Virus record (IMG/VR): IMGVR_UViG_2737471862_000008 | Span: 1-24,872 of that record | Direction: 5' to 3' (one strand) | Length of the DNA stretch: 24,872 nt | Source of the DNA: a virus | Taxonomy: Duplodnaviria > Heunggongvirae > Uroviricota > Caudoviricetes | Shown here: positions 1 to 24,872 of the stretch, piece by piece | Layout of the letters: each line of letters opens with the position of its first letter | Position numbering within the stretch: position 1 is the first letter of the stretch | Made by a program: the position numbers and the translations under genes | Notes under the pieces: generated by a model | Databases searched by the model: none | Seen by the model: the letters and a program-made list of their open reading frames with translations, nothing else | What the model was told of the DNA's origin: nothing

Positions 1-1062
1 TTCTCCCAAACCAAGGTATGCGAGAAGACCCGCTACATCCTTTCCACTCAAATTGGTAAGCGTATTGTCCAGCGGTTGTTTACCTGCCAGCGCATTAAGC
101 ATTGTCGTGGCAAAGTTCGGATCATTCCCCAGTGCCGCCGCCAGTTCGTTCAGTGTATCCAGTGCAGCAGGTGCAGAACCCACCATTCCTGCAATCGCCG
201 ATTTCACAAAAGCCGTAGTGGCAATCTGTGTATTGTTGACCGACTGCGCCGCCGTGGGGGCTGTTGGCGTTCCGGTGAGTGCCGGACTCGACAACGGTGC
301 TTTTAGTGCCAGCGCATTGTTAATGGTGGTACTGAAATTCGGATCATTGTTAATGGCTGCGGCTATTTCTTTCAGCGTGTCCAGCGTGGCTGGCGCACCA
401 TTAATAAGGGCCGTCAGTGCCGCCTGTACAAACGCAGTGGTCGCAACCTGCGTGGTATTATTCCCCGCCGCTGGCGTTGGCGCTTTGGGGGTTCCGGTAA
501 ATGTCGGGCTGGCTTTTGGCGCGTACTGTGAATGCGGGTCCGGTGCGGCAAGATGTTTTGCCATCTGATCATCCGCGTACACCTTCAGCTCCAGTGCCTT
601 GTCATCCACATACTTGCGGGTTGCCAGCACTACAGCAGGGTCGATTTTCAGGGTGATATTGTCCGTGCTGCTGGTAATCAGCACCATGCGCACGGTCTGA
701 GTGCGCCCGCTACCTTCAGCCAGTTGCGGCTTATAGCTTTCCGGGCAGTTGCCTACGGCAATCAATGCCCCGGACTCATCAAACAGACCCACTTCACGTA
801 TCCACCAACCACCCTCATTTTCAGGGATCACCTGTTCAGCAATAATCTGGCTGCTGTTCTGCGGGTCGATATAAAGCATATTCAGCGCAGCCCGGCGTTT
901 CTCATTTACCAATGCTGTCTGCTTGGCGTCCGGCGTTGGCAATGTTCCGCCGCCATCGCCGACCGCCATATGGGTAATTTTTAAAGGCACACCGAGCGCG
1001 GCGGCGCTGGCAAGTTTCGCCGCGCCAATATCCGTCAGCAGGGTATAAAATTTTGTGCTCAT
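1..1062 (-). CDS. H: Tail fibre protein H, N-terminal 354 codons; 3' end lies beyond the window start
   Basis: Minus-strand frame open from an ATG at 1062 to position 1. Translation begins MSTKFYTLLTDIGAAKLASAAALGVPLKITHMAVGDGGG..., which matches the conserved P2-family gpH N-terminus. Start overlaps the gene I stop (ATGA). Not in the ORF track because no stop falls inside the window. Confidence 0.85.
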   Translation of the reverse strand, partial: MSTKFYTLLTDIGAAKLASAAALGVPLKITHMAVGDGGGTLPTPDAKQTALVNEKRRAALNMLYIDPQNSSQIIAEQVIPENEGGWWIREVGLFDESGALIAVGNCPESYKPQLAEGSGRTQTVRMVLITSSTDNITLKIDPAVVLATRKYVDDKALELKVYADDQMAKHLAAPDPHSQYAPKASPTFTGTPKAPTPAAGNNTTQVATTAFVQAALTALINGAPATLDTLKEIAAAINNDPNFSTTINNALALKAPLSSPALTGTPTAPTAAQSVNNTQIATTAFVKSAIAGMVGSAPAALDTLNELAAALGNDPNFATTMLNALAGKQPLDNTLTNLSGKDVAGLLAYLGLGE

Positions 1063-1664
1063 GGATTCACTCTCATTGTGTCAATAACATGGACCGCCCC
1101 GCCTTCATGCGCGGTGCCGCCGGAAATAATTGTTTCGTTGATATACGGATAGATCGTGATTTCTTCGCCAAGATAGCTGGCGGCTCCCACCCAATGCGGG
1201 CCGCTGGTCTGCAGGTTGATGGACATGCCGATCATGTGACGGCTACATGGTTTGGCATCGCTTATCAGTCGCTCAAGTTCCAGATAGGTATCTTCAGTGA
1301 TGCCCTGGTCCTGCACACCAATGTCCAGACGAAACGTGCCCGGTGTTTCTCCGGTCTGCCACCACTCAATAATGCGGATCAGGAAGCCGAACGGCTCCAC
1401 CACCCGCCGTACGGCACTGGTGGTTCCTTTGTGCTGATGAATATAAAAAGCATCCTTCACTACCTGGCGTTTGACGCTTTCTGTCCAGCCCTCGTCCCAG
1501 CGATCCACAGAGAACGCCCAGGCGAGATAAGGCAGGAAACTGACCGGACAGGTTGCCGGATTCCACAAGTCACGCAGTGACACCTGCAGATCAGAAATCC
1601 CGCTACAGGTTTGCGCCAGTCGGCGCTCCAGTGGCGTTGAACCCGGTGGCAGCAGACTATTCAT
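1059..1664 (-). CDS. I: Baseplate assembly protein I
   Basis: 201-aa ORF in the P2 position between J and H, with an MNSLLPPGS..LERRLA N-terminus typical of gpI. Overlaps J by 8 nt. Confidence 0.8.
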   Translation of the reverse strand: MNSLLPPGSTPLERRLAQTCSGISDLQVSLRDLWNPATCPVSFLPYLAWAFSVDRWDEGWTESVKRQVVKDAFYIHQHKGTTSAVRRVVEPFGFLIRIIEWWQTGETPGTFRLDIGVQDQGITEDTYLELERLISDAKPCSRHMIGMSINLQTSGPHWVGAASYLGEEITIYPYINETIISGGTAHEGGAVHVIDTMRVNP

Positions 1665-2565
1665 CCGTTCCCCCGTTGGTCACGCTCCACTGAGTACATG
1701 ATGCCGCCTGCGTTTTGTTCAGGACCACATCAGCCAGCGGTGAAGCCAGCTCCACACGTTGAACACCCTCAACATGCAGCGCGGCAAAAATAGCACTACG
1801 GCGAATATCCCGACCGAGCCGCGTCTGACTGGCGATGTACCTCTGCAGGCTGACTTTTGCCGCTGCCATTACCGGCTCTGCTTCCGGTCCCGGATAAAGA
1901 AAAATGGTAGCTTCCACACGGTACGGGATGATTTCTGCGCTGCGAACCGTCAGACGGTCAGCCACCGGGCGGACGTTCTCACTGTTCAGGGCTTTCTCCA
2001 CCACATCCAGCAAGTCTTTTTCTGCTGTTCCGTCGCCTTCACGACTCAGGACAGTCAGTACCACCTCTGCAGGTGCCGGACTGGTTGCACTGGCATCCGC
2101 CACCCGACCGTCGGCGCTTCGGGCATGAAATTCATAAGCGGCAGTTGGCCCCGCAACAGAAAGCCCTTCAAAGGCTGCAGGCACACGCAGGCGTAACGCT
2201 TCATCGCTTTCCATCACAGCCGCAACGGGTGGCACAGCGTCATTATCAGCAGGCGTCACCGTCAGGCGTTTCACGTTGTAGTTGGCAGCGAGCTGGTCAA
2301 GATCGCCGCCCATCGCGTAAGCCACCATCACAGCCTGCGCGGCTTCGTTAATGCGCTGGCGCAGAAGCAACTCACGGTAAGCGTTCTCCTGCAGCAATTT
2401 GGTGACGGGTTCAGATTCCAGTTCCAGCGTGCGGATCACGGCTTCCTGCTCATCTTTCGGATGAAGCACAACAAATTCGGCCTTGCGTTCGGCAAGCAGC
2501 GTCTCAAAGTCCGGCACATCGACAATCTGCGGCGCAGGCAACTGCGAAAGGTCAATCACTGCCAT
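1657..2565 (-). CDS. J: Baseplate assembly protein J
   Basis: Track ORF 1657..2604 trimmed to the internal ATG (MAVIDLSQLPAP...) preceded by AGGAG. This gives 302 aa, the same length as P2 gpJ, and the C-terminal ...VTNGGTDE resembles gpJ. Confidence 0.88.
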   Translation of the reverse strand: MAVIDLSQLPAPQIVDVPDFETLLAERKAEFVVLHPKDEQEAVIRTLELESEPVTKLLQENAYRELLLRQRINEAAQAVMVAYAMGGDLDQLAANYNVKRLTVTPADNDAVPPVAAVMESDEALRLRVPAAFEGLSVAGPTAAYEFHARSADGRVADASATSPAPAEVVLTVLSREGDGTAEKDLLDVVEKALNSENVRPVADRLTVRSAEIIPYRVEATIFLYPGPEAEPVMAAAKVSLQRYIASQTRLGRDIRRSAIFAALHVEGVQRVELASPLADVVLNKTQAASCTQWSVTNGGTDE

Positions 2566-2911
2566 TCTCTGCTCCTGTTGATACGGAAAGGGAAACAGGC
2601 ACACCGTTATTACGCCGCCCGGTCAGCCCCACCACCATTGAACCGTCAAAATTGCTTTTAATGGTGATGGAATCCAGCGTCAGCCGTGGCTCCCAGCGAC
2701 TCAGCGCCACATACACTGCCGACATGACCTGCAGGCGTAATGCCGGATTTTGTGGCTGGTCTATCAGTGTCGACAGCAGGGAACCATATTCACGACGGGC
2801 AATGCGGCAACCCTGCGGTGTCAGTAGAATGTCCCGCACCGACTGACGCAGATGGTCAATATCAGTAATGGCTTTACCGCTGGTATTGTTCATCCCGATA
2901 TAAAGCGTCAT
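2552..2911 (-). CDS. W: Baseplate wedge protein W (gp25-like)
   Basis: 119 aa with the gpW-like motif RREYGSLLSTLIDQPQNPALRLQ, in the P2 order V-W-J. Confidence 0.85.
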   Translation of the reverse strand: MTLYIGMNNTSGKAITDIDHLRQSVRDILLTPQGCRIARREYGSLLSTLIDQPQNPALRLQVMSAVYVALSRWEPRLTLDSITIKSNFDGSMVVGLTGRRNNGVPVSLSVSTGAENGSD

Positions 2912-3486
2912 ACCGGGCCTCCGGTTGTATCGCCGCCTTTCAGGACGCCAGTATGCTGATGCGCATCAACCACGATCCCGTTAGAACTCATCGCTCCGCC
3001 GCCCTGGGTAACGCCACCATTGATCACCACTTCGCTGTTAATGCGCGTGCGGTCAGCCTCCAGTACAAACTCACTGGTTTTCATGGTGATGTTGTCAGCG
3101 GCCTCAATGACCATTGATTTGATGCCTCTGACATACCAGCGCCCGGTGGCGGGTTCGTATTCAAACCAGCCACCGTCAGGATGTTCTGTCACGCAGGCGT
3201 CCGCCGACGTCGACGGTGGCGCGAACTGATTCGAATAGATGGCGGGCAGCGCAAACGCGGTTTCCAGATTGCCGCCCATGCTCAGCACCACCACCTGCTC
3301 ATCTGGCGACGGGCACCACCATGTACGGGCACCACCGGCGCGTAACGTCAGCCAGTTAATCCAGTTGGTTTCAAGCTCGCCTACCTTCACCCGGCACAGC
3401 CATTTGTTCCGGTCCACTTCGGTCACAATGCCGGTGCGGATCAGATTGGTGATAAGGCGCATAATTTCTGTGAGTTGTGCGTTCAT
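2908..3486 (-). CDS. V: Baseplate spike/hub protein V
   Basis: Track ORF 2908..3501 trimmed to MNAQLTEIMRLITNLIRTGIVTEV, which aligns with the P2 gpV N-terminus. The C-terminal glycine-rich HTG...GG tail is typical of gpV. The alternative start at 3501 cannot be excluded. Confidence 0.82.
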   Translation of the reverse strand: MNAQLTEIMRLITNLIRTGIVTEVDRNKWLCRVKVGELETNWINWLTLRAGGARTWWCPSPDEQVVVLSMGGNLETAFALPAIYSNQFAPPSTSADACVTEHPDGGWFEYEPATGRWYVRGIKSMVIEAADNITMKTSEFVLEADRTRINSEVVINGGVTQGGGAMSSNGIVVDAHQHTGVLKGGDTTGGPV

Positions 3487-3518
3487 GGTTGCAGTTTGCA
3501 TGAAATCAAAAGAAAATA

Positions 3519-5387
3519 GTGATTTTCAAATTGTATGAAGGGTCTTACAATCCAATGAATTACAATGAAGAGCTAACCTCATATCTTAATTATTTAGTGG
3601 ATCTTGAAAAACCCCCTAATTTCGCAGTAATGATTGACGGCGAATGGGGAAGCGGGAAAACATGGTTTGTCCGTAAATTAATGAATGAAGAATCACTAAA
3701 AAGGGAAGTTAAGCCATTAATGATCTCATTATATGGAATAAAATCCACCGAACAAATTGACGAAATAATTTTCAAGCAAATGCATCCCTTCCTTTCATCT
3801 AAAGGCATGTTGCTTGCTGGCACACTAACTAAGGCACTAATTAAAGGCACACTTAAGATTGATTTAAGTGATTCATTCGTTACAAGTGTAGAGGGCTCCC
3901 CAGAACTACCCAACGTAAGCATTAAAGACTTTTACTACTCACCAGAAAACACCATATTGATATTTGATGATCTTGAACGCTGCGAATTAGATTGGAATTC
4001 TATATTTGGTTATATAAATAATTTCGTTGAAGAAAAAGAATGCAAGGTTTTGATTATCGCCAATGAGAGAGAAATATTAAACCCCGCTAGAAATAAAAAT
4101 CATGATGATATTTATTTAGATGCAAAAGAAAAAGTTATAGGTATAACTTTCAAATATCAACCTCAACATTCTCACGCCTACGAATATTTTCTAAAAAATA
4201 TAACTAGCGAACTCAACACCATTCTGAACATAAAAAATATTGAGAGCTTACTCACTCTTTCAGAGTGTAATAACATTAGATTAATTGAAAGGCAAATTTC
4301 TTTTTTTGAAAGAATATTCAAAATATTACCAGCACAGTTTCAGCAAAATTCAGATTTGACACTCAGATTATATCAATTACATTTTATACTCTATTTTGAA
4401 TCTAATAAAATAAAACGAACCGTTTCTGACTTGTTAACATATAAAATAGATGATGATAATAAATACACATCCAATTTAATTGAAAAATATGGTACAACTT
4501 ATTTGTCAAATTTAATCTTAGACGAGGATACCTGGATCGATATAATTGACAATCAGAAAATCAATCAAGAAAAAATAATATCTGAATTAATAACATTTGT
4601 CAGTGTTTCTAATAAAACAATTGAACCATGGACACAACTTTGGAATTATGATCGATTAAAATACACAGAATTTGAGGAAAATTACAATTCAACACTTCAT
4701 ACGCTTATTAATTTTGAAATATTGAACGAGCATGTTCTTAAGCATATTTACGGATTATTACTTCATTTATCCAGAGAACATATAAAACCCATCAACGAAC
4801 ACTATTTAACAAACTTAGCCCACTCTGCTGTTGATATTTTAGCAGAAAAAGGAATGATACAAACTAGTTATGAAATTTTTGATGAAGACATTAAGGATGA
4901 GCGATGGGGAGGATTAACTTTTCATTGCAAAGAAACTAGGGAATTCAAGGAGCTTGTTAATTACATAGAACAAAAGAAAAATGTATTAATTGCATATCAA
5001 CTTAGCCAAGATGCTCAAAAGATATTCAAATTAATACAGTCCGGAAATCATGAATATTACGCACATCTAAATTTCAACAACAAAGATATTTATTCATTTC
5101 ACGACAAACCAGTTCTTTATTTTGGTGATGCTGAACAACTAACAAAAATGCTGATAGACTCAACCGAAATGCATTTCTTTGGCTATGCTATAAAAAACCG
5201 ATACAACAACACCCATTATCTAAAAGAGCTTTCTGCAGAGCGTTTTTTCCACCGCGAGCTAATTAGAAAGCTAATTGAAAAGAAAACTCAAATAAACTCA
5301 AATATATTATCATTACAAATCGATGAGCTCATAAATGATTGTTTAACTCCCGCAATAGATAAATTAAAGCAAAGCATTGAAAATTAA
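3519..5387 (+). CDS. KAP-family-like P-loop NTPase; AT-rich cargo gene inserted between S and V
   Basis: 622-aa ORF (start may instead be the ATG at 3555). Walker A reads GEWGSGKT, matching the KAP signature GxWGxGK[ST]; Walker B reads ILIFDDLERC, matching hhhhDDLDRC. Base composition is conspicuously AT-rich compared with the flanking tail genes. P2 has no gene at this position. Confidence 0.7.
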   Translation: MIFKLYEGSYNPMNYNEELTSYLNYLVDLEKPPNFAVMIDGEWGSGKTWFVRKLMNEESLKREVKPLMISLYGIKSTEQIDEIIFKQMHPFLSSKGMLLAGTLTKALIKGTLKIDLSDSFVTSVEGSPELPNVSIKDFYYSPENTILIFDDLERCELDWNSIFGYINNFVEEKECKVLIIANEREILNPARNKNHDDIYLDAKEKVIGITFKYQPQHSHAYEYFLKNITSELNTILNIKNIESLLTLSECNNIRLIERQISFFERIFKILPAQFQQNSDLTLRLYQLHFILYFESNKIKRTVSDLLTYKIDDDNKYTSNLIEKYGTTYLSNLILDEDTWIDIIDNQKINQEKIISELITFVSVSNKTIEPWTQLWNYDRLKYTEFEENYNSTLHTLINFEILNEHVLKHIYGLLLHLSREHIKPINEHYLTNLAHSAVDILAEKGMIQTSYEIFDEDIKDERWGGLTFHCKETREFKELVNYIEQKKNVLIAYQLSQDAQKIFKLIQSGNHEYYAHLNFNNKDIYSFHDKPVLYFGDAEQLTKMLIDSTEMHFFGYAIKNRYNNTHYLKELSAERFFHRELIRKLIEKKTQINSNILSLQIDELINDCLTPAIDKLKQSIEN

Positions 5388-5412
5388 AACAAAGCCCAGA
5401 TCGCCACTGGGC
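5386..5412 (-). terminator. Putative rho-independent terminator of the O-to-S late operon
   Basis: Hairpin GCCCAG-ATCGCCA-CTGGGC at 5394..5412, followed on the minus strand by TTTGTTTT. Lies just downstream of the S stop and overlaps the stop of the convergent KAP gene. Confidence 0.4.
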
Positions 5413-5427
5413 AACAATATACGCAAG

Positions 5428-5871
5428 TTATGAAATACAATATATCAAAAATCTCTCAACTTCTTTTTTAATAGGCTCATTAATACCTAGCAAGCATCGT
5501 CTGGAATAATGAACTATCGGCCCACGTTTACTGACACGATCACGCAGTCCATAATGGTGAACACGGGCAATGCGCTGCACCTTACCTTCAAACTGCACGC
5601 TGGCAGAATCGGCGCTGGCGGCAGTTTTCAGGTATTTTGTGGTGCGCAGCTTCGCAAACATCTGACGTTTGATGCGGCCTTTTTTACTGCGCGCTGTTAC
5701 CCGTCGCGGCTCATAACTACTGCCATCTGGATTGCGCTGCATCCTGATGTTTTGCTGCTGTGTCCGGCGCAGCTCCTGTGCCAGTTGGCGCATCATGCGA
5801 CTTCTTGCAGCTGGCTCCAGATTCGCCAGTAAGGCACTCAGCCAGTCGTCCACTTTCTGCAGTTCAGCCAC
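5428..5871 (-). CDS. S: Tail completion protein S
   Basis: 147 aa, MAELQKVDDWLSALLANL... with RxxQQQNIRMQRNPDGS, in the P2 position after R. The last ~15 to 20 codons are encoded by AT-rich DNA. Confidence 0.8.
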   Translation of the reverse strand: MAELQKVDDWLSALLANLEPAARSRMMRQLAQELRRTQQQNIRMQRNPDGSSYEPRRVTARSKKGRIKRQMFAKLRTTKYLKTAASADSASVQFEGKVQRIARVHHYGLRDRVSKRGPIVHYSRRCLLGINEPIKKEVERFLIYCIS

Positions 5872-6316
5872 GTTTCACCGTCCACATTTCTTCAGGTTCA
5901 TCAGGTTCCGCTATAGCTTCAACACTCGACACACTACCGTCAGTGCTGACCAGCACACGCTCCGTCAGTTGCAGGTTCAGGCTAATATCACAGACATCGT
6001 TGCGCAGAATATCCACCTCAAAGGTGAATAGTTTTTCCCGTAACGCCGGGTTATTGATGGCATCGGGCTGGTTATCCCTCAGCCACAGCAAAACCGGGGC
6101 CATCAGCAGATTCTGGTCGCCGCTGAAATCCTCAATCACCGCGTTCAGGGTGTAACGGTACTCCCACGACATGGAGCTGGCCCCCGTGGCAACCAGCGAA
6201 CCGTTATCCACAAACAGATGCAGTTTGTCCGGGTTATTGCGGACATAAGGCACCGCTTTATTGAGGGCGTGGCGCAGGGATTGTGGTTTGTTCACTGGTT
6301 CGCTCCTGACACGCAA
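5864..6316 (-). CDS. R: Tail completion protein R
   Basis: 150-aa ORF between the lysis genes and S with gpR-like FVDNGS...LNLQLTERV motifs. Start uncertain; the track start may be a non-ATG codon. Confidence 0.78.
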   Translation of the reverse strand: MRVRSEPVNKPQSLRHALNKAVPYVRNNPDKLHLFVDNGSLVATGASSMSWEYRYTLNAVIEDFSGDQNLLMAPVLLWLRDNQPDAINNPALREKLFTFEVDILRNDVCDISLNLQLTERVLVSTDGSVSSVEAIAEPDEPEEMWTVKRG

Positions 6317-6548
6317 TAATCATGTCCACTTTGTCTGCACAGACCGCCCAGGCGGCCTCCGTTTCATCCAGCAACGCGTTCAGATCACCGTTAGTGCGCG
6401 GCGCTGCCTGATCCAGCCGACACGGCGTCACTCGTGGACAACCACTGACGGTAAGCTGCACCTCCGGTGAGTGTGGGGCGTTCCCGCAGCCGGATAATGT
6501 CAGCAGGCAAAGGAGTATCAGCCCAGCGGCGTAAATTCTCGTTCTCAC
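6258..6548 (-). CDS. lysC: Outer-membrane lipoprotein spanin (LysC/Rz1-like)
   Basis: 96 aa with a signal peptide and lipobox (LLTLSGC). Overlaps the 3' part of lysB in another frame, as Rz1 does with Rz. Proline-rich. Confidence 0.6.
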   Translation of the reverse strand: MRTRIYAAGLILLCLLTLSGCGNAPHSPEVQLTVSGCPRVTPCRLDQAAPRTNGDLNALLDETEAAWAVCADKVDMIIACQERTSEQTTIPAPRPQ

Positions 6549-6819
6549 GTTTCAGTTCCTCGATCCGGTGTTGTCGTTGTCTCAGCAGCGCGCTGGTCTG
6601 TTCTGCTTCGGCATAGAGCCGAGCCTGCTCCCGGTTATTGGTTTCAGTCAAAATGGACAGGCTGATAAGCTGGCTGTTGCTCTTTGCCAGTGCCTGGCTT
6701 TTGCTCTGCAGCTCGTCTGCCTGCGTGCTGATGGTCTGGCTGGCATCAGCCAGCCGCCACGTCTGCCAGCCCAGCGCCGCCAGTAATAACGCCAGCACAA
6801 CCAGCAGCAACCGGTTCAT
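6391..6819 (-). CDS. lysB: Inner-membrane spanin (LysB/Rz-like)
   Basis: 142 aa with an N-terminal transmembrane segment (LLLVVLALLLAALGW) followed by a charged coiled-coil-like region. In the P2 position after lysA. Confidence 0.7.
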   Translation of the reverse strand: MNRLLLVVLALLLAALGWQTWRLADASQTISTQADELQSKSQALAKSNSQLISLSILTETNNREQARLYAEAEQTSALLRQRQHRIEELKRENENLRRWADTPLPADIIRLRERPTLTGGAAYRQWLSTSDAVSAGSGSAAH

Positions 6820-7193
6820 GCTGCTACCTGTTGCGCCATCTGATTACGGGTGATCCAGAAGGCAATAACGGTCAGTAGATAAAAGACCAGGGTAATAGCC
6901 CACCCCGTCCAGGCGAGACTGACGACAATCAGCAATCGCATCATCCAGCTGATAAATACGTTTTCTTTTCGGGTAATTGTCTTCAGCAAAGATGCCCTCA
7001 ACTCCTGCCAGAGCGGGCCATTCTTAATTAACGCAGCCAGTGCTACCGGAATTACCGCCCATGTCAGCAAACAGGCTACCCAAACGCCGGACGCTGACAG
7101 TACCGGAAAAATCCCCTGCGGATACACCATTGCTTCGATTAACAGCGCCATCCATAACATCAGAAACAGCCCGCTGATTAATTTCTTTTTCAT
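6816..7193 (-). CDS. lysA: LysA-like membrane protein (lysis timing or antiholin-like)
   Basis: Track ORF 6816..7265 trimmed to MKKKLISGLFLMLW..., preceded by GGGAG and starting 1 nt after the K stop. Several hydrophobic segments. Confidence 0.65.
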   Translation of the reverse strand: MKKKLISGLFLMLWMALLIEAMVYPQGIFPVLSASGVWVACLLTWAVIPVALAALIKNGPLWQELRASLLKTITRKENVFISWMMRLLIVVSLAWTGWAITLVFYLLTVIAFWITRNQMAQQVAA

Positions 7194-7194
7194 T

Positions 7195-7707
7195 TCAGTT
7201 TGCTCCCTGTAAGCACCAGGCCATCTCCCGCGCACGGCGGTTATCCAGCCCCTGATTAAAAACACCTTTCACATAAACCCAGCGCGGCAACTGTCGGCAC
7301 GCATCCGCCCAGCGCCGCTGATTGAGCAATTTCACCAGCGTGGAACTACAGGCATTGCCCGTCCCCACGTTGAAGGCAAACGACACCGTAGCGTCATACA
7401 CCTTCTGCGGCGGCTGTTGCTTCACACACCTTTCCAGCGCCCGCTCCACACGCAGCACGTTGGAGATCAGCCCTTCTGCTGCCTGTCGTTCCGTGATTGT
7501 TTTGCCGGGAATGACGCCCAATGTATTACCAATGCCGTCGGTCCAGACACCCGCGCTGCACTGATACGGCTGCAGACGACAGCCTTCGTAATCGGCAATC
7601 AGTTTCAGCCCCTCCACGGAGGTGTGAAGCTGCTGAAAACCCGGCAGCGTGGCAGCAATAGCCAGCACGGCCCCGACAAGGCAGCGTTTAACGATTGATG
7701 GATTCAT
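7195..7707 (-). CDS. K: Endolysin K, lysozyme fold with N-terminal SAR-like hydrophobic segment
   Basis: 170 aa. N-terminal hydrophobic stretch LVGAVLAIAATL, then a T4-lysozyme-like catalytic region (EGLKLIADYEG ... WTDGIGNT). Confidence 0.85.
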   Translation of the reverse strand: MNPSIVKRCLVGAVLAIAATLPGFQQLHTSVEGLKLIADYEGCRLQPYQCSAGVWTDGIGNTLGVIPGKTITERQAAEGLISNVLRVERALERCVKQQPPQKVYDATVSFAFNVGTGNACSSTLVKLLNQRRWADACRQLPRWVYVKGVFNQGLDNRRAREMAWCLQGAN

Positions 7708-7903
7708 AGTCCTCCCGCGAGATCTGCCCGTCGCGCAGAAGCTGGTAGGCTTTGTGTTTGTAGTACCAGTTGATAGCCAGCATCAGCACACCAATCATCA
7801 GGCCGCCCAGCGTTGAGGCATCCTTGATGGACAAATCGCCCAGCCAGGCCAGCACGACGGCGATGCAATACGTGATAAAGGCGCTGATTCGCTCAAGCGT
7901 CAT
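7688..7903 (-). CDS. Y: Holin (gpY-like)
   Basis: 71-aa protein with two or three hydrophobic helices and a charged C-terminus, immediately upstream of the endolysin in the P2 order X-Y-K. Confidence 0.7.
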   Translation of the reverse strand: MTLERISAFITYCIAVVLAWLGDLSIKDASTLGGLMIGVLMLAINWYYKHKAYQLLRDGQISREDYESINR

Positions 7904-7906
7904 AAT

Positions 7907-8110
7907 TCAGTCCCATAGCTGGACGGTCTGCACGGTGGTGGTGGTCGGAATATCCGGCAGCTCCACCTGCAGCCCGTGAGGTAAAAAGGGGCCGTATTCG
8001 GCAAGCCCCGGATTTGCCTTCAGTACCTGCTCCGTGACACCCTGCGTGCGCCCGTAATGACGCCAGCAAAGCGCGTCCACCGTGTCATACTGATGCGCAC
8101 GCACTTTCAT
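7907..8110 (-). CDS. X: Tail protein X
   Basis: 67 aa, the same size and position as P2 gpX (between L and Y). Start overlaps the L stop. Confidence 0.75.
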   Translation of the reverse strand: MKVRAHQYDTVDALCWRHYGRTQGVTEQVLKANPGLAEYGPFLPHGLQVELPDIPTTTTVQTVQLWD

Positions 8111-8574
8111 CAGATAAGCTCCACTGTGCAGTGCGGCGCATCCTGCACCCGGCTGATGGCCCAGCGGGCGTCACGCCACAAATCACCGCTTGCTTCCGCC
8201 AGTTCCTCGCCCCGCTTCACACCGGACGCCGTGGCGTCATAGTCCTGGTAACGTTCGTTGAGCATGGCGCGTGCCCAGCAGTAAACCGCGTTGAAATAGT
8301 GCTGAATGCGCTCACTTTTGCCGTCCAGCTGTTCCGCCGGAACCTCAGCCAGCGACACATACCCCAGCATCTGCTGACGTCTGCGAAACTCATACAGCTC
8401 TGCGTTGACCTCCGAAATTGCCGACAGTGCAACCTGCTTTAAACGCGGCTGCGTCACCGTGCCGTCAGTGCGCATCACGCTGCGAAACTCCGACAGGTCC
8501 ACATCAGGCCAGAACGGCGTATTTCTGATGATTTCCGCCTGTTCCGGTGCCTGTTCTGGCGCAACAAACTTCAT
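8110..8574 (-). CDS. L: Head completion/stabilisation protein L
   Basis: Track ORF 8110..8637 trimmed to MKFVAPEQ..., preceded by AGGAGA. Position after M and before X as in P2. Confidence 0.8.
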   Translation of the reverse strand: MKFVAPEQAPEQAEIIRNTPFWPDVDLSEFRSVMRTDGTVTQPRLKQVALSAISEVNAELYEFRRRQQMLGYVSLAEVPAEQLDGKSERIQHYFNAVYCWARAMLNERYQDYDATASGVKRGEELAEASGDLWRDARWAISRVQDAPHCTVELI

Positions 8575-8669
8575 GCTGCTTTCTCCTGAAATAGAGGGCG
8601 GTGGACGGGGTTTTGATGTGGCAGTGCCTTTCGCCACCCCGTGCCGCCCGTGCGCGGGGGCACGTTCTG

Positions 8670-9320
8670 TCAGCGGCTGTCATTGCGCAGTCTGCGCTCC
8701 AGCTGCTGTTTGTCTTTTTTCACGCCACAGCGGGGATCGAGCTGTAACGCATGGTTGAGATGATTAAGGGCGGAAGCCGGATTGCTTTCACTCAGGACAG
8801 CGCCAATCGCTTTATGCAGACGCGCCCGTGACTGGTCCGGCATATCCAGACCGTCTGTCAGCTCCAGCGTCTGCAGCAACAGATCGGCATTAAAGCCGGT
8901 GGCGGCAAGCATTGCGCTCTGCGCGGCGTCTGCCATTTCCTCTGCCAGCACGGTCTGCACGTTGCGGTTACCCAGCGGCATCACCCAGCCATGACGCAGG
9001 GCATGACGCCCGATCTCCAGCGCCCCGGCATAATCTCCGGCATCAATGCGCCACAGCATCACGTACATCAGCACGTCATCCTGTTGAGCGCCTCCGGCAG
9101 CCAGGACACCCTCTGCCCAGGCGGCGTACTTCGGCAGCAGCTCCACCTTGATTTCCGCTTTTTTGACCGTGGACTGAACGCCCTTGAGACGGCGGCGGTC
9201 TTCCGCCAGTTGCAGCAGCATCAGGTCATAGCCCGATGCGTGGCGAACACTGCCGCCCTCGCGGGCGGCCTGTTCAGCCTGAACGCGCAGGCGATGCTGC
9301 CGTGCGGGACTCAGGCTCAT
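8670..9320 (-). CDS. M: Terminase small (endonuclease) subunit M
   Basis: 216-aa ORF directly after N in the P2 order O-N-M-L. Confidence 0.78.
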   Translation of the reverse strand: MSLSPARQHRLRVQAEQAAREGGSVRHASGYDLMLLQLAEDRRRLKGVQSTVKKAEIKVELLPKYAAWAEGVLAAGGAQQDDVLMYVMLWRIDAGDYAGALEIGRHALRHGWVMPLGNRNVQTVLAEEMADAAQSAMLAATGFNADLLLQTLELTDGLDMPDQSRARLHKAIGAVLSESNPASALNHLNHALQLDPRCGVKKDKQQLERRLRNDSR

Positions 9321-9323
9321 GGA

Positions 9324-10382
9324 TTACTCTCCGGTTTCTGCTGCGGCGGCGCTGAAATCGCCAATCTGGATGTTTTCCACCAGTGCGGCGCAGCGGTAGT
9401 CCTCAACCACATAGGCTTCGTTAACGGATTCAAAGTTTTCAATCCGGTCACGTTTCGGGTTGTCGATAACTGAACGGCGGCGGGTGTCTTCCTGCCAGTA
9501 GATGGACAGGTTATCCAGACGGGTGATCAGCAGCGCATTCGGCGGGAAGAACGGCGCACGCACGGCCTGCAGGCCTCCCATGCGTTTCTGACTGATGATC
9601 ATATCGGCAGCCAGTTTTTCACTGTTTTCCTGCTCTTTGTTAACCAGCGGGAAATACTTGTCAGACAGCAGTTCACGCCCGCAAATCACCACCAGATCGT
9701 CATCGTCCTGGTAGACCACGTCGATAAGCTCATTGACGGCATCCATCACCACGGCGTCCAGGTTGGCATATTCGCCACCTTTCCCGACTTTCACCGCACC
9801 CGGTGTGGTTTCACCGCCCGTGGTGGTGCTGCCCATGACGTGATCCGGTGCATCCTCACGGATTTTCTGCAGCCAGCCTTTATTCACATCCTGCAGTAGC
9901 GGGTTTTCGCTACGGTTGGAGGTTTTCGCACGCTTCACGCCGTTAAAGCCGATCATGATGCGGTCCAGTGCCTGACGTTTCACGATGGCGTCACGGATAC
10001 GCACCTGAAAATCCTGAAACTTCGCCCACAGGTCCAGCTTCGCGTAGGTCAGTACCGTGTCAAAGTTGGTCTGCTCGCATTTGTATTCCACATCGACCAT
10101 CAGCGTCGGATCGACAGGTTCACGCTCTTTCGCGGTGGTATCAGTGGTTCCGGCAATGGTGCTGCCAACTCCCAACCCCAGCAGCTGACCGGACTGCTCA
10201 GTCACTGGCGTGACGTTAATCAGCGTCAGGAAAGCGGCGGACTGCTGGATCTGGTCTTCCAATGTCTGCTGCACGGACGGCTCTACGGTGAACTTGCTGG
10301 ACAGTTCTTCAACTGCCACACCGTTCAGACGCGCCAGTTGCTGCAGGTAAGCGTTAAAAGCAAAGCGGGTATTCTTCTTCAT
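9324..10382 (-). CDS. N: Major capsid protein N
   Basis: 352 aa (P2 gpN is about 357 aa), with a conserved MKKNTRFAFNAYLQQLARLNGV start. Confidence 0.9.
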   Translation of the reverse strand: MKKNTRFAFNAYLQQLARLNGVAVEELSSKFTVEPSVQQTLEDQIQQSAAFLTLINVTPVTEQSGQLLGLGVGSTIAGTTDTTAKEREPVDPTLMVDVEYKCEQTNFDTVLTYAKLDLWAKFQDFQVRIRDAIVKRQALDRIMIGFNGVKRAKTSNRSENPLLQDVNKGWLQKIREDAPDHVMGSTTTGGETTPGAVKVGKGGEYANLDAVVMDAVNELIDVVYQDDDDLVVICGRELLSDKYFPLVNKEQENSEKLAADMIISQKRMGGLQAVRAPFFPPNALLITRLDNLSIYWQEDTRRRSVIDNPKRDRIENFESVNEAYVVEDYRCAALVENIQIGDFSAAAAETGE

Positions 10383-10398
10383 CAGGTTTTGTGCTCCA

Positions 10399-11232
10399 TC
10401 AGCAATTGGTCAGAGTGTCAGCGGGGGCGTTACCGCCTGTTGCACGCTGGCGGTAGTCCTGGCGGCTGTCTTCATGGCTCAGCTTGTCCACCAGTTCCTT
10501 AAAGGCGGTCTGCTGTGCCTGCAGGGCAGTCTCCAGCTCAGACAGGCGTTCTTCCTGCTCAGACAGGGATTTTTCGGCGCGCGCACTCAGGTTCTGCTGC
10601 TCAGTGGCGACCAGTTCCACGGCCTTATGCACATCAGAGAACCGGGCGTCATCGGACTGCTCTTTTTTGGTGAACAGCGCCGTGACACGGGCAAACAGGG
10701 ACGGTTTGTCATCCTGGATTTCTTCCAGTTCGATCACCGTTTCCTCTGCAGCGGTAAAAAGATTGGCGGGATTCTGCTTGCGGTTTGCCAGCGGGTTATG
10801 GGCTGCACTGGCGCTGAATGTCAGCATTTCAGTGCCCAGACTGGCAGGGTCATCAGTGGCAGCCAGGCCGACCAGGTAGGCTTTGCCCGTATCAGCAAAC
10901 TTCGGGCTGACTTCCATAGAGGTGAATAATTTCTGGCCTTTTTTCACCAGTTCCACCAGGGACTCCGTTGGCTCGACGTCGGCATACAGCGCCATCTTGC
11001 CTGCCAGCGGACCTTCCGTGATTTCTTCAGCAAACAGCGCAGTCACCTTGCCGTAGCGGTTAAAGGTGCTGTCCGGCAGATAAGACTTGATGTGCTCAAG
11101 GTTAATCAGCGCGGTATACACCGCCGGGTTGTAGCTGGCTGCCATCTGTTCCAGCCATTCACGCTGGATTTCGCGTCCGTCGGTGGTGGCACCTTCCACC
11201 CCGATGCGAAAACGCTTTGCTTTCACTGTCAT
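10399..11232 (-). CDS. O: Capsid scaffolding protein O
   Basis: 277 aa with FRIGVEG..DGR..INLEH and YLVGLA(A/V)TDDPASLGTE motifs recognisable as P2 gpO. Divergent from P. Confidence 0.9.
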   Translation of the reverse strand: MTVKAKRFRIGVEGATTDGREIQREWLEQMAASYNPAVYTALINLEHIKSYLPDSTFNRYGKVTALFAEEITEGPLAGKMALYADVEPTESLVELVKKGQKLFTSMEVSPKFADTGKAYLVGLAATDDPASLGTEMLTFSASAAHNPLANRKQNPANLFTAAEETVIELEEIQDDKPSLFARVTALFTKKEQSDDARFSDVHKAVELVATEQQNLSARAEKSLSEQEERLSELETALQAQQTAFKELVDKLSHEDSRQDYRQRATGGNAPADTLTNC

Positions 11233-11310
11233 GAGCCGTGCTCCGTTAGAAAAAACTTACTGGAGCCTTATGGTTGCGGTGATGGGGGCAGTGAAACAAT
11301 GCGCGGTATT

Positions 11311-11328
11311 TGTACCGACAACCACACA
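11311..11328. promoter_or_regulatory. TGT-N12-ACA dyad; candidate Ogr/B-type late-activator site for the late promoter reading into O
   Basis: TGTACCGACAACCACACA lies in the 142-bp P-O intergenic region, centred about 87 nt upstream of the O start codon. That is compatible with a dyad at about -55 and a ~30-nt leader. P2 late promoters are known to carry this dyad. Confidence 0.4.
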
Positions 11329-11374
11329 AACCGCAGGCGGGGAAAGCCTTCATTCAAGGCTGTAGGTTTGTGCC

Positions 11375-13141
11375 ATGAACACCACACTGACACCCACAGA
11401 TCTCGATCCCCGTCGGCAGGCCATGCTGCTGTACTTTCAGGGATACCGCGTCGCCCGCATTGCTGAAATGCTGGGCGAGAAAGTTGCAACCGTTCACAGC
11501 TGGAAAAAACGCGACAAGTGGGGTGACTATGGGCCGCTGGATCAGATGCAGCTCACCACCGCCGCACGCTACTGCCAGCTCATTATGAAGGAGCACAAAG
11601 AAGGGAAAGATTTCAAAGAAATTGACCTGCTGGCACGCCAGTCTGAGCGCCACGCGCGGATCGGCAAGTTTAACAATGGCGGCAATGAAGCCGACTTAAA
11701 CCCTAACGTTGCCAACCGCAACAAAGGCCCACGTCGTCAGCCGGAAAAGAATGTTTTCACCGATGAACAGATTGAGAAACTGGAAGAAATCTTCCATTCC
11801 TCCATGTTCAACTACCAGCGCCACTGGTGGGAAGCCGGAAAAACCAACCGCATCCGCAACCTGCTGAAGTCACGCCAGATCGGCGCGACCTTTTACTTTG
11901 CCCGTGAAGCCCTGATTGACGCCCTGCTGACCGGACGTAACCAGATTTTCCTTTCCGCCAGCAAGGCACAGGCCCACGTCTTTAAGCAGTACATCATCGA
12001 CTTCGCCAAAGAAGTGGAAGTGGAGCTGAAAGGCGATCCGATGGTGCTTCCCAACGGGGCCACGCTTTACTTCCTCGGCACCAATGCCCGCACGGCCCAG
12101 AGTTACCACGGCAACCTGTATCTGGATGAATATTTCTGGATACCGAAATTCCAGGAGCTGCGCAAAGTGGCTTCCGGTATGGCTATTCACAAAAAATGGC
12201 GACAAACCTATTTTTCCACGCCATCCAGCCTGACACACAGTGCTTATCCGTTCTGGTCCGGTGCGCTGTTTAACCGTGGGCGCAACAAAGCCGATAAGGT
12301 GGACATCGACCTGTCCCACAACAATCTGGCCCCCGGCTTGCTGTGCGCAGACGGGCAATACCGCCAGATAGTCACCGTGGAAGATGCGGTGCGCGGCGGC
12401 TGTAACCTGTTCGACCTCGACCAGCTACGCATGGAGTACAGCCCGGACGAATATCAGAACCTGCTGATGTGCGAGTTCGTGGACGATCTCGCGTCCGTGT
12501 TCCCGCTCAGCGAACTGCAGGCGTGCATGGTGGACAGTTGGGAAGTCTGGACCGACTTTCATGCACTGGCCCTGCGCCCGTTTGGCTGGCGCGAGGTGTG
12601 GATCGGTTATGACCCGGCAAAAGGTACGCAGAACGGCGACAGCGCCGGATGCGTGGTGGTGGCACCGCCAGCCGTGCCAGGCGGTAAGTTTCGCATTCTT
12701 GAGCGCCACCAGTGGCGCGGGATGGACTTCCGCGCCCAGGCTGATGCAATCAAAAAACTGACCGAGCAGTACAACGTGACCTATATCGGCATCGACTCGA
12801 CAGGCGTCGGTCACGGGGTTTATGAGAACGTGAAAGCGTTCTTTCCTGCCGTCCGGGAGTTTGTCTACAACCCCAACGTTAAAAACGCTCTGGTACTCAA
12901 GGCCTACGACATTATCAGCCACCGCCGTCTGGAGTTTGACGCCGGACACACCGACATAGCGCAGTCATTTATGGCAATCCGTCGCGCCACCACCGCCAGT
13001 GGCAACCGCCCGACCTATGAAGCCAGCCGCAGCGAAGAAGCCAGCCACGCCGATCTGGCCTGGGCAACGATGCACGCACTGTTTAACGAACCGCTGCAGG
13101 GCGAATCCGCCAATACCAGCAATATTGTGGAGATTTTTTGA
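11375..13141 (+). CDS. P: Terminase large (ATPase) subunit P
   Basis: 588 aa (P2 gpP is about 590 aa). Divergent from O; stop overlaps the Q start. Confidence 0.92.
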   Translation: MNTTLTPTDLDPRRQAMLLYFQGYRVARIAEMLGEKVATVHSWKKRDKWGDYGPLDQMQLTTAARYCQLIMKEHKEGKDFKEIDLLARQSERHARIGKFNNGGNEADLNPNVANRNKGPRRQPEKNVFTDEQIEKLEEIFHSSMFNYQRHWWEAGKTNRIRNLLKSRQIGATFYFAREALIDALLTGRNQIFLSASKAQAHVFKQYIIDFAKEVEVELKGDPMVLPNGATLYFLGTNARTAQSYHGNLYLDEYFWIPKFQELRKVASGMAIHKKWRQTYFSTPSSLTHSAYPFWSGALFNRGRNKADKVDIDLSHNNLAPGLLCADGQYRQIVTVEDAVRGGCNLFDLDQLRMEYSPDEYQNLLMCEFVDDLASVFPLSELQACMVDSWEVWTDFHALALRPFGWREVWIGYDPAKGTQNGDSAGCVVVAPPAVPGGKFRILERHQWRGMDFRAQADAIKKLTEQYNVTYIGIDSTGVGHGVYENVKAFFPAVREFVYNPNVKNALVLKAYDIISHRRLEFDAGHTDIAQSFMAIRRATTASGNRPTYEASRSEEASHADLAWATMHALFNEPLQGESANTSNIVEIF

Positions 13142-14178
13142 TGGGAAAGAGTAAGAAAAACCGCGCTGCGGCGACGAACCAGATTCAGCATAAAAGCCAG
13201 ACTTCAGCCGAAGCATTCAGCTTTGGCGATCCCGTTCCTGTTCTGGACCGCCGAGAATTACTGGACTATGTGGAATGCGTACAGATGGACCGTTGGTATG
13301 AGCCGCCCGTCAGCTTTGACGGACTGGCGCGCACCTTCCGCGCTGCCGTGCATCACAGTTCCCCGATTGCAGTAAAGTGCAACATTCTGACCAGTACCTA
13401 TATCCCTCATCCTCTGCTCAGCCAGCAAGCTTTTTCACGTTTTGTGCAGGACTATCTGGTATTTGGTAACGCCTACCTGGAGAAACGCACGAACCGCTTC
13501 GGTGAAGTTATCGCCCTTGAGCCTGCACTGGCAAAATACATCCGACGCGGGTTAGACCTGGATACCTACTGGTTTGTGCAATACAGTATGACAACCCAGC
13601 CGTATCAGTTCACGAAAGGCAGCATTTTTCATCTGATGGAACCGGACATTAACCAGGAGATCTACGGCCTGCCCGGTTATCTTTCTGCCATTCCGTCAGC
13701 TCTGCTCAACGAGTCCGCCACGCTGTTCCGCCGCAAGTATTACATTAACGGCAGTCATGCAGGCTTCATCATGTACATGACCGATGCCGCGCAGAACCAG
13801 GAAGATGTGAACAACCTCCGCAATGCGATGAAAAGCGCCAAAGGTCCGGGTAACTTCCGCAATCTGTTTATGTACTCGCCTAATGGTAAAAAAGACGGAC
13901 TTCAGATTATCCCATTGTCAGAAGTCGCAGCGAAGGATGAATTTCTGAACATCAAGAACGTCAGCCGTGATGACATGATGGCAGCGCATCGTGTGCCACC
14001 ACAAATGATGGGAATAATGCCTAGCAATGTTGGGGGGTTTGGGGATGTGGAGAAGGCTAGTCTTGTATTTGTTCGCAATGAATTGATGCCACTACAGAAG
14101 CGACTACATGAACTAAACGAATGGGTGGGTGCAGAAGTAATACGTTTTGATGACTATGTTTTAGGTGTTCAGGAATAA
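13141..14178 (+). CDS. Q: Portal (capsid vertex) protein Q
   Basis: Track ORF starts at a TTG at 13138; the ATG at 13141 follows GGAG and overlaps the P stop (TGATG). About 345 aa, as P2 gpQ. Confidence 0.9.
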   Translation: MGKSKKNRAAATNQIQHKSQTSAEAFSFGDPVPVLDRRELLDYVECVQMDRWYEPPVSFDGLARTFRAAVHHSSPIAVKCNILTSTYIPHPLLSQQAFSRFVQDYLVFGNAYLEKRTNRFGEVIALEPALAKYIRRGLDLDTYWFVQYSMTTQPYQFTKGSIFHLMEPDINQEIYGLPGYLSAIPSALLNESATLFRRKYYINGSHAGFIMYMTDAAQNQEDVNNLRNAMKSAKGPGNFRNLFMYSPNGKKDGLQIIPLSEVAAKDEFLNIKNVSRDDMMAAHRVPPQMMGIMPSNVGGFGDVEKASLVFVRNELMPLQKRLHELNEWVGAEVIRFDDYVLGVQE

Positions 14179-14181
14179 AAG

Positions 14182-14209
14182 AAAAGGCGCTAATCTCAGC
14201 GCCTTTTAT
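14182..14209. terminator. Bidirectional rho-independent terminator between convergent Q and the cargo operon
   Basis: AAAAGAAAA-GGCGC-TAATCTCA-GCGCC-TTTTAT: a stem-loop flanked by an A-tract and a T-tract, in the 46-bp gap between two convergent stop codons. Confidence 0.55.
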
Positions 14210-14224
14210 CTAACTAACCATATA

Positions 14225-14563
14225 TTAACAAACAGCGTATAAACCATCAAATCCAACGGAATGAACCTTTTTTGATGCTACTTCATTGCTACGGCGTTGG
14301 ATCACTTTTGCAATACTTTTTAAAATTGAAGGGGATGCATTGCGAACCTTAACCTGACTCAAAACTTTGGTTACACCGAATTTCACTACCAAAACACCAA
14401 AGATTTCATCAGAGTATGATTCTGAAATTGAATAAACACCGCTCAGGTCTAAATCTACGGTATACCCTTCTTTAATGAACCCTTCAATCTTGTGTCGTTG
14501 GGGGATAGCCTGATTGCGCGAAGCCAGGTCACCCTCGGGTAACTTGTATGCGATTTTGTTCAT
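14225..14563 (-). CDS. Small STAS-like (anti-sigma-antagonist-like) protein; second gene of a two-gene cargo operon
   Basis: 112 aa. Start overlaps the upstream gene's stop (TAATG) and follows GGAGGAG. The motif VDLDLSGVYSISESYSDEIFGVLVV resembles the STAS/DUF4325-type hLDhsGV..hssSFaDEhfG core. Recalled similarity, not computed. Confidence 0.5.
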   Translation of the reverse strand: MNKIAYKLPEGDLASRNQAIPQRHKIEGFIKEGYTVDLDLSGVYSISESYSDEIFGVLVVKFGVTKVLSQVKVRNASPSILKSIAKVIQRRSNEVASKKVHSVGFDGLYAVC

Positions 14564-15537
14564 TACTCTCCTCCTAACGCCCGCATTATTTCCATAAGCT
14601 GAGGGTCATTTTCTTCGCTATCTTTATCGACTGCCAGTTCATGAATCTTAAAACGGCAAGAAATTGCTACACCCGGCCATTCAGTACGTAATTCAGTATA
14701 GCTCACTTCATCACCTATTGCTTCTAAGCATACATTTCCTGAAGCCAGTTGCAATTCCCCATTATATGTTTTTATCAATTTCATCAAGTGATATAACCCA
14801 AGCCCTTGATGATTATTATCTTTTTCTTTGACCGAAACCCCGTGACCAAACACACTACCCCCAATAAAATCCTGGGGAAGTTGCTGTGCCCAATCATCCT
14901 GCAAATCAGCATGCTTAGATGAATGTCCCTCTTGAATACACCATGCGATCGCATCCTGGTGAGTCTCAATTCCGGGTATACCAGCTCGCCGCAATTCTCG
15001 GAGAAATCCTAACCCACAGTCCGCCAAAGAAAATTCTAAATAGTGCTCTTTTCTTTGTGTGTGGGGTACAGCCGAACGTTGTGCAAAAGAAAAACCCGTT
15101 GATTTTCCATGCGACCAAACGTTATCGTGAAGCTCACCTATAACATGTGTTAGATCTGTAAGTCCCTTGGGATAATCTCTCGGATCACGATCAGGGAATG
15201 TTAACTGCCTTACACAACTGTTAATACTACCAGTGGCAACGTCAACAGCTTCAACATTGGTTAATGCTGTAACCAAACTGTAATTTCTCCCAACATTTAC
15301 ACGTTCCTGTTGATACTGATCCTCGCCCCATAAAGCACCATGTAAATTGATAGCCCGCATATAGTCAGGGCATGACAAAACGCAGTTATCTTCGGTAATT
15401 TTGTGATGATTCACGTAAGCTGCTAAGACAGTGATAAAACCAGGATGCCAATGGTTGTTTGGCAATTGCAATTCATTAGTTTCCTTTTGATGAAACGCAG
15501 CGGTATGCACAATAGCGTCTTTTAATCCTAACCCCAT
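14563..15537 (-). CDS. GHKL-type (histidine-kinase/anti-sigma-kinase-like) ATPase with an N-terminal domain of unknown function
   Basis: 324 aa. Bergerat-fold motifs are visible: N-box GELHDNVWSHG, G1 box LADCGLGF, G2 box HQGLGLYHL. The first ~130 aa have no recognisable motif. Lower GC than the phage backbone. Confidence 0.6.
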   Translation of the reverse strand: MGLGLKDAIVHTAAFHQKETNELQLPNNHWHPGFITVLAAYVNHHKITEDNCVLSCPDYMRAINLHGALWGEDQYQQERVNVGRNYSLVTALTNVEAVDVATGSINSCVRQLTFPDRDPRDYPKGLTDLTHVIGELHDNVWSHGKSTGFSFAQRSAVPHTQRKEHYLEFSLADCGLGFLRELRRAGIPGIETHQDAIAWCIQEGHSSKHADLQDDWAQQLPQDFIGGSVFGHGVSVKEKDNNHQGLGLYHLMKLIKTYNGELQLASGNVCLEAIGDEVSYTELRTEWPGVAISCRFKIHELAVDKDSEENDPQLMEIMRALGGE

Positions 15538-15566
15538 GAACCGAACCTTTTTTATGCATTTTTCTT

Positions 15567-15595
15567 ATCATATAACTTAGGACTGATCAGCGCAA
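15567..15595 (-). promoter_or_regulatory. Candidate sigma70 promoter of the GHKL/STAS operon
   Basis: On the minus strand: TTGCGC, 17 nt, TATGAT, about 30 nt upstream of the ATG at 15537. Prediction by eye only. Confidence 0.3.
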
Positions 15596-15649
15596 AGATC
15601 CCGACACTCTTGAATCATACTAAATTAAGGCCTATACCACACAGCGCGC

Positions 15650-15672
15650 GCTCGTATCCCCGCCACGCCTGC
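15650..15672. other. cos-like sequence (candidate cohesive-end site of the phage genome)
   Basis: The minus-strand reading of 15658..15669 is GGCGTGGCGGGG. That equals the first 12 nt of the 19-nt cohesive end I recall for phage 186 (GGCGTGGCGGGGAAAGCAT); P2 has GGCGAGGCGGGG. The match decays after 12 nt. It sits in a GC-rich island between two AT-rich cargo modules. Confidence 0.4.
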
Positions 15673-15711
15673 CCGCTTTATGTAGCGGTTTTCATGCGCC
15701 TGCATGACATA

Positions 15712-15738
15712 AGCAAAATCCCGCCACTCCTGGCGGGC
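15712..15738 (-). terminator. Putative rho-independent terminator of the membrane-protein cassette
   Basis: Hairpin CCCGCCA-CTCC-TGGCGGG, followed on the minus strand by ATTTTGCTT, about 90 nt downstream of the 15830 stop. Confidence 0.4.
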
Positions 15739-15829
15739 CTCAGCTAAAACGATCCTCAAACGATCATGCGGATTCATGCGGCATAGACATGCACAATCTC
15801 CAAAGCGGGCATCGAGACTTTTTGGAAAC

Positions 15830-16441
15830 CTACGTAACCACAGTTAATGTGTGCATCCTGTCTCGAATTGCATCACACGTCTCATCAAAAAGCTTGGTGA
15901 TGGTTGTATGGTTCAACTCCGCCTCTTTCCAATAATTTTGCCCGTCAAATTCTGGATCGCTATGCTTAAACGATATTGACTCTGAAAGGCATTCCTTCCG
16001 GAAACGGTCCAAGATTATATAAACCTCTGGTGAGATGAACGGTTTGTTAGATTCAACACTTGTAACAAAAGTGTTAAATGCATCAGAAAAAACTTTCAAC
16101 CTTCTAAATTTTCTCTCTTCAAATGGTTCGTTGGGGTCAACATGATCCAGCGCAGGCCTCAGCTTAAGCACGCTTTCTCTGGTTTCAAACATCGAATTCC
16201 AAATGAGACTATATGCTGATAACTCCTTATCAAAATACGCTTTCGTTACATAAACAGAATTGTCTAACTTAGCCTTTATTCTTTCATTAGTTGCACTCAG
16301 TTGTGATTGAAATTCAGCAATATCTTTGTTTAGCCGCGACTTATATCTTTCTAAATAAACTTTCCCGATCCAAACAAATATGCCAGATGCAACAAAAGAC
16401 ACCCCACCCAACGAAGCCAGAACTTTAAAGACTAAATCCAT
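15830..16441 (-). CDS. Membrane-anchored protein of unknown function (single N-terminal TM helix plus ~175-aa soluble domain); single-gene cargo cassette
   Basis: 203 aa. N-terminal hydrophobic helix VLASLGGVSFVASGIFVWIG, then a charged coiled-coil-like region. RBS GGTGGGGG precedes the ATG. AT-rich. Lies where P2-family phages carry variable genes (tin/old position). Confidence 0.55.
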   Translation of the reverse strand: MDLVFKVLASLGGVSFVASGIFVWIGKVYLERYKSRLNKDIAEFQSQLSATNERIKAKLDNSVYVTKAYFDKELSAYSLIWNSMFETRESVLKLRPALDHVDPNEPFEERKFRRLKVFSDAFNTFVTSVESNKPFISPEVYIILDRFRKECLSESISFKHSDPEFDGQNYWKEAELNHTTITKLFDETCDAIRDRMHTLTVVT

Positions 16442-16470
16442 TGCGCCCCCACCTGCAAAAATAGTATTCC

Positions 16471-16497
16471 ATTATAAGCTAATACATTTTTAATCAA
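16471..16497 (-). promoter_or_regulatory. Candidate sigma70 promoter of the membrane-protein cassette
   Basis: On the minus strand: TTGATT, 15 nt, TATAAT, about 30 nt upstream of the ATG at 16441. Spacer is short; by-eye prediction. Confidence 0.3.
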
Positions 16498-16705
16498 ACA
16501 GGGGATAATTCGCGTCAACCTCATCACTTCTCTGCTCTACCCTAGTGACTTCCATCAAAAACCCCAGGCCGTCATATAGCGAAACGGGGAATTCCAGCTC
16601 AAGCCAGAAGCAGTCTTCATAGATGCGGCCCAACCAAAAACCTCCGCCACACTCCTTTGGGCGTTGAAAGAAAACCCAGTCGCCAAGGGTTAAACGTTCC
16701 AGCAC
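16490..16705 (-). CDS. Hypothetical small protein (possibly a gene remnant)
   Basis: 71-aa ORF with no recognisable motif and an uncertain start. Its 3' end overlaps the predicted promoter of the next cassette. Confidence 0.25.
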   Translation of the reverse strand: MLERLTLGDWVFFQRPKECGGGFWLGRIYEDCFWLELEFPVSLYDGLGFLMEVTRVEQRSDEVDANYPLFD

Positions 16706-16823
16706 CTAGCCCCGATAAATAATCTGGTGATTACTGTCTTTTTTACCCATGGCTAACGCCTCGCTACTCTCGTTGTTCAACCTTGCTGACGTCAGATTCA
16801 AGTTCTTACATCAGGAACGTTCC

Positions 16824-17057
16824 TTAGTGCAGCCAGCTGTCGTCTTCCCAAACCTGTTGCATAATTTCCATCACCCGCTTTTTGTCTTCATCAAGCTTTA
16901 AGCCACTCAGCTCAACGCCGTTTGCCGACCCTTTACGGATGCGGATAGCGGTCTTGGGATAGATGGGTTGCAGGTTGCGGTAAAGCTCGGACTCCAGAGC
17001 GTCCAGGGTAGACTGGCTAATCTTCTGCTCTTTATCGATCATTATTTCAATGCGCAT
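16824..17057 (-). CDS. DinI-family protein (DinI / Tum C-terminal-domain-like)
   Basis: Track ORF trimmed to MRIEIMIDKEQ...: 77 aa. Alignable by eye with E. coli DinI (MRIEVTIAK...IDAL.GEL.RR.Q..FP......VR........V.G..K.DK.R...ILQETWE..D.W). Confidence 0.75.
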   Translation of the reverse strand: MRIEIMIDKEQKISQSTLDALESELYRNLQPIYPKTAIRIRKGSANGVELSGLKLDEDKKRVMEIMQQVWEDDSWLH

Positions 17058-17067
17058 AAAAGTCACC

Positions 17068-17256
17068 TCAGCTGATGACATCCATTGAGCGGTTGTATTC
17101 GTGGCTTCTGATTTTTGCCATGAGTTCATCAGTCAATTCAGAAACCCACTGCAGGGCCAGCCCCTTCTCTTCATCACTACACTCACTAGCCGCTACAAGC
17201 TTAAGAAAAAAATCAATGCGCTGGAGCTTCAAAGACTCCAAAAAATAGTCCTGCAT
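17068..17256 (-). CDS. Small protein upstream of the DinI-like ORF; candidate N-terminal part of a Tum-like antirepressor
   Basis: Track ORF trimmed to MQDYFLESLKLQ... (62 aa), which follows a strong RBS AGGAGGAAAG. In a different frame from the DinI-like ORF. Downstream of a LexA box. Confidence 0.5.
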   Translation of the reverse strand: MQDYFLESLKLQRIDFFLKLVAASECSDEEKGLALQWVSELTDELMAKIRSHEYNRSMDVIS

Positions 17257-17297
17257 CTTTCCTCCTATGACACCGCAAACAATACTGTACAGATAAC

Positions 17298-17340
17298 CAC
17301 TGTTTATATTTACAGTATATGATAATCTTACTGATGTAAA
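17298..17340 (-). promoter_or_regulatory. SOS promoter: LexA box overlapping the -10 of a sigma70 promoter
   Basis: Minus strand reads TTTACA (-35), 17 nt, TACTGT (-10). The LexA box TACTGTAAATATAAACAGTG (CTGT-N8-ACAG; consensus TACTGTATATATATACAGTA) covers the -10, about 45 nt upstream of the 17256 ATG. Confidence 0.6.
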
Positions 17341-17409
17341 ACGTTTTTTTACGTTCATCAGCCTGATATGCCTGGTATTATTAAGAGCACGAATTGTTAA
17401 CCCGCGTAA

Positions 17410-19824
17410 TTAATACAGGTTCCGCCACTTATCATCTTCCTGCAAACGCTGGTTCCGATAGAAGACACGCAGGCCTGCTCCTGACGGAATACTGCCGCCG
17501 CGAAGGAGTAAATCGACCTCTTTCTCGCTGCCATCAAATCCTCTGGACTTCAGTTCATAGACGAGCTGCTGTCGTTGATGGTCTGTAATTCGCTGTTTGT
17601 AGTCTCTACGCCGTTTCGGTTTCACCAGGCGTAACCTTGCAGCCAGTTCCCGGCGCTCTTTTTTGTTCATACTGTGCAGGTAATCGTGCAACTCCTTGTC
17701 ATCCATGTGGGTAATGTCCGTTCTGGTATCCCCATCAGCTGATTTGTCTTTCCCTTGTTGGTTCAAATTTTCAGCAAGGGGACAGTTATTGCCACGAGTC
17801 CAAGGGGCGCAAGCGCCCTGGTCGGCTGCCGCCTCCTGAACGTCAACGGCCTTACGAACCATTTTCCACTTCACGGCATGAGTGCAGATCTTGCCCTCTG
17901 CAATAGGTGACCAGATGCCATAAATACGAATGCCGTGATCGCCATAGGCGGTCGGCTCTTCGTTGATTTCATAAGCAGTTCTGATGAGGTGATATTTGCG
18001 GGGAACCAGTACGCCACCCTGCTTCATGATGTAGGTGGCAAAACAACCAGCATCAGCAGCAGCCAGAATGGCATCAAGGCGCGGGTTATCCAGTACCGGC
18101 GCACCTGCTTTTTTGTCCCCCTGTTGCCTTGCCGCCTGACCAGCCAGCAATCGCAGTTCACGGTAAGCCTGACGCCCCGGAATGCCAAAGAAGCGGAATT
18201 GCTGAACACGATGCAGAGACGCCCAGGCATTAACGTATTCAGCATTATCACGCAGGGATTTCCCCGTTTCCTTGCTGATCTCGCCAGCCAGACCACGCCC
18301 GTCAATGTTCTTACTGATGTATTTCGCGATGTAGCTTGTTGGCGTACCTTTGCGCGGGTTAATCAACTCAGACTTAAAGCGCGGCCCAGTGTTATTGCCC
18401 AGCTCCTCGCGGTCTTCACGGATGGCAAACTTACGCAGTAATGCAGTGATGGTGCGGCGGTCTTTTTTGCGCATAAAACACAACAGGTGCCAGTGAACTG
18501 TACCGTCATGATGCGGCTCAGCCACCCGCACGCCATACCACCGCAATCCGGCTTTGTGCATCGCCTTACGAAATGCAGCAAACATGCCGACCAGATAATC
18601 ACTGCTTTGTCTTACCGTCGCATTTGTCCAGGTTGGGTTGGGCCTGCCGTTATTTAGCGTGGAATGGAAACGTGACGGACAGGTGATGGTGTAGAAAACG
18701 GCGCAGTCACCGCGCATTTCCGCGATAAGCTCCAGACCTTTAACACAGGCCATCATCTCATTGCGGCGATGCGCTGGGTTGCTGCTGCTGGCGTTTACCA
18801 CATCCTCCATGTCCAGCGTGTCGCCGTCTTCGTTCACCAGTTCATGAGAACGGAAAAACTCCAGCGACTTACGGCGCTGCTCACGTTTATGCATCACGGC
18901 TTCATAGCTGACATAAGGAGATGCTTTTTTGCTGACAAGGCAGACTGCACGCAACTGCTCTTCCCGCCATTCGCAACGCATCTTCCATAATTTCCGATAC
19001 CACCAGTCGGCGCACAACATACGCGCCAGCGAACCCGGAATGAGTTCATAGGGCACGGGTTTACGGCGGTTTCTTTTCCGACGGAGTTGCTCAAACGCAG
19101 GCGGGATGACATCCAGACGCAGGGTTTCCGCTGCCACCCTTTCCCATGTATTGCGGATTTCTTCTGGCTTAACGTCATCGGTGGCATACAAATCGCCACA
19201 AGCGGCATCAAGGCACATACTCATATGCGCAGCTACCAGGGTGGACAGGCGTTTCACCTGATCCTGACTCATTTCAGGCAGGATCAGCAGGCCGTCCAGC
19301 CCTTCATGGCTTGCCATAAAGCGAAAAGATGCAGATAGCTGACTGTCGCGTACATGCTCCAGTCGTTCCAGACATGGCTTAATCGTCTCACGTAAATAGC
19401 GGGAATAAGCCTTTGGCCTGCCCAGGCTGCTGAAGTATTCAATACGTTGCATCAGCGGCTTGCTGATATGGGAAGGCTGGGCGTTGACGTCCGCCAGAAT
19501 GACCATATCCGGATTAAAACGCTGCTGCTCATGCGCCAGCTTTGCCCGACTAATGAGCTTATCCTGTTCCATTTCGCGCTGGACAGGATCACGGGATTCA
19601 TTAAAGAAATAACGCTCCCAGACCTGATCACTCAGCGCCTCACGGCGCAGCTGTTCCTGCTCGTTATCGGCAGCGTACAGAGTGATCAGGTTTGAAAGCG
19701 TAGAAACCGGCGCAACTTCCACCGGGTCCAGATAAGGGTTAATGGCCTTTTTCGGGCTGTTCCATGAGAACGATGCGGCAGCTTCGTTAAAGCCGCAGCA
19801 GTTGTTCATATCGGCATGACTCAT
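17410..19824 (-). CDS. A: Replication initiation protein A (rolling-circle nicking endonuclease)
   Basis: 804-aa ORF in the P2/186 position of gene A. Start ATG overlaps the Dam stop (ATGA). Confidence 0.88.
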
Positions 19825-20678
19825 GCACGTACTCCGTACACGGCAGAACTATCCACGCCACGCGAATAATCAAATCCCACCCAGCAGCGCGGCCCGGAAA
19901 CAGCAATGATTTCTGTTGCTGATTTACCCTCGCCAGCTGCCACACCGATGCTGCGTTTTGCCTTGATGTAGTGGTGAGTAAAATTGCGATACAGCGAACG
20001 GATCAGGGATGTGTCACTGTTAGAAACAATGACCGGATGTCCTTCTGATGACCGATGTTCAAGAACAGATGCCAGGTGATACTGGTCATCTTCAGTGAAG
20101 CCGTCAGTGTGATAGCCGGAAAACGTACCGTCATACGGCGGATCGCAATACACCACATCCCCCGCCTTCAACATCGCCAGCGTTTCATCAAAGCTGGCGC
20201 AGATAAACGTTGCTCGCTGGGCCTTTTCTGCAAATGCGCGAATTTCTTTTTCAGGGAAATACGGATTTTTATAATTACCGTAGGGAATGTTGAAATGCCC
20301 GCTCTTGTTATAACGACATAAACCACGGTAACCGTGACGATTGAGATACAGGAAATATACCGCTTTCATGAAATCAGTAATTTCAGTTGAGTAATTAAAC
20401 TCCTGCCTTATGTTGTAATAAGCCACCTCCCTGTTTGCGATCTCAAATAAAACTCTGGCGCGAGATATAAACGATTCACAATCAGCGGCAACCTTTTTAT
20501 AGAGGTTGATTAAATCAGGATTAATATCCGCAACCAGATAGCTGGGATAATCCGTCTCCATCATCACAGCACAGGAACCCGCGAAAGGTTCAACCAGTCG
20601 CGGGCCAGCAGGAAGATGTTTTTTCAGTTCGGACATTATGGCAGTTTTATTTCCCGCCCATTTCAGGATGGTGCTCAT
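19821..20678 (-). CDS. dam: DNA adenine methyltransferase (Dam-like, N6-adenine)
   Basis: Track ORF trimmed to [11 protein letters not shown]..., preceded by GGAGGT. Motifs [30 protein letters not shown] and the catalytic DPPY closely track E. coli Dam. Confidence 0.85.
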
Positions 20679-20902
20679 ACAGCACCTCCGTTGTAATGTT
20701 TGCCTTTCAGCTCTGCGATTTCCTGACAGGTAATGCAAAGCTGCACACCCGGAATGGCACGGCGGCGTGCTGGCGGAATTGGCGCTTCACACTCAATGCA
20801 AAGCACGCGGGACACGCCCGGCGTTTTGGCACGGGCAGCACGGATATGGCGTTGGCGTTCTTCTTCAACGCGCTGCTGTACGAGATCCATTGCATCAGCC
20901 AT
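20675..20902 (-). CDS. TraR/DksA-type C4 zinc-finger protein
   Basis: 75 aa with CIECEAPIP...CITCQ (CxxC-N17-CxxC). P2 carries a comparable zinc-finger ORF upstream of A. Confidence 0.65.
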   Translation of the reverse strand: MADAMDLVQQRVEEERQRHIRAARAKTPGVSRVLCIECEAPIPPARRRAIPGVQLCITCQEIAELKGKHYNGGAV

Positions 20903-21141
20903 TAGTGGATCTCCTGCGCTTCGTTCTGGATTGCTTCAGCAGTCACACGAAGCAGTTCTGCCGCTTCGACGTGGGTTAGCTGGCGGGATGTGATATGACA
21001 CGCCAGGCTATCAAGGCGAGCTGCCATTGCTTCAGCCCTTGCCCGGCGTTCTTCCAGACGAGCCTCTGTCAGTAAAATATTAAGCCCTGCGTCATCCGGT
21101 CCGGTTTTGGTCGAGAGGGTTTCAATATTACGCATAATCAA
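20902..21141 (-). CDS. Hypothetical early protein
   Basis: 79-aa ORF with an AGGAGA RBS, packed tightly in the early operon. Confidence 0.45.
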   Translation of the reverse strand: MIMRNIETLSTKTGPDDAGLNILLTEARLEERRARAEAMAARLDSLACHITSRQLTHVEAAELLRVTAEAIQNEAQEIH

Positions 21142-21202
21142 TTCTCCTGAATTTAGATAAAGGGATGCCCGGCGGGTTTACGCCATTAATTTCATTGGTT
21201 GG

Positions 21203-21544
21203 TTAATTCGGCATGGTTAGCCGTCTGGGAAATAAGCTCACCACTGCACGAAAATGATTCATTGCTTTAATCAACTCCCGCTTTTCGTCAGTGGTCAGCT
21301 CATTAATGCTGATGCTATGACGTTCAGCTGGAATTTTTGCCATAAAGAATATGGCAGCCAGTGCCCGTTTATTTTGTTCGTTATTGATATCCCGTGGATC
21401 ACGCATATCTTTAATAAACCGCTCAAGCTCTGACTCAATATTCAGGCCAAATACTTTCGCCCTTAATTCCGCAATGTGATTAAGTCCATTCAGGCGTTCT
21501 CCGGGGCTTAATGGAACAGCCGCCGCAGCGCCATTAATTGCCAT
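21203..21544 (-). CDS. Hypothetical early protein
   Basis: 113-aa ORF in the early operon; no recognisable motif. Confidence 0.45.
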   Translation of the reverse strand: MAINGAAAAVPLSPGERLNGLNHIAELRAKVFGLNIESELERFIKDMRDPRDINNEQNKRALAAIFFMAKIPAERHSISINELTTDEKRELIKAMNHFRAVVSLFPRRLTMPN

Positions 21545-21566
21545 ACTTCATATCCCCCAAACGCAC

Positions 21567-21791
21567 CTATCGTTCTTTGTTCTTACGGTAACGCTCAAGG
21601 GGAGATACATTTTTTCGTACCATCTCTTTAACCTGCTCTCCCCGTAAAAACGTCCCATCCTTTAGCGTGAAAAAGTAACTGCCATCGCCCGACAACGACG
21701 GATAACAACAGAGCAAATCATCTTCAGGTACTGAATAACTCTCCCCTCTGTAACAAAACTGATAAACCACTTCACTTTCCGCTGCATACAT
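21567..21791 (-). CDS. Hypothetical early protein
   Basis: 74-aa ORF with an upstream AGGAAACGGAGAAAG. Overlaps the 3' part of the 21662..21958 ORF in another frame. Confidence 0.4.
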   Translation of the reverse strand: MYAAESEVVYQFCYRGESYSVPEDDLLCCYPSLSGDGSYFFTLKDGTFLRGEQVKEMVRKNVSPLERYRKNKER

Positions 21792-21958
21792 TTTGACTTT
21801 CTCCGTTTCCTCGTGGTCAATTCAGACAGCAATTCATCTTGTGAATGACATGGATGCCAGCGTTTTCCATCCTCACCCATGATCCAGCCGTGACCGTAGT
21901 GCATTGCCGGGCTTTGCTTTACCAGCAGCGATGCAAATGATGGTTCTTTCGTCAGCAT
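21662..21958 (-). CDS. Hypothetical early protein (3' extent uncertain)
   Basis: Track ORF trimmed to the ATG at MLTKEP.... Overlaps the next ORF by ~130 nt; one of the two may be shorter, or the pair may be one gene disrupted by a frameshift. Confidence 0.35.
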   Translation of the reverse strand: MLTKEPSFASLLVKQSPAMHYGHGWIMGEDGKRWHPCHSQDELLSELTTRKRRKSKCMQRKVKWFISFVTEGRVIQYLKMICSVVIRRCRAMAVTFSR

Positions 21959-21965
21959 AAGCACC

Positions 21966-22481
21966 TCACAGCAAACCGAATGAAGCACCGAGTCCGGTCA
22001 CGGTATCAACTGCACTCGCCATCGCAGGGTTAGCCTGTAAACGGGCCTGCAATGAAACAGCAGCCAACGCCATCAGTCGTGTTACAGAGTTAATGCTGCT
22101 GATAGCATCACGACGACCTGCACTGGTTTTTACATCGCCAGATACCGCACCTGCAGCAACACGCCCGATCTCTGCGGTTGCACTCATGACGTAATGTGGC
22201 AGTTTCTCTTTTGCCACCTCATTAATCGGTACACATGGCAGACAATGAATCTGTGCCAGAAAACCATCTACCAGCGTTGAATCTTCAGTCAGATCGGTAA
22301 GCAGCCAGATTTCTGGTGCGGTTAATAGATGAGGCTGAGCTGGGTTCAGCTTGTTCCGCAGAATCTGCACATTCATGCCTGCACGTTCTGCCAGTTGCAC
22401 CAGATTGTGGCGCAGTGCAAATGCACGACAGGCTTCATCAAAATGTGGATGTTTGGAAACTTGGTAATCAAACATGGTCAA
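21966..22481 (-). CDS. cII: CII-like transcriptional regulator (186-type)
   Basis: 171 aa (186 CII is 169 aa), second gene of the leftward early operon after the apl-like gene. HTH-like region [27 protein letters not shown]. Assigned mainly by position and size. Confidence 0.55.
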
Positions 22482-22507
22482 TGCCTCTGATGTATTTCAG
22501 AATCGAA

Positions 22508-22729
22508 CTAATTAAGGTTTAGATTGCATTCTGAAAGCGCATCAACGGTCATGGCTGCTATGTTGATCATCACTTTTTCGCGTTTTTTATCTTTGCGCAA
22601 ACGGTGACGGATAAGGCGTCCGTCAGCCAACATGTCATTGATGGTATCGATGGACAGCCCTGTCAGCTCGCTATAGCGCTCAATAGTCACATGAGGCGTG
22701 GTAAGAGTGATTGAAATGTTAGGTCTCAT
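22508..22729 (-). CDS. apl: Apl/Cox-like excisionase / lytic-operon regulator
   Basis: 73-aa HTH protein ([25 protein letters not shown]), first gene of the early operon, divergent from the repressor. Confidence 0.5.
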
Positions 22730-22854
22730 GATGCAACATTCCTCGTTTAATGATGATTAATCAGGACGAATACGGATCGTTTGTATTTTGTGAACACCAT
22801 AAACATACGATCGCACAATGAAATCGTCAAGATAAAAGTTCACTTGGAGTGACC
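22730..22854. promoter_or_regulatory. Lysis-lysogeny switch region (early and repressor promoters and operators)
   Basis: 125-bp AT-rich gap between the divergently arranged apl-like and cI genes. Contains repeated GATCG/ATCG motifs at about 22775, 22809 and 22823. Promoters not resolved. Confidence 0.4.
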
Positions 22855-23424
22855 ATGAATTTGGAGAAAGGCGGACGAGGCGCTATAGAGCGCATGGTAG
22901 AAGCTTATGGATTCAAAACTCGACAGGCGTTGTGCGATCATTTAGGAATCTCTAAAAGTACACTCGCCACACGCTACATGCGTGACTCATTCCCAGCAGA
23001 ATGGGTAATCCAGTGCGCCCTTGAAACGGGCACCTCGCTTAATTGGCTCACAACCGGACATGGTTCAAAGCAAACTTCAGGTAATACAAATACTATGGAA
23101 GTTGCTAAATATGTATTATCTGATGGTGCCTTGCGTGAAGACGGTTTTTATATTTTTGATAAGGGATTTTTACCCTCTACGTTTAAAAAACCTTTTGTCA
23201 TCACAGATAACAATTCTGAATTTATTTGTGATAAAGAATTTGATGATATACGTGATGGTAAATGGGTAATAAGTATTGATGGCGAAGTAACGATCCGTGA
23301 CATTACTCGTTTACCCGGTGGAAGAATCTTCGTCGAGGGTGGAAACAGAGCCTTCGAATGTAAGATAGAAGACATTGAAATAATTGGTAAAATTATAAGT
23401 TTAACAGTCAAGTATGTTAAATAG
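22855..23424 (+). CDS. cI: Immunity repressor CI (186-type, ~190 aa)
   Basis: Track start GTG at 22849; the ATG at 22855 follows GGAG. N-terminal HTH (TRQALCDHLGISKSTLATRYMRD) plus a C-terminal domain. Its size matches 186 CI (192 aa), not P2 C (99 aa). Confidence 0.7.
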   Translation: MNLEKGGRGAIERMVEAYGFKTRQALCDHLGISKSTLATRYMRDSFPAEWVIQCALETGTSLNWLTTGHGSKQTSGNTNTMEVAKYVLSDGALREDGFYIFDKGFLPSTFKKPFVITDNNSEFICDKEFDDIRDGKWVISIDGEVTIRDITRLPGGRIFVEGGNRAFECKIEDIEIIGKIISLTVKYVK

Positions 23425-23439
23425 TACCGGGAGGAAACT

Positions 23440-23631
23440 ATGCTTGGTAAGGTATTTTTTGTGGTTTTGTCATGTTCTTTGTTATTAAACCCACTAACTA
23501 CCTATGCTAGAAATTATCCCTGCTCAGGGAAAAAGGGAGGTGTTTCTCACTGTACCTCAGATGGCAAATTCGTTTGCAATGATGGAACTATTAGTAAATC
23601 CAAAAAAATCTGTACTAAAAACTCACGATAA
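23440..23631 (+). CDS. Small secreted cysteine-rich basic peptide (signal peptide plus ~40-aa mature peptide); cargo gene between cI and int
   Basis: 63 aa. RBS GGGAGGAAACT precedes the ATG. N-terminal signal peptide [23 protein letters not shown]; mature part carries 4 Cys and many Lys. AT-rich. P2 and 186 have no gene at this position. Confidence 0.5.
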
Positions 23632-23819
23632 CTTTTGCTTTTATATCTGCGTCTAAAATAAAAATGAGCCGCAGGTTAACCGCAAAAGTTACATGCTCAC
23701 ATAGCAAAAAGAATAGCCAACTTCATTATGGCTTCAGTGAGATGTATGGTCGTAGGATTTCATACATTGACACTGGTTATACATACAGTAAAAATGCTCT
23801 CTACTGGAGGGCATTTTTT

Positions 23820-24872
23820 ATGGCAGTACGAAAACTCACCACAGGGAAATGGCTTTGCGAATGTTACCCCGCCGGACGAAGTGGGCGTCGTGTGCGTAAA
23901 CAATTCGCCACCAAAGGCGAAGCTCTGGCTTTTGAGCGTCACACTATGGAAGAAACCGAATCAAAGCCATGGCTGGGCGAATCAGTGGATCGTCGAACCC
24001 TGAAAGACGTGGTTGAGCTATGGTTCAAACTACATGGTAAATCTCTGACTGCTGGGCAGCATGTCTATGACAAATTGCTGCTGATGGTTGACGCTCTGGG
24101 CAATCCTCTTGCAACCGATCTCACCTCTAAAATGTTTGCCCACTATCGAGATAAACGCCTGACAGGCGAGATCTACTTCAGCGAGAAATGGAAGAAAGGA
24201 GCAAGCCCGGTCACCATTAACCTGGAGCAAAGCTATCTAAGTAGTGTTTTTAGCGAACTATCCCGTCTGGGCGAATGGTCGTATCCGAACCCACTGGAGA
24301 ACATGCGAAAATTCACCATCGCAGAAAAAGAGATGGCATGGCTTACCCATGAGCAGATTGTTGAATTACTGGCTGATTGCAAACGTCAGGACCCAATTCT
24401 AGCACTGGTAGTTAAGATATGCTTAAGCACAGGCGCACGCTGGCGAGAAGCCGTAAATCTTACTCGTTCACAGGTGACCAAATACCGAATTACCTTTGTA
24501 AGAACGAAGGGGAAGAAAAACAGAAGTATCCCTATCAGTAAAGAGCTTTACGAAGAGATCATGGCGCTTGATGGGTTCAATTTCTTCACAGACTGCTATT
24601 TTCAATTTTTATCCGTGATGGAAAAAACGTCTATCGTGCTCCCTCGCGGTCAACTCACACACGTTCTGCGCCATACGTTTGCGGCGCACTTCATGATGTC
24701 GGGTGGAAACATTCTGGCCTTACAAAAAATTCTCGGACACCACGATATAAAAATGACTATGCGTTACGCACATCTGGCACCAGATCATCTGGAAACGGCG
24801 CTCCGTTTCAATCCTCTGGCAACGCTGCCAAGTGGCGACAAAGTGGCGGCAGCGGTTGGCATTACCCCGTAA
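23820..24872 (+). CDS. int: Tyrosine integrase (P2/186 Int family)
   Basis: Track ORF trimmed to MAVRKLTTGKW... (RBS GGAGGG), 350 aa. Motifs ...LSTGARWREA..., HVLRHTFA and MRYAHLAP carry the catalytic Arg, His and Tyr. The stop codon is the last 3 nt of the window. Confidence 0.92.
   Translation: MAVRKLTTGKWLCECYPAGRSGRRVRKQFATKGEALAFERHTMEETESKPWLGESVDRRTLKDVVELWFKLHGKSLTAGQHVYDKLLLMVDALGNPLATDLTSKMFAHYRDKRLTGEIYFSEKWKKGASPVTINLEQSYLSSVFSELSRLGEWSYPNPLENMRKFTIAEKEMAWLTHEQIVELLADCKRQDPILALVVKICLSTGARWREAVNLTRSQVTKYRITFVRTKGKKNRSIPISKELYEEIMALDGFNFFTDCYFQFLSVMEKTSIVLPRGQLTHVLRHTFAAHFMMSGGNILALQKILGHHDIKMTMRYAHLAPDHLETALRFNPLATLPSGDKVAAAVGITP

Follow-up and report, generated by a model that had tools for sequence, protein, structure and literature searches.

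A KAP-family P-loop NTPase gene between tail genes S and V of a P2/186-like Escherichia coli prophage is a probable anti-phage cargo gene

Why does a prophage carry a P-loop NTPase gene of foreign base composition in the middle of its tail genes, on the strand opposite to theirs? The window analysed here, a stretch of 24,872 nucleotides from a virus of the Caudoviricetes (IMG/VR record IMGVR_UViG_2737471862_000008), raises this question. A first-pass annotation, made from the letters alone, had pointed to a strongly AT-rich gene of about 1.9 kb lying antisense between S and V, and had taken it for inserted cargo encoding a KAP-type NTPase, possibly a soluble variant of the anti-phage protein Tmn. 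It had also regarded S and V as adjacent in P2 and their junction as an unfamiliar site for cargo.

Results

A foreign gene lies antisense between S and V

The gene consists of a single unbroken reading frame (3519-5387) on the + strand, antisense between the two tail genes. The chance of finding 610 stop-free codons at such a base composition is about 5e-23, and the longest open run in the remaining five frames is 113 codons. The GC content varies between 0.26 and 0.35 along the gene and amounts to 0.31 overall, as compared with 0.54-0.58 in the flanks; gene by gene, the flanking values are 0.50 for S, 0.54 for R and 0.57 for V. GC3 is 0.27 versus 0.66 in V. Size, strand and composition therefore agreed with the initial description. 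Its stop codon, at 5387, was right as well, but its start, GTG 3519, proved to be a mechanical extension of the reading frame. This start is contradicted by the family profiles, which begin only at residue 14 of the longer (622-aa) frame, by RefSeq, where the same gene has 610 codons in three E. coli genomes (equal to 3555-5387 of the window; product name 'P-loop NTPase fold protein'), and by a 97%-identical database cluster, also of 610 aa. The best start is thus 3555, and the stretch 3519-3554 holds the late promoter region of V, not KAP coding sequence.

The neighbours are all on the - strand and were identified with Pfam as gpV, gpS and, beyond S, gpR. For V, a start at 3501 was likewise discarded as a spurious extension; the true start is the RefSeq one (Table 1), and DNA identity to phages with an empty site stops exactly there. 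On the other side, similarity to the empty-site phages restarts only at 5530, and similarity to Cartapus, which carries a different cargo, at 5449. The last ~34 codons of S (5428-5529) are AT-rich, differ from the empty-site allele and are part of the exchanged module, which is replaced by 173 bp in phage 500465-1. Because the module ends within the last S codons and at the V start codon, the pV region and these ~34 codons are swapped together with the cargo.

Table 1 Features of the S-V region, in window coordinates
Feature	Position	Strand	Evidence and remarks
Baseplate spike gene V	2908-3486	-	Pfam Phage_base_V + Apex; ATG at 3486
Whole exchanged module	3487-5529		blastn boundaries versus empty-site phage 500465-1
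Divergent control region	3487-3554		contains pV, the late promoter of the V operon
TGT-N12-ACA dyad, putative Ogr/late-activator site	3532-3549		TGTATGAAGGGTCTTACA; centre ~54 bp upstream of the V ATG
KAP-family P-loop NTPase gene	3555-5387	+	610 aa, PDC-S49 member; Pfam and PADLOC profiles, RefSeq
Walker A, GEWGSGKT	3639-3662	+	residues 29-36
Conserved non-membrane insert, HPFLSSKG...KGTLKIDL	3783-3869	+	residues 77-105
Walker B/KAP signature, IFDDLERC	3960-3983	+	residues 136-143
C-terminal all-alpha domain	4227-5387	+	residues 225-610, 386 residues
Intrinsic terminator of the S (O-type late) operon	5376-5412	-	hairpin 5412-5394, then TTTGTTTTAATTTT
Tail completion gene S	5428-5871	-	Pfam Phage_tail_S

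The KAP gene is missing from phages whose flanks are 92-93% identical, and is present in 10 of the 1069 E. coli genomes that have this tail segment. It is of foreign origin, and the view that it is inserted cargo, not a conserved component of the tail, was borne out. One could still imagine an accessory ATPase for the assembly of the tail or the baseplate, and the location between a tail completion gene and a baseplate gene is what speaks for such a role. Yet the gene has the opposite orientation and a foreign base composition, it is lacking in the other 1059 E. coli genomes with the tail segment and in close isolated phages, and unrelated genes fill the same place in other phages. Moreover, homologues occur with no phage genes nearby in cyanobacteria, Flavobacterium, Vibrio gene-cassette arrays and plasmids. 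We consider a function in tail assembly extremely improbable and effectively refuted.

The insertion site is the orf30 locus of P2

In P2 (NC_001895), S and V are not adjacent, contrary to what had been assumed: the nonessential Orf30 is encoded between them on the opposite strand, between the terminator of the O operon, which follows S, and the pV activator site. The two loci have the same layout, i.e. S, operon terminator, antisense reading frame, pV activator site and V, and relatives of the present prophage show empty as well as otherwise-filled sites. The terminator found in the window, whose T-tract reaches into the final codons of the KAP gene, is at the place equivalent to that of the O-operon terminator annotated in P2 between S and orf30. 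The dyad upstream of V is presumed to be the Ogr/late-activator site of pV. An equivalent dyad is present in the empty-site phage and in Cartapus, and the activator site annotated in P2 is centred ~57 bp upstream of the V start, the latter being the transcription start as well. Since TGT-N12-ACA occurs at chance level in the window (6 copies versus 6.8 expected), the motif was dropped as a statistical signal and the assignment rests on position and conservation.

The control region is conserved in three KAP-bearing loci, of which the KAP proteins are only ~60% identical, and presumably it also contains the promoter of the KAP gene. A scan for this promoter gave sigma-70-like sites at the shuffled expectation, none of them convincing; the hexamers at 3523-3551 are weak and do not count as evidence of function. 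The best match would place the transcription start after the KAP ATG and the one upstream site is too close to this ATG, so that no promoter is claimed.

The orf30 locus is one of the three long-described loci of horizontal transfer in P2-like phages, the others being the TO region and the Z/fun region (PMC3091744; PMC6823313); the S/V junction is therefore a familiar cargo site. P2 Orf30 itself (261 aa) is unrelated to the KAP protein and has no family match; the lack of any defence or Pfam match for it counts against a defence reading of the slot. We surveyed species-representative P2-like loci and found cargo of 0.66-3.4 kb between S and V in 32 of 67. The GC content of the cargo is below that of its flanks, and 25 of the 32 filled loci contain exclusively antisense cargo. 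Together with three comparison proteins, the cargo proteins form 41 unrelated clusters. They include Septu PtuAB, PARIS AriAB, a SIR2/ThsA-like protein, PDC-S15, PDC-S20 and PDC-S31. Within E. coli, about half of the sampled prophages of the lineage (28/57) have a filled slot, and RefSeq names among their cargo are TIR, SIR2, GmrSD/DUF262 and AAA ATPase with DUF4435. PADLOC matched just 9 of 20 representative cargo proteins, several of the matches being to candidate families.

The studies of P2 defence hotspots consulted here name the gpA-Q, Z/fun and tail-cI loci, one of them pooling everything 'downstream of gpL', and none of these studies names the S/V slot. P2 hotspots also house non-defence cargo, for example a cytolethal distending toxin and a DNA methylase.

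The product is a KAP-family ATPase matching the candidate family PDC-S49

Pfam KAP_NTPase (PF07693) matched residues 19-240 of the 622-aa frame with 61.7 bits (cut-off 20; E 8.7e-17), which confirmed the P-loop assignment first made from the letters, and the Walker A and Walker B motifs reported then were both found (Table 1). The former fits the pattern GxxGxGK[ST], and the latter is of the hhhhDDL[DE]R type, the signature of KAP proteins at Walker B being DDLDR. Among 58 homologues, G29, W31, G32, G34 and K35 are invariant in Walker A, and so are D138, D139, E141 and R142 in Walker B.

A much stronger match was found in PADLOC, where the PDC-S49 model PDLC05029 aligned over almost its whole length (E 2.4e-135; residues 14-618 versus profile positions 3-617 of 619). 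Two other PDC-S49 models also matched (PDLC05031, E 5.8e-134; PDLC05030, E 8.2e-75). Apart from these and a marginal mad8 match, nothing was retrieved at E <= 1; in particular, there was no match to Tmn, PifA or QatA at this threshold. We take PADLOC to include Tmn models. A PifA model is certainly in the set, as it matched another slot cargo protein. QatABCD, of which QatA is a KAP NTPase, was also discarded because, besides the lack of a QatA match, the neighbours are only the tail genes V and S. NCBIfam yielded nothing meaningful, and the sole PHROGs match was to a family of unknown function.

PDC-S49 belongs to the 'phage defence candidate' (PDC) set of PADLOC, which was predicted by 'guilt by embedding', i.e. 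from being located within BREX, DISARM or type I RM loci (Payne et al. 2024 preprint). The literature searched does not mention PDC-S49 by name. The KAP protein is a member of this family and shares its length, architecture and stand-alone gene; the prophage orf30 slot is a context additional to those that define the family. As PDC-S49 is already catalogued as a candidate family, the KAP gene is plausibly ordinary defence cargo rather than a novel type of system.

The protein has no transmembrane helix and a C-terminal domain without known fold

The KAP protein has no transmembrane helix, because the highest Kyte-Doolittle value over 19 residues is 0.98; this check upheld the initial impression that obvious transmembrane helices were lacking. 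Such helices beside the NTPase domain are typical of KAP proteins, most of which have them at the position occupied here by the insert 77-105. This insert, which exceeds the rest of the protein in both hydrophobicity and conservation, is modelled with low confidence (pLDDT < 50 at residues 84-125). A membrane-binding amphipathic helix was not supported, the hydrophobic moment of the insert (0.15-0.32) being close to the protein mean (0.26).

The C-terminal domain contains the invariant residues N240, R242, E282, W359, L362, P519, R549 and Y550. Structure comparison of its 386 residues disclosed no solved structural relative and no recognised effector fold, and the profile of the 58 homologues retrieved nothing below E 0.9 from all PDB sequences. 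With the full model, Foldseek returned from the PDB weak matches to ATPase cores alone, with TM-scores of 0.2-0.3. We presume that this helical domain is a sensor or partner-binding region, and propose that the protein is a cytoplasmic KAP-type P-loop ATPase in which an AAA+/STAND-like core is followed by the 386-residue helical domain.

These properties bring to mind PifA, the classical KAP phage-exclusion protein of the F plasmid, which excludes T7. PifA reportedly depolarises the membrane and causes nucleotides to leak out (PMC13001434). Like the KAP protein it is borne by a mobile element and is devoid of transmembrane helices, so that these are typical of the KAP family but not obligatory; PifA acts alone against phage. 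A PifA-like mode of defence would mean that a sensed phage protein causes the ATPase to join the inner membrane or a membrane partner, resulting in leakage or impaired membrane function and in abortive infection, with death or arrest of the infected cell, and the hydrophobic, conserved insert at the very position of the KAP membrane helices would fit with this. Yet the PADLOC PifA model was unmatched, the C-terminal regions are unlike, and the insert, from the hydropathy and moment values given above, is neither a membrane helix nor notably amphipathic. Furthermore, EF_KAP, the one KAP protein tested in this respect, is reported not to act by abortive infection (PMC13552941). A PifA-like mechanism therefore appears rather unlikely.

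The family is widespread and its genes stand alone

At E <= 1e-30, 705 cluster representatives from many phyla matched PDC-S49; among the 150 matches listed, most relatives are full-length, with 600-650 aa. The close and distant homologues that were tested all match the same three models. The gene is alone in its 2-kb module and the neighbours of its homologues are unrelated; it is a single-gene system with no obligate partner. In P2-like loci, a second member, 27% identical to the KAP protein, was found in the S/V slot too (L024), and another one in the classical gpA-Q defence hotspot (L095). Pseudomonas copies reside in islands where serine recombinases, both small and large, occur together with a HigB toxin and a methyltransferase. 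A protein search of an isolated-phage collection found no full-length relatives; it gave partial KAP-domain matches in Burkholderia, Campylobacter and Bacillus phages.

A decayed P2 remnant retains an intact copy that is 60% identical to the KAP protein, and its comparison with a phage-borne copy gave a dN/dS of 0.14, indicating purifying selection. Such selection in a dead prophage argues for a benefit to the host.

A function other than defence was also considered. The gene could be a moron that interferes with satellites or plasmids or improves the fitness of the lysogen, or a selfish gene kept by a tolerant slot; the variable loci of P2-like phages do also contain toxins, methylases and receptor-binding modules, and roughly one in two of the cargo proteins sampled lacks a defence annotation. 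Against this stand the full-length match to a family defined by its embedding in defence systems, the recurrence of its members in the gpA-Q hotspot and in recombinase islands, the selection acting on the copy in the dead prophage, and the experimental protection afforded by related KAP architectures (PMC13586616; PMC13552941). A non-defence role therefore seems improbable to us.

Discussion

The KAP gene is probably a prophage-encoded anti-phage ATPase, an added member of a known candidate family. The full-length PDC-S49 match, the known systems found in the same slot and the presence of a member in the gpA-Q hotspot all strengthen the defence reading. We favour the interpretation, with reasonable though limited confidence, that a P2/186-like E. 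coli prophage carries it for defence and that the ATPase itself would act as effector. Points against defence are the failure to find a convincing promoter, the modest share of slot cargo matched by PADLOC, the non-defence cargo of other P2 hotspots, and the frequent silencing of AT-rich foreign genes by H-NS in enteric bacteria, as stated in a 2026 preprint.

The slot would be suited to such cargo. It is a gap between two late operons, downstream of the S-operon terminator and upstream of the activator-dependent pV, so that antisense cargo would leave late transcription uninterrupted and hence be tolerated; it could also be transcribed independently in the lysogen. As for the protein, the helical C-terminal domain may recognise a superinfecting phage by one of its proteins or complexes, which would lead to ATP-dependent oligomerisation of the NTPase domains. 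Hydrolysis of ATP might then remodel or sequester the target, or drain ATP, thereby blocking phage development. In this scheme the effector would be the ATPase, probably by way of the conserved insert found in place of the usual KAP membrane hairpin, and one would expect the two Walker motifs and the C-terminal domain to be indispensable. This mechanism is built on analogy, because no effector domain was recognised and matches to the C-terminal fold were uninformative.

A bolder version of this scheme may be entertained tentatively, though we doubt it: PDC-S49 would be a class of soluble KAP defence proteins that have no separate effector and use the ATPase as a weapon via residues 77-105, and the orf30 slot would be a fourth, hitherto unnamed defence hotspot of P2-like phages. 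If true, PDC-S49 would act differently from PifA, from Tmn and from the STAND proteins armed with nuclease, TIR or SIR2 domains.

Should protection be demonstrated, PDC-S49, which comprises at least 705 sequence clusters, would become a validated defence family. For the KAP gene, E. coli lysogens (APEC IMT5155, for example) provide a natural host, and coliphages are its natural opponents. With neither membrane anchor nor recognisable effector, its product is a convenient entry to KAP ATPases in immunity. The orf30 slot could be mined like the gpA-Q hotspot, since it contains Septu, PARIS, SIR2, TIR and GmrSD in addition to many unannotated genes. These findings extend current views and overturn none.

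The comparison with Tmn made at the outset has to be revised. Tmn (Gao et al. 2020; Wu et al. 2026 preprint) belongs to the distinct YobI family and not to the KAP NTPases; it has two transmembrane helices inside its P-loop domain and forms a membrane decamer that exports Mg2+ (PMC13001434). Its Walker A motif is essential, and helical 'arm' regions are suggested to sense a phage protein (PMC13001434). Both are single-gene P-loop NTPase proteins, Tmn being a defence protein, but the KAP protein is in the Pfam KAP family, is soluble with no transmembrane segment and does not match the Tmn models; it is thus no soluble variant of Tmn. A better analogue is PifA, and so are the KAP-plus-unknown-region proteins for which validation came in 2026.

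In these latter proteins a KAP NTPase is fused to a C-terminal part of unknown function; they confer protection against phages, for which Walker B and the C-terminal part are each required (PMC13552941). As in the KAP protein, EF_KAP combines in one polypeptide an N-terminal KAP NTPase with a large C-terminal part that has neither known domains nor structural matches. Genes of the EF_KAP type adjoin small serine recombinases, as do the Pseudomonas homologues of the KAP gene (PMC13552941). By its description, on which we base the comparison, EF_KAP differs in having two modelled transmembrane helices, of which one lies within the NTPase domain. The validated protein thus has such helices and ours does not, a difference that we counted against the defence reading (PMC13552941).

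Reve is a single-gene KAP system of a P4 hotspot, and phages of several families are warded off by E. coli that carries it (PMC13586616). Compared by description, it resembles the KAP gene as a single gene for a KAP-domain protein in a hotspot of P2/P4 mobile elements, and differs in being borne by P4 rather than P2. Reve was also reported to go unrecognised by the defence databases of its authors, whereas the KAP protein is recognised by PADLOC (PMC13586616).

An AT-rich KAP-type gene between tail genes

The first-pass annotation had described an AT-rich KAP-type NTPase gene lying antisense between tail genes S and V. This was borne out: the observation is real, since an intact ORF, a drop in GC content, tail-gene flanks and the quoted Walker A (GEWGSGKT) and Walker B (IFDDLERC) motifs are all present. 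A single plus-strand ORF spans 3519-5387, the five remaining frames being open for at most 113 codons, and the chance probability of its 610-codon stop-free run is ~5e-23 at the local composition (A 0.40, T 0.30). GC content falls from 0.55-0.58 in the flanks to 0.26-0.35 over the gene and recovers on the far side; overall the gene has a GC of 0.31 and a GC3 of 0.27, versus a GC3 of 0.66 for V. The originally assigned start, a GTG at 3519, is merely where the stop-free frame opens and had to be revised. Family profiles begin at residue 14 of this ORF, the identical gene is 610 aa long, from 3555 on, in the RefSeq annotation of three E. coli chromosomes, and a 97%-identical database cluster also has 610 aa. 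In the same three chromosomes RefSeq starts V at 3486, and DNA similarity to phages devoid of the KAP gene stops exactly at this position.

Features of the window, with positions and strands
Feature	Position	Strand	Remarks
gpV	flank of KAP gene	-	Phage_base_V and Apex motif
gpS	flank of KAP gene	-	Phage_tail_S
gpR	flanking side of KAP gene	-	
TGT-N12-ACA dyad	3532-3549		within 68 bp (3487-3554); centre ~54 bp upstream of V start
KAP gene (corrected)	3555-5387	+	610 aa
Walker A	3639-3662	+	GEWGSGKT
Walker B	3960-3983	+	IFDDLERC
Hairpin	5394-5412	-	followed by TTTGTTTTAATTTT on the minus strand; just past the KAP stop codon; oriented to end the S operon
Classical gpA-Q (TO) hotspot	14225-17358		GC 0.37-0.46; own cargo
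DinI-like protein	16824-17129		
DNA methyltransferase	19821-20738		305 aa; directly upstream of gpA
186-type CI repressor	22849-23424		Phage_CI_repr and Phage_CI_C

The protein is a member of PDC-S49

The KAP assignment held at the profile level, the Pfam KAP_NTPase model being clearly passed. The gene belongs to PDC-S49, an already catalogued candidate defence family whose PADLOC models match the protein from end to end; the PDC set comprises 145 candidate systems found through their embedding in BREX, DISARM or type I RM loci. PDC-S49 is large and homogeneous, with 705 representatives at E ≤ 1e-30, from Gammaproteobacteria, cyanobacteria, Flavobacterium and others, plasmids included, and the 150 matches listed are mostly 600-650 aa long and aligned over nearly their full length. 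As anticipated, no transmembrane segment was found. The AF2 model (mean pLDDT 85) is poor only at residues 84-125, a region downstream of Walker A where most KAP proteins have membrane helices; few parts of the sequence are better conserved. Invariant residues of the C-terminal domain are N240, R242, E282, W359, L362, P519, R549 and Y550.

A 61%-identical copy occupies the same S/V slot in another P2-like phage, and a 27%-identical family member occupies that of another enterobacterium. A 60%-identical copy is an intact 618-aa gene (8001-9857) in a ~10-kb P2-like prophage remnant (L083-L085; JGI 3300011513, SRR28250344, GCA_032085535.1), which has no head, lysis, sheath or replication genes, retains ogr, a tail-fibre fragment, I, J, fragments of W, V and S, cI and integrase, and adjoins rimK, nfsA and grxA. 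Between the 61% and 60% copies dN/dS is 0.14 at a dS of 0.56, indicating that the gene was maintained after the death of the phage; the remnant copy looks like a domesticated defence gene. In E. coli KE47 (L095, NZ_CP141089.1, filed in PLSDB as a 4.9-Mb 'plasmid' and evidently a chromosome) a homologue (8947-10890) lies in the classical P2 defence hotspot, in the interval from gpA to the portal gene, and is followed by a 384-aa ORF without a PADLOC match. A further copy is found among DUF645 and DUF3709 cassettes in Vibrio cholerae, and two Pseudomonas copies share their islands with a HigB toxin, a methyltransferase and serine recombinases of both the small and the large type. We considered a structural role in the tail, which is excluded in practice by the opposite strand, the foreign composition, the rarity of the gene and its homologues outside phages. 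The KAP-type ATPase gene is genuine, foreign and selectively maintained.

The orf30 slot exchanges cargo as a module

S and V had been taken to be adjacent in P2, at a junction outside its known cargo hotspots. In the P2 reference genome, however, S is followed by the O-operon terminator, the antisense nonessential Orf30, the activator-binding site of pV (the V-operon late promoter) and V; the window has this layout with another cargo gene. The slot has been known to P2 biology for decades, orf30 being listed with the TO and Z regions as the three usual loci of non-P2, presumably horizontally acquired genes (PMC3091744), and another orf30 replacement has been described (PMC6823313). Recent defence-hotspot papers name gpA-Q, Z/fun and tail-cI, and none of those consulted treats the orf30 slot as a separate defence hotspot. 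In one of these papers the landmarks were confined to the Q-L operon, integrase and primase, so that everything 'downstream of gpL' (16% of P2 systems) was pooled and assigned to the Z/fun site.

A dyad like that of the window lies at an equal distance from V in phage 500465-1, whose site is empty, and in phage Cartapus, and it is kept in two further KAP-bearing loci whose KAP proteins share only ~60% identity. TGT-N12-ACA is no more frequent in the window than expected by chance (6 found, 6.8 expected), and the dyad is therefore argued from position alone. Two of the five other copies fall in the divergent P/O promoter region, an expected site of late promoters. The hairpin with its TTTGTTTTAATTTT is the sole terminator-like site of the region, and a promoter scan at the KAP gene gave no convincing promoter. 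A preprint reports H-NS silencing of AT-rich immunity genes. In P2 (L091 2240-2309) transcription from pV is annotated as starting at base 1 of the V coding sequence, and the dyad-to-ATG spacing in the window (3486-3549) is nearly equal, so the V mRNA may be leaderless or near-leaderless in this phage group.

Relative to phage 500465-1 (flanks 93% identical), window 3487-5529 replaces 173 bp; the module thus reaches from the pV region through cargo and terminator into S, of which it takes the last ~34 codons. Over its C-terminal 12-34 codons gpS varies with the cargo, and this stretch is AT-rich where cargo is present (window 5428-5529; L001 2819-2930; L004-L078), which places one recombination end point inside an essential tail gene. 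Similar S tails also occur with different cargo (window versus Cartapus, 88.7% from 5449).

Cartapus carries an unrelated 176-aa gene in the slot, and Klebsiella phage Kp4865-2 (L002 2314-3825) an unrelated 503-aa P-loop protein (GRKGTGKT). The latter, encoded in the tail-gene direction, has only marginal AAA_7 and ORC-CDC6-like matches and no convincing PADLOC match, and is another unexplained ATPase cargo. Scanning species-representative genomes with the S protein gave 75 loci, 67 of them also with V. In 32 of the 67, S and V are 0.66-3.4 kb apart; the cargo is solely antisense in 25 of the 32 and of lower GC than the flanks (0.32-0.39 versus 0.47-0.63 in enterobacterial loci). Together with the window, Kp4865-2 and Cartapus proteins, the survey cargo forms 41 unrelated clusters. 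PADLOC matched 9 of 20 representative cargo proteins: Septu PtuA and PtuB, PARIS AriA and AriB, SIR2/ThsA-like, PDC-S15, PDC-S20, PDC-S31 and, weakly, ApeA-like.

The tail and lysis segment of the window is present in 1069 of 5426 complete E. coli genomes. Among the 57 rows that cover both flanks in a sample taken at even spacing, the slot was empty in 29 and filled in 28, the RefSeq names including TIR-domain protein, SIR2 family, GmrSD/DUF262, AAA ATPase with or without DUF4435, FRG, DUF5677 and DUF6216. The surveys provide evidence that the orf30 slot may be a rich defence hotspot. The KAP version occurs in 10 E. coli genomes (identity at least 98.7%), and the window therefore comes from an E. 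coli prophage or from a very close relative of one. In the laboratory B strains BLR(DE3), BL21-AI and BL21 Star (H117-H119) the S/V slot of the P2-like element is filled by a DUF6216-family gene, so that common expression hosts may have uncharacterised slot cargo.

Possible function

The KAP gene fits a prophage-borne anti-phage gene and would make PDC-S49 accessible to a clean test. Experimentally, the nearest precedents are KAP NTPases with C-terminal regions of unknown function that protect Enterococcus faecalis, for which Walker B and the C-terminal region are required (PMC13552941), 'Reve', a single-gene KAP system of a P4 hotspot (PMC13586616), and PifA. The earlier comparison with Tmn, of which the protein would be a soluble variant, was abandoned: Tmn is a membrane decamer of the YobI family (PMC13001434), whereas the window protein is of the KAP family and has no transmembrane segment, and a PADLOC scan gave no match to the Tmn, PifA or QatA models at E ≤ 1. 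Going only by fold and analogy, the helical domain would sense a phage component, upon which the ATPase would oligomerise and, by hydrolysing ATP, remodel a target or drain ATP. The main mechanistic rival to this sequence of events is a PifA-like membrane route; PifA, encoded by the F plasmid, is a KAP protein likewise devoid of membrane helices (PMC13001434).

Other regions of the window

The gpA-Q hotspot encodes a 112-aa DUF4325 (STAS-like) protein, whose ORF overlaps the next (324 aa) by one base. The 324-aa ORF and a 203-aa ORF had no family match, and PADLOC gave only a marginal match to a DrmA fragment; the region may harbour a second, so far unrecognised, defence locus. The methyltransferase matched PADLOC orphan and type II methyltransferase models (E 3e-111), and no partner nuclease ORF was seen adjoining it. 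With its DinI-like protein, which we take to be Tum, and its 186-type CI, the immunity region resembles that of SOS-inducible 186 rather than that of P2.

Follow-up and report, generated by a model that had tools for sequence, protein, structure and literature searches.

The window analysed here, a 24,872-nt stretch of viral DNA, holds a two-gene cargo operon that may well be an autonomous, horizontally mobile phospho-switch of the VapK/VapS-CapK/CapS type, carried with its own promoter by a P2/186-like prophage as accessory cargo of the cos-proximal gpA-gpQ hotspot; we put even confidence in this account. Profile comparisons place the pair as a remote homologue of VapK/VapS and CapK/CapS. It is thus not wholly undescribed, and its novelty is that of an effector-less lineage of a described switch type. 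A defence role is plausible from the genomic context, and we regard the pair as a candidate anti-phage module.

The operon consists of two ORFs, both on the minus strand and both where the first-pass annotation had placed them (Table 1). The two genes are translationally coupled, as had been proposed from a TAATG overlap and a strong ribosome-binding site. The minus strand across the kinase/STAS junction reads ...TAGGAGGAGAGTAATGA; base 14563 is common to the kinase TAA and the STAS ATG (overlap at 14561-14565), and the AGGAGG is 6 nt upstream of the STAS ATG. GC content over 14000-15600 is 0.40-0.45 versus 0.53-0.60 in P and Q, in keeping with the earlier remark that the cargo lies below the backbone. 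Portal gene Q is convergent with the STAS gene and ends 47 nt downstream of it, and the terminator that the two were said to share separates their stop codons, at 14178 (Q) and 14225 (STAS). It has the form AAAAGGCGCT-N6-AGCGCCTTTT, a perfect 10-bp inverted repeat with a 6-nt loop that is flanked by an A-run and, opposite it, a T-run, and tQ occupies the same place in P2. The operon had also been predicted to have its own promoter. A strict sigma-70 consensus scan gave no minus-strand promoter for it, but the pattern TTGC(N)C-N17-TAT(G/T)AT is conserved, equally far from the start codon, in loci L012, L002 and L014 as well as in the window, with differing spacers. The putative promoter is therefore called from its conservation in four divergent loci, not from the strict scan. 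Comparative evidence indicates that the cargo genes are real and not chance ORFs, because homologues fall into 295 (kinase) and 61 (STAS) clusters with conserved synteny. Given this deep conservation and the intact motifs, the chance-ORF and pseudogene readings were both rejected.

Table 1. Features of the cargo operon and its surroundings (window coordinates).
Feature	Position	Strand	Basis
Bidirectional intrinsic terminator, common to portal gene Q (+) and cargo operon (-)	14182-14207	.	Inverted repeat
STAS-fold protein gene, Pfam DUF4325, VapS/CapS-like partner, 112 aa	14225-14563	-	ORF; Pfam
Kinase-type GHKL protein gene, VapK-like component, 324 aa	14563-15537	-	ORF; phrog_3364, AF2, hhalign
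STAS-gene ribosome-binding site, AGGAGG Shine-Dalgarno, within kinase-gene 3' end	14570-14575	-	Direct sequence reading
GHKL (Bergerat-fold) kinase domain, residues ~124-300	14638-15168	-	
N-terminal alpha/beta domain, residues 1-~122 (about 125 aa)	15172-15537	-	AF2, profile alignment
Putative sigma-70 promoter of cargo operon: -35 TTGCGC, 17-nt spacer, -10 TATGAT	15567-15595	-	Conservation
cos-like cohesive-end site, insert boundary on the side away from Q	15651-15669	-	P2 cosL match
203-aa ORF, further hotspot cargo just across cos	15830-16441		
gpA	17410-19824		

The site of the insert is that of known P2 cargo. The cos-like sequence GGCGTGGCGGGGATACGAG is identical to P2 cosL at 14 of 19 bases by manual count; it occurs once in the window, where the number of matches expected by chance is 0. 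In P2 the distance from the Q stop to cosL is 186 bp, with nothing but terminator tQ between them, so the pair does sit between Q and the cos-like site at a place that P2 leaves nearly empty, as first described. Of 5,426 E. coli genomes, 1,267 conserve the flanking cos segment (~15644-15796) and 25 carry the kinase-STAS pair. The variable occupancy anticipated for related phages is thus borne out, and the status of a core phage gene was rejected, occupancy being 2% among cos-bearing E. coli genomes. The pair's position between gpA and gpQ beside cos, with occupancy varying among P2-like phages, is that of the P2 gpA-gpQ defence hotspot, for which a description exists (PMC9122126). The first-pass view of the pair as a candidate undescribed module has accordingly to be amended: the hotspot was known, and the tables of that study list the pair, uncharacterised, as 'hypothetical + DUF4325'. 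Within the portion of its supplementary text available, 'DUF4325' occurs in the locus and system tables only, and the main text does not name the pair as a validated system (PMC9122126, 2022). The same slot is filled in SopEPhi by DprA-PRTase, a validated system, and in a Klebsiella phage by AIPR; in locus L002, DarTG lies on the gpA side of the gpA-gpQ interval and the pair is also present.

In the 324-aa protein an extra N-terminal domain precedes an intact GHKL domain of the anti-sigma-factor serine-kinase type. It matches phrog_3364 (1.7e-67), its AF2 model has a pLDDT of 85.7, and the Bergerat alpha/beta sandwich fold was confirmed. The N box (E135/N139/H143), the G1 box (D173-x-G175-x-G177) and the G2 box (G245-L-G247-L) have their named residues invariant in 48 homologues, and the original assignment as a Bergerat-fold ATPase following an extra domain stands, the extra domain being ~125 aa here (~130 aa in the first pass). 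The closest structural class is that of the anti-sigma-factor serine kinases (SpoIIAB/RsbW), and a STAS protein is encoded adjacent. Two further features are a lid insert of ~35 residues at ~205-243, family-specific and conserved, and an acidic C-terminal tail with a helix. The expectation of Pfam matches to both proteins was only half realised, with DUF4325 over its cut-off on the STAS protein but HATPase_c under its own on the kinase (13.7 bits vs 26.4). HATPase_c_5 was likewise under cut-off (12.4 bits vs 22), and 10-14 of the 48 family members reach E<1 with the HATPase_c models. Foldseek comparison of the kinase model with the PDB gave weak generic GHKL matches only (best E 4.5e-3) and nothing for the N-domain. 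The N-domain itself is modelled by AF2 with high confidence as alternating strands and helices. In VapK and CapK, the N-terminal STAS-like domain forms a groove for single-stranded DNA, with a conserved aromatic residue at CapK W68 and VapK F54 (PMC13373217). A full-length profile alignment places the N-domain collinear with that of VapK, H29-W30-H31-P32 standing opposite F54-L55-R56-P57, so that the aromatic-rich positions 29-30 face VapK F54-L55; aligned alone with VapK, the domain gives an E of 0.48, which is not significant. The domain may be a shortened STAS-like sensor, the counterpart of the one in VapK/CapK. A duplicated DUF4325 was also considered for the N-domain and rejected, as there is no similarity.

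The 112-aa partner scores 38.5 bits with DUF4325 (cut-off 23), which bears out the STAS/DUF4325-like core first described, and has a conserved S-x-S-x-S-x-x-D-E motif. The motif, S45-I-S47-E48-S49-Y50-S51-D52-E53, is at the N-terminus of helix alpha2. S47 is Ser or Thr in 131 of 131 homologues and S49 in 129 of 131; both are conserved hydroxyl residues lying where helix alpha2 begins, the place at which STAS proteins get phosphorylated, and both are candidate acceptors. VapS and CapS partners have an absolutely conserved Ser/Thr acceptor in this place. Position 48, which aligns without gaps opposite the VapS acceptor Ser48, is Glu in 106 of 131, the rest including Gly, Asp, His and Lys. Because this position is never Ser or Thr, phosphorylation at S47 or S49 would need a register shift of one residue. 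The C-terminus is a long helix (78-102) followed by a disordered tail with Cys as the last residue; past the STAS core the protein has only this helix and tail, with no winged helix-turn-helix (wHTH) or other DNA-binding domain.

VapKSC and CapKS are DNA-damage-sensing immune switches (Chambers et al., EMBO J 2026, PMC13373217). In these systems a kinase activated by single-stranded DNA (VapK or CapK) phosphorylates a STAS protein, and a PIN toxin or a promoter is thereby released (PMC13373217). VapKSC, composed of the VapK kinase, the VapS STAS antitoxin and the VapC PIN toxin, is described as toxin-antitoxin-like and protects against phage Bas42, while CapK/CapS control CBASS, Bub and Thoeris operons from upstream (PMC13373217). 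By hhalign the kinase matched the VapK family with 94.1% probability (E 1.2e-7, residues 21-300) and a single VapK with 93.4%, and phmmer with VapK gave 18-32 bits on members of this kinase family. The kinase and VapK have in common the motifs W-x-C-Q-x-G-N-[ST]-[ST] and GLGLxxL, at an identity of ~21-25%. VapS is also a Pfam DUF4325 protein (62.7 bits), and comparison of the STAS profiles gave an E of 2.3e-5 at 19% identity. Other searches returned little. PADLOC-DB v2 gave no defence-model match, its only hits being marginal: PDC-M65A for the kinase (E 0.009) and, for the STAS protein, a stretch of a DrmA model that resembles DUF4325 (E 2.3e-6); NCBIfam had no match to either protein, PDB searches with single sequences and profiles gave nothing meaningful, and neither protein has a recognisable effector domain. 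V. cholerae WonAB/VcSduA, an ABC ATPase plus nuclease and a GHKL-Shedu fusion, was rejected as a relative. The earlier statement that the pair is not a named system therefore survives as far as PADLOC models go, but not in its wider form, given the VapK/VapS and CapK/CapS relatives.

At 50% identity the lineage falls into roughly 170-270 clusters, spread over Gamma- and Betaproteobacteria. In genome loci (40 of 41) as in viral loci (62 of 64) the STAS gene adjoins the kinase gene, and the two overlap or nearly abut in nearly all homologous loci. GHKL-DUF4325 fusions occur in phages (phrog_5816) and in P4 satellites ('HATPase_c | DUF4325'), an arrangement that speaks for a direct physical link between the two components. 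The lineage is mainly phage-borne: IMG/VR has 65 loci of this kinase family and 1 of the VapK family. The bias would also suit a counter-defence decoy, in which the orphan pair, having no toxin, interferes with host VapKSC/CapKS switches, by titrating the kinase or toxin or by buffering the single-stranded DNA signal during induction, and VapKSC does occur at prophage borders in E. coli. We think this very unlikely. The large divergence from VapK and VapS noted above makes cross-talk unlikely, an intact and invariant kinase active site is not needed by a decoy, and the hotspot is known for defence systems, not anti-defence genes.

The settings of the pair are diverse. It directly follows a CI repressor gene in locus L008, as in other phages, with a 10-nt gap; Francisella phage KIRK encodes a 293-aa unannotated protein and a 112-aa DUF4325 protein at the same post-CI position (PMC7924643), which may be the same pair. 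In L004 the pair is at a lambdoid Q-antiterminator/lysis moron site beside HigBA, and in L003 it is within a P4-like island. Close upstream genes on the same strand are varied (ABC-F, AbiJ-like, Dam, peptidase M3, ThiC, PolA), the AbiJ-like gene of L033 being 30 nt from the pair, and the gene downstream is mostly convergent. No third gene recurs in ~100 loci (40 genome, 62 viral), and the clustered flanking ORFs of 46 loci revealed no conserved neighbour, only P2 backbone genes and integrases recurring. These arrangements bear on whether the pair is a CapKS-like regulatory module that senses DNA damage and controls neighbouring cargo, prophage induction functions or host genes without being a defence system itself. 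CapK/CapS act in this way upstream of immune operons, further hotspot cargo (the 203-aa ORF) lies just across cos, and a 186-like prophage could profit from sensing damage. The STAS partner lacks a DNA-binding domain, however, and in most loci the pair ends its operon at a convergent gene with no conserved neighbour; further, its presence in unrelated phage types makes a phage-specific target unlikely. A regulatory role of this kind is distinctly improbable.

The pairing of an anti-sigma-type kinase with a STAS protein was likened at the outset to partner-switching modules lacking a sigma factor, and the likeness holds, as there is none in the window. Extended to ~100 homologous loci, the search again found no linked sigma factor, and no linked PP2C phosphatase or output enzyme in either the window or those loci. 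This result also weighs against a partner switch for lysogenic conversion, which, unrelated to phage conflict, would act on host physiology through a sigma factor, a c-di-GMP enzyme or a secretion regulator (cf. RsbW/RsbV, SiaB/SiaC, HsbA). Such a switch would have no PP2C phosphatase for its reset, and the hosts, Gamma- and Betaproteobacteria, differ in their regulatory repertoires; we consider it extremely unlikely.

The possibility of an addiction module was raised by the tight coupling of the genes and by their movement, as a self-contained unit, between unrelated mobile elements. Here the kinase would be intrinsically toxic by phosphorylating essential host proteins, the STAS protein would be its pseudo-substrate or inhibitor, and the module would serve mainly to stabilise the prophage or island, not for immunity; the reading overlaps with abortive infection if a phage triggers the module. 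VapKSC itself is toxin-antitoxin-like, and the kinase ORF is split with the STAS gene intact in 5 of 41 genome loci. However, 4 of these 5 come from MAGs, which often contain frameshifts, and the kinase gene offers mutation a target three times as large. Kinase toxins have precedent in HipA and Stk2. The latter is cited in the hotspot study (PMC9122126). The order of putative toxin first and antitoxin second is atypical for type II toxin-antitoxin systems, and the putative antitoxin lacks a DNA-binding domain. Moreover, anti-sigma-type GHKL kinases are known to phosphorylate no protein but the STAS partner, as is established for SpoIIAB and RsbW. Addiction is therefore unlikely.

If the pair is instead the mobile phospho-switch proposed here, infection or a DNA-damage cue would activate the kinase, and by analogy with CapK/VapK the cue might be single-stranded DNA, for which the binding place would lie between N-domain and GHKL domain. 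This trigger is offered as an analogy only, because the N-domain alone is not significantly homologous to the VapK/CapK STAS domain. The kinase would then phosphorylate its STAS partner at S47 or S49. Thereafter either the STAS protein, its binding state altered, or the freed kinase itself would act on a target that the module does not encode, which would be a conserved protein of the host or a protein of the invading phage. The superinfecting phage would be stopped, or the infected cell would arrest. Against a defence role it counts that a sensor-switch without an output is an incomplete defence system. A bolder version, which we hold as a doubtful possibility, would make the pair an immune (or counter-immune) device complete in itself, without a dedicated toxin. 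The GHKL kinase itself would be the effector, released or activated via the STAS partner on sensing phage DNA and phosphorylating a conserved host or phage protein, with the lid insert and C-terminal helix serving for target recognition; alternatively, phosphorylated STAS protein would inhibit an essential host machine. If the kinase does act so, it would be the first anti-sigma-type GHKL kinase to be an abortive-infection effector.

Kinase-STAS switches were tied to bacterial immunity only in 2026, and both described forms have an obvious output, a PIN toxin or a repressed operon (PMC13373217). In the lineage studied here the sensor-switch pair is strongly conserved, mostly on temperate phages, yet has no linked output. 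If protective, it would be a compact (1.3 kb) addition to the P2 hotspot repertoire and would raise the question of how a stand-alone phospho-switch exerts its action, be it on a host target, through the kinase as effector or on a phage protein. Should it give no protection, it would be a candidate DNA-damage sensor serving the prophages' own purposes.

Compared with other P2 hotspot cargo (old/tin, DprA-PRTase, DarTG, AIPR; PMC9122126), the pair has the same slot, small size, low GC, own promoter and variable occupancy, but those protein families are unrelated to it, and an anti-phage phenotype has been demonstrated for old/tin and DprA-PRTase whereas the pair is a candidate only. From SpoIIAB-SpoIIAA and RsbW-RsbV it differs in having no sigma factor and no PP2C, and in residing on a mobile element, not in a sigma operon; the kinase is twice as long as SpoIIAB/RsbW, with an extra domain, and S-E-S-Y-x-D-E stands in place of the SpoIIAA/RsbV acceptor motif D-S-[ST]-G-L-G. 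With CapK-CapS it shares a GHKL kinase and STAS substrate, kinase-first order and association with immune loci, and in CapS the switch is a conserved Ser located where STAS helix alpha2 begins. CapK, however, has an extra N-terminal HTH, and CapS has a C-terminal wHTH DNA-binding domain and lies upstream of a regulated operon, whereas here neither protein has an HTH and there is no downstream operon. VapKSC has the same order of kinase then STAS in overlapping or abutting genes, a STAS protein of similar size (~112-116 aa in both), an extra N-terminal domain before an anti-sigma-type GHKL domain, and a location at prophage borders in E. coli. The differences are that a ~204-aa PIN gene is found in 59 of 78 VapK loci by the same script, against 0 recurrent third genes here; that the present kinase has the lid insert, the acidic tail with helix and a shorter N-domain; and that the VapS acceptor Ser48 is replaced by mostly Glu, also Gly or Asp, flanked by S47 and S49. 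Finally, the kinase family described here is mostly phage-borne, and the VapK family is not.

The window proved to be P2/186-like prophage DNA (see the table), in which the kinase-type and STAS genes, referred to here as the pair, lie between portal gene Q and a cos-like site, as the first-pass annotation had placed them. The cos-like sequence matches P2 cosL at 14 of 19 bases and occurs once in the window; beyond it come more small ORFs, a DinI-like gene and then replication gene A. The two ORFs share base 14563, and their minus-strand junction, TAGGAGGAGAGTAATGA, shows that the TAA of the kinase gene overlaps the ATG of the STAS gene; AGGAGG lies six bases 5' of that ATG, so that both the overlap and the strong RBS reported earlier were seen again. 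In the P2 reference, only 186 bp separate the Q stop from cosL, the tQ terminator being the sole element there, so that the pair amounts to an insert of ~1.45 kb. Its GC content, 0.40-0.45 vs 0.53-0.60 in the backbone, agrees with the earlier description of a low-GC insert where P2 has essentially nothing, and the perfect hairpin fits the proposed bidirectional terminator common to Q and the pair. The claim that the pair has its own promoter stood in part: a strict scan of the window detected no minus-strand promoter, but TTGC(N)C-N17-TAT(G/T)AT is present in four divergent loci. Because the elements are kept while the spacer sequences differ, we regard them as a phylogenetic footprint.

Features of the prophage segment carrying the kinase-STAS pair (window positions)
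Feature	Position	Strand	Remarks
KAP-family P-loop NTPase ORF, 622 aa	3519-5387	+	Pfam 61.7 bits
Terminase P	11375-13141	+	
Portal Q	13138-14178	+	Phage_portal (Pfam)
Hairpin/terminator	14182-14207		between convergent Q and STAS genes; perfect, A-run on one side, T-run on the other
STAS ORF, 112 aa	14225-14563	-	
STAS tail ending in A-x-C-COOH	14225-14260		alignment A2 of STAS proteins
Kinase-type ORF, 324 aa	14563-15537	-	
Putative promoter TTGCGC-N17-TATGAT	15567-15595	-	by conservation
cos-like site GGCGTGGCGGGGATACGAG	15651-15669		past the start of the 324-aa gene
ORF, 203 aa	15830-16441	-	low GC; just past cos, gpA side of the hotspot
Replication gene A	17410-19824		

The 324-aa protein fell below the Pfam HATPase_c threshold (13.7 bits), and in this respect the expected profile match was not obtained; the N box (E135/N139/H143), G1 box (D173-x-G175-x-G177) and G2 box (G245-L-G247-L) of the Bergerat fold are nevertheless invariant in 48 homologues of 39-87% identity. 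The extra N-terminal domain called earlier is a separate alpha/beta unit (residues 1-~122), modelled with confidence by AF2 and bearing no resemblance to DUF4325. An ATP-lid insert (residues ~205-243) has low model confidence, yet contains conserved residues, and the C-terminus consists of an acidic linker followed by a short conserved helix. The 112-aa partner matches Pfam DUF4325 'STAS-like' at 38.5 bits (cut-off 23), and AF2 models it (pLDDT 90.5) with its elements in the STAS order, beta-beta-alpha-beta-alpha-beta-alpha. The original finding was real and its domain calls correct. The 112-aa protein also matches the DrmA model PDLC02567 (PADLOC, DISARM) over profile positions 314-397 (E 2.3e-6), which suggests a DUF4325-like domain in some DrmA proteins. 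Most enterobacterial members have a disordered STAS tail that terminates in a conserved A-x-C-COOH, Cys last; distant members lack it.

Two kinase-STAS immune switches have been described by Chambers et al. (EMBO J 2026; PMC13373217). In one, ssDNA activates CapK (HTH-STAS-GHKL) to phosphorylate CapS (STAS-wHTH) at a conserved Ser, so that CBASS, Bub or Thoeris operons are derepressed. In the other, VapK (STAS-GHKL), with F54 as its ssDNA-stacking residue, phosphorylates VapS (a STAS domain with a tail) and thereby frees the PIN toxin VapC; the protection that vapKSC gives against phage Bas42 is about 100-fold. With the sequences of VapK and VapS in the AlphaFold file that the authors deposited, we found that our kinase-family profile matches VapK with 93.4% probability and a 32-member VapK-family profile with 94.1% (E 1.2e-7; 219 columns, query 21-300, VapK 43-291). 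Both families have W-x-C-Q-x-G-N-[ST]-[ST] and GLGLxxL, whereas VapK lacks the lid insert. The alignment is collinear into the N-domain, with H29-W30-H31-P32 of the window protein opposite VapK F54-L55-R56-P57; the N-domain by itself gave no significant match to VapK (E 0.48). VapS is also a DUF4325 protein (62.7 bits), and with these relatives the pair is not wholly undescribed. A rival suggested role is that of a decoy aimed at host VapKSC/CapKS.

The STAS-family profile aligns without gaps to the 61-member VapS family (E 2.3e-5), and in this register the VapS acceptor S48 lies opposite position 48 of the 112-aa protein, where helix alpha2 begins in the AF2 model. Of 131 unique sequences, 106 have Glu at position 48, the residues in the others include Gly, Asp, His and Lys, and none has Ser/Thr there. 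S47 is S/T in all 131 and S49 in 129, and D52 and E53 are essentially invariant. Given this conservation and the start of alpha2, the putative phospho-acceptor is probably S47 or S49.

The STAS gene lay 3' of the kinase gene in 40 of 41 species-representative genome loci, the two overlapping or being no more than ~25 nt apart, and the sole exception was a locus cut by a contig end; the two genes were likewise adjacent in 62 of 64 IMG/VR loci. The next gene downstream was convergent in most loci, genes closely upstream were a heterogeneous mix, and clustering of all flanking ORFs gave only P2 backbone genes and integrases as recurrent neighbours. The same script, run as a control on 78 VapK loci, found VapS in 68 and a ~204-aa third gene, confirmed as PIN, in 59, so the absence of a toxin gene from the pair is real rather than a missed detection. 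The pair might instead be an addiction module, with the kinase as toxin and the STAS protein as antitoxin. A CapKS-like regulator is another rival, but a weakened one, because the pair lacks a DNA-binding domain, unlike CapK with its HTH and CapS with its wHTH, and has no conserved neighbour. A lysogenic-conversion partner switch is similarly weakened: as noted earlier no sigma factor is linked to the pair, and neither sigma factor nor phosphatase is present anywhere. GHKL-DUF4325 fusions, known in phages (phrog_5816) and P4 satellites, support direct kinase-STAS interaction. In five of the 41 loci (L048-L052; four MAGs and the complete Neisseria weixii genome) the kinase ORF is in two or three pieces and the STAS gene intact, and either an error of assembly or selection against the kinase could explain this.

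Occupancy among related phages is variable, as predicted: the cos segment is present in 1,267 of 5,426 complete E. coli genomes and the pair in only 25. P2-like phages account for about 45 of the IMG/VR loci, and in these Q is convergent and 44-125 nt downstream of the pair. Elsewhere the pair directly follows a CI-type repressor gene (locus L008; 10-nt gap), in Salmonella occupies the lambdoid antiterminator-Q/lysis moron site beside HigBA, lies within a P4-like island in Pseudomonas, or adjoins integrases. Francisella phage KIRK has, in the after-CI position, a 293-aa unannotated protein and a 112-aa DUF4325 protein that may be the same pair. A search of 1.84 billion representatives gave 169 clusters at 50% identity (E<=1e-30), or 270 (E<=1e-10), and IMG/VR holds 65 loci of this family vs one of the much larger VapK family.

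Rousset et al. 2022 (PMC9122126) defined the gpA-gpQ interval, which surrounds cos, as the defence hotspot in P2-like phages. An entry in their supplementary table lists the pair as 'hypothetical + DUF4325' under RefSeq WP_023352533, the accession of the STAS protein at the E. coli B27 locus, which is 99.7% identical; among the supplements available as text, 'DUF4325' occurs only in locus and system tables, with no sign of the pair having been tested. The Q-to-cos slot holds a PRTase and a DprA-like gene, i.e. the validated DprA-PRTase system, in Salmonella phage SopEPhi (L010, 1599-3147) and a 580-aa AIPR protein in Klebsiella phage ST11-OXA245phi3.1 (L011, 1749-3491), although both records label these genes merely 'unknown' or 'hypothetical'. 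DarTG lies across cos in an E. coli relative that also has the pair. In P2-like loci L014 (soil MAG) and L094 (IMG/VR), gpA lies 525 nt upstream of the pair and Q 552 nt away, with an intervening small ORF; the pair appears to be across cos relative to its position in the window. The same cassette seems to have entered the hotspot at more than one position. The 203-aa ORF has an end-to-end match to phrog_26391 (unknown function), and gave only sub-threshold Pfam matches and no Pfam, PADLOC or NCBIfam assignment; it is another uncharacterised hotspot occupant. In the otherwise near-identical B27 locus its position holds a 219-aa protein of unknown function. The KAP NTPase gene (GC 27-34% vs ~55% backbone; neighbours on the opposite, minus strand) appears to be an independent second cargo gene of this prophage, of moron or defence-like type.

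In sum, the pair was shown to be an intact anti-sigma-type kinase and its cognate STAS protein, in which the hydroxyls at the canonical switch helix are invariant, obligately paired, with a terminator and a putative promoter of its own, and to be mobile, rare, phage-borne cargo of defence-rich slots. An infection or DNA-damage cue would activate the kinase, which would phosphorylate its STAS partner; the switch would then act on a target encoded elsewhere, or the kinase itself would be the effector. An anti-phage or exclusion role has about an even chance, and ssDNA, suggested by analogy, is at best a tentative candidate for the cue. We have little doubt about the biochemical class and homology. 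In E. coli chromosomes L199-L201, the published vapKSC operon (297 + 116 + 203 aa) lies between chromosomal genes and phage tail-fibre genes at what looks like a prophage border, so VapKSC would be prophage-associated in E. coli too, though its family is almost absent from IMG/VR. The interest of the pair lies in its missing effector and unusual acceptor motif. VapKSC encodes a PIN toxin as third gene and the pair does not; among the kinase-STAS immune switches described in 2026, the pair counts as a phage-borne variant without a toxin rather than as something categorically new.

Follow-up and report, generated by a model that had tools for sequence, protein, structure and literature searches.

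The cohesive ends of P2, 186 and P4 are 19-mers that have been sequenced biochemically. A conserved 55-bp cos region of P2 and P4 was described by Ziermann and Calendar (1990), as quoted in two later papers (PMC3931495, PMC9594776), and the same papers report that longer flanks gave better cosmid transduction. Rousset et al. (2022, PMC9122126) counted 1,650 arrangements among 18,150 loci of the cos-proximal interval between gpA and gpQ, which they described as a hotspot of defence genes, and the hotspot and its rapid swapping were confirmed by Moura de Sousa et al. (2026, PMC13586616). Table S1 of Rousset et al. gives an arrangement of HATPase_c with DUF4325 among the P4 hotspot systems, and their Table S5 contains DUF4325-containing arrangements, one of which lists the same STAS protein accession as is found here (PMC9122126).

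Here we analyzed this region in a window (the whole stretch of DNA under study, 24,872 nucleotides), which is a P2-family prophage lying reversed relative to the P2 map. Our preferred reading, with a probability of roughly 0.88, is that a 12-mer in this region is the 5′ part of a 19-nt cohesive end within the 151-bp packaging site of a Fels-2/Cartapus-type P2-family prophage, and that the two cargo slots on its sides are exchanged via the cos core. The features are collected in Table 1.

Table 1. Features of the window around the predicted cos site, with positions in the window.
Feature	Position	Strand	Evidence or remark
Small terminase gene M (216 aa)	8670..9320	-	phrog_74 terminase small subunit, E = 3.4e-88
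Large terminase gene P (588 aa)	11375..13141	+	Pfam Terminase_6N, Terminase_6C, Terminase_5 (gpP-like)
Portal gene Q, conserved left anchor of the left cargo slot	13138..14178	+	Pfam Phage_portal
Hairpin terminator between convergent Q and left cargo operon	14182..14207	.	terminator scan, 11-pair stem
Left gene 2, 112-aa STAS-like DUF4325 protein	14225..14563	-	Pfam PF14213, E = 9.3e-10; overlaps gene 1 stop
Left gene 1, 324-aa protein, C-terminal half resembling GHKL-type ATPases	14563..15537	-	motifs, fold matches
CGCGCGC, inside the predicted virion left end, last conserved bases before left cargo	15644..15650	-	column identity 0.96-1.0
Predicted 19-nt cohesive-end sequence GGCGTGGCGGGGATACGAG	15651..15669	-	opens with the 12-mer
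Conserved right arm of cos, 125 nt	15670..15794	-	sharp outer edge at 15794
GCATG motifs in arm	15792..15788, 15779..15775, 15769..15765, 15697..15693	-	
Inverted ATGCA in arm	15705..15701	-	
G+C hairpin CCCGCCAGGAGTGGCGGG, then ATTTTG	15720..15737	-	terminator scan
Right gene 1, 203-aa protein, one N-terminal transmembrane helix	15830..16441	-	phrog_26391 full-length match
Right gene 2, 71-aa protein, without transmembrane helix	16490..16705	-	phrog_2100 match
DinI-family gene, conserved right anchor of the right slot	16824..17129	-	Pfam DinI, E = 3.8e-24, residues 38-100
Replication gene A (gpA)	17410..19824	-	Pfam Phage_GPA, E = 6.9e-128

The large (gpP) and small (gpM) terminase subunits are both encoded by the element that carries the site, genes P, Q and M are full length, as are the head ORFs next to them, and the product of gene P is the enzyme expected to cut at cos. 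The hairpin terminator after Q lies where tQ and tW are annotated in the P2 and 186 records. Sub-threshold Rfam matches to the Salmonella sRNA STnc40 were seen on both strands of window 14139-14254 (32 and 30 bits, gathering score 45); they overlie this terminator and are probably just its stem. At the other anchor, the DinI ORF (101 aa) and its upstream neighbour (17068-17358, 96 aa) overlap, with relatives annotating 77 aa and 62 aa and with Pfam and PHROG matches starting at residues 38 and 35. The true starts of both ORFs are probably internal, for DinI because relatives annotate 234 nt.

The 12-mer GGCGTGGCGGGG (15669..15658, minus strand) occurs once in the window, and the exact 12-mer was found in 0 of 100 dinucleotide-preserving shuffles. 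With one mismatch allowed the expectation is 0.11, so that the 12-mer by itself is only moderately persuasive. The preliminary description had taken it for the first 12 nt of the 186 cohesive end, and it is: NC_001317 annotates 1..19 as 'cos; cohesive end', ggcgtggcggggaaagcat. The annotated 19-mer of the P2 record is ggcgaggcggggaaagcac. The window 19-mer is G+C-rich with the GGCG(A/T)GGCGGGG start of P2-family cos sites, and it matches 186 cos over 13 consecutive nt and at 15 of 19 positions overall, the mismatches falling at four of the last six. Its 3′ end is ATACGAG, against AAAGCAT in 186 and AAAGCAC in P2 and P4 (positions 14-19 differ). It lies between the 3′ end of Q and the gpA end of the genome, in the same order as in 186, P2, Fels-2, SopEPhi, SEN8 and Cartapus.

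An alignment with the P2, 186 and P4 cos regions had been proposed beforehand as a check, and it is ungapped with matches on both sides of the nick, which means that the homology extends beyond the 12-mer. The minus-strand junction of the window reads GCGCATGAAAACCGCTACATAAAGCGGGCA up to the nick, then GGCGTGGCGGGGATACGAG and CGCGCGC; the 186 junction, formed by its right end and left end, reads CTGCATTAAAACCGACCCATAAAGTGGGCA, then GGCGTGGCGGGGAAAGCAT and TGCGCGC, and the P2 and P4 junctions align to the window equally well. All aligned sequences, with the core shared by P2 and P4, have in common GCAT.AAAACCG....(A/G).AAAG.GGGC(A/G) before the nick, the 19-mer, and (T/C)GCGCGC after it.

Relatives were taken as 80 IMG/VR loci with a portal protein 92-97% identical to that of the window; five of them end within about 2.1 kb past Q and the remaining 75 were scored for the 19-mer. 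The expectation that the 19-mer of related phages would align at 15669..15651 held in all 75, always between Q and gpA, with 72 exact copies and three in which the last base is T. The T-ending form GGCGTGGCGGGGATACGAT is carried by three IMG/VR loci (L050 10190-10209, L066 9955-9974, L086 9955-9974), and this terminal G to T change is the sole variation seen inside the cohesive-end sequence among the relatives. Salmonella phage SEN8 has the very same 19-mer at 1..19, annotated as its 'putative cos site', and the SEN8 record ends at the homologue of window 15670; the 19-mer is also contained in the 'putative cos site, homologous to the cos of P2' of the E. coli LF82 prophage Cartapus (NC_070909). 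The SEN8 annotation was made by homology (PMC5427200), as was that of Cartapus; the literature search returned no experimental end mapping of the ATACGAG variant, and the search with the 12-mer returned homology-based annotations only. Taken together, the alignments support the identification of 15669..15651 as a putative P2-family cos site.

The site lies in a sharply bounded block. In a column profile of 73 distinct sequences the island from 15794 down to 15644 (151 bp) is nearly identical throughout and identity is at random level on both sides, being about 0.2-0.5 from 15643 downward. Many E. coli megablast matches begin at query 1744-1746, corresponding to window 15643-15645, the same edge at which conservation drops. 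The block is strongly asymmetric: from the nick it extends 125 nt toward gpA, and beyond the 19-mer it has just 7 nt (CGCGCGC) toward Q, where P4 has CGCGCGC and P2 and 186 have TGCGCGC. In the right arm, AAAACCGCTACATAAAGCGGGCA adjoins the nick, and the GCAT offsets from the nick (-123/-110/-100/-28) are the same in P2, 186, P4, SEN8 and the window. The 125-nt arm is probably the terminase recognition region, as the analogous cosB is in lambda. The stem of the arm hairpin is kept across 76 loci, in which the loops vary and a few changes are two-sided; 186 and P4 have a hairpin of unlike sequence at the equivalent place. In the window this hairpin looks like an intrinsic terminator for transcription coming from the right cargo.

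The description of the site as a GC-rich island in AT-rich cargo agrees with the composition, which is 57.6% G+C in the block 15644..15794 and 81% in the 26-nt core, against 41.8% in the left cargo genes, 36.8% in the left intergenic region and 38.7% in the 203-aa gene, with gpA and P at 53-56%. An Rfam search in E-value mode over 14100..17500 gave no family in 15540..15830 and only the sub-threshold STnc40 matches on the Q terminator. Small hypothetical ORFs or over-extended starts are annotated across the cos block in public records (L005 1153-1296, L014 1900-2094, L095 5291-7135), and they are likely to be spurious calls over a cis-acting site.

According to the 186 record, the cut in the top strand falls at the 5′ end of the 19-mer and that in the bottom strand at the 3′ end. 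The top strand corresponds to the minus strand of the window, so by this rule staggered nicks are predicted between 15670 and 15669 on the minus strand and between 15650 and 15651 on the plus strand, leaving 5′ overhangs; the ungapped alignment is the sole basis for placing the bottom-strand nick, since the window departs from the sequenced P2 and 186 ends at positions 14-19. The gpP/gpM terminase would recognise the GCAT-repeat arm of 125 nt on the gpA side and then nick both strands in this staggered way; we infer both the binding to the arm and the cleavage from these comparisons. With 15669 as its first base and coordinates falling from there, the linear virion chromosome would have at the left end a 113 bp AT-rich spacer, the 324-aa gene, the 112-aa gene, the terminator (14207..14182) and the convergent portal gene, and at the right end the 71-aa gene at 16705..16490 and the 203-aa gene at 16441..15830, followed by the cos arm of 125 nt. 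The GHKL/STAS operon had been placed at the extreme left end, between cos and the portal gene, and this is right if the cut is at the homologous position. On the same condition the 'membrane-protein cassette' does belong at the extreme right end; its name fits less well, one of its two proteins having a transmembrane helix. With cos placed here, the virion map of this prophage is fixed, and each physical end of the packaged DNA would carry one of its two accessory modules.

The left cargo is a pair of genes. Homologues of the 112-aa protein are named 'STAS-like domain-containing protein' in RefSeq. The 324-aa protein gave no Pfam match and no sequence match in the PDB, matches to RAG2 being dismissed as chance (E > 1). 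GHKL ATPases are characterised by a Bergerat fold with an N-box (E...N), a G1 box (DxGxG) and a G2 box. The family of the 324-aa protein, widespread in Gammaproteobacteria, has 295 homologues and a typical length of about 320 aa, and in it N139, D173xGxG177 and G245LGL248 are invariant and E135 is nearly so. Its AlphaFold2 model has pLDDT 87, and in a Foldseek search against the PDB all top matches are GHKL ATPases (ParE, WalK, TRAP1, GyrB, an anti-sigma factor), though the matches are weak, with a best E of 5.8e-3 and TM of about 0.25 over the whole chain. From the motifs and the modelled fold it is reasonable to regard the protein as GHKL-like. It matches phrog_3364, and homologues in which the two proteins are fused occur in phrog_5816. 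The pair looks like a partner-switching type of module and a candidate defence module that recurs in P2 and P4 hotspots. PADLOC gave no convincing defence-system match for the four cargo proteins; the STAS-like protein had a domain-level DrmA match only (E = 2.3e-6) and a marginal PDC-M65A match (E = 0.009). The promoter scan gave no strong minus-strand sigma-70 promoter for the left operon in 15538..15643. A weak TTGCGC-N17-TATGAT, unscored, can be read by eye upstream of the operon. As a by-product of the survey, this uncharacterised GHKL-like/STAS-like gene pair is a candidate for an anti-phage assay.

In the right cargo, the 203-aa protein reaches a Kyte-Doolittle 19-residue maximum of 2.01 at residues 7-25 and the 71-aa protein a hydropathy maximum of 0.96. 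The 203-aa protein has homologues in Cartapus (gp47) and UMNF18, and in UMNF18 the 71-aa gene accompanies it. RefSeq labels the 203-aa protein 'valyl-tRNA synthetase' in many E. coli genomes (L014 2147-2758). This label is almost certainly a misannotation and seems to have no other basis than a coiled-coil match to Val_tRNA-synt_C that stays below threshold (E = 0.0091; 16.7 bits, cutoff 25.9).

The distribution of cargo around the block was analyzed in 73 loci with Q at least 92% identical (IMG/VR and the window). The content between gpA and gpQ is highly variable among these close relatives, as in a hotspot: the left cassettes fall into 49 clusters and the right ones into 23, 66 combinations of which occur, and the same left cluster is seen with as many as four right states. 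The gap from Q to cos ranges from 164 nt (empty, as in P2 and 186) to 3.5 kb and that from cos to dinI goes from 80 nt, the slot being empty in 17 loci, up to 4.4 kb, and each slot is found empty independently. Where pairs of loci share the left cargo, the right cargo is also shared in 22%, against a background of 9%, and differs in 78%. Linkage is weak. Both cassettes are in common in 8 pairs, where 3.2 were expected (P = 0.014), and assortment falls short of complete freedom. Among complete E. coli genomes, 25 have the left cargo and 52 the right cargo; both together were found in 0 of 5,426, and none of these genomes covers at least 80% of 13900..17700.

Two strains show where the halves of the window join. 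PSS-15 has the same left operon with another right gene, and UMNF18 has the same right genes with another left gene. Compared with PSS-15, the window has 5 mismatches in 14120..15641 and one at 15642, is identical up to 15685, and then has 11 mismatches in 15686..15739; compared with UMNF18 it has 0 mismatches in 15643..15984. This pattern places a crossover within 15643..15685, that is the 19-mer and its immediate flanks, and the window is a recombinant with the crossover inside the invariant cos core. The haplotype of the right arm differs by a mean Hamming distance of 1.06 between pairs sharing only the right cargo, and by 16.25 with respect to left cargo against a background of 15.92, where it is unlinked; the 125-nt arm travels with the right cargo. 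The claim that two independent cargo sites flank cos is supported by the 66 combinations in 73 loci, by the separate occurrence of the two cargos and by the crossover at the cos core.

Against PSS-15, the 3′ part of Q (13600-14119) carries 27 mismatches in about 520 nt and the left cargo (14120-15641) 5 in about 1,520 nt, which suggests another crossover close to the end of Q, marking the limit of the left cassette that was exchanged. Neither the stretch from the Q terminator to cos nor that from cos to dinI contains an essential gene, so each interval works as a separate cargo slot. The left slot would be exchanged by homologous recombination with Q and the cos core as arms, and the right slot likewise with the cos core and dinI/gpA. 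Homologous exchange confined to the sole perfectly identical tract is the simplest reading, the mechanism being one that we infer from the mosaic pattern, and it is also possible that terminase-cut ends stimulate the exchange. Joining of two genomes through their cohesive ends was considered as a source of the mosaics and set aside: a cos-to-cos dimer repackages to the parental genomes, and so joining alone makes no recombinant. Homologous exchange at the core is simpler.

The same slots carry other cargo elsewhere. Accessory genes stand on both sides of the block in Fels-2, SopEPhi, SEN8, Cartapus and phage 500465-1, and E. coli prophages have a retron with PtuAB, TIR, KAP-NTPase and HsdR-like genes in these positions. 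Some E. coli prophages have known defence systems specifically in the Q-to-cos slot. In strain M37H this slot holds a retron RT, an AAA ATPase and PtuB (L096 3501-6753), and in strain PT109 there is a KAP-type P-loop NTPase on the Q side and a protein with an HsdR-N domain on the other side of cos (L095 5291-9885). E. coli matches to the cos block only (H152, H153) were considered as P4-like satellites and rejected; they are degraded P2-like prophages with other cargo. A wider and more tentative idea, which we regard as possible yet rather doubtful, is that the published hotspot as a whole consists of two independently assorting slots, with the cos core as the common exchange joint and the 125-nt arm inherited with the right cargo. 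If true, it would fit cassette exchange that starts from terminase-cut cos ends or is focused by them; the other possibility is homologous recombination of the ordinary kind, restricted by the shortness of the identical tracts.

Other explanations of the locus have to be weighed against the preferred reading. The whole gpA-gpQ interval may move as one cassette, so that the two sites are an artefact of sampling, and here the literature treating it as one locus (PMC9122126, PMC13586616), the weak positive linkage (P = 0.014) and a draft genome in Table S5 of Rousset et al., which pairs the same STAS protein with a probable homologue of the 203-aa protein, all count in its favour. We nevertheless consider it very unlikely given the number of combinations, the left cluster with up to four right states, the 78% of left-sharing pairs that differ on the right, the independent emptying of the slots and the explicit crossover in the cos core. 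It is unlikely, too, that the prophage is defective and the site a relic of cos, no longer used, with the placement of cargo unrelated to virion ends here. No more than 24.9 kb of the element can be seen, and the cos block does persist in some degraded P2-like prophages, such as PT109 and M37H with their truncated terminase genes, but in the window P, Q and M and the adjoining head ORFs are intact in length, the match to UMNF18 through 15643..15984 is perfect and the 19-mer is the exact consensus.

That the 151-bp island owes its conservation to something else (for instance a small ORF, a transcription terminator, a regulatory RNA), with the true cut elsewhere in 14179..17409, appears extremely improbable to us. 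Hypothetical small ORFs are annotated across the block (MLG42 XAF37142.1; UMNF18 RS34015) and a terminator-like hairpin lies inside it; against this, Rfam has no family in 15540..15830, the island aligns base for base with P2, 186 and P4 junctions that are annotated as cohesive ends, with the GCAT offsets fixed, and nothing else is conserved between Q and gpA across the relatives. The packaging-site reading, with two slots joined at the cos core, has the support of homology and comparative genomics.

In comparison with known cos sites, those of 186, P2 and P4 lie, like that of the window, downstream of the portal gene W/Q and on the far side from gpA. The 186 cos is identical in its first 13 nt, and all three share AAAACCG...AAAG.GGGC upstream of the nick, (T/C)GCGCGC after the 19-mer and the same GCAT offsets. 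The Q-cos interval of P2 and 186 is empty (about 170 nt) and their gpA-side cargo is old and tin in P2 and tum and orf97 in 186, whereas both sides are occupied in the window. SEN8 and Cartapus (Felsduovirus/Elveevirus) have an identical 19-mer and flanking core and accessory genes on both sides of their predicted cos, and Cartapus also has the 203-aa gene on the right. Their left cargo differs, being a hypothetical protein and an HNH endonuclease in SEN8 and a DUF4145 protein in Cartapus, in place of the GHKL-like/DUF4325 pair of the window. The lambda cos, laid out as cosQ-cosN-cosB, offers an analogy in that a nicking site there also has a much longer one-sided recognition arm with repeated short motifs; it has no sequence relationship to the window and its overhangs are 12 nt, against 19 nt predicted here.

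With the published hotspot the window shares the locus and the extreme turnover of cassettes among near-identical phages. As this cos-adjacent gpA-gpQ hotspot is already published, the finding is an ordinary one and not a new kind of element. The published surveys score gpA-gpQ as one arrangement (PMC9122126, PMC13586616), while here it is divided into two slots by the invariant cos core; this explicit two-slot structure, with the core as the joint, is a modest refinement of the known layout, and it gives hotspot surveys an operational rule, to split gpA-gpQ at the invariant 26-nt cos core.

Follow-up and report, generated by a model that had tools for sequence, protein, structure and literature searches.

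A single-pass membrane protein of 203 residues encoded beside cos in a P2-like prophage: a candidate anti-phage accessory gene

Immunity genes of E. coli have a major reservoir in P2-like prophages, where they are shuffled fast; in about a fifth of these prophages the hotspot holds unknown genes only. In P2 this hotspot, which lies next to cos between gpA and gpQ, has been documented (PMC9122126; PMC13586616). The stretch of DNA analysed here, 24,872 nucleotides in length and referred to as the window, is a segment of a P2-like (Peduoviridae) prophage and carries at this place a gene for a protein of 203 amino acids. The original prediction, made from the sequence, saw in it a plausible membrane-anchored effector of abortive infection or exclusion. 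We conclude that the gene is a moron of the cos-proximal hotspot (a prophage accessory gene, acquired horizontally and transcribed autonomously), and weigh below what its product may do.

The cassette between the SOS operon and cos

The prophage is P2-like, of the Felsduovirus/Elveevirus-like type, and its nearest phage record is Escherichia phage Cartapus (97.5% DNA identity across 15702-17450), a prophage of the AIEC strain LF82. The features of the window are as follows.

11375-13141, plus strand: terminase gene gpP
13138-14178, plus strand: portal gene gpQ
14563..14225, minus strand: gene for a 112-aa DUF4325/STAS-like protein, Q-side cargo of the window
15537..14563, minus strand: gene for a 324-aa HATPase_c-like protein, Q-side cargo of the window
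15651-15669, minus strand: cos cohesive-end sequence GGCGTGGCGGGGATACGAG, from alignment to the annotated P2 cosL/cosR
15737..15720, minus strand: GC-rich hairpin CCCGCCAGGAGUGGCGGG (7 bp stem, 4-nt loop), then AUUUUGCUUA
15795-16751, no strand: cassette, inserted where vB_EcoM-813R9 has an empty site
15830..16441, minus strand: coding sequence of the 203-aa protein, ATG start, phrog_26391 match over its full length
16454..16449, minus strand: Shine-Dalgarno sequence AGGTGG, 7 nt before the ATG
16471..16497, minus strand: putative sigma-70 promoter (-35 TTGATT at 16497..16492, 15-nt spacer, -10 TATAAT at 16476..16471)
16490..16750, minus strand: small ORF of the phrog_2100 family, 86 codons when intact (Cartapus)
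16824..17315, minus strand: backbone SOS operon (LexA box, orf62, DinI-family gene)
17057..16824, minus strand: DinI-family gene of the orf62-DinI SOS operon (PF06183, E=3.8e-24)
17256..17068, minus strand: orf62, a 62-codon ORF, member of the upstream backbone SOS operon
17300-17315: LexA box CTGTTTATATTTACAG, an exact match upstream of orf62 and DinI
19824..17410, minus strand: gpA

The 203-aa gene lies between gpA and gpQ and adjoins cos, that is, in the P2 cos-proximal hotspot and on the tin/old side of cos. Its predicted position between an SOS operon and cos proved correct, with orf62 and the DinI-family gene upstream under a LexA box that is the sole exact match in the window, and with cos on the other side. 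The assignment to the tin/old cargo position also holds, P2 tin and old occupying the same interval, from A/orf91 to cosR. The cohesive-end sequence reads GGCGTGGCGGGGATACGAG in the window and GGCGAGGCGGGGAAAGCAC in P2, and a small hairpin precedes cos in the window, as in P2.

The borders of the cassette were defined by vB_EcoM-813R9, in which the site is empty. The flanks corresponding to window positions 15794 and 16752 are joined there with 6 bp between them, so that the insert spans 15795-16751. The GC-rich hairpin and cos both fall inside a backbone block (15644-15794). The downstream hairpin terminator ascribed to the gene therefore stands only in part: a hairpin does exist 92 nt past the stop codon, forms in the minimum free energy fold and is terminator-like, but its U tract AUUUUGCUUA is weak and it belongs to the conserved cos flank, common to relatives without the 203-aa gene, and not to the cassette.

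Each sequence feature originally listed for the gene is present. The -10 element is a perfect TATAAT and the ribosome site is 7 nt from the start codon. The -35 element overlaps the stop codon of the small ORF upstream. A consensus promoter scanner, which needs a spacer of 16-18 nt, made no call at this promoter because its spacer is short (15 nt). The E. coli and Enterobacter copies share the TTGATT-15 nt-TATAAT arrangement as well as the AGGT core of this ribosome site. The AT-richness noted earlier is evident: the gene has a GC content of 38.7%, neighbouring core genes have 53-60% and the window as a whole 49.9%, and the local profile is 36-42%.

Searches of 5,426 complete E. coli genomes found about 1,275 bearing the flanks, 41 of which carry the 203-aa gene; some 97% of related E. 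coli prophages lack it. Cartapus is the only one of 50,697 phage records with a close copy. Fels-2 and the Klebsiella phage ST15-OXA48phi14.1 hold unrelated genes in the same A-side slot, and the Fels-2 cargo, STM2726, is not homologous to the 203-aa protein. The locus is thus highly variable across related phages, as the exchange of cargo proposed for it would have it, with one empty-site relative and other cargo elsewhere.

Cargo also varies on the other side of cos. The stretch from cos to gpQ holds 15 unrelated clusters among 28 loci carrying the 203-aa gene, and eight of the ten Q-side cargo proteins tested match PADLOC models: retron RT II-A, AbiU, ShosA/DprA-PRTase, PDC-M03A, PDC-S33, PDC-S49, PDC-S59 and a PD-T7-4-like DUF4145 protein. 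Other Q-side cargo has, by Pfam, OLD-like, AAA_21+RloB and Schlafen-like domains. The window's own HATPase/STAS cargo is paired with the 203-aa gene in none of the 41 E. coli genomes, the matches of which all begin at 15637-15645, and is found in 19-25 other genomes. The diversity of Q-side clusters and the absence of this pairing indicate that the A-side and Q-side slots are exchanged independently. Unlike the mostly PADLOC-positive Q-side cargo, the A-side cargo tested in relatives gave no PADLOC match; for this reason the A-side slot may hold a functional class other than that of the defence-rich Q side.

Architecture and family of the 203-aa protein

A single N-terminal transmembrane helix had been predicted, and residues 7-25 are indeed the sole hydrophobic segment (Kyte-Doolittle 19-mer mean of 2.0, all other segments ≤0.6). 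Across 77 family members, the best hydrophobic segment exceeds 1.6 in 73 and is N-terminal in 76. Lys and Arg average 0.44 before the helix versus 3.4 after it, with the C-terminal side the richer in 75 of the 77. By the positive-inside rule, these counts predict an N-out/C-in topology with a cytoplasmic soluble domain, which argues against a model in which injection is blocked from the periplasm. The transmembrane helix is rich in small residues (G12, G13, G20/A, G26), follows a short acidic N-terminus and leads into a juxtamembrane segment rich in Lys and Arg.

An AlphaFold2 model was built from the 77-sequence alignment (pLDDT 93.7, pTM 0.73). One long helix, residues 12-60, comprises the transmembrane segment and a stalk, and is followed by a four-helix bundle (67-198; helices 67-92, 107-131, 138-160 and 168-198) closed by a two-stranded sheet, 63-65/199-201. 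The coiled-coil stalk covers about residues 27-60, with a family-wide heptad seam at positions 33, 41, 44, 48, 55 and 59 and with Asn or Leu/Ile at position 52; in a parallel coiled coil, N52 would be in the core. In the monomer model the stalk, which is 32-63 residues long and longer in some members, is unpaired; we infer from it that the protein probably forms a parallel oligomer. E73, P134 and R195 are invariant in the family and F70, W81, R95, P96, F135, E154, I192 and R193 nearly so, most of these residues being placed in connecting loops or close to an end of a bundle helix. The 203-aa protein has no recognisable catalytic or enzymatic motif, and the four-helix bundle is a generic fold that gives no functional clue.

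A profile search of 1.84 billion representatives returned 916 family clusters at E≤1e-3 and 386 at E≤1e-10, hence at least 916 in all. The family matches listed are mostly of 180-230 aa, the shorter ones being fragment-like. Comparison with the Enterobacter orthologue gave a dN/dS of 0.11 at a dS of 0.86, which indicates that the gene is under strong purifying selection; together with the 916 clusters, this marks the ORF as a real gene and not a chance one.

The 203-aa protein and the 77 family members gave nothing above threshold against Pfam, NCBIfam, PADLOC and the PDB. In PADLOC-DB 2.0 no family matched the window protein, and the 77 members gave scattered single weak matches, the best at E=1e-4. 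Clear homology to a structural or replication protein, which would have spoken against the predicted role, was looked for and not seen. No related locus was found in the species-representative genomes (alignment A1) or in IMG/VR (alignment A5), and a degenerate motif scan of genome contigs returned 5 short MAG contigs only.

Several leads on the protein's identity were rejected. The RefSeq/PGAP name valyl-tRNA synthetase, given to some E. coli copies (WP_020218871.1, WP_000366630.1), is wrong, an annotation artefact that arises from a sub-threshold match of residues 31-68 to the coiled-coil arm PF10458 (E=0.009; 16.7 bits, the cut-off being 25.9); the class I aaRS catalytic and anticodon-binding domains were not found in the protein. 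An assignment to HEPN fails on R193-x-R195-x-H197, which does not fit Rx4-6H, and on H197, which is not conserved in the family. HP1 orf1 (P51700), a lead from BFVD, was dismissed at an hhalign probability of 0.4%. Domain fusions were likewise of no help as a functional clue, longer members having longer stalks or unannotated tails only.

Family members occur in Planctomycetota, Nitrospira, Myxococcota, Bacteroidota and a Clostridium phage. The member in Pseudomonas phage Riah (hhalign probability 99.7%) lies beside the cI repressor, that of Clostridium phage Maintenon between terminase genes and that of Corallococcus in a prophage-like region, and others adjoin integrases, serine recombinases or transposases. 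One member adjoins a type IIG RM gene and Abi_alpha/PDC-S47, a member in Alteromonas is two genes from a PD-Lambda-1 homologue, and members on metagenomic contigs are near mad2/mad3, RT, MqsRA, BrnT and DUF4411 genes, with some housekeeping genes too. Such defence neighbours were present at a minority of the approximately 25 distant loci examined. No conserved partner gene was found and a conserved host operon was never seen, the surroundings always being mobile or variable DNA. The family is consistent with stand-alone cargo on such DNA, with a modest association with defence and toxin-antitoxin genes.

Expression in LF82 and the possible roles of the product

Expression was assessed through the orthologue in LF82, LF82_789 (CARTA_47, WP_000366628.1; chromosome 2759532-2760143), which is 96.6% identical to the window protein; the values are those of this orthologue in LF82 and not of the window's own strain. 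RNA-seq of LF82 was analysed by Misson et al. 2023 (PMC9928086), where LF82_789 is one of two Cartapus morons named, at 7-fold over the prophage background in LB. The S1 Table of that study gives log2 values for two replicates per condition. LF82_789 stands at 5.4/5.6 in LB, 8.6/8.5 in DMEM at 6 h and 10.5/10.5 in macrophages at 6 h. In the same order, the small ORF directly upstream gives 3.3/3.1, 2.8/2.6 and 7.5/7.7, DinI 2.9/3.1, 3.6/3.8 and 9.2/9.3, and gpA about 2.5, about 2.8 and about 2.8 (PMC9928086).

From these values, the step-up between the small ORF and LF82_789 in DMEM is about 60-fold, which calls for a promoter located at the conserved TTGATT-15-TATAAT or close by. The orthologue is transcribed autonomously in the lysogen, independently of the neighbouring phage genes, and the claim that the gene has its own promoter is thereby upheld, as it is by the moron listing. 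In LF82 orf62 and DinI rise in macrophages, in keeping with the LexA box. Downstream across cos, a DUF4145 gene of LF82 shows an expression profile similar to that of LF82_789, and some read-through past the hairpin into that gene is possible.

The reading that we rank first is an anti-phage role in conflict between phages, with exclusion or abortive infection exerted from the inner face of the membrane. The 203-aa gene is a candidate for it, and we put the chance that this is its role a little below even. The ranking follows from position, lysogenic expression, distribution on mobile elements and the protection given by six of eight randomly chosen unknown loci of the P4 hotspot (PMC13586616). 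In such a scheme the acidic N-terminus would lie outside and the one transmembrane helix would anchor the product in the inner membrane; beyond the Lys/Arg-rich segment and the stalk, the bundle would hang on the cytoplasmic face, probably as a parallel oligomer. Expressed in the lysogen, this tethered binder or sensor would meet an incoming phage at the inner membrane, and the outcome would be either exclusion, through interference with the incoming phage, or, after a switch, a membrane perturbation leading to abortive infection.

The overall interpretation of the original prediction is thus partly supported: hotspot, variability, single-pass membrane protein and autonomous cassette all agree with it, but PADLOC gave no match. 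Several observations weigh against an anti-phage role. PADLOC 2.0, Pfam and NCBIfam are all without a match and the tested A-side cargo is PADLOC-negative. The P2 hotspot also holds non-defence cargo, namely partition systems and cytolethal distending toxin (PMC9122126), machine learning scores 15-32% of unknown P2 proteins as defensive (PMC13586616), and defence neighbours are confined to a minority of the distant loci. Finally, induction in DMEM and macrophages could point to host physiology instead.

A bolder form of the anti-phage reading is that the gene is the founder of a widespread, unrecognised family of single-gene anti-phage systems: enzyme-free, oligomeric and membrane-tethered, with a coiled coil and a four-helix bundle on the cytoplasmic face, which, on recognising a phage component at the site of entry or close to it, would either block genome establishment or permeabilise the membrane through a switch of conformation. 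We consider this unlikely. A mechanism of that class is not represented in PADLOC-DB 2.0 (2023), the sole defence catalogue searched.

The orthologue's log2 value of 5.5 in LB climbs at 6 h to 8.6 in DMEM and to 10.5 in macrophages, a rise that would also suit a lysogenic-conversion factor for host physiology, a tethered scaffold modulating envelope, stress or division, for instance in macrophages, without direct action on phage. Many bacterial membrane scaffolds combine an N-terminal anchor with a helical domain in the cytoplasm, an architecture like that of the 203-aa protein, and the failure of defence models to match it points the same way. However, the hosts of the family differ widely, its members are in every case on mobile or variable DNA and in no case part of a conserved host operon, and the macrophage signal may come in part from read-through out of the SOS operon, induced in those samples as well. 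We regard a role in host physiology as rather improbable.

Somewhat less probable again is an accessory of the phage cycle, an anti-defence or anti-satellite gene used on induction (against host defences or P4-type satellites, or in membrane events before lysis). The LexA-controlled orf62-DinI operon immediately precedes the gene on the same strand, no strong terminator was detected between the two, the genes of the whole stretch rise jointly in macrophages, and the A-side cargoes of relatives are without defence signatures. Against this, in a lysogen that is not induced the orthologue is on whereas gpA and the genes upstream are at background, the gene is missing from the great majority (about 97%) of related E. 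coli prophages, and homologues occur in non-phage integrative elements and beside transposases.

The small ORF upstream bears on how far the gene is stand-alone. In the window a CAG-to-TAG change (in-frame TAG at 16708..16706) interrupts it, leaving a remnant of 71 codons with a GTG start (16705..16490, minus strand), and the Enterobacter copies have lost the ATG and gained a frameshift and a stop. Of the 29 loci compared, 7 keep it intact, 12 have a truncated and 10 a degraded form; the 203-aa gene is intact in every one. A two-gene module of toxin-antitoxin type, with the 203-aa protein as toxin or addiction partner of the small ORF, would account for the co-occurrence of the two in 41 of 41 E. 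coli genomes and in the Enterobacter copies, but it is largely refuted and most improbable, since the small ORF has a nonsense codon in the window and 11 other loci and has lost its start or frame in 10 with the 203-aa gene intact, is at background in LF82 while the 203-aa gene is expressed, and belongs to a family, phrog_2100, found without the 203-aa gene in P22-like, SSU5-like, Serratia, Cronobacter and other P2-like phages. The small ORF is a decaying, dispensable companion in the cassette and no partner of the 203-aa gene. The term stand-alone is accordingly apt for the autonomous behaviour of the cassette but not for its content, since this decaying ORF of 86 codons travels along.

The gene was already known, being listed as hypothetical in two published tables, and is a candidate for experiment, not a surprising finding. 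An identical protein, WP_020218871, is 'hypothetical' in Table S5 of Rousset et al. 2022 (PMC9122126), and a literature search by accession and locus tag led to two sources only, the locus list of Rousset et al. and the table of LF82 morons. As a candidate it is unusually well supported, by signs of purifying selection, by an expressed orthologue in a clinical lysogen (AIEC LF82) and by a confident model. Its family of at least 916 clusters spans many phyla and is in no domain database. A known function would annotate thousands of 'hypothetical' proteins, some of which are misnamed valyl-tRNA synthetase. If defensive, the protein would add an enzyme-free, membrane-tethered mechanism; if not, the A-side slot would represent a functional class different from that of the defence-rich Q-side slot.

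Comparison with known systems

LemA family proteins (PF04011) are of about 190 aa and combine an N-terminal transmembrane helix with a helical bundle. In size and overall architecture they are similar to the 203-aa protein; PF04011 was not reported at the thresholds used, either for the window protein or in the summary for the 77 family members, giving no detectable membership.

Sensors of the 4HB_MCP type (histidine kinases and chemoreceptors; PDB 4k0d, 3i9w, 6s18 and 1lih) resemble the bundle in fold only, at 3-8% identity. Nearly equal scores are given by talin, catenin, ApoE and de novo designed bundles, which together with the low identity marks the match as generic. Moreover, 4HB_MCP domains are periplasmic, lie between two transmembrane helices and are linked to a cytoplasmic output, whereas the bundle of the 203-aa protein follows a single transmembrane helix, is predicted to be cytoplasmic and has no output domain.

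Closest in position are tin and old of P2, which in the same A-to-cos interval are non-essential, variable, prophage-expressed cargo, as is the 203-aa gene (PMC9122126). The two P2 genes are transcribed from cos towards A, however, and the 203-aa gene from A towards cos. P2 Tin (NP_046797) is not homologous to the 203-aa protein (hhalign probability 0.2%), and the OLD family combines an ABC-type ATPase with TOPRIM, whereas the 203-aa protein is without both Pfam domains and its model is all-helical. Anti-phage activity has been demonstrated for P2 Tin and Old; the 203-aa protein is a candidate only.

Among inner-membrane superinfection-exclusion or Abi proteins encoded by prophage morons, P22 SieA and SieB, HK97 gp15, lambda RexB, lactococcal Sie2009 and AbiP gave no Pfam or PADLOC match to the 203-aa protein, and no counterpart of its four-helix-bundle head was identified among them. 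What they share with it is their general character: they are likewise small, lysogen-expressed, of atypical composition, under their own promoter and membrane-anchored. AbiP in particular is reported to be anchored at its N-terminus and to carry a cytoplasmic domain.

Two cargo slots flanking cos

The interval between cos and gpQ (the Q-side slot) carries a two-gene cargo in the window, and the 203-aa gene (15830-16441) lies in the interval between gpA and cos (the A-side slot).

14225-15537, minus strand: two-gene cargo between cos and gpQ

Across 28 loci, the 203-aa gene was found with 15 different Q-side cargoes. Furthermore, when window positions 15600-16760 were compared with complete E. 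coli genomes, none (0/5,426) combined the 203-aa gene with the Q-side pair seen here. The slots on either side of cos therefore recombine independently.

In two related phages the A-side slot is occupied as follows.

2700-3431 of the Fels-2 locus (L004): A-side cargo, STM2726, 243 aa
2425-3704 of the Klebsiella phage ST15-OXA48phi14.1 locus (L005): A-side cargo, gp13-15

PADLOC returned no match for either of these A-side cargoes; on the Q side, the same two phages carry AbiU and bSEFIR. The slot between gpA and cos may be enriched in a functional class that is still uncharacterised.

Orthologues and relatives of the 203-aa protein

In many E. coli genomes, PGAP labels orthologues of the 203-aa protein (WP_020218871.1 and WP_000366630.1) as ‘valyl-tRNA synthetase’. 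This identity was rejected, its sole basis being a sub-threshold PF10458 match of the coiled-coil stalk, and the name is a propagating annotation error.

Family members are also present in Candidatus Kuenenia.

6329-6934 of the Candidatus Kuenenia loci (L017-L019): 201-aa ORF beside the family member

This ORF, similar in size to the family member and immediately upstream of it, may be its tandem paralogue.

Genes upstream of the 203-aa gene

16490-16750, minus strand: small ORF of the phrog_2100 family, with nonsense codon TAG at 16706-16708
16824-17256, minus strand: orf62-DinI
17300-17315: exact LexA box, CTGT-N8-ACAG inside TACTGTAAATATAAACAGT, upstream of orf62-DinI

The small ORF is inactivated by the TAG codon in the window and by start loss plus a frameshift in Enterobacter, and is intact in Cartapus, the prophage of E. 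coli LF82. Small early-region genes of the phrog_2100 family are widespread, occurring in P22-like, SSU5-like and P2-like phages.

With its exact LexA box, orf62-DinI looks like an SOS-controlled operon run apart from the lytic genes. The LF82 orthologues are strongly induced in macrophages, with gpA silent (PMC9928086 S1 Table).

The HATPase/STAS pair between cos and gpQ

The first gene of the Q-side cargo encodes a HATPase_c-like product of 324 aa (phrog_3364, with a weak match to PF02518). The second, overlapping it at ATGA, encodes a 112-aa DUF4325/STAS-like protein (PF14213, E=9e-10), which also aligns with part of the PADLOC DrmA model (E=2e-6). This cargo is present in 19-25 of 5,426 E. 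coli genomes. The two genes are a candidate defence pair; together they correspond to no complete known system. In P2, by contrast, the cos-gpQ interval spans only 186 bp; elsewhere, this slot is occupied by retrons, AbiU, ShosTA and similar systems.

Follow-up and report, generated by a model that had tools for sequence, protein, structure and literature searches.

A predicted SOS-controlled tumA-tumB operon, in two-gene form, on a Fels-2/186-like prophage

The window, that is, the whole stretch of 24,872 nucleotides that was analyzed, contains a tum-like operon that is encoded by the minus strand and that is located downstream of replication gene A. Gene A (17410..19824, minus strand) encodes a replication endonuclease of 804 aa; its 3' end, at 17410, lies directly upstream of the operon, and its position fixes the synteny of this region with those of 186, PSP3 and Fels-2. 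Gene A is followed, ahead of the operon promoter, by an imperfect inverted repeat (17331..17361, minus strand), the 3' arm of which overlaps the -35 hexamer. The corresponding RNA is predicted to fold into a hairpin with a free energy of -12 kcal/mol (z = -4.5 when compared with shuffled sequences), and the stretch is kept in Fels-2. There is no T-run at the 3' side of this hairpin, which may function as an insulator or as a terminator against transcriptional read-through from A.

The promoter of the operon, as read from the sequence, consists of a -35 hexamer TTTACA (17335..17340, minus strand) followed, after 17 nt, by a -10 hexamer TACTGT (17317..17312, minus strand), a layout that resembles the one annotated for the SOS promoter p95 of phage 186. 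The -10 hexamer corresponds to the first six bases of a putative LexA (SOS) box located at 17298..17317, which reads CACTGTTTATATTTACAGTA on the plus strand and TACTGTAAATATAAACAGTG on the coding strand. A previous sequence-only reading of this DNA had described a near-consensus LexA box overlapping the -10 of a good sigma70 promoter. The first part of this description holds: the box has three mismatches to the 20-mer consensus, its CTGT and ACAG cores are both intact, and it is the sole site within three mismatches of that consensus, as well as the sole CTGT-N8-ACAG sequence, in the 24.9-kb window. In 100 shuffled versions of the window, no matches to the 20-mer with three or fewer mismatches were obtained, and the CTGT-N8-ACAG core occurred on average 0.32 times. 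Moreover, in 24 of the 33 species loci that we surveyed (see below), the homologous ORF is preceded within 120 nt by a CTGT-N8-ACAG box, and such a box is also present in 186 and PSP3. It should be noted that, in the alignment of the four promoter regions, MAFFT misaligned the LexA boxes of 186 and PSP3 relative to those of the Fels-2 type, and that the boxes were therefore compared by eye. The second part of the description, the quality of the promoter, stands in its geometry but not in its strength. Thus, a scan for consensus promoters retrieved none at its threshold, and the -10 matches the consensus at three of the six positions. Judged by consensus this p95-like promoter is weak, but its predicted geometry corresponds to the one annotated for the SOS-dependent promoter p95 of 186.

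The first gene of the operon, which we refer to as tumA-like, encodes a protein of 62 aa (17068..17256, minus strand); its ATG start codon at 17256 is preceded by the Shine-Dalgarno sequence AGGAGG (17266..17261), and it ends with a TGA codon at 17070..17068. After an intercistronic spacer of 10 nt (GGTGACTTTT; 17058..17067, minus strand), which together with the stop codon forms the Shine-Dalgarno sequence GAGGTGA, a second gene starts with its own ATG at 17057. This tumB-like gene (16824..17057, minus strand) encodes a DinI-family protein of 77 aa and is in the +1 frame with respect to tumA. The coordinates of the two genes, as well as the Pfam score of 86 bits for the second one, agree with the earlier description of a 62-aa ORF that is followed 10 nt later by a DinI-family ORF in another frame. 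Two further features of this region that had been pointed out were also found. The tumA-like gene contains an A5/T5 run at 17112..17116, which forms part of the codons GCA-AAA-ATC (Ala-Lys-Ile), and the open DinI frame extends 24 codons beyond its ATG in the upstream direction (ORF 16824..17129), thereby overlapping the end of the first ORF. A terminator-like hairpin extending from the tumA stop codon to the Shine-Dalgarno sequence of tumB (17079..17062) was discarded, since 0.9 such hairpins are expected by chance and the junction differs in relatives.

The assignment of the second gene is straightforward. Its product matches the Pfam DinI family (PF06183) with 86.1 bits against a cutoff of 24.2, matches the structure of Escherichia coli DinI (1GHH) with an E-value of 2e-9, and shares 43 % identity with residues 71-145 of 186 Tum (E 2e-25). 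It is 92 % identical to TumB of PSP3 and 86 % identical to the DinI-like protein of Fels-2. The score for NCBIfam PRK10597, the equivalog model for the chromosomal DinI, is 53.7 bits, which is below the cutoff of 111. By these scores, the tumB-like protein is a phage paralogue that is distinct from the product of the host dinI gene.

The 62-aa protein is 96.8 % identical to STM2728 of Fels-2. Searches of Pfam, NCBIfam and the PDB sequences did not produce a match, and the protein falls in PHROG 698 (phrog_698), whose annotation is "unknown function". BLASTP did not generate an alignment between the 62-aa protein and 186 Tum, and hhalign with a narrow profile gave a probability of 22 %. The homology with Tum therefore rests on a broader profile, built from 35 divergent family members that were obtained from the search of representative sequences and that are 27-74 % identical to the window protein. 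The consensus of this 35-member family is MxDLFxExxALQRIxLxxRLVxxxxCxxxDKxLAxxWxxEL. When this diverse profile was compared by hhalign with that of the 186 TumN family, the result was a probability of 96.8 % with an E-value of 2.3e-10, residues 1-45 of the one aligning with residues 1-45 of the other. The profile comparison thus identifies the 62-aa protein as a homologue of the N-terminal half of 186 Tum, and this tested link between PHROG 698 and the N-terminus of Tum is a useful by-product of our analysis. AlphaFold2 predicts that the protein folds into a two-helix hairpin (helices 2-23 and 28-61, pLDDT 89.8), the conserved Cys being located in the turn. A Foldseek search of BFVD with this model retrieved generic helical hairpins, none of them at an E-value of 0.001 or below, and did not help to assign the protein. 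Based on its homology and on synteny, the 62-aa protein is likely an antirepressor.

The window also encodes a 186-type CI immunity repressor of 191 aa (22849..23424, plus strand; HTH domain PF07022 2.8e-33, CI C-terminal domain PF16452 5.4e-29), which shares 32 % identity with 186 CI over 175 aa (E 8e-38). The CI gene is located 5.6 kb from the tum-like operon and is adjoined by Apl-like and CII-like genes. We infer that this CI is the target of the TumA-like protein. Among phages with a TumA that shares at least 97 % identity with that of the window, the CI proteins have only 35-59 % identity with one another, and such a near-constant TumA would be unexpected for a strictly allele-specific antirepressor. 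We compared the two domains of CI with TumA in a set of only 11 phages, uncorrected for shared ancestry. The identity of the N-terminal domain of CI to that of the window is 69-77 % when the similarity of TumA to that of the window is at least 97 %, 62 % when it is 49 %, 59 % when it is 41 %, and 41-47 % for TumA proteins of the 186, Yersinia and PSP3 types. The identity of the C-terminal domain, on the other hand, is 26-43 % throughout, without a trend with TumA. For the N-terminal domain of 186 CI, the best identity in the set (53 %) is with a Yersinia phage, whose Tum is annotated as "tum protein" and is 186-like by eye. Hence, the identity of the N-terminal domain of CI appears to track the similarity of TumA, which would fit an antirepressor that contacts the DNA-binding domain. 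Because of the size of the set and the uncorrected shared ancestry, we treat this pattern, a modest new point of the analysis, as a lead.

The arrangement of the two genes is not peculiar to this record. The promoter, the ribosome binding site, the A5 run, the TGA codon, the spacer and the second ATG of Fels-2 are base-for-base identical to those of the window. Over 507 bp, the complete genome of E. coli strain H1 does not differ from the window (100 % identity), the A5 run included, and the PGAP calls on it are a gene of 189 bp for a "hypothetical protein" (62 aa) and a gene for a "DinI family protein" (77 aa). The region was found in 1126 of 5426 complete E. coli genomes, 1083 of which contain at least 80 % of it, and in a 30-row sample of these complete genomes all but one of the 28 full-length records contain two features. 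In addition, the region has matches in 56 phage records, and in 55 of these the match extends over at least 80 % of the query. The two-gene variant, which was one of the options that the sequence-only reading had considered, is therefore the form found as the norm in related prophages.

A total of 33 species-representative genomes were surveyed, ranging from Escherichia, Citrobacter, Enterobacter and Klebsiella to Pantoea, Erwinia and Tatumella. The first ORF has a size of 62 aa and ends with its own TGA, TAA or TAG codon in 29 of the 33 loci. The tumA gene is followed by a DinI gene in 20 loci, and in the other 13 an adjacent DinI gene is absent and TumA stands alone. The ATG of the DinI gene is located 9, 10, 11 or 12 nt past the stop codon of the first ORF, so that DinI can be in frame 0, +1 or +2 with respect to it, and the spacer always contains a GGGG/GAGG motif. 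The open stretch upstream of the DinI start varies from 1 to 25 codons across the relatives: 24-25 codons are limited to the window, Fels-2 and one Escherichia locus, another locus with the +1 frame has 21 codons, and the other relatives with the +1 frame have only 1-6. The 24-codon open stretch upstream of tumB is thus incidental. The survey, which shows that the two-gene or the TumA-only form is the norm, is a second useful by-product of this work.

The codons themselves provide another line of evidence. In 31 aligned loci in which the tumA ORF consists of 62 codons, codon differences involving a single base were scored in each of the frames. For codons 1-48, 82 % of these differences are synonymous in the tumA frame, versus 13 % and 9 % in the other frames. 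For the 14 codons that follow the A5 run (codons 49-62), the synonymous share is 64 % in the tumA frame, compared with 15 % in the DinI frame and 12 % in the third frame. Furthermore, this tail contains an invariant residue, E53, which is flanked by H52 and Y54, each of them conserved to at least 90 %. The synonymous bias and the conserved residues together argue that the stretch following the A5 run is truly coding in the tumA frame, and the A5 run itself reads as ordinary coding sequence without a lesion. A profile search of 1.84 billion cluster representatives yielded 87 clusters at an E-value of 1e-3 or below, which contain short proteins (22-133 aa) apart from one: the similarity of P0275, a repeat protein of 1205 aa with 10 matched stretches in the search of representatives, was rejected as spurious. 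None of 202 TumA-family proteins, the longest of which has 133 aa, has a DinI C-terminus; these 202 proteins comprise the best 120 of the 90 % clusters and, from the 87 clusters of the 50 %-identity library, 82 additional representatives. Conversely, with 186 TumN as query, a full-length Tum of 146 aa was absent from the best 120 matches, and 10 of these 120 run in frame into DinI-like sequence, although those proteins are truncated. The absence of full-length Tum among these best matches may be an artefact of the database or of gene calling.

These data bear on how the junction between the two genes should be interpreted. The sequence-only reading had described the operon as apparently split by a frameshift at the homopolymer, and one could imagine that the loss or gain of one base in the A5 run disrupted an ancestral single tum gene of ~146 aa, leaving a prophage that is perhaps not SOS-inducible. 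A deletion of one base in the T5/A5 run at 17112..17116 would indeed fuse the two ORFs, although into a protein of 143 aa and not of ~150 aa as had been estimated, and the 24 codons that precede the ATG of the DinI gene are open in its frame. The conceptual 143-aa fusion also aligns colinearly with 186 Tum over residues 7-141 (32 % identity, 142 columns), but the residues at the junction, with the peptide ELMAKSEATNTTAQW, are not conserved. The colinearity simply reflects that both halves are homologous to Tum and are present in the same order. In addition, Fels-2 and E. coli H1 have the same A5 run and stop codon, purifying selection acts in the tumA frame on the codons that follow the run, the DinI gene of relatives can be in each of the three frames or be missing, none of the 202 family proteins is fused to DinI, and the open upstream stretch is short in most other relatives with the +1 frame. 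Consequently, we consider a broken ancestral gene very unlikely, and the idea of an inactivated tum has to be abandoned. An error in the sequencing or the assembly of the homopolymer in this record is even harder to defend. It is true that homopolymers are error-prone on some platforms, but a run of five bases is short for such errors, the 507 bp are identical in an independent complete genome, the same junction is present in Fels-2 of S. Typhimurium LT2, and the ORF has 62 codons in 31 independent loci. Since Fels-2, H1, the other E. coli genomes and the phage records share the structure, a sequencing error or a private mutation is excluded for practical purposes. Programmed recoding, in which slippage of the ribosome or of RNA polymerase at the A run would generate some fused, 186-like Tum, also seems most improbable. 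The +1 frame is open across the overlap in both the window and Fels-2, and phage 186 makes several Tum products from one ORF. However, GCA-AAA-ATC is not known as a +1 or -1 slippery site, and efficient transcriptional slippage requires a run longer than A5. Relatives conserve neither the frame relation nor the open overlap, as illustrated by the spacers of 9-12 nt and the three frames, and the substitutions in the overlap are non-coding-like in the +1 frame, in which a mere 15 % are synonymous.

A different type of explanation accepts the two genes but not the function that we attribute to the first one. On the one hand, the 62-aa protein could be SOS-induced and yet be something other than an antirepressor, for instance a regulator of RecA/DinI or a host-directed protein, in which case induction of the prophage would follow another route. 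The databases assign it no function (phrog_698 is of "unknown function", and Pfam and NCBIfam are without a match), it is far more conserved than CI, and the direct functional evidence is limited to 186 Tum and, as a personal communication, PSP3 TumA. On the other hand, its homology with the N-terminal half of Tum and the syntenic location of its gene downstream of the sole LexA box of the window speak for an antirepressor, as does the covariation of its similarity with that of the N-terminal domain of CI. The 62-aa protein is also encoded in the 13 of 33 loci that lack an adjacent DinI gene, and is thus the constant part of the module. Furthermore, a lexA null mutation is lethal in Salmonella through Fels-2 (Bunny et al. 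2002, as cited in PMC3121763). Taking both sides together, we regard a function other than that of an antirepressor as unlikely. Our preferred interpretation, which we consider very probable, is that the region is an intact SOS operon of a Fels-2/186-like (Peduoviridae) prophage, in the common two-gene tumA-tumB form. The position after gene A, the LexA box, the p95 geometry, the homology to both halves of Tum and the 186-type CI all support the earlier suggestion of a LexA-controlled, Tum-like operon.

By analogy with 186 and with PSP3/Fels-2, such an operon would function as follows. In the lysogen, LexA bound to its box would keep tumA-tumB off. Upon DNA damage, RecA would become active, LexA would cleave itself, and tumA-tumB would be transcribed. 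TumA would then bind CI, probably at its N-terminal DNA-binding domain, and stop it from binding its operators. Release of the operators would derepress the lytic promoter, and the prophage would thus be induced without cleavage of the repressor. TumB would be translated from its own Shine-Dalgarno sequence and ATG shortly after the tumA stop codon and, being a DinI paralogue, could act on RecA filaments and modulate the SOS signal. A separate tumB may be functionally equivalent to the 186 situation, because 186 also makes the DinI-like part on its own.

It is also possible to go one step further and to speculate that the TumA-like protein is an antirepressor of broad specificity, which recognizes a conserved surface of the N-terminal DNA-binding domain of CI, with DinI as an optional accessory. 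DinI would be optional since it is absent in 13 of the 33 loci and recombines independently. A near-invariant TumA that serves divergent CI proteins could cross-induce different Fels-2-like prophages residing in one cell. We put this forward tentatively, as an idea that is less likely than not.

The two-gene tumA-tumB arrangement is already known from Fels-2 and PSP3, and what we describe here is nothing new in kind: antirepressors under LexA control, whether DinI is fused to them or encoded separately, were described in publications of 1996-2011. What changes is how this prophage should be regarded. Judging from its sequence, it is to be treated as SOS-inducible, with an intact induction module and not with a dead tum. 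The results also expose a gap in annotation, as the 62-aa gene is a "hypothetical protein" in RefSeq, yet it is present in about a fifth of the complete E. coli genomes. A family model that covers TumA of the 186, Fels-2 and PSP3 types would correct thousands of annotations.

The closest known system is that of Fels-2 of Salmonella Typhimurium LT2, in which STM2728 (62 aa) and STM2726.1 (DinI family) are located downstream of a gpA-like gene. The nucleotide identity with the window is 93 % over 471 bp. The two differ in several respects: the 3' half of tumB diverges (86 % aa identity), which indicates a mosaic breakpoint inside tumB, the CI proteins are only 39 % identical, and the downstream cargo genes are different. 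PSP3 also has tumA and tumB (NP_958094 and NP_958095) after gene A, with a LexA box over the -10. In its record, tumA is described as "similar to 5' end 186 tum; UV induction of prophage", and tumB as "similar to dinI and 3' end of 186 tum". However, PSP3 TumA (60 aa) is unlike that of the window (hhalign probability of 8 %), only the motif Cys...AL..IA being common to both, and by sequence it is a third, very divergent type of TumA. The two ORFs of PSP3 are, moreover, in the same frame and separated by a TAG and one codon, whereas those of the window are separated by a 10-nt spacer and are in a +1 relation. According to Lemire et al. 2011 (PMC3121763), a stop codon divides tum of Fels-2 and PSP3 into two, and in PSP3 the antirepressor is the product of the upstream gene and a DinI homologue that of the downstream gene. 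In that paper, the statement on the split rests on Bunny et al. 2002 and on a personal communication of G. E. Christie, and the antirepressor activity of the upstream gene of PSP3 is documented as a personal communication only.

In phage 186, the p95 SOS operon with tum (Brumby et al. 1996; Shearwin et al. 1998, as cited in PMC3121763) also follows gene A, its promoter (TTCACA-18-TACTGT) has a -10 that coincides with the LexA site, the N- and C-terminal halves of Tum are homologous to the 62-aa ORF and the DinI ORF of the window, respectively, and CI is of the same family. Translation of 186 tum from an internal GTG also yields the DinI-like part alone, which according to the annotation modulates SOS induction. 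The operon of the window would work like that of 186. The main difference is that 186 Tum is one polypeptide of 146 aa, a feature that does not apply to the two genes of the window. Besides, the identity of the N-terminal half is too low for BLASTP, the distance between the LexA box and the start codon is 41 nt in the window versus 18 nt in 186, giving the window a longer 5' UTR, and orf97 of 186 is absent from the operon of the window. More distant in relationship are the Gifsy-1/2/3 prophages, in which a LexA-controlled dinI-gfoA/gftA operon encodes a DinI homologue and a small antirepressor (PMC3121763). As in the window, a palindrome precedes the LexA box. In contrast to the window, the operon of these lambdoid phages starts with dinI, and its antirepressor, like the repressor, is from an unrelated family. 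In the Gifsy phages, the repressor is inactivated without cleavage, and cross-talk in trans has been shown (PMC3121763).

A gene for a DinI-family protein does not always accompany the tumA-like gene (window 17068..17256, minus strand), whose product corresponds to the N-terminal half of the phage 186 protein Tum. In 13 of the 33 species loci that we compared, the tumA-like gene has no adjacent DinI gene. It stands alone in the relatives' loci L008, L010, L019, L022, L027-L033 and L036, and in the phages ESSI2_ev129 (L046) and ESSI-2 (L047), where the portal gene or another gene follows it directly. That so many relatives lack DinI at this position leads us to regard it, from gene arrangement, as an optional partner of the putative antirepressor. 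Database homologues of the 186-type Tum N-terminus are likewise mostly predicted stand-alone proteins, 63-78 aa in length (for example, the retrieved proteins P0153, P0156, P0169, P0184, P0192 and P0199), and some of them, encoded on megabase contigs, carry the name "Tum protein". Only 10 of the best 120 matches to this N-terminus continue in frame into DinI-like sequence. The fused form found in 186 may be the minority state, although bias in the databases or in gene calling may also have shaped these counts.

The start of the tumA-like gene requires comment, because a mechanical ORF list takes it upstream to an ATG at 17358 (extension 17257..17358, minus strand), and many database entries contain longer versions of the protein (96 aa, or 87-101 aa). 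This extension would cross both the LexA box and the promoter. PGAP chooses the start at 17256, which is preceded by AGGAGG and is conserved in all relatives. Between the end of the replication endonuclease gene A and the SOS promoter lies a stable hairpin (17331..17361, minus strand; -12 kcal/mol, z -4.5), the 3' arm of which overlaps the -35 of that promoter. No T-run follows the hairpin, which recalls the terminator-like palindromes that have been described upstream of the Gifsy LexA boxes.

Comparison with the closest known phages revealed a breakpoint of mosaic type within tumB, the DinI-family gene. Identity to Fels-2 is near 100% throughout tumA and over the initial ~70 bases of tumB; further on, in the 3' half (window ~16830..16990; columns ~270-440 of alignment A2), it falls sharply. 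While the TumA of the window is of the Fels-2 type, its TumB is overall nearer to that of PSP3 (92% amino acid identity) than to that of Fels-2 (86%).

Two further genes of the element deserve mention. A D12-class N6-adenine DNA methyltransferase gene (19821..20738, minus strand; Pfam E 1.2e-76) lies directly upstream of gene A and overlaps it, an arrangement also seen in Fels-2 and in E. coli H1. Between cI and the integrase gene int, a 63-aa ORF (23440..23631, plus strand) encodes a product that is hydrophobic at its N-terminus and contains several cysteines; the lysogen could express it as a lipoprotein or a secreted protein.

Between tumB and the portal gene Q (13138..14178, plus strand) lies a cargo block of four ORFs without known function (14225..16705, minus strand). 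Three encode proteins of 71 aa (phrog_2100), 203 aa (phrog_26391) and 324 aa (phrog_3364); the fourth, which overlaps, encodes a 112-aa DUF4325/STAS-like protein with a weak PADLOC match to part of DrmA. A scan of 16400..17500 found no terminator, so that transcription of the SOS operon may continue into the block. At the corresponding position, 186 carries orf97 and Fels-2 carries other genes. E. coli H1 has the same 203-aa gene, but there a retron St85 system comes after it, which makes this position look like a variable hotspot, possibly one for anti-phage defence.

What the first reader, a model, noticed from the sequence alone, without database searches (positions are those of the whole stretch)
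23440..23631. Small secreted cysteine-rich peptide gene between cI and int (candidate lysogenic-conversion moron)
In P2 and 186 the integrase gene directly follows the repressor gene. Here a 63-aa AT-rich ORF with a strong RBS sits between them and would be co-transcribed with cI in the lysogen. It encodes a predicted signal peptide and a ~40-aa lysine-rich mature peptide with 4 cysteines. Genes expressed from the repressor transcript are typical lysogenic-conversion or exclusion factors.
Basis: partly seen in the sequence, partly recalled or inferred. Interest (0 to 1): 0.5.

Follow-up and report, generated by a model that had tools for sequence, protein, structure and literature searches.

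The report
Prophage YdcA-family exported miniprotein gene
A real, very strongly conserved 63-codon gene sits behind the repressor gene of a 186-like E. coli prophage. It encodes an exported, cysteine-rich, basic 40-residue protein of the already catalogued but uncharacterised YdcA family, which recurs as cargo in temperate phages.

Summary
The ORF at 23440-23631 is real. It matches NCBIfam NF007463 above its curated cutoff and phrog_6000, its homologues carry Pfam PF27300 (YdcA), and RefSeq already labels it "YdcA family protein". About 590 of 5426 complete E. coli genomes carry this module.

Diverged copies occupy the same position directly after cI in 186-like prophages of Escherichia, Klebsiella, Enterobacter and Yersinia. 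Haemophilus phage HP2 has an unannotated copy there too. The linked cI proteins are only 26-98% identical. The 32-residue core is nearly invariant, although its synonymous sites are saturated.

The precursor has a variable signal peptide ending in a near-invariant Ala. The mature peptide has 40 residues, four Cys and a net charge of +7.

Two leads are new here:
- The domain resembles the two lobes of Legionella Dis2, a disulfide-rich outer-membrane-cap protein of the Dot/Icm secretion system.
- The domain is fused to three unrelated families of secreted nucleases.

The cI-int slot elsewhere holds defence genes (PD-Lambda-1, PDC-S20 KAP NTPase) and, in Vibrio phage K139, the periplasmic exclusion protein Glo.

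It is a new member of a known, uncharacterised family.

The parts
22855..23424 (+). cI repressor gene (189 aa by the PGAP start; a GTG at 22849 is also open), first cistron of the lysogenic operon
   Evidence: Pfam Phage_CI_repr 2.8e-33 and Phage_CI_C 5.4e-29; RefSeq annotation of an identical locus
23430..23434 (+). Shine-Dalgarno GGAGG, 5 nt before the ORF's ATG
   Evidence: read from the sequence
23440..23631 (+). YdcA-family gene, 63 codons plus stop
   Evidence: NF007463 115.8 bits (cutoff 93); phrog_6000 1.9e-34; PF27300 on homologues; RefSeq 'YdcA family protein'; near-zero nonsynonymous change with saturated synonymous change
23440..23508 (+). predicted Sec signal peptide (residues 1-23, cleavage after T-Y-A)
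   Evidence: n/h/c layout; best 10-residue hydropathy 2.73; Ala23 near-invariant across the family while the rest of the N-terminus varies; it aligns with the AFA|AD end of the Dis2 signal peptide, and the cryo-EM model of Dis2 starts at residue 39-40
23509..23628 (+). mature 40-residue basic peptide [40 protein letters not shown] with four family-conserved Cys (28, 38, 46, 58)
   Evidence: alignments A1-A3; pI 9.7, net +7; AlphaFold pLDDT 84-92 over residues 31-60
23629..23691 (+). long imperfect hairpin that starts at the stop codon; role unknown (possibly a 3' stabiliser). On the minus strand its inner part scores as a terminator-like site
   Evidence: RNA fold of 23625-23825: -62.4 kcal/mol, z = -5.7; minus-strand terminator-like site 23685-23669; no covariation seen in three alleles
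23767..23795 (+). promoter-like site TTGACA-17-AAAAAT in the conserved int leader
   Evidence: consensus scan, 10 of 12; homology to relatives that carry other cargo resumes at about 23742-23762
23790..23819 (+). 13-bp hairpin AAAAATGCTCTCT/ACT/GGAGGGCATTTTT plus T, immediately before the int ATG. It is terminator-like and buries the int Shine-Dalgarno (23806-23810)
   Evidence: folds; equivalent hairpins with compensatory changes in relatives
23820..24872 (+). tyrosine integrase (350 aa)
   Evidence: Int_N and Phage_integrase; phrog_1 match starts at residue 51 of the long frame; PGAP start

Best explanation
The ORF is a genuine cargo gene of the YdcA family, carried as the second cistron of the prophage's lysogenic operon (pL/pE -> cI -> ydcA-like).

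**Proposed sequence of events.**
1. In the lysogen it is transcribed with cI and translated from its own GGAGG.
2. The precursor is exported by Sec and cut after Ala23.
3. The four conserved Cys are oxidised to two disulfides.
4. The result is a 4.3-kDa, strongly basic, non-enzymatic miniprotein that stays in the periplasm, near the inner face of the outer membrane.
5. There it acts purely by binding.

**Most likely role.** It protects the lysogen, and with it the prophage, at the envelope. It would do so by binding an anionic polymer (incoming DNA is the leading candidate) or a conserved envelope component, so hindering entry of superinfecting phage or other foreign DNA.

**Shown here:** the gene is real, belongs to the family, holds a conserved position after cI, is under strong purifying selection, and has the features of an exported precursor.

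**Inferred:** co-transcription, export, cleavage and disulfides.

**Hypothesis only:** the ligand and the exclusion role.

**My probabilities:**

| Step | Probability |
|---|---|
| Real exported YdcA-family protein | about 0.9 |
| Expressed from the lysogenic transcript | about 0.75 |
| Exclusion or defence role | about 0.35-0.4 |
| DNA as the ligand | about 0.25 |
For: **Family membership.** NF007463 scores above its cutoff, phrog_6000 matches, and homologues carry PF27300.

**Position.** The gene sits directly after cI in E. coli (about 590 of 5426 complete genomes), Klebsiella, Enterobacter, Yersinia and Haemophilus HP2. The linked cI proteins are only 26-98% identical to each other.

**Coupling to neighbours.** The gap after cI is 15 nt here. 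HP2 has a TAATG overlap with cI, and in Enterobacter the stop is 2 nt from the int ATG. In 186 and K139 the cI-int genes form the annotated lysogenic operon.

**Selection.** In the 32-codon core there are 8-21 synonymous against 0-2.5 nonsynonymous differences between prophage copies.

**Export.** 97% of 180 family members have a hydrophobic N-terminal segment, 172 of 180 have exactly 4 Cys in the domain, and the median net charge is +5.

**Link to Dis2.**
- The best PDB sequence match is Legionella Dis2: E = 1.9e-4 with the full profile and 1.4e-3 with the domain alone.
- It is also the best Foldseek match (probability 0.89-0.94).
- hhalign gives 85% probability.
- A Dis2 homologue carries PF27300.
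- Dis2 is a disulfide-pinned protein positioned near the outer membrane (PMC8486379).

**Link to DNA.** The domain is fused, after a signal peptide, to SNase, Endonuclease_NS and PLD-type nuclease domains. It also occurs in tandem arrays with Lys/Ser-rich linkers.

**Defence context.**
- The same slot holds PD-Lambda-1 and PDC-S20 KAP NTPase in relatives.
- In K139 the slot holds Glo, a soluble periplasmic exclusion protein.
- Rousset et al. describe the cI-int hotspot in K139-like phages (PMC9122126).
- In A. baumannii prophages the gene lies in a tail-region cargo spot next to SocA/HicAB-type genes.
Against: - There is no expression, localisation or phenotype data for this gene, and a search for its accession numbers found no paper.
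- It matches no PADLOC model.
- The only phenotype reported for the family is that chromosomal E. coli ydcA deletion increases sensitivity to 3-hydroxypropionate. ydcA expression is also said to rise at acid pH (PMC7642389). That points to stress tolerance rather than exclusion.
- Loss of Dis2 has only subtle effects, and Dis2 does not touch the DNA or effector channel (PMC12716638).
- Fusion to nucleases could equally mean anchoring or localisation rather than DNA binding.
- Phage DNA is normally shielded while it crosses the periplasm.
- No own promoter was found, and a terminator-like hairpin lies only downstream of the gene. Transcription is therefore inferred from layout alone.
Confidence: 0.45

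Rival explanations
1. Host-benefit lysogenic conversion. The exported miniprotein strengthens or modifies the envelope and so raises tolerance to acid, organic acids or other envelope stress. It would duplicate or boost the job of the chromosomal ydcA, and the prophage gains indirectly through a fitter host.
For: - Deleting chromosomal ydcA makes E. coli W sensitive to 300 mM 3-hydroxypropionate, and ydcA is reported as induced at pH 5 under YdcI (PMC7642389).
- The prophage copy is a paralogue of that gene. It matches NF007462 at 68.5 bits, and the chromosomal copy sits between cybB and hokB.
- The mature peptide is nearly invariant across hosts, as expected if the target is a conserved host envelope component.
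Against: - Lysogens already carry the chromosomal copy.
- The slot and the neighbouring cargo are defence-type genes.
- The family is spread over phages and small mobilisable plasmids, which suggests a benefit to the mobile element.
- The 3-HP phenotype was completely overridden by yieP deletion, and its mechanism is unknown.
Confidence: 0.25
2. Dis2-like adaptor. The miniprotein docks onto outer-membrane lipoproteins or an envelope-spanning machine (a secretion system, a pilus, or Pal/OmpA-type proteins) and tunes that machine, rather than binding nucleic acid.
For: Dis2 is the closest solved relative. It contacts DotK, DotC and the DotD N-terminal tail near the outer membrane (PMC12716638).
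Against: - The window and the related prophages encode no T4SS.
- Dis2 has two lobes and five disulfides, whereas this protein has one domain and four Cys.
- The Dis2 deletion phenotype is subtle.
- This reading does not explain the repeated fusion to nucleases.
Confidence: 0.12
3. Secreted signal or weapon. The product would be a phage communication peptide (arbitrium-like) or a cationic bacteriocin-like peptide released to act on other cells.
For: It is small, has a signal peptide, is cationic and disulfide-rich, and is encoded in the lysis-lysogeny control region.
Against: - The mature peptide is nearly identical in phages whose repressors are only about 30-40% identical. That is the opposite of the diversification expected of a phage-specific signal.
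- No receptor, immunity or outer-membrane export gene is adjacent.
- Chromosomal copies, tandem-repeat forms and nuclease fusions do not fit either idea.
Confidence: 0.03
4. Chance open frame in AT-rich DNA or in a long integrase leader; not a gene.
For: The region is AT-rich, and the int reading frame is open upstream to 23664.
Against: - It scores above the cutoff of a curated family model.
- The family has 454 cluster representatives at E <= 0.001.
- Synonymous sites are saturated while the protein core is almost unchanged.
- It has a good Shine-Dalgarno sequence.
Confidence: 0.01

Closest known systems
E. coli K-12 YdcA and the YdcA family (Pfam PF27300; NCBIfam NF007462/NF007463/NF007464, PRK10040; phrog_6000)
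   Same: - Same architecture: a signal peptide, then a domain of about 35 residues with the PCSGxKGG...C...FVCNDG...S.SKK.C motifs and four Cys.
- The ORF scores above the NF007463 cutoff.
- RefSeq already uses the family name for this exact protein.
   Different: - It is the NF007463 paralogue, not the chromosomal cybB-ydcA-hokB gene. It scores 68.5 bits on NF007462 against a cutoff of 118.
- It is carried by a prophage in the lysogenic operon.
- The family has no demonstrated function.
Glo of Vibrio cholerae phage K139 (soluble periplasmic superinfection-exclusion protein)
   Same: - It is encoded between cI and int in the lysogenic operon of a P2-related phage.
- It has a signal peptide and is a small soluble periplasmic product.
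- The phage record and the literature tie it to exclusion.
   Different: - There is no sequence relationship (hhalign probability 0.2%).
- Glo has 137 aa and only two Cys.
- Exclusion has been shown for Glo only.
[quoted passage not shown]
   Same: - It is the best sequence and Foldseek match in the PDB.
- It shares the motif C-S-K-x-G-G-I-x-x-C...G-(K/R)-(F/L)-V-C-N-(D/N)-G-x-x-S.
- It has a signal peptide, is held by disulfides, and lies near the outer membrane.
   Different: - Dis2 has two tandem lobes and five disulfides and is a stoichiometric part of a T4SS outer-membrane cap.
- This protein is a single domain in a phage with no T4SS.
- The published papers call Dis2 Legionella-specific and without structural relatives.
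Defence cargo of the cI-int hotspot in P2-related prophages (PD-Lambda-1, PDC-S20 KAP NTPase; hotspot described for K139-like Vibrio phages)
   Same: - It occupies the same insertion slot between the cI stop and a conserved int leader of about 75 nt.
- In some prophages the YdcA-like gene is followed directly by the KAP NTPase.
   Different: - Those are large cytoplasmic or membrane NTPases that PADLOC recognises.
- The YdcA-like gene is a 63-codon exported peptide with no PADLOC match.

Membership tests
YdcA family (NCBIfam NF007463 / Pfam PF27300) | Whole-protein HMM score at or above the curated cutoff | tested here: met
   NF007463 scores 115.8 bits against a cutoff of 93, covering residues 5-63 and profile positions 1-58 of 58. 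PF27300 is not in the local Pfam copy but is precomputed on 57 of the 64 homologues listed, including P0001, which is 98% identical.
YdcA family (NCBIfam NF007463 / Pfam PF27300) | N-terminal signal peptide followed by a single domain of about 35 residues with four conserved Cys (C-x9-C-x7-C-x11-C) and the PCSGxKGG and FVCNDG motifs | tested here: met
   Alignments A1-A3 show P27, C28, S29, G33, G34, C38, F44, C46, G49, S52, S54 and C58 invariant in A2/A3, with A23 nearly invariant.
PHROG phrog_6000 (phage protein family, unknown function) | HMM match over the full profile | tested here: met
   E = 1.9e-34, residues 3-59 against profile positions 1-56 of 56.
Moron (extra gene in a temperate phage, in the sense of Hendrix and colleagues; definition from my own knowledge) | Present in some phages and absent from close relatives at the same position | tested here: met
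   186 has cI abutting int. 813R9 and 4LV2017 carry other genes in the slot. No enterobacterial phage record in the phage collection holds a copy.
Moron (extra gene in a temperate phage, in the sense of Hendrix and colleagues; definition from my own knowledge) | Own promoter and terminator, so that it forms an autonomous transcription unit | tested here: not met
   The gap after cI is only 15 nt and no plus-strand promoter-like site lies before the ORF. It depends on the cI promoters. Hairpins follow it, but none between 23632 and 23789 has a U-tract.
Moron (extra gene in a temperate phage, in the sense of Hendrix and colleagues; definition from my own knowledge) | Base composition different from the flanking phage genes | tested here: inconclusive
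   The ORF is 35% GC against 50% for the window, but the low-GC block also covers the C-terminal half of cI and the spacer (23051-23819).
Moron (extra gene in a temperate phage, in the sense of Hendrix and colleagues; definition from my own knowledge) | Expressed from the repressed prophage | not testable with these tools
   Inferred only from its place in the operon.
Periplasmic superinfection-exclusion proteins of the K139 Glo type | Homology to Glo | tested here: not met
   hhalign probability 0.2%.
Periplasmic superinfection-exclusion proteins of the K139 Glo type | Encoded between cI and int in the lysogenic operon and carrying a signal peptide | tested here: met
Periplasmic superinfection-exclusion proteins of the K139 Glo type | Reduces infection by the same or other phages | not testable with these tools
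   Needs plating and DNA-entry assays.
Dis2-type T4SS outer-membrane-cap subunit | Sequence and fold similarity to a Dis2 lobe | tested here: inconclusive
   [not shown]
Dis2-type T4SS outer-membrane-cap subunit | Two tandem lobes with five disulfides, and association with a Dot/Icm system | tested here: not met
   This protein is a single domain with four Cys. There are no T4SS genes in the window or in the related prophages.
Known anti-phage defence proteins (PADLOC-DB 2.0) | Match to any defence-system model | tested here: not met
   No hit for the ORF. The neighbours of relatives in the same slot hit PDC-S20 (2.4e-171) and PD-Lambda-1 (3.1e-120).
Bacterial lipoprotein | Lipobox [LVI][ASTVI][GAS]C at the end of a signal peptide of about 15-25 residues | tested here: not met
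   C12 is preceded by V-L-S after only 11 residues. Homologues have F, I or V at position -1 or no Cys at all. The conserved cleavage context is x-x-A before (K/R)NYPC.

The most novel reading that the evidence does not exclude
YdcA-domain miniproteins would be a widespread class of periplasmic nucleic-acid-binding (or DNA-entry-blocking) modules carried by mobile elements. Temperate phages of several lineages and small plasmids would express them to stop foreign DNA (superinfecting phage, transforming or conjugating DNA) at the periplasmic stage. The same disulfide-knotted fold would have been recruited twice more: as the DNA-holding domain of secreted nucleases, and, duplicated, as Dis2 of the Legionella Dot/Icm machine.
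Probability: 0.2. Interest if true: 0.7.

Novelty: new member of a known kind. Interest (0 to 1): 0.42.

Why it matters
- **Prevalence.** The gene is in about one in nine complete E. coli genomes, and relatives are in thousands of A. baumannii assemblies. It sits in a place where it should be made continuously in lysogens.
- **Conservation.** Its mature product is conserved far more tightly than the repressor next to it. Nobody knows what it does.
- **Testability.** It is a 40-residue peptide and therefore easy to test. It can be synthesised, or expressed from a plasmid and challenged with phages, DNA uptake and envelope stress.
- **Possible payoff.** A positive result would add a second, unrelated example of a soluble periplasmic protection factor in the cI-int slot of P2-related phages, after K139 Glo. 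It would also give a first function to the YdcA family, including the E. coli K-12 y-gene.
- **Dis2.** The probable homology gives the "Legionella-specific" Dis2 subunit a large family of relatives.

Tried and rejected
- **Local Pfam copy.** No significant hit. The family model PF27300 is newer than the copy and was seen only as precomputed annotation.
- **RNA families.** Rfam on the whole window found nothing.
- **PADLOC.** No hit for the ORF.
- **Literature.**
  - The protein accession numbers appear in no paper.
  - Most "ydcA" papers concern an unrelated B. subtilis rhomboid or plasmid and gonococcal-island genes that share only the name.
  - The UniRef label "Conjugal transfer protein" for this protein has no support that I could find.
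  - The K139 paper by Nesper et al. 1999 could not be opened, so Glo's properties are taken from the phage record and from a paper that cites it.
- **Ideas rejected.**
  - Homology to Glo.
  - Lipoprotein.
  - Arbitrium-like signal or bacteriocin: the peptide is invariant across immunity types and has no partner genes.
  - Obligate pairing with the KAP NTPase: most copies stand alone.
  - Linkage to one cI clade: cI genes without the ORF are interleaved with cI genes that have it.
- **Weak matches treated as composition.** The profile's matches to LDL-receptor class A repeats (E about 0.01) are taken as cysteine-pattern noise.
- **Hairpin at the stop codon.** Three alleles vary too little to test for covariation.
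Full report
**What is there**

The window is a 186-like (Peduoviridae) prophage. About 79% of its first 22 kb is roughly 96% identical to Escherichia phage vB_EcoM-813R9 and to several Klebsiella phages. Identical copies lie next to rcdA/ybjJ in E. coli chromosomes.

The right end reads as follows:

| Feature | Coordinates | Strand |
|---|---|---|
| CII | 21966-22481 | - |
| Apl/Cox | 22508-22729 | - |
| CI | 22855-23424 | + |
| The ORF | 23440-23631 | + |
| Spacer | 23632-23819 (188 nt) | |
| Int | 23820-24872 | + |

The ORF has an ATG, a GGAGG 5 nt upstream, and starts 15 nt after the cI stop. Its GC content is 35% against 50% for the window. The low-GC block also covers the C-terminal half of cI and the spacer, 23051-23819.

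In 186, cI and int abut and form the annotated lysogenic operon. In P2, C and int are separated by 115 nt with no gene between them.

**It is a real gene of a catalogued family**

The product scores 115.8 bits on NCBIfam NF007463 (cutoff 93) and 1.9e-34 on phrog_6000. Most of its homologues carry Pfam PF27300, named YdcA. RefSeq calls this exact protein "YdcA family protein".

The exact sequence occurs on more than 1000 contigs. The module (ORF plus flanks) is present at 80% coverage or more in 590 of 5426 complete E. coli genomes, at 92-100% identity. A profile search of 1.84 billion cluster representatives finds 454 family members at E <= 0.001.

Between prophage copies, the 32-codon core from P27 to C58 shows 8-21 synonymous differences out of about 21 synonymous sites. 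It shows only 0-2.5 nonsynonymous differences out of about 75 sites. Chance and "leader frame" explanations are excluded.

**Anatomy of the product**

The alignments show three parts:
- a variable N-terminus with a basic start and a hydrophobic core;
- a near-invariant Ala (A23 here);
- a conserved domain, (K/R)[34 protein letters not shown], with four conserved Cys.

Among 180 single-domain members, 97% have a strongly hydrophobic N-terminal segment. 172 have exactly four Cys in the domain. The median net charge of the domain is +5.

The mature peptide predicted here has 40 residues, pI 9.7 and net charge +7. Cys12 lies in the signal peptide. It is not in a lipobox and is absent from most homologues. 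AlphaFold gives a confident small core, with pLDDT 84-92 for residues 31-60.

Export, cleavage after Ala23 and two disulfides are inferences. They are supported by the relative described in the Dis2 section below.

**Conserved position**

Diverged homologues sit directly after cI in other 186-like prophages:
- E. coli, sometimes with a KAP NTPase inserted between the gene and int;
- Klebsiella;
- Enterobacter, where the stop is 2 nt from the int ATG;
- Yersinia.

Haemophilus phages HP2 and S2 have an unannotated 60-codon homologue whose ATG overlaps the cI stop (TAATG). It is followed by another signal-peptide protein and then int.

The cI proteins linked to the gene are only 26-98% identical to each other. 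cI genes without it (813R9, 4LV2017) are interleaved among them. The YdcA core stays 77-100% identical throughout. The gene is therefore tied to the slot, not to one immunity type, and it evolves far more slowly than its neighbour.

**The slot is a cargo site**

Between the cI stop and a conserved int leader of about 75 nt, relatives carry other genes:
- a PD-Lambda-1 defence ATPase in 813R9;
- a PDC-S20 KAP NTPase;
- a 349-residue unknown protein in 4LV2017;
- in strain 17MR471, an ISApl1 that truncates the ORF.

Rousset et al. described a cI-int defence hotspot in K139-like Vibrio phages (PMC9122126). K139 itself has PL -> cI -> orf2 -> glo -> int. Glo is a soluble periplasmic protein involved in exclusion. 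Glo is an analogue only, because hhalign finds no relationship.

**The family on other mobile elements**

- In A. baumannii the family is very common and lies in prophages. It sits in a cargo spot between the tail-tube/YdaY genes and the tape-measure gene, next to SocA, HicAB and similar genes.
- It is also in Moraxella Mcat phages and one Pseudomonas phage.
- It occurs on Acinetobacter and Rhizobium plasmids, including a 3.9-kb MOBQ plasmid with only five genes.
- Chromosomal copies exist too: E. coli cybB-ydcA-hokB, and a housekeeping neighbourhood in metagenomic contigs of unidentified origin.

**Lead 1: Dis2**

The best solved relative is Dis2 (Lpg0823) of the Legionella Dot/Icm T4SS.

| Test | Result |
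|---|---|
| Family profile against PDB sequences | E = 1.9e-4 |
| Domain-only profile against PDB sequences | E = 1.4e-3 |
| Foldseek against PDB | top two hits, probability 0.89-0.94, 38% identity over 37 columns |
| hhalign | probability 85% |
| Precomputed Pfam on a close Dis2 homologue | PF27300 |

TM is only 0.4, so I call the homology probable, not proven.

Dis2 consists of two similar lobes pinned by five disulfides. It lies near the outer membrane and contacts DotK, DotC and DotD. Its model starts at residue 39-40, just after an AFA|AD site that aligns with TYA|RN here. The papers describe Dis2 as Legionella-specific and without structural relatives.

**Lead 2: nuclease fusions**

I scanned 20 of the longer family members. 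Five carry the YdcA domain between a signal peptide and a nuclease domain, and the nucleases come from three unrelated superfamilies:
- SNase (P0095);
- Endonuclease_NS (P0168, P0154, P0178);
- PLD-type (P0163).

No other bona fide domain recurred. Other long members are tandem arrays of the domain or carry Lys/Ser-rich tails. Together with the conserved positive charge, this suggests binding of an anionic polymer, with DNA the obvious candidate. Anchoring or localisation would explain the fusions equally well.

**How it most likely works**

The following steps are laid out in order.
1. The gene is transcribed from the cI promoters.
2. It is translated from its own Shine-Dalgarno sequence.
3. 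The precursor is exported by Sec and cut after Ala23.
4. DsbA oxidises the four Cys.
5. The miniprotein then acts by binding in the periplasm.

The role I consider most likely is protection of the lysogen against incoming phage or foreign DNA. My overall confidence is 0.45, and much lower for DNA as the specific ligand. The grounds are the slot, its neighbours, the K139 precedent, the spread on mobile elements and the nuclease fusions.

The main rival (0.25) is a host-benefit envelope or stress role. The only published phenotype for the family is that chromosomal ydcA deletion sensitises E. coli W to 3-hydroxypropionate, and ydcA is said to be acid-induced (PMC7642389). A Dis2-like adaptor role (0.12), a signal or bacteriocin (0.03) and a chance ORF (0.01) follow.

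**Downstream RNA features**

The spacer 23625-23825 folds far better than shuffled sequence (-62.4 kcal/mol, z = -5.7). One hairpin starts at the stop codon (23629-23691).

A second, 13-bp hairpin (23790-23818) is followed by a T and then the int ATG. It buries the int Shine-Dalgarno and looks like a terminator. Relatives with other cargo keep an equivalent hairpin through compensatory changes. A promoter-like site (23767-23795) would start transcripts inside the hairpin's 5' arm.

This suggests that the lysogenic transcript delivers cI and the YdcA-like peptide but little Int. That idea is untested.

**Verdict**

The gene is a new member of a known, uncharacterised family.

What is added here:
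- the conserved post-cI position across genera;
- the missing annotation in HP2;
- the extreme constraint on the mature peptide;
- the probable kinship with Dis2;
- the nuclease fusions.

Interest is moderate: the gene is common and easily testable, and its function is unknown.

Noticed in passing
window 23767-23819: The int leader is conserved. It holds a 13-bp hairpin (23790-23802 paired with 23806-23818) followed by a T and then the int ATG. The hairpin is terminator-like and buries the int Shine-Dalgarno. Relatives with different cargo keep an equivalent hairpin through compensatory changes (AGCCCTC/GAGGGCT against AGTCCTC/GAGGACT). A promoter-like TTGACA-17-AAAAAT would start transcripts inside the 5' arm. 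This may uncouple int from the cI transcript.
   Followed up: partly
window 23625-23825: The whole spacer between the ORF and int folds at -62.4 kcal/mol, z = -5.7 against shuffles. A long imperfect hairpin (23629-23691) begins at the ORF's stop codon, and its inner part scores as a terminator only on the minus strand. The three alleles aligned show no informative covariation.
   Followed up: partly
[not shown]
   Followed up: yes
PDB 7MUC/7MUD chain AN (Legionella Dis2, Lpg0823); P0336, P0337: Dis2 is described in the literature as Legionella-specific with no structural relatives. It appears to be a tandem duplication of the YdcA domain. A close homologue carries PF27300 in precomputed Pfam annotation.
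   Followed up: partly
proteins P0095, P0154, P0163, P0168, P0178: The YdcA domain is fused, after a signal peptide, to three unrelated nuclease superfamilies (SNase, Endonuclease_NS, PLD-like). Other members are tandem arrays of two or three YdcA domains.
   Followed up: partly
window 3519-5387 (+): A 622-residue KAP-family P-loop NTPase is encoded among the tail genes, on the opposite strand to most of its neighbours. It is probably cargo in the tail-region hotspot of P2-like phages.
   Followed up: no
window 14225-16441 (-): Three ORFs lie between the portal gene (13138-14178) and gpA (17410-19824), the classical P2 defence hotspot. They are a 112-residue DUF4325/STAS-like protein (weak DrmA-region hit in PADLOC), a 324-residue protein and a 203-residue protein, the last two with no family match.
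   Followed up: partly
window 23392-23420 (-): A strong promoter-like match on the minus strand (TTAACA-17-TATAAT, 11 of 12) points antisense into the end of cI. The DNA here is AT-rich, so it may be chance.
   Followed up: no
L009 2516-3659 (E. coli 17MR471): In one genome an ISApl1 transposase gene is inserted at the 3' end of the YdcA-like ORF and truncates it.
   Followed up: no
L031-L038 (A. baumannii prophages): In Acinetobacter prophages the YdcA-family gene is almost always followed by a DUF4236 gene and often by a YedD-like lipoprotein gene. It is preceded by variable SocA, HicAB or HATPase+DUF4325 cargo. All of this lies between the tail-tube and tape-measure genes.
   Followed up: no
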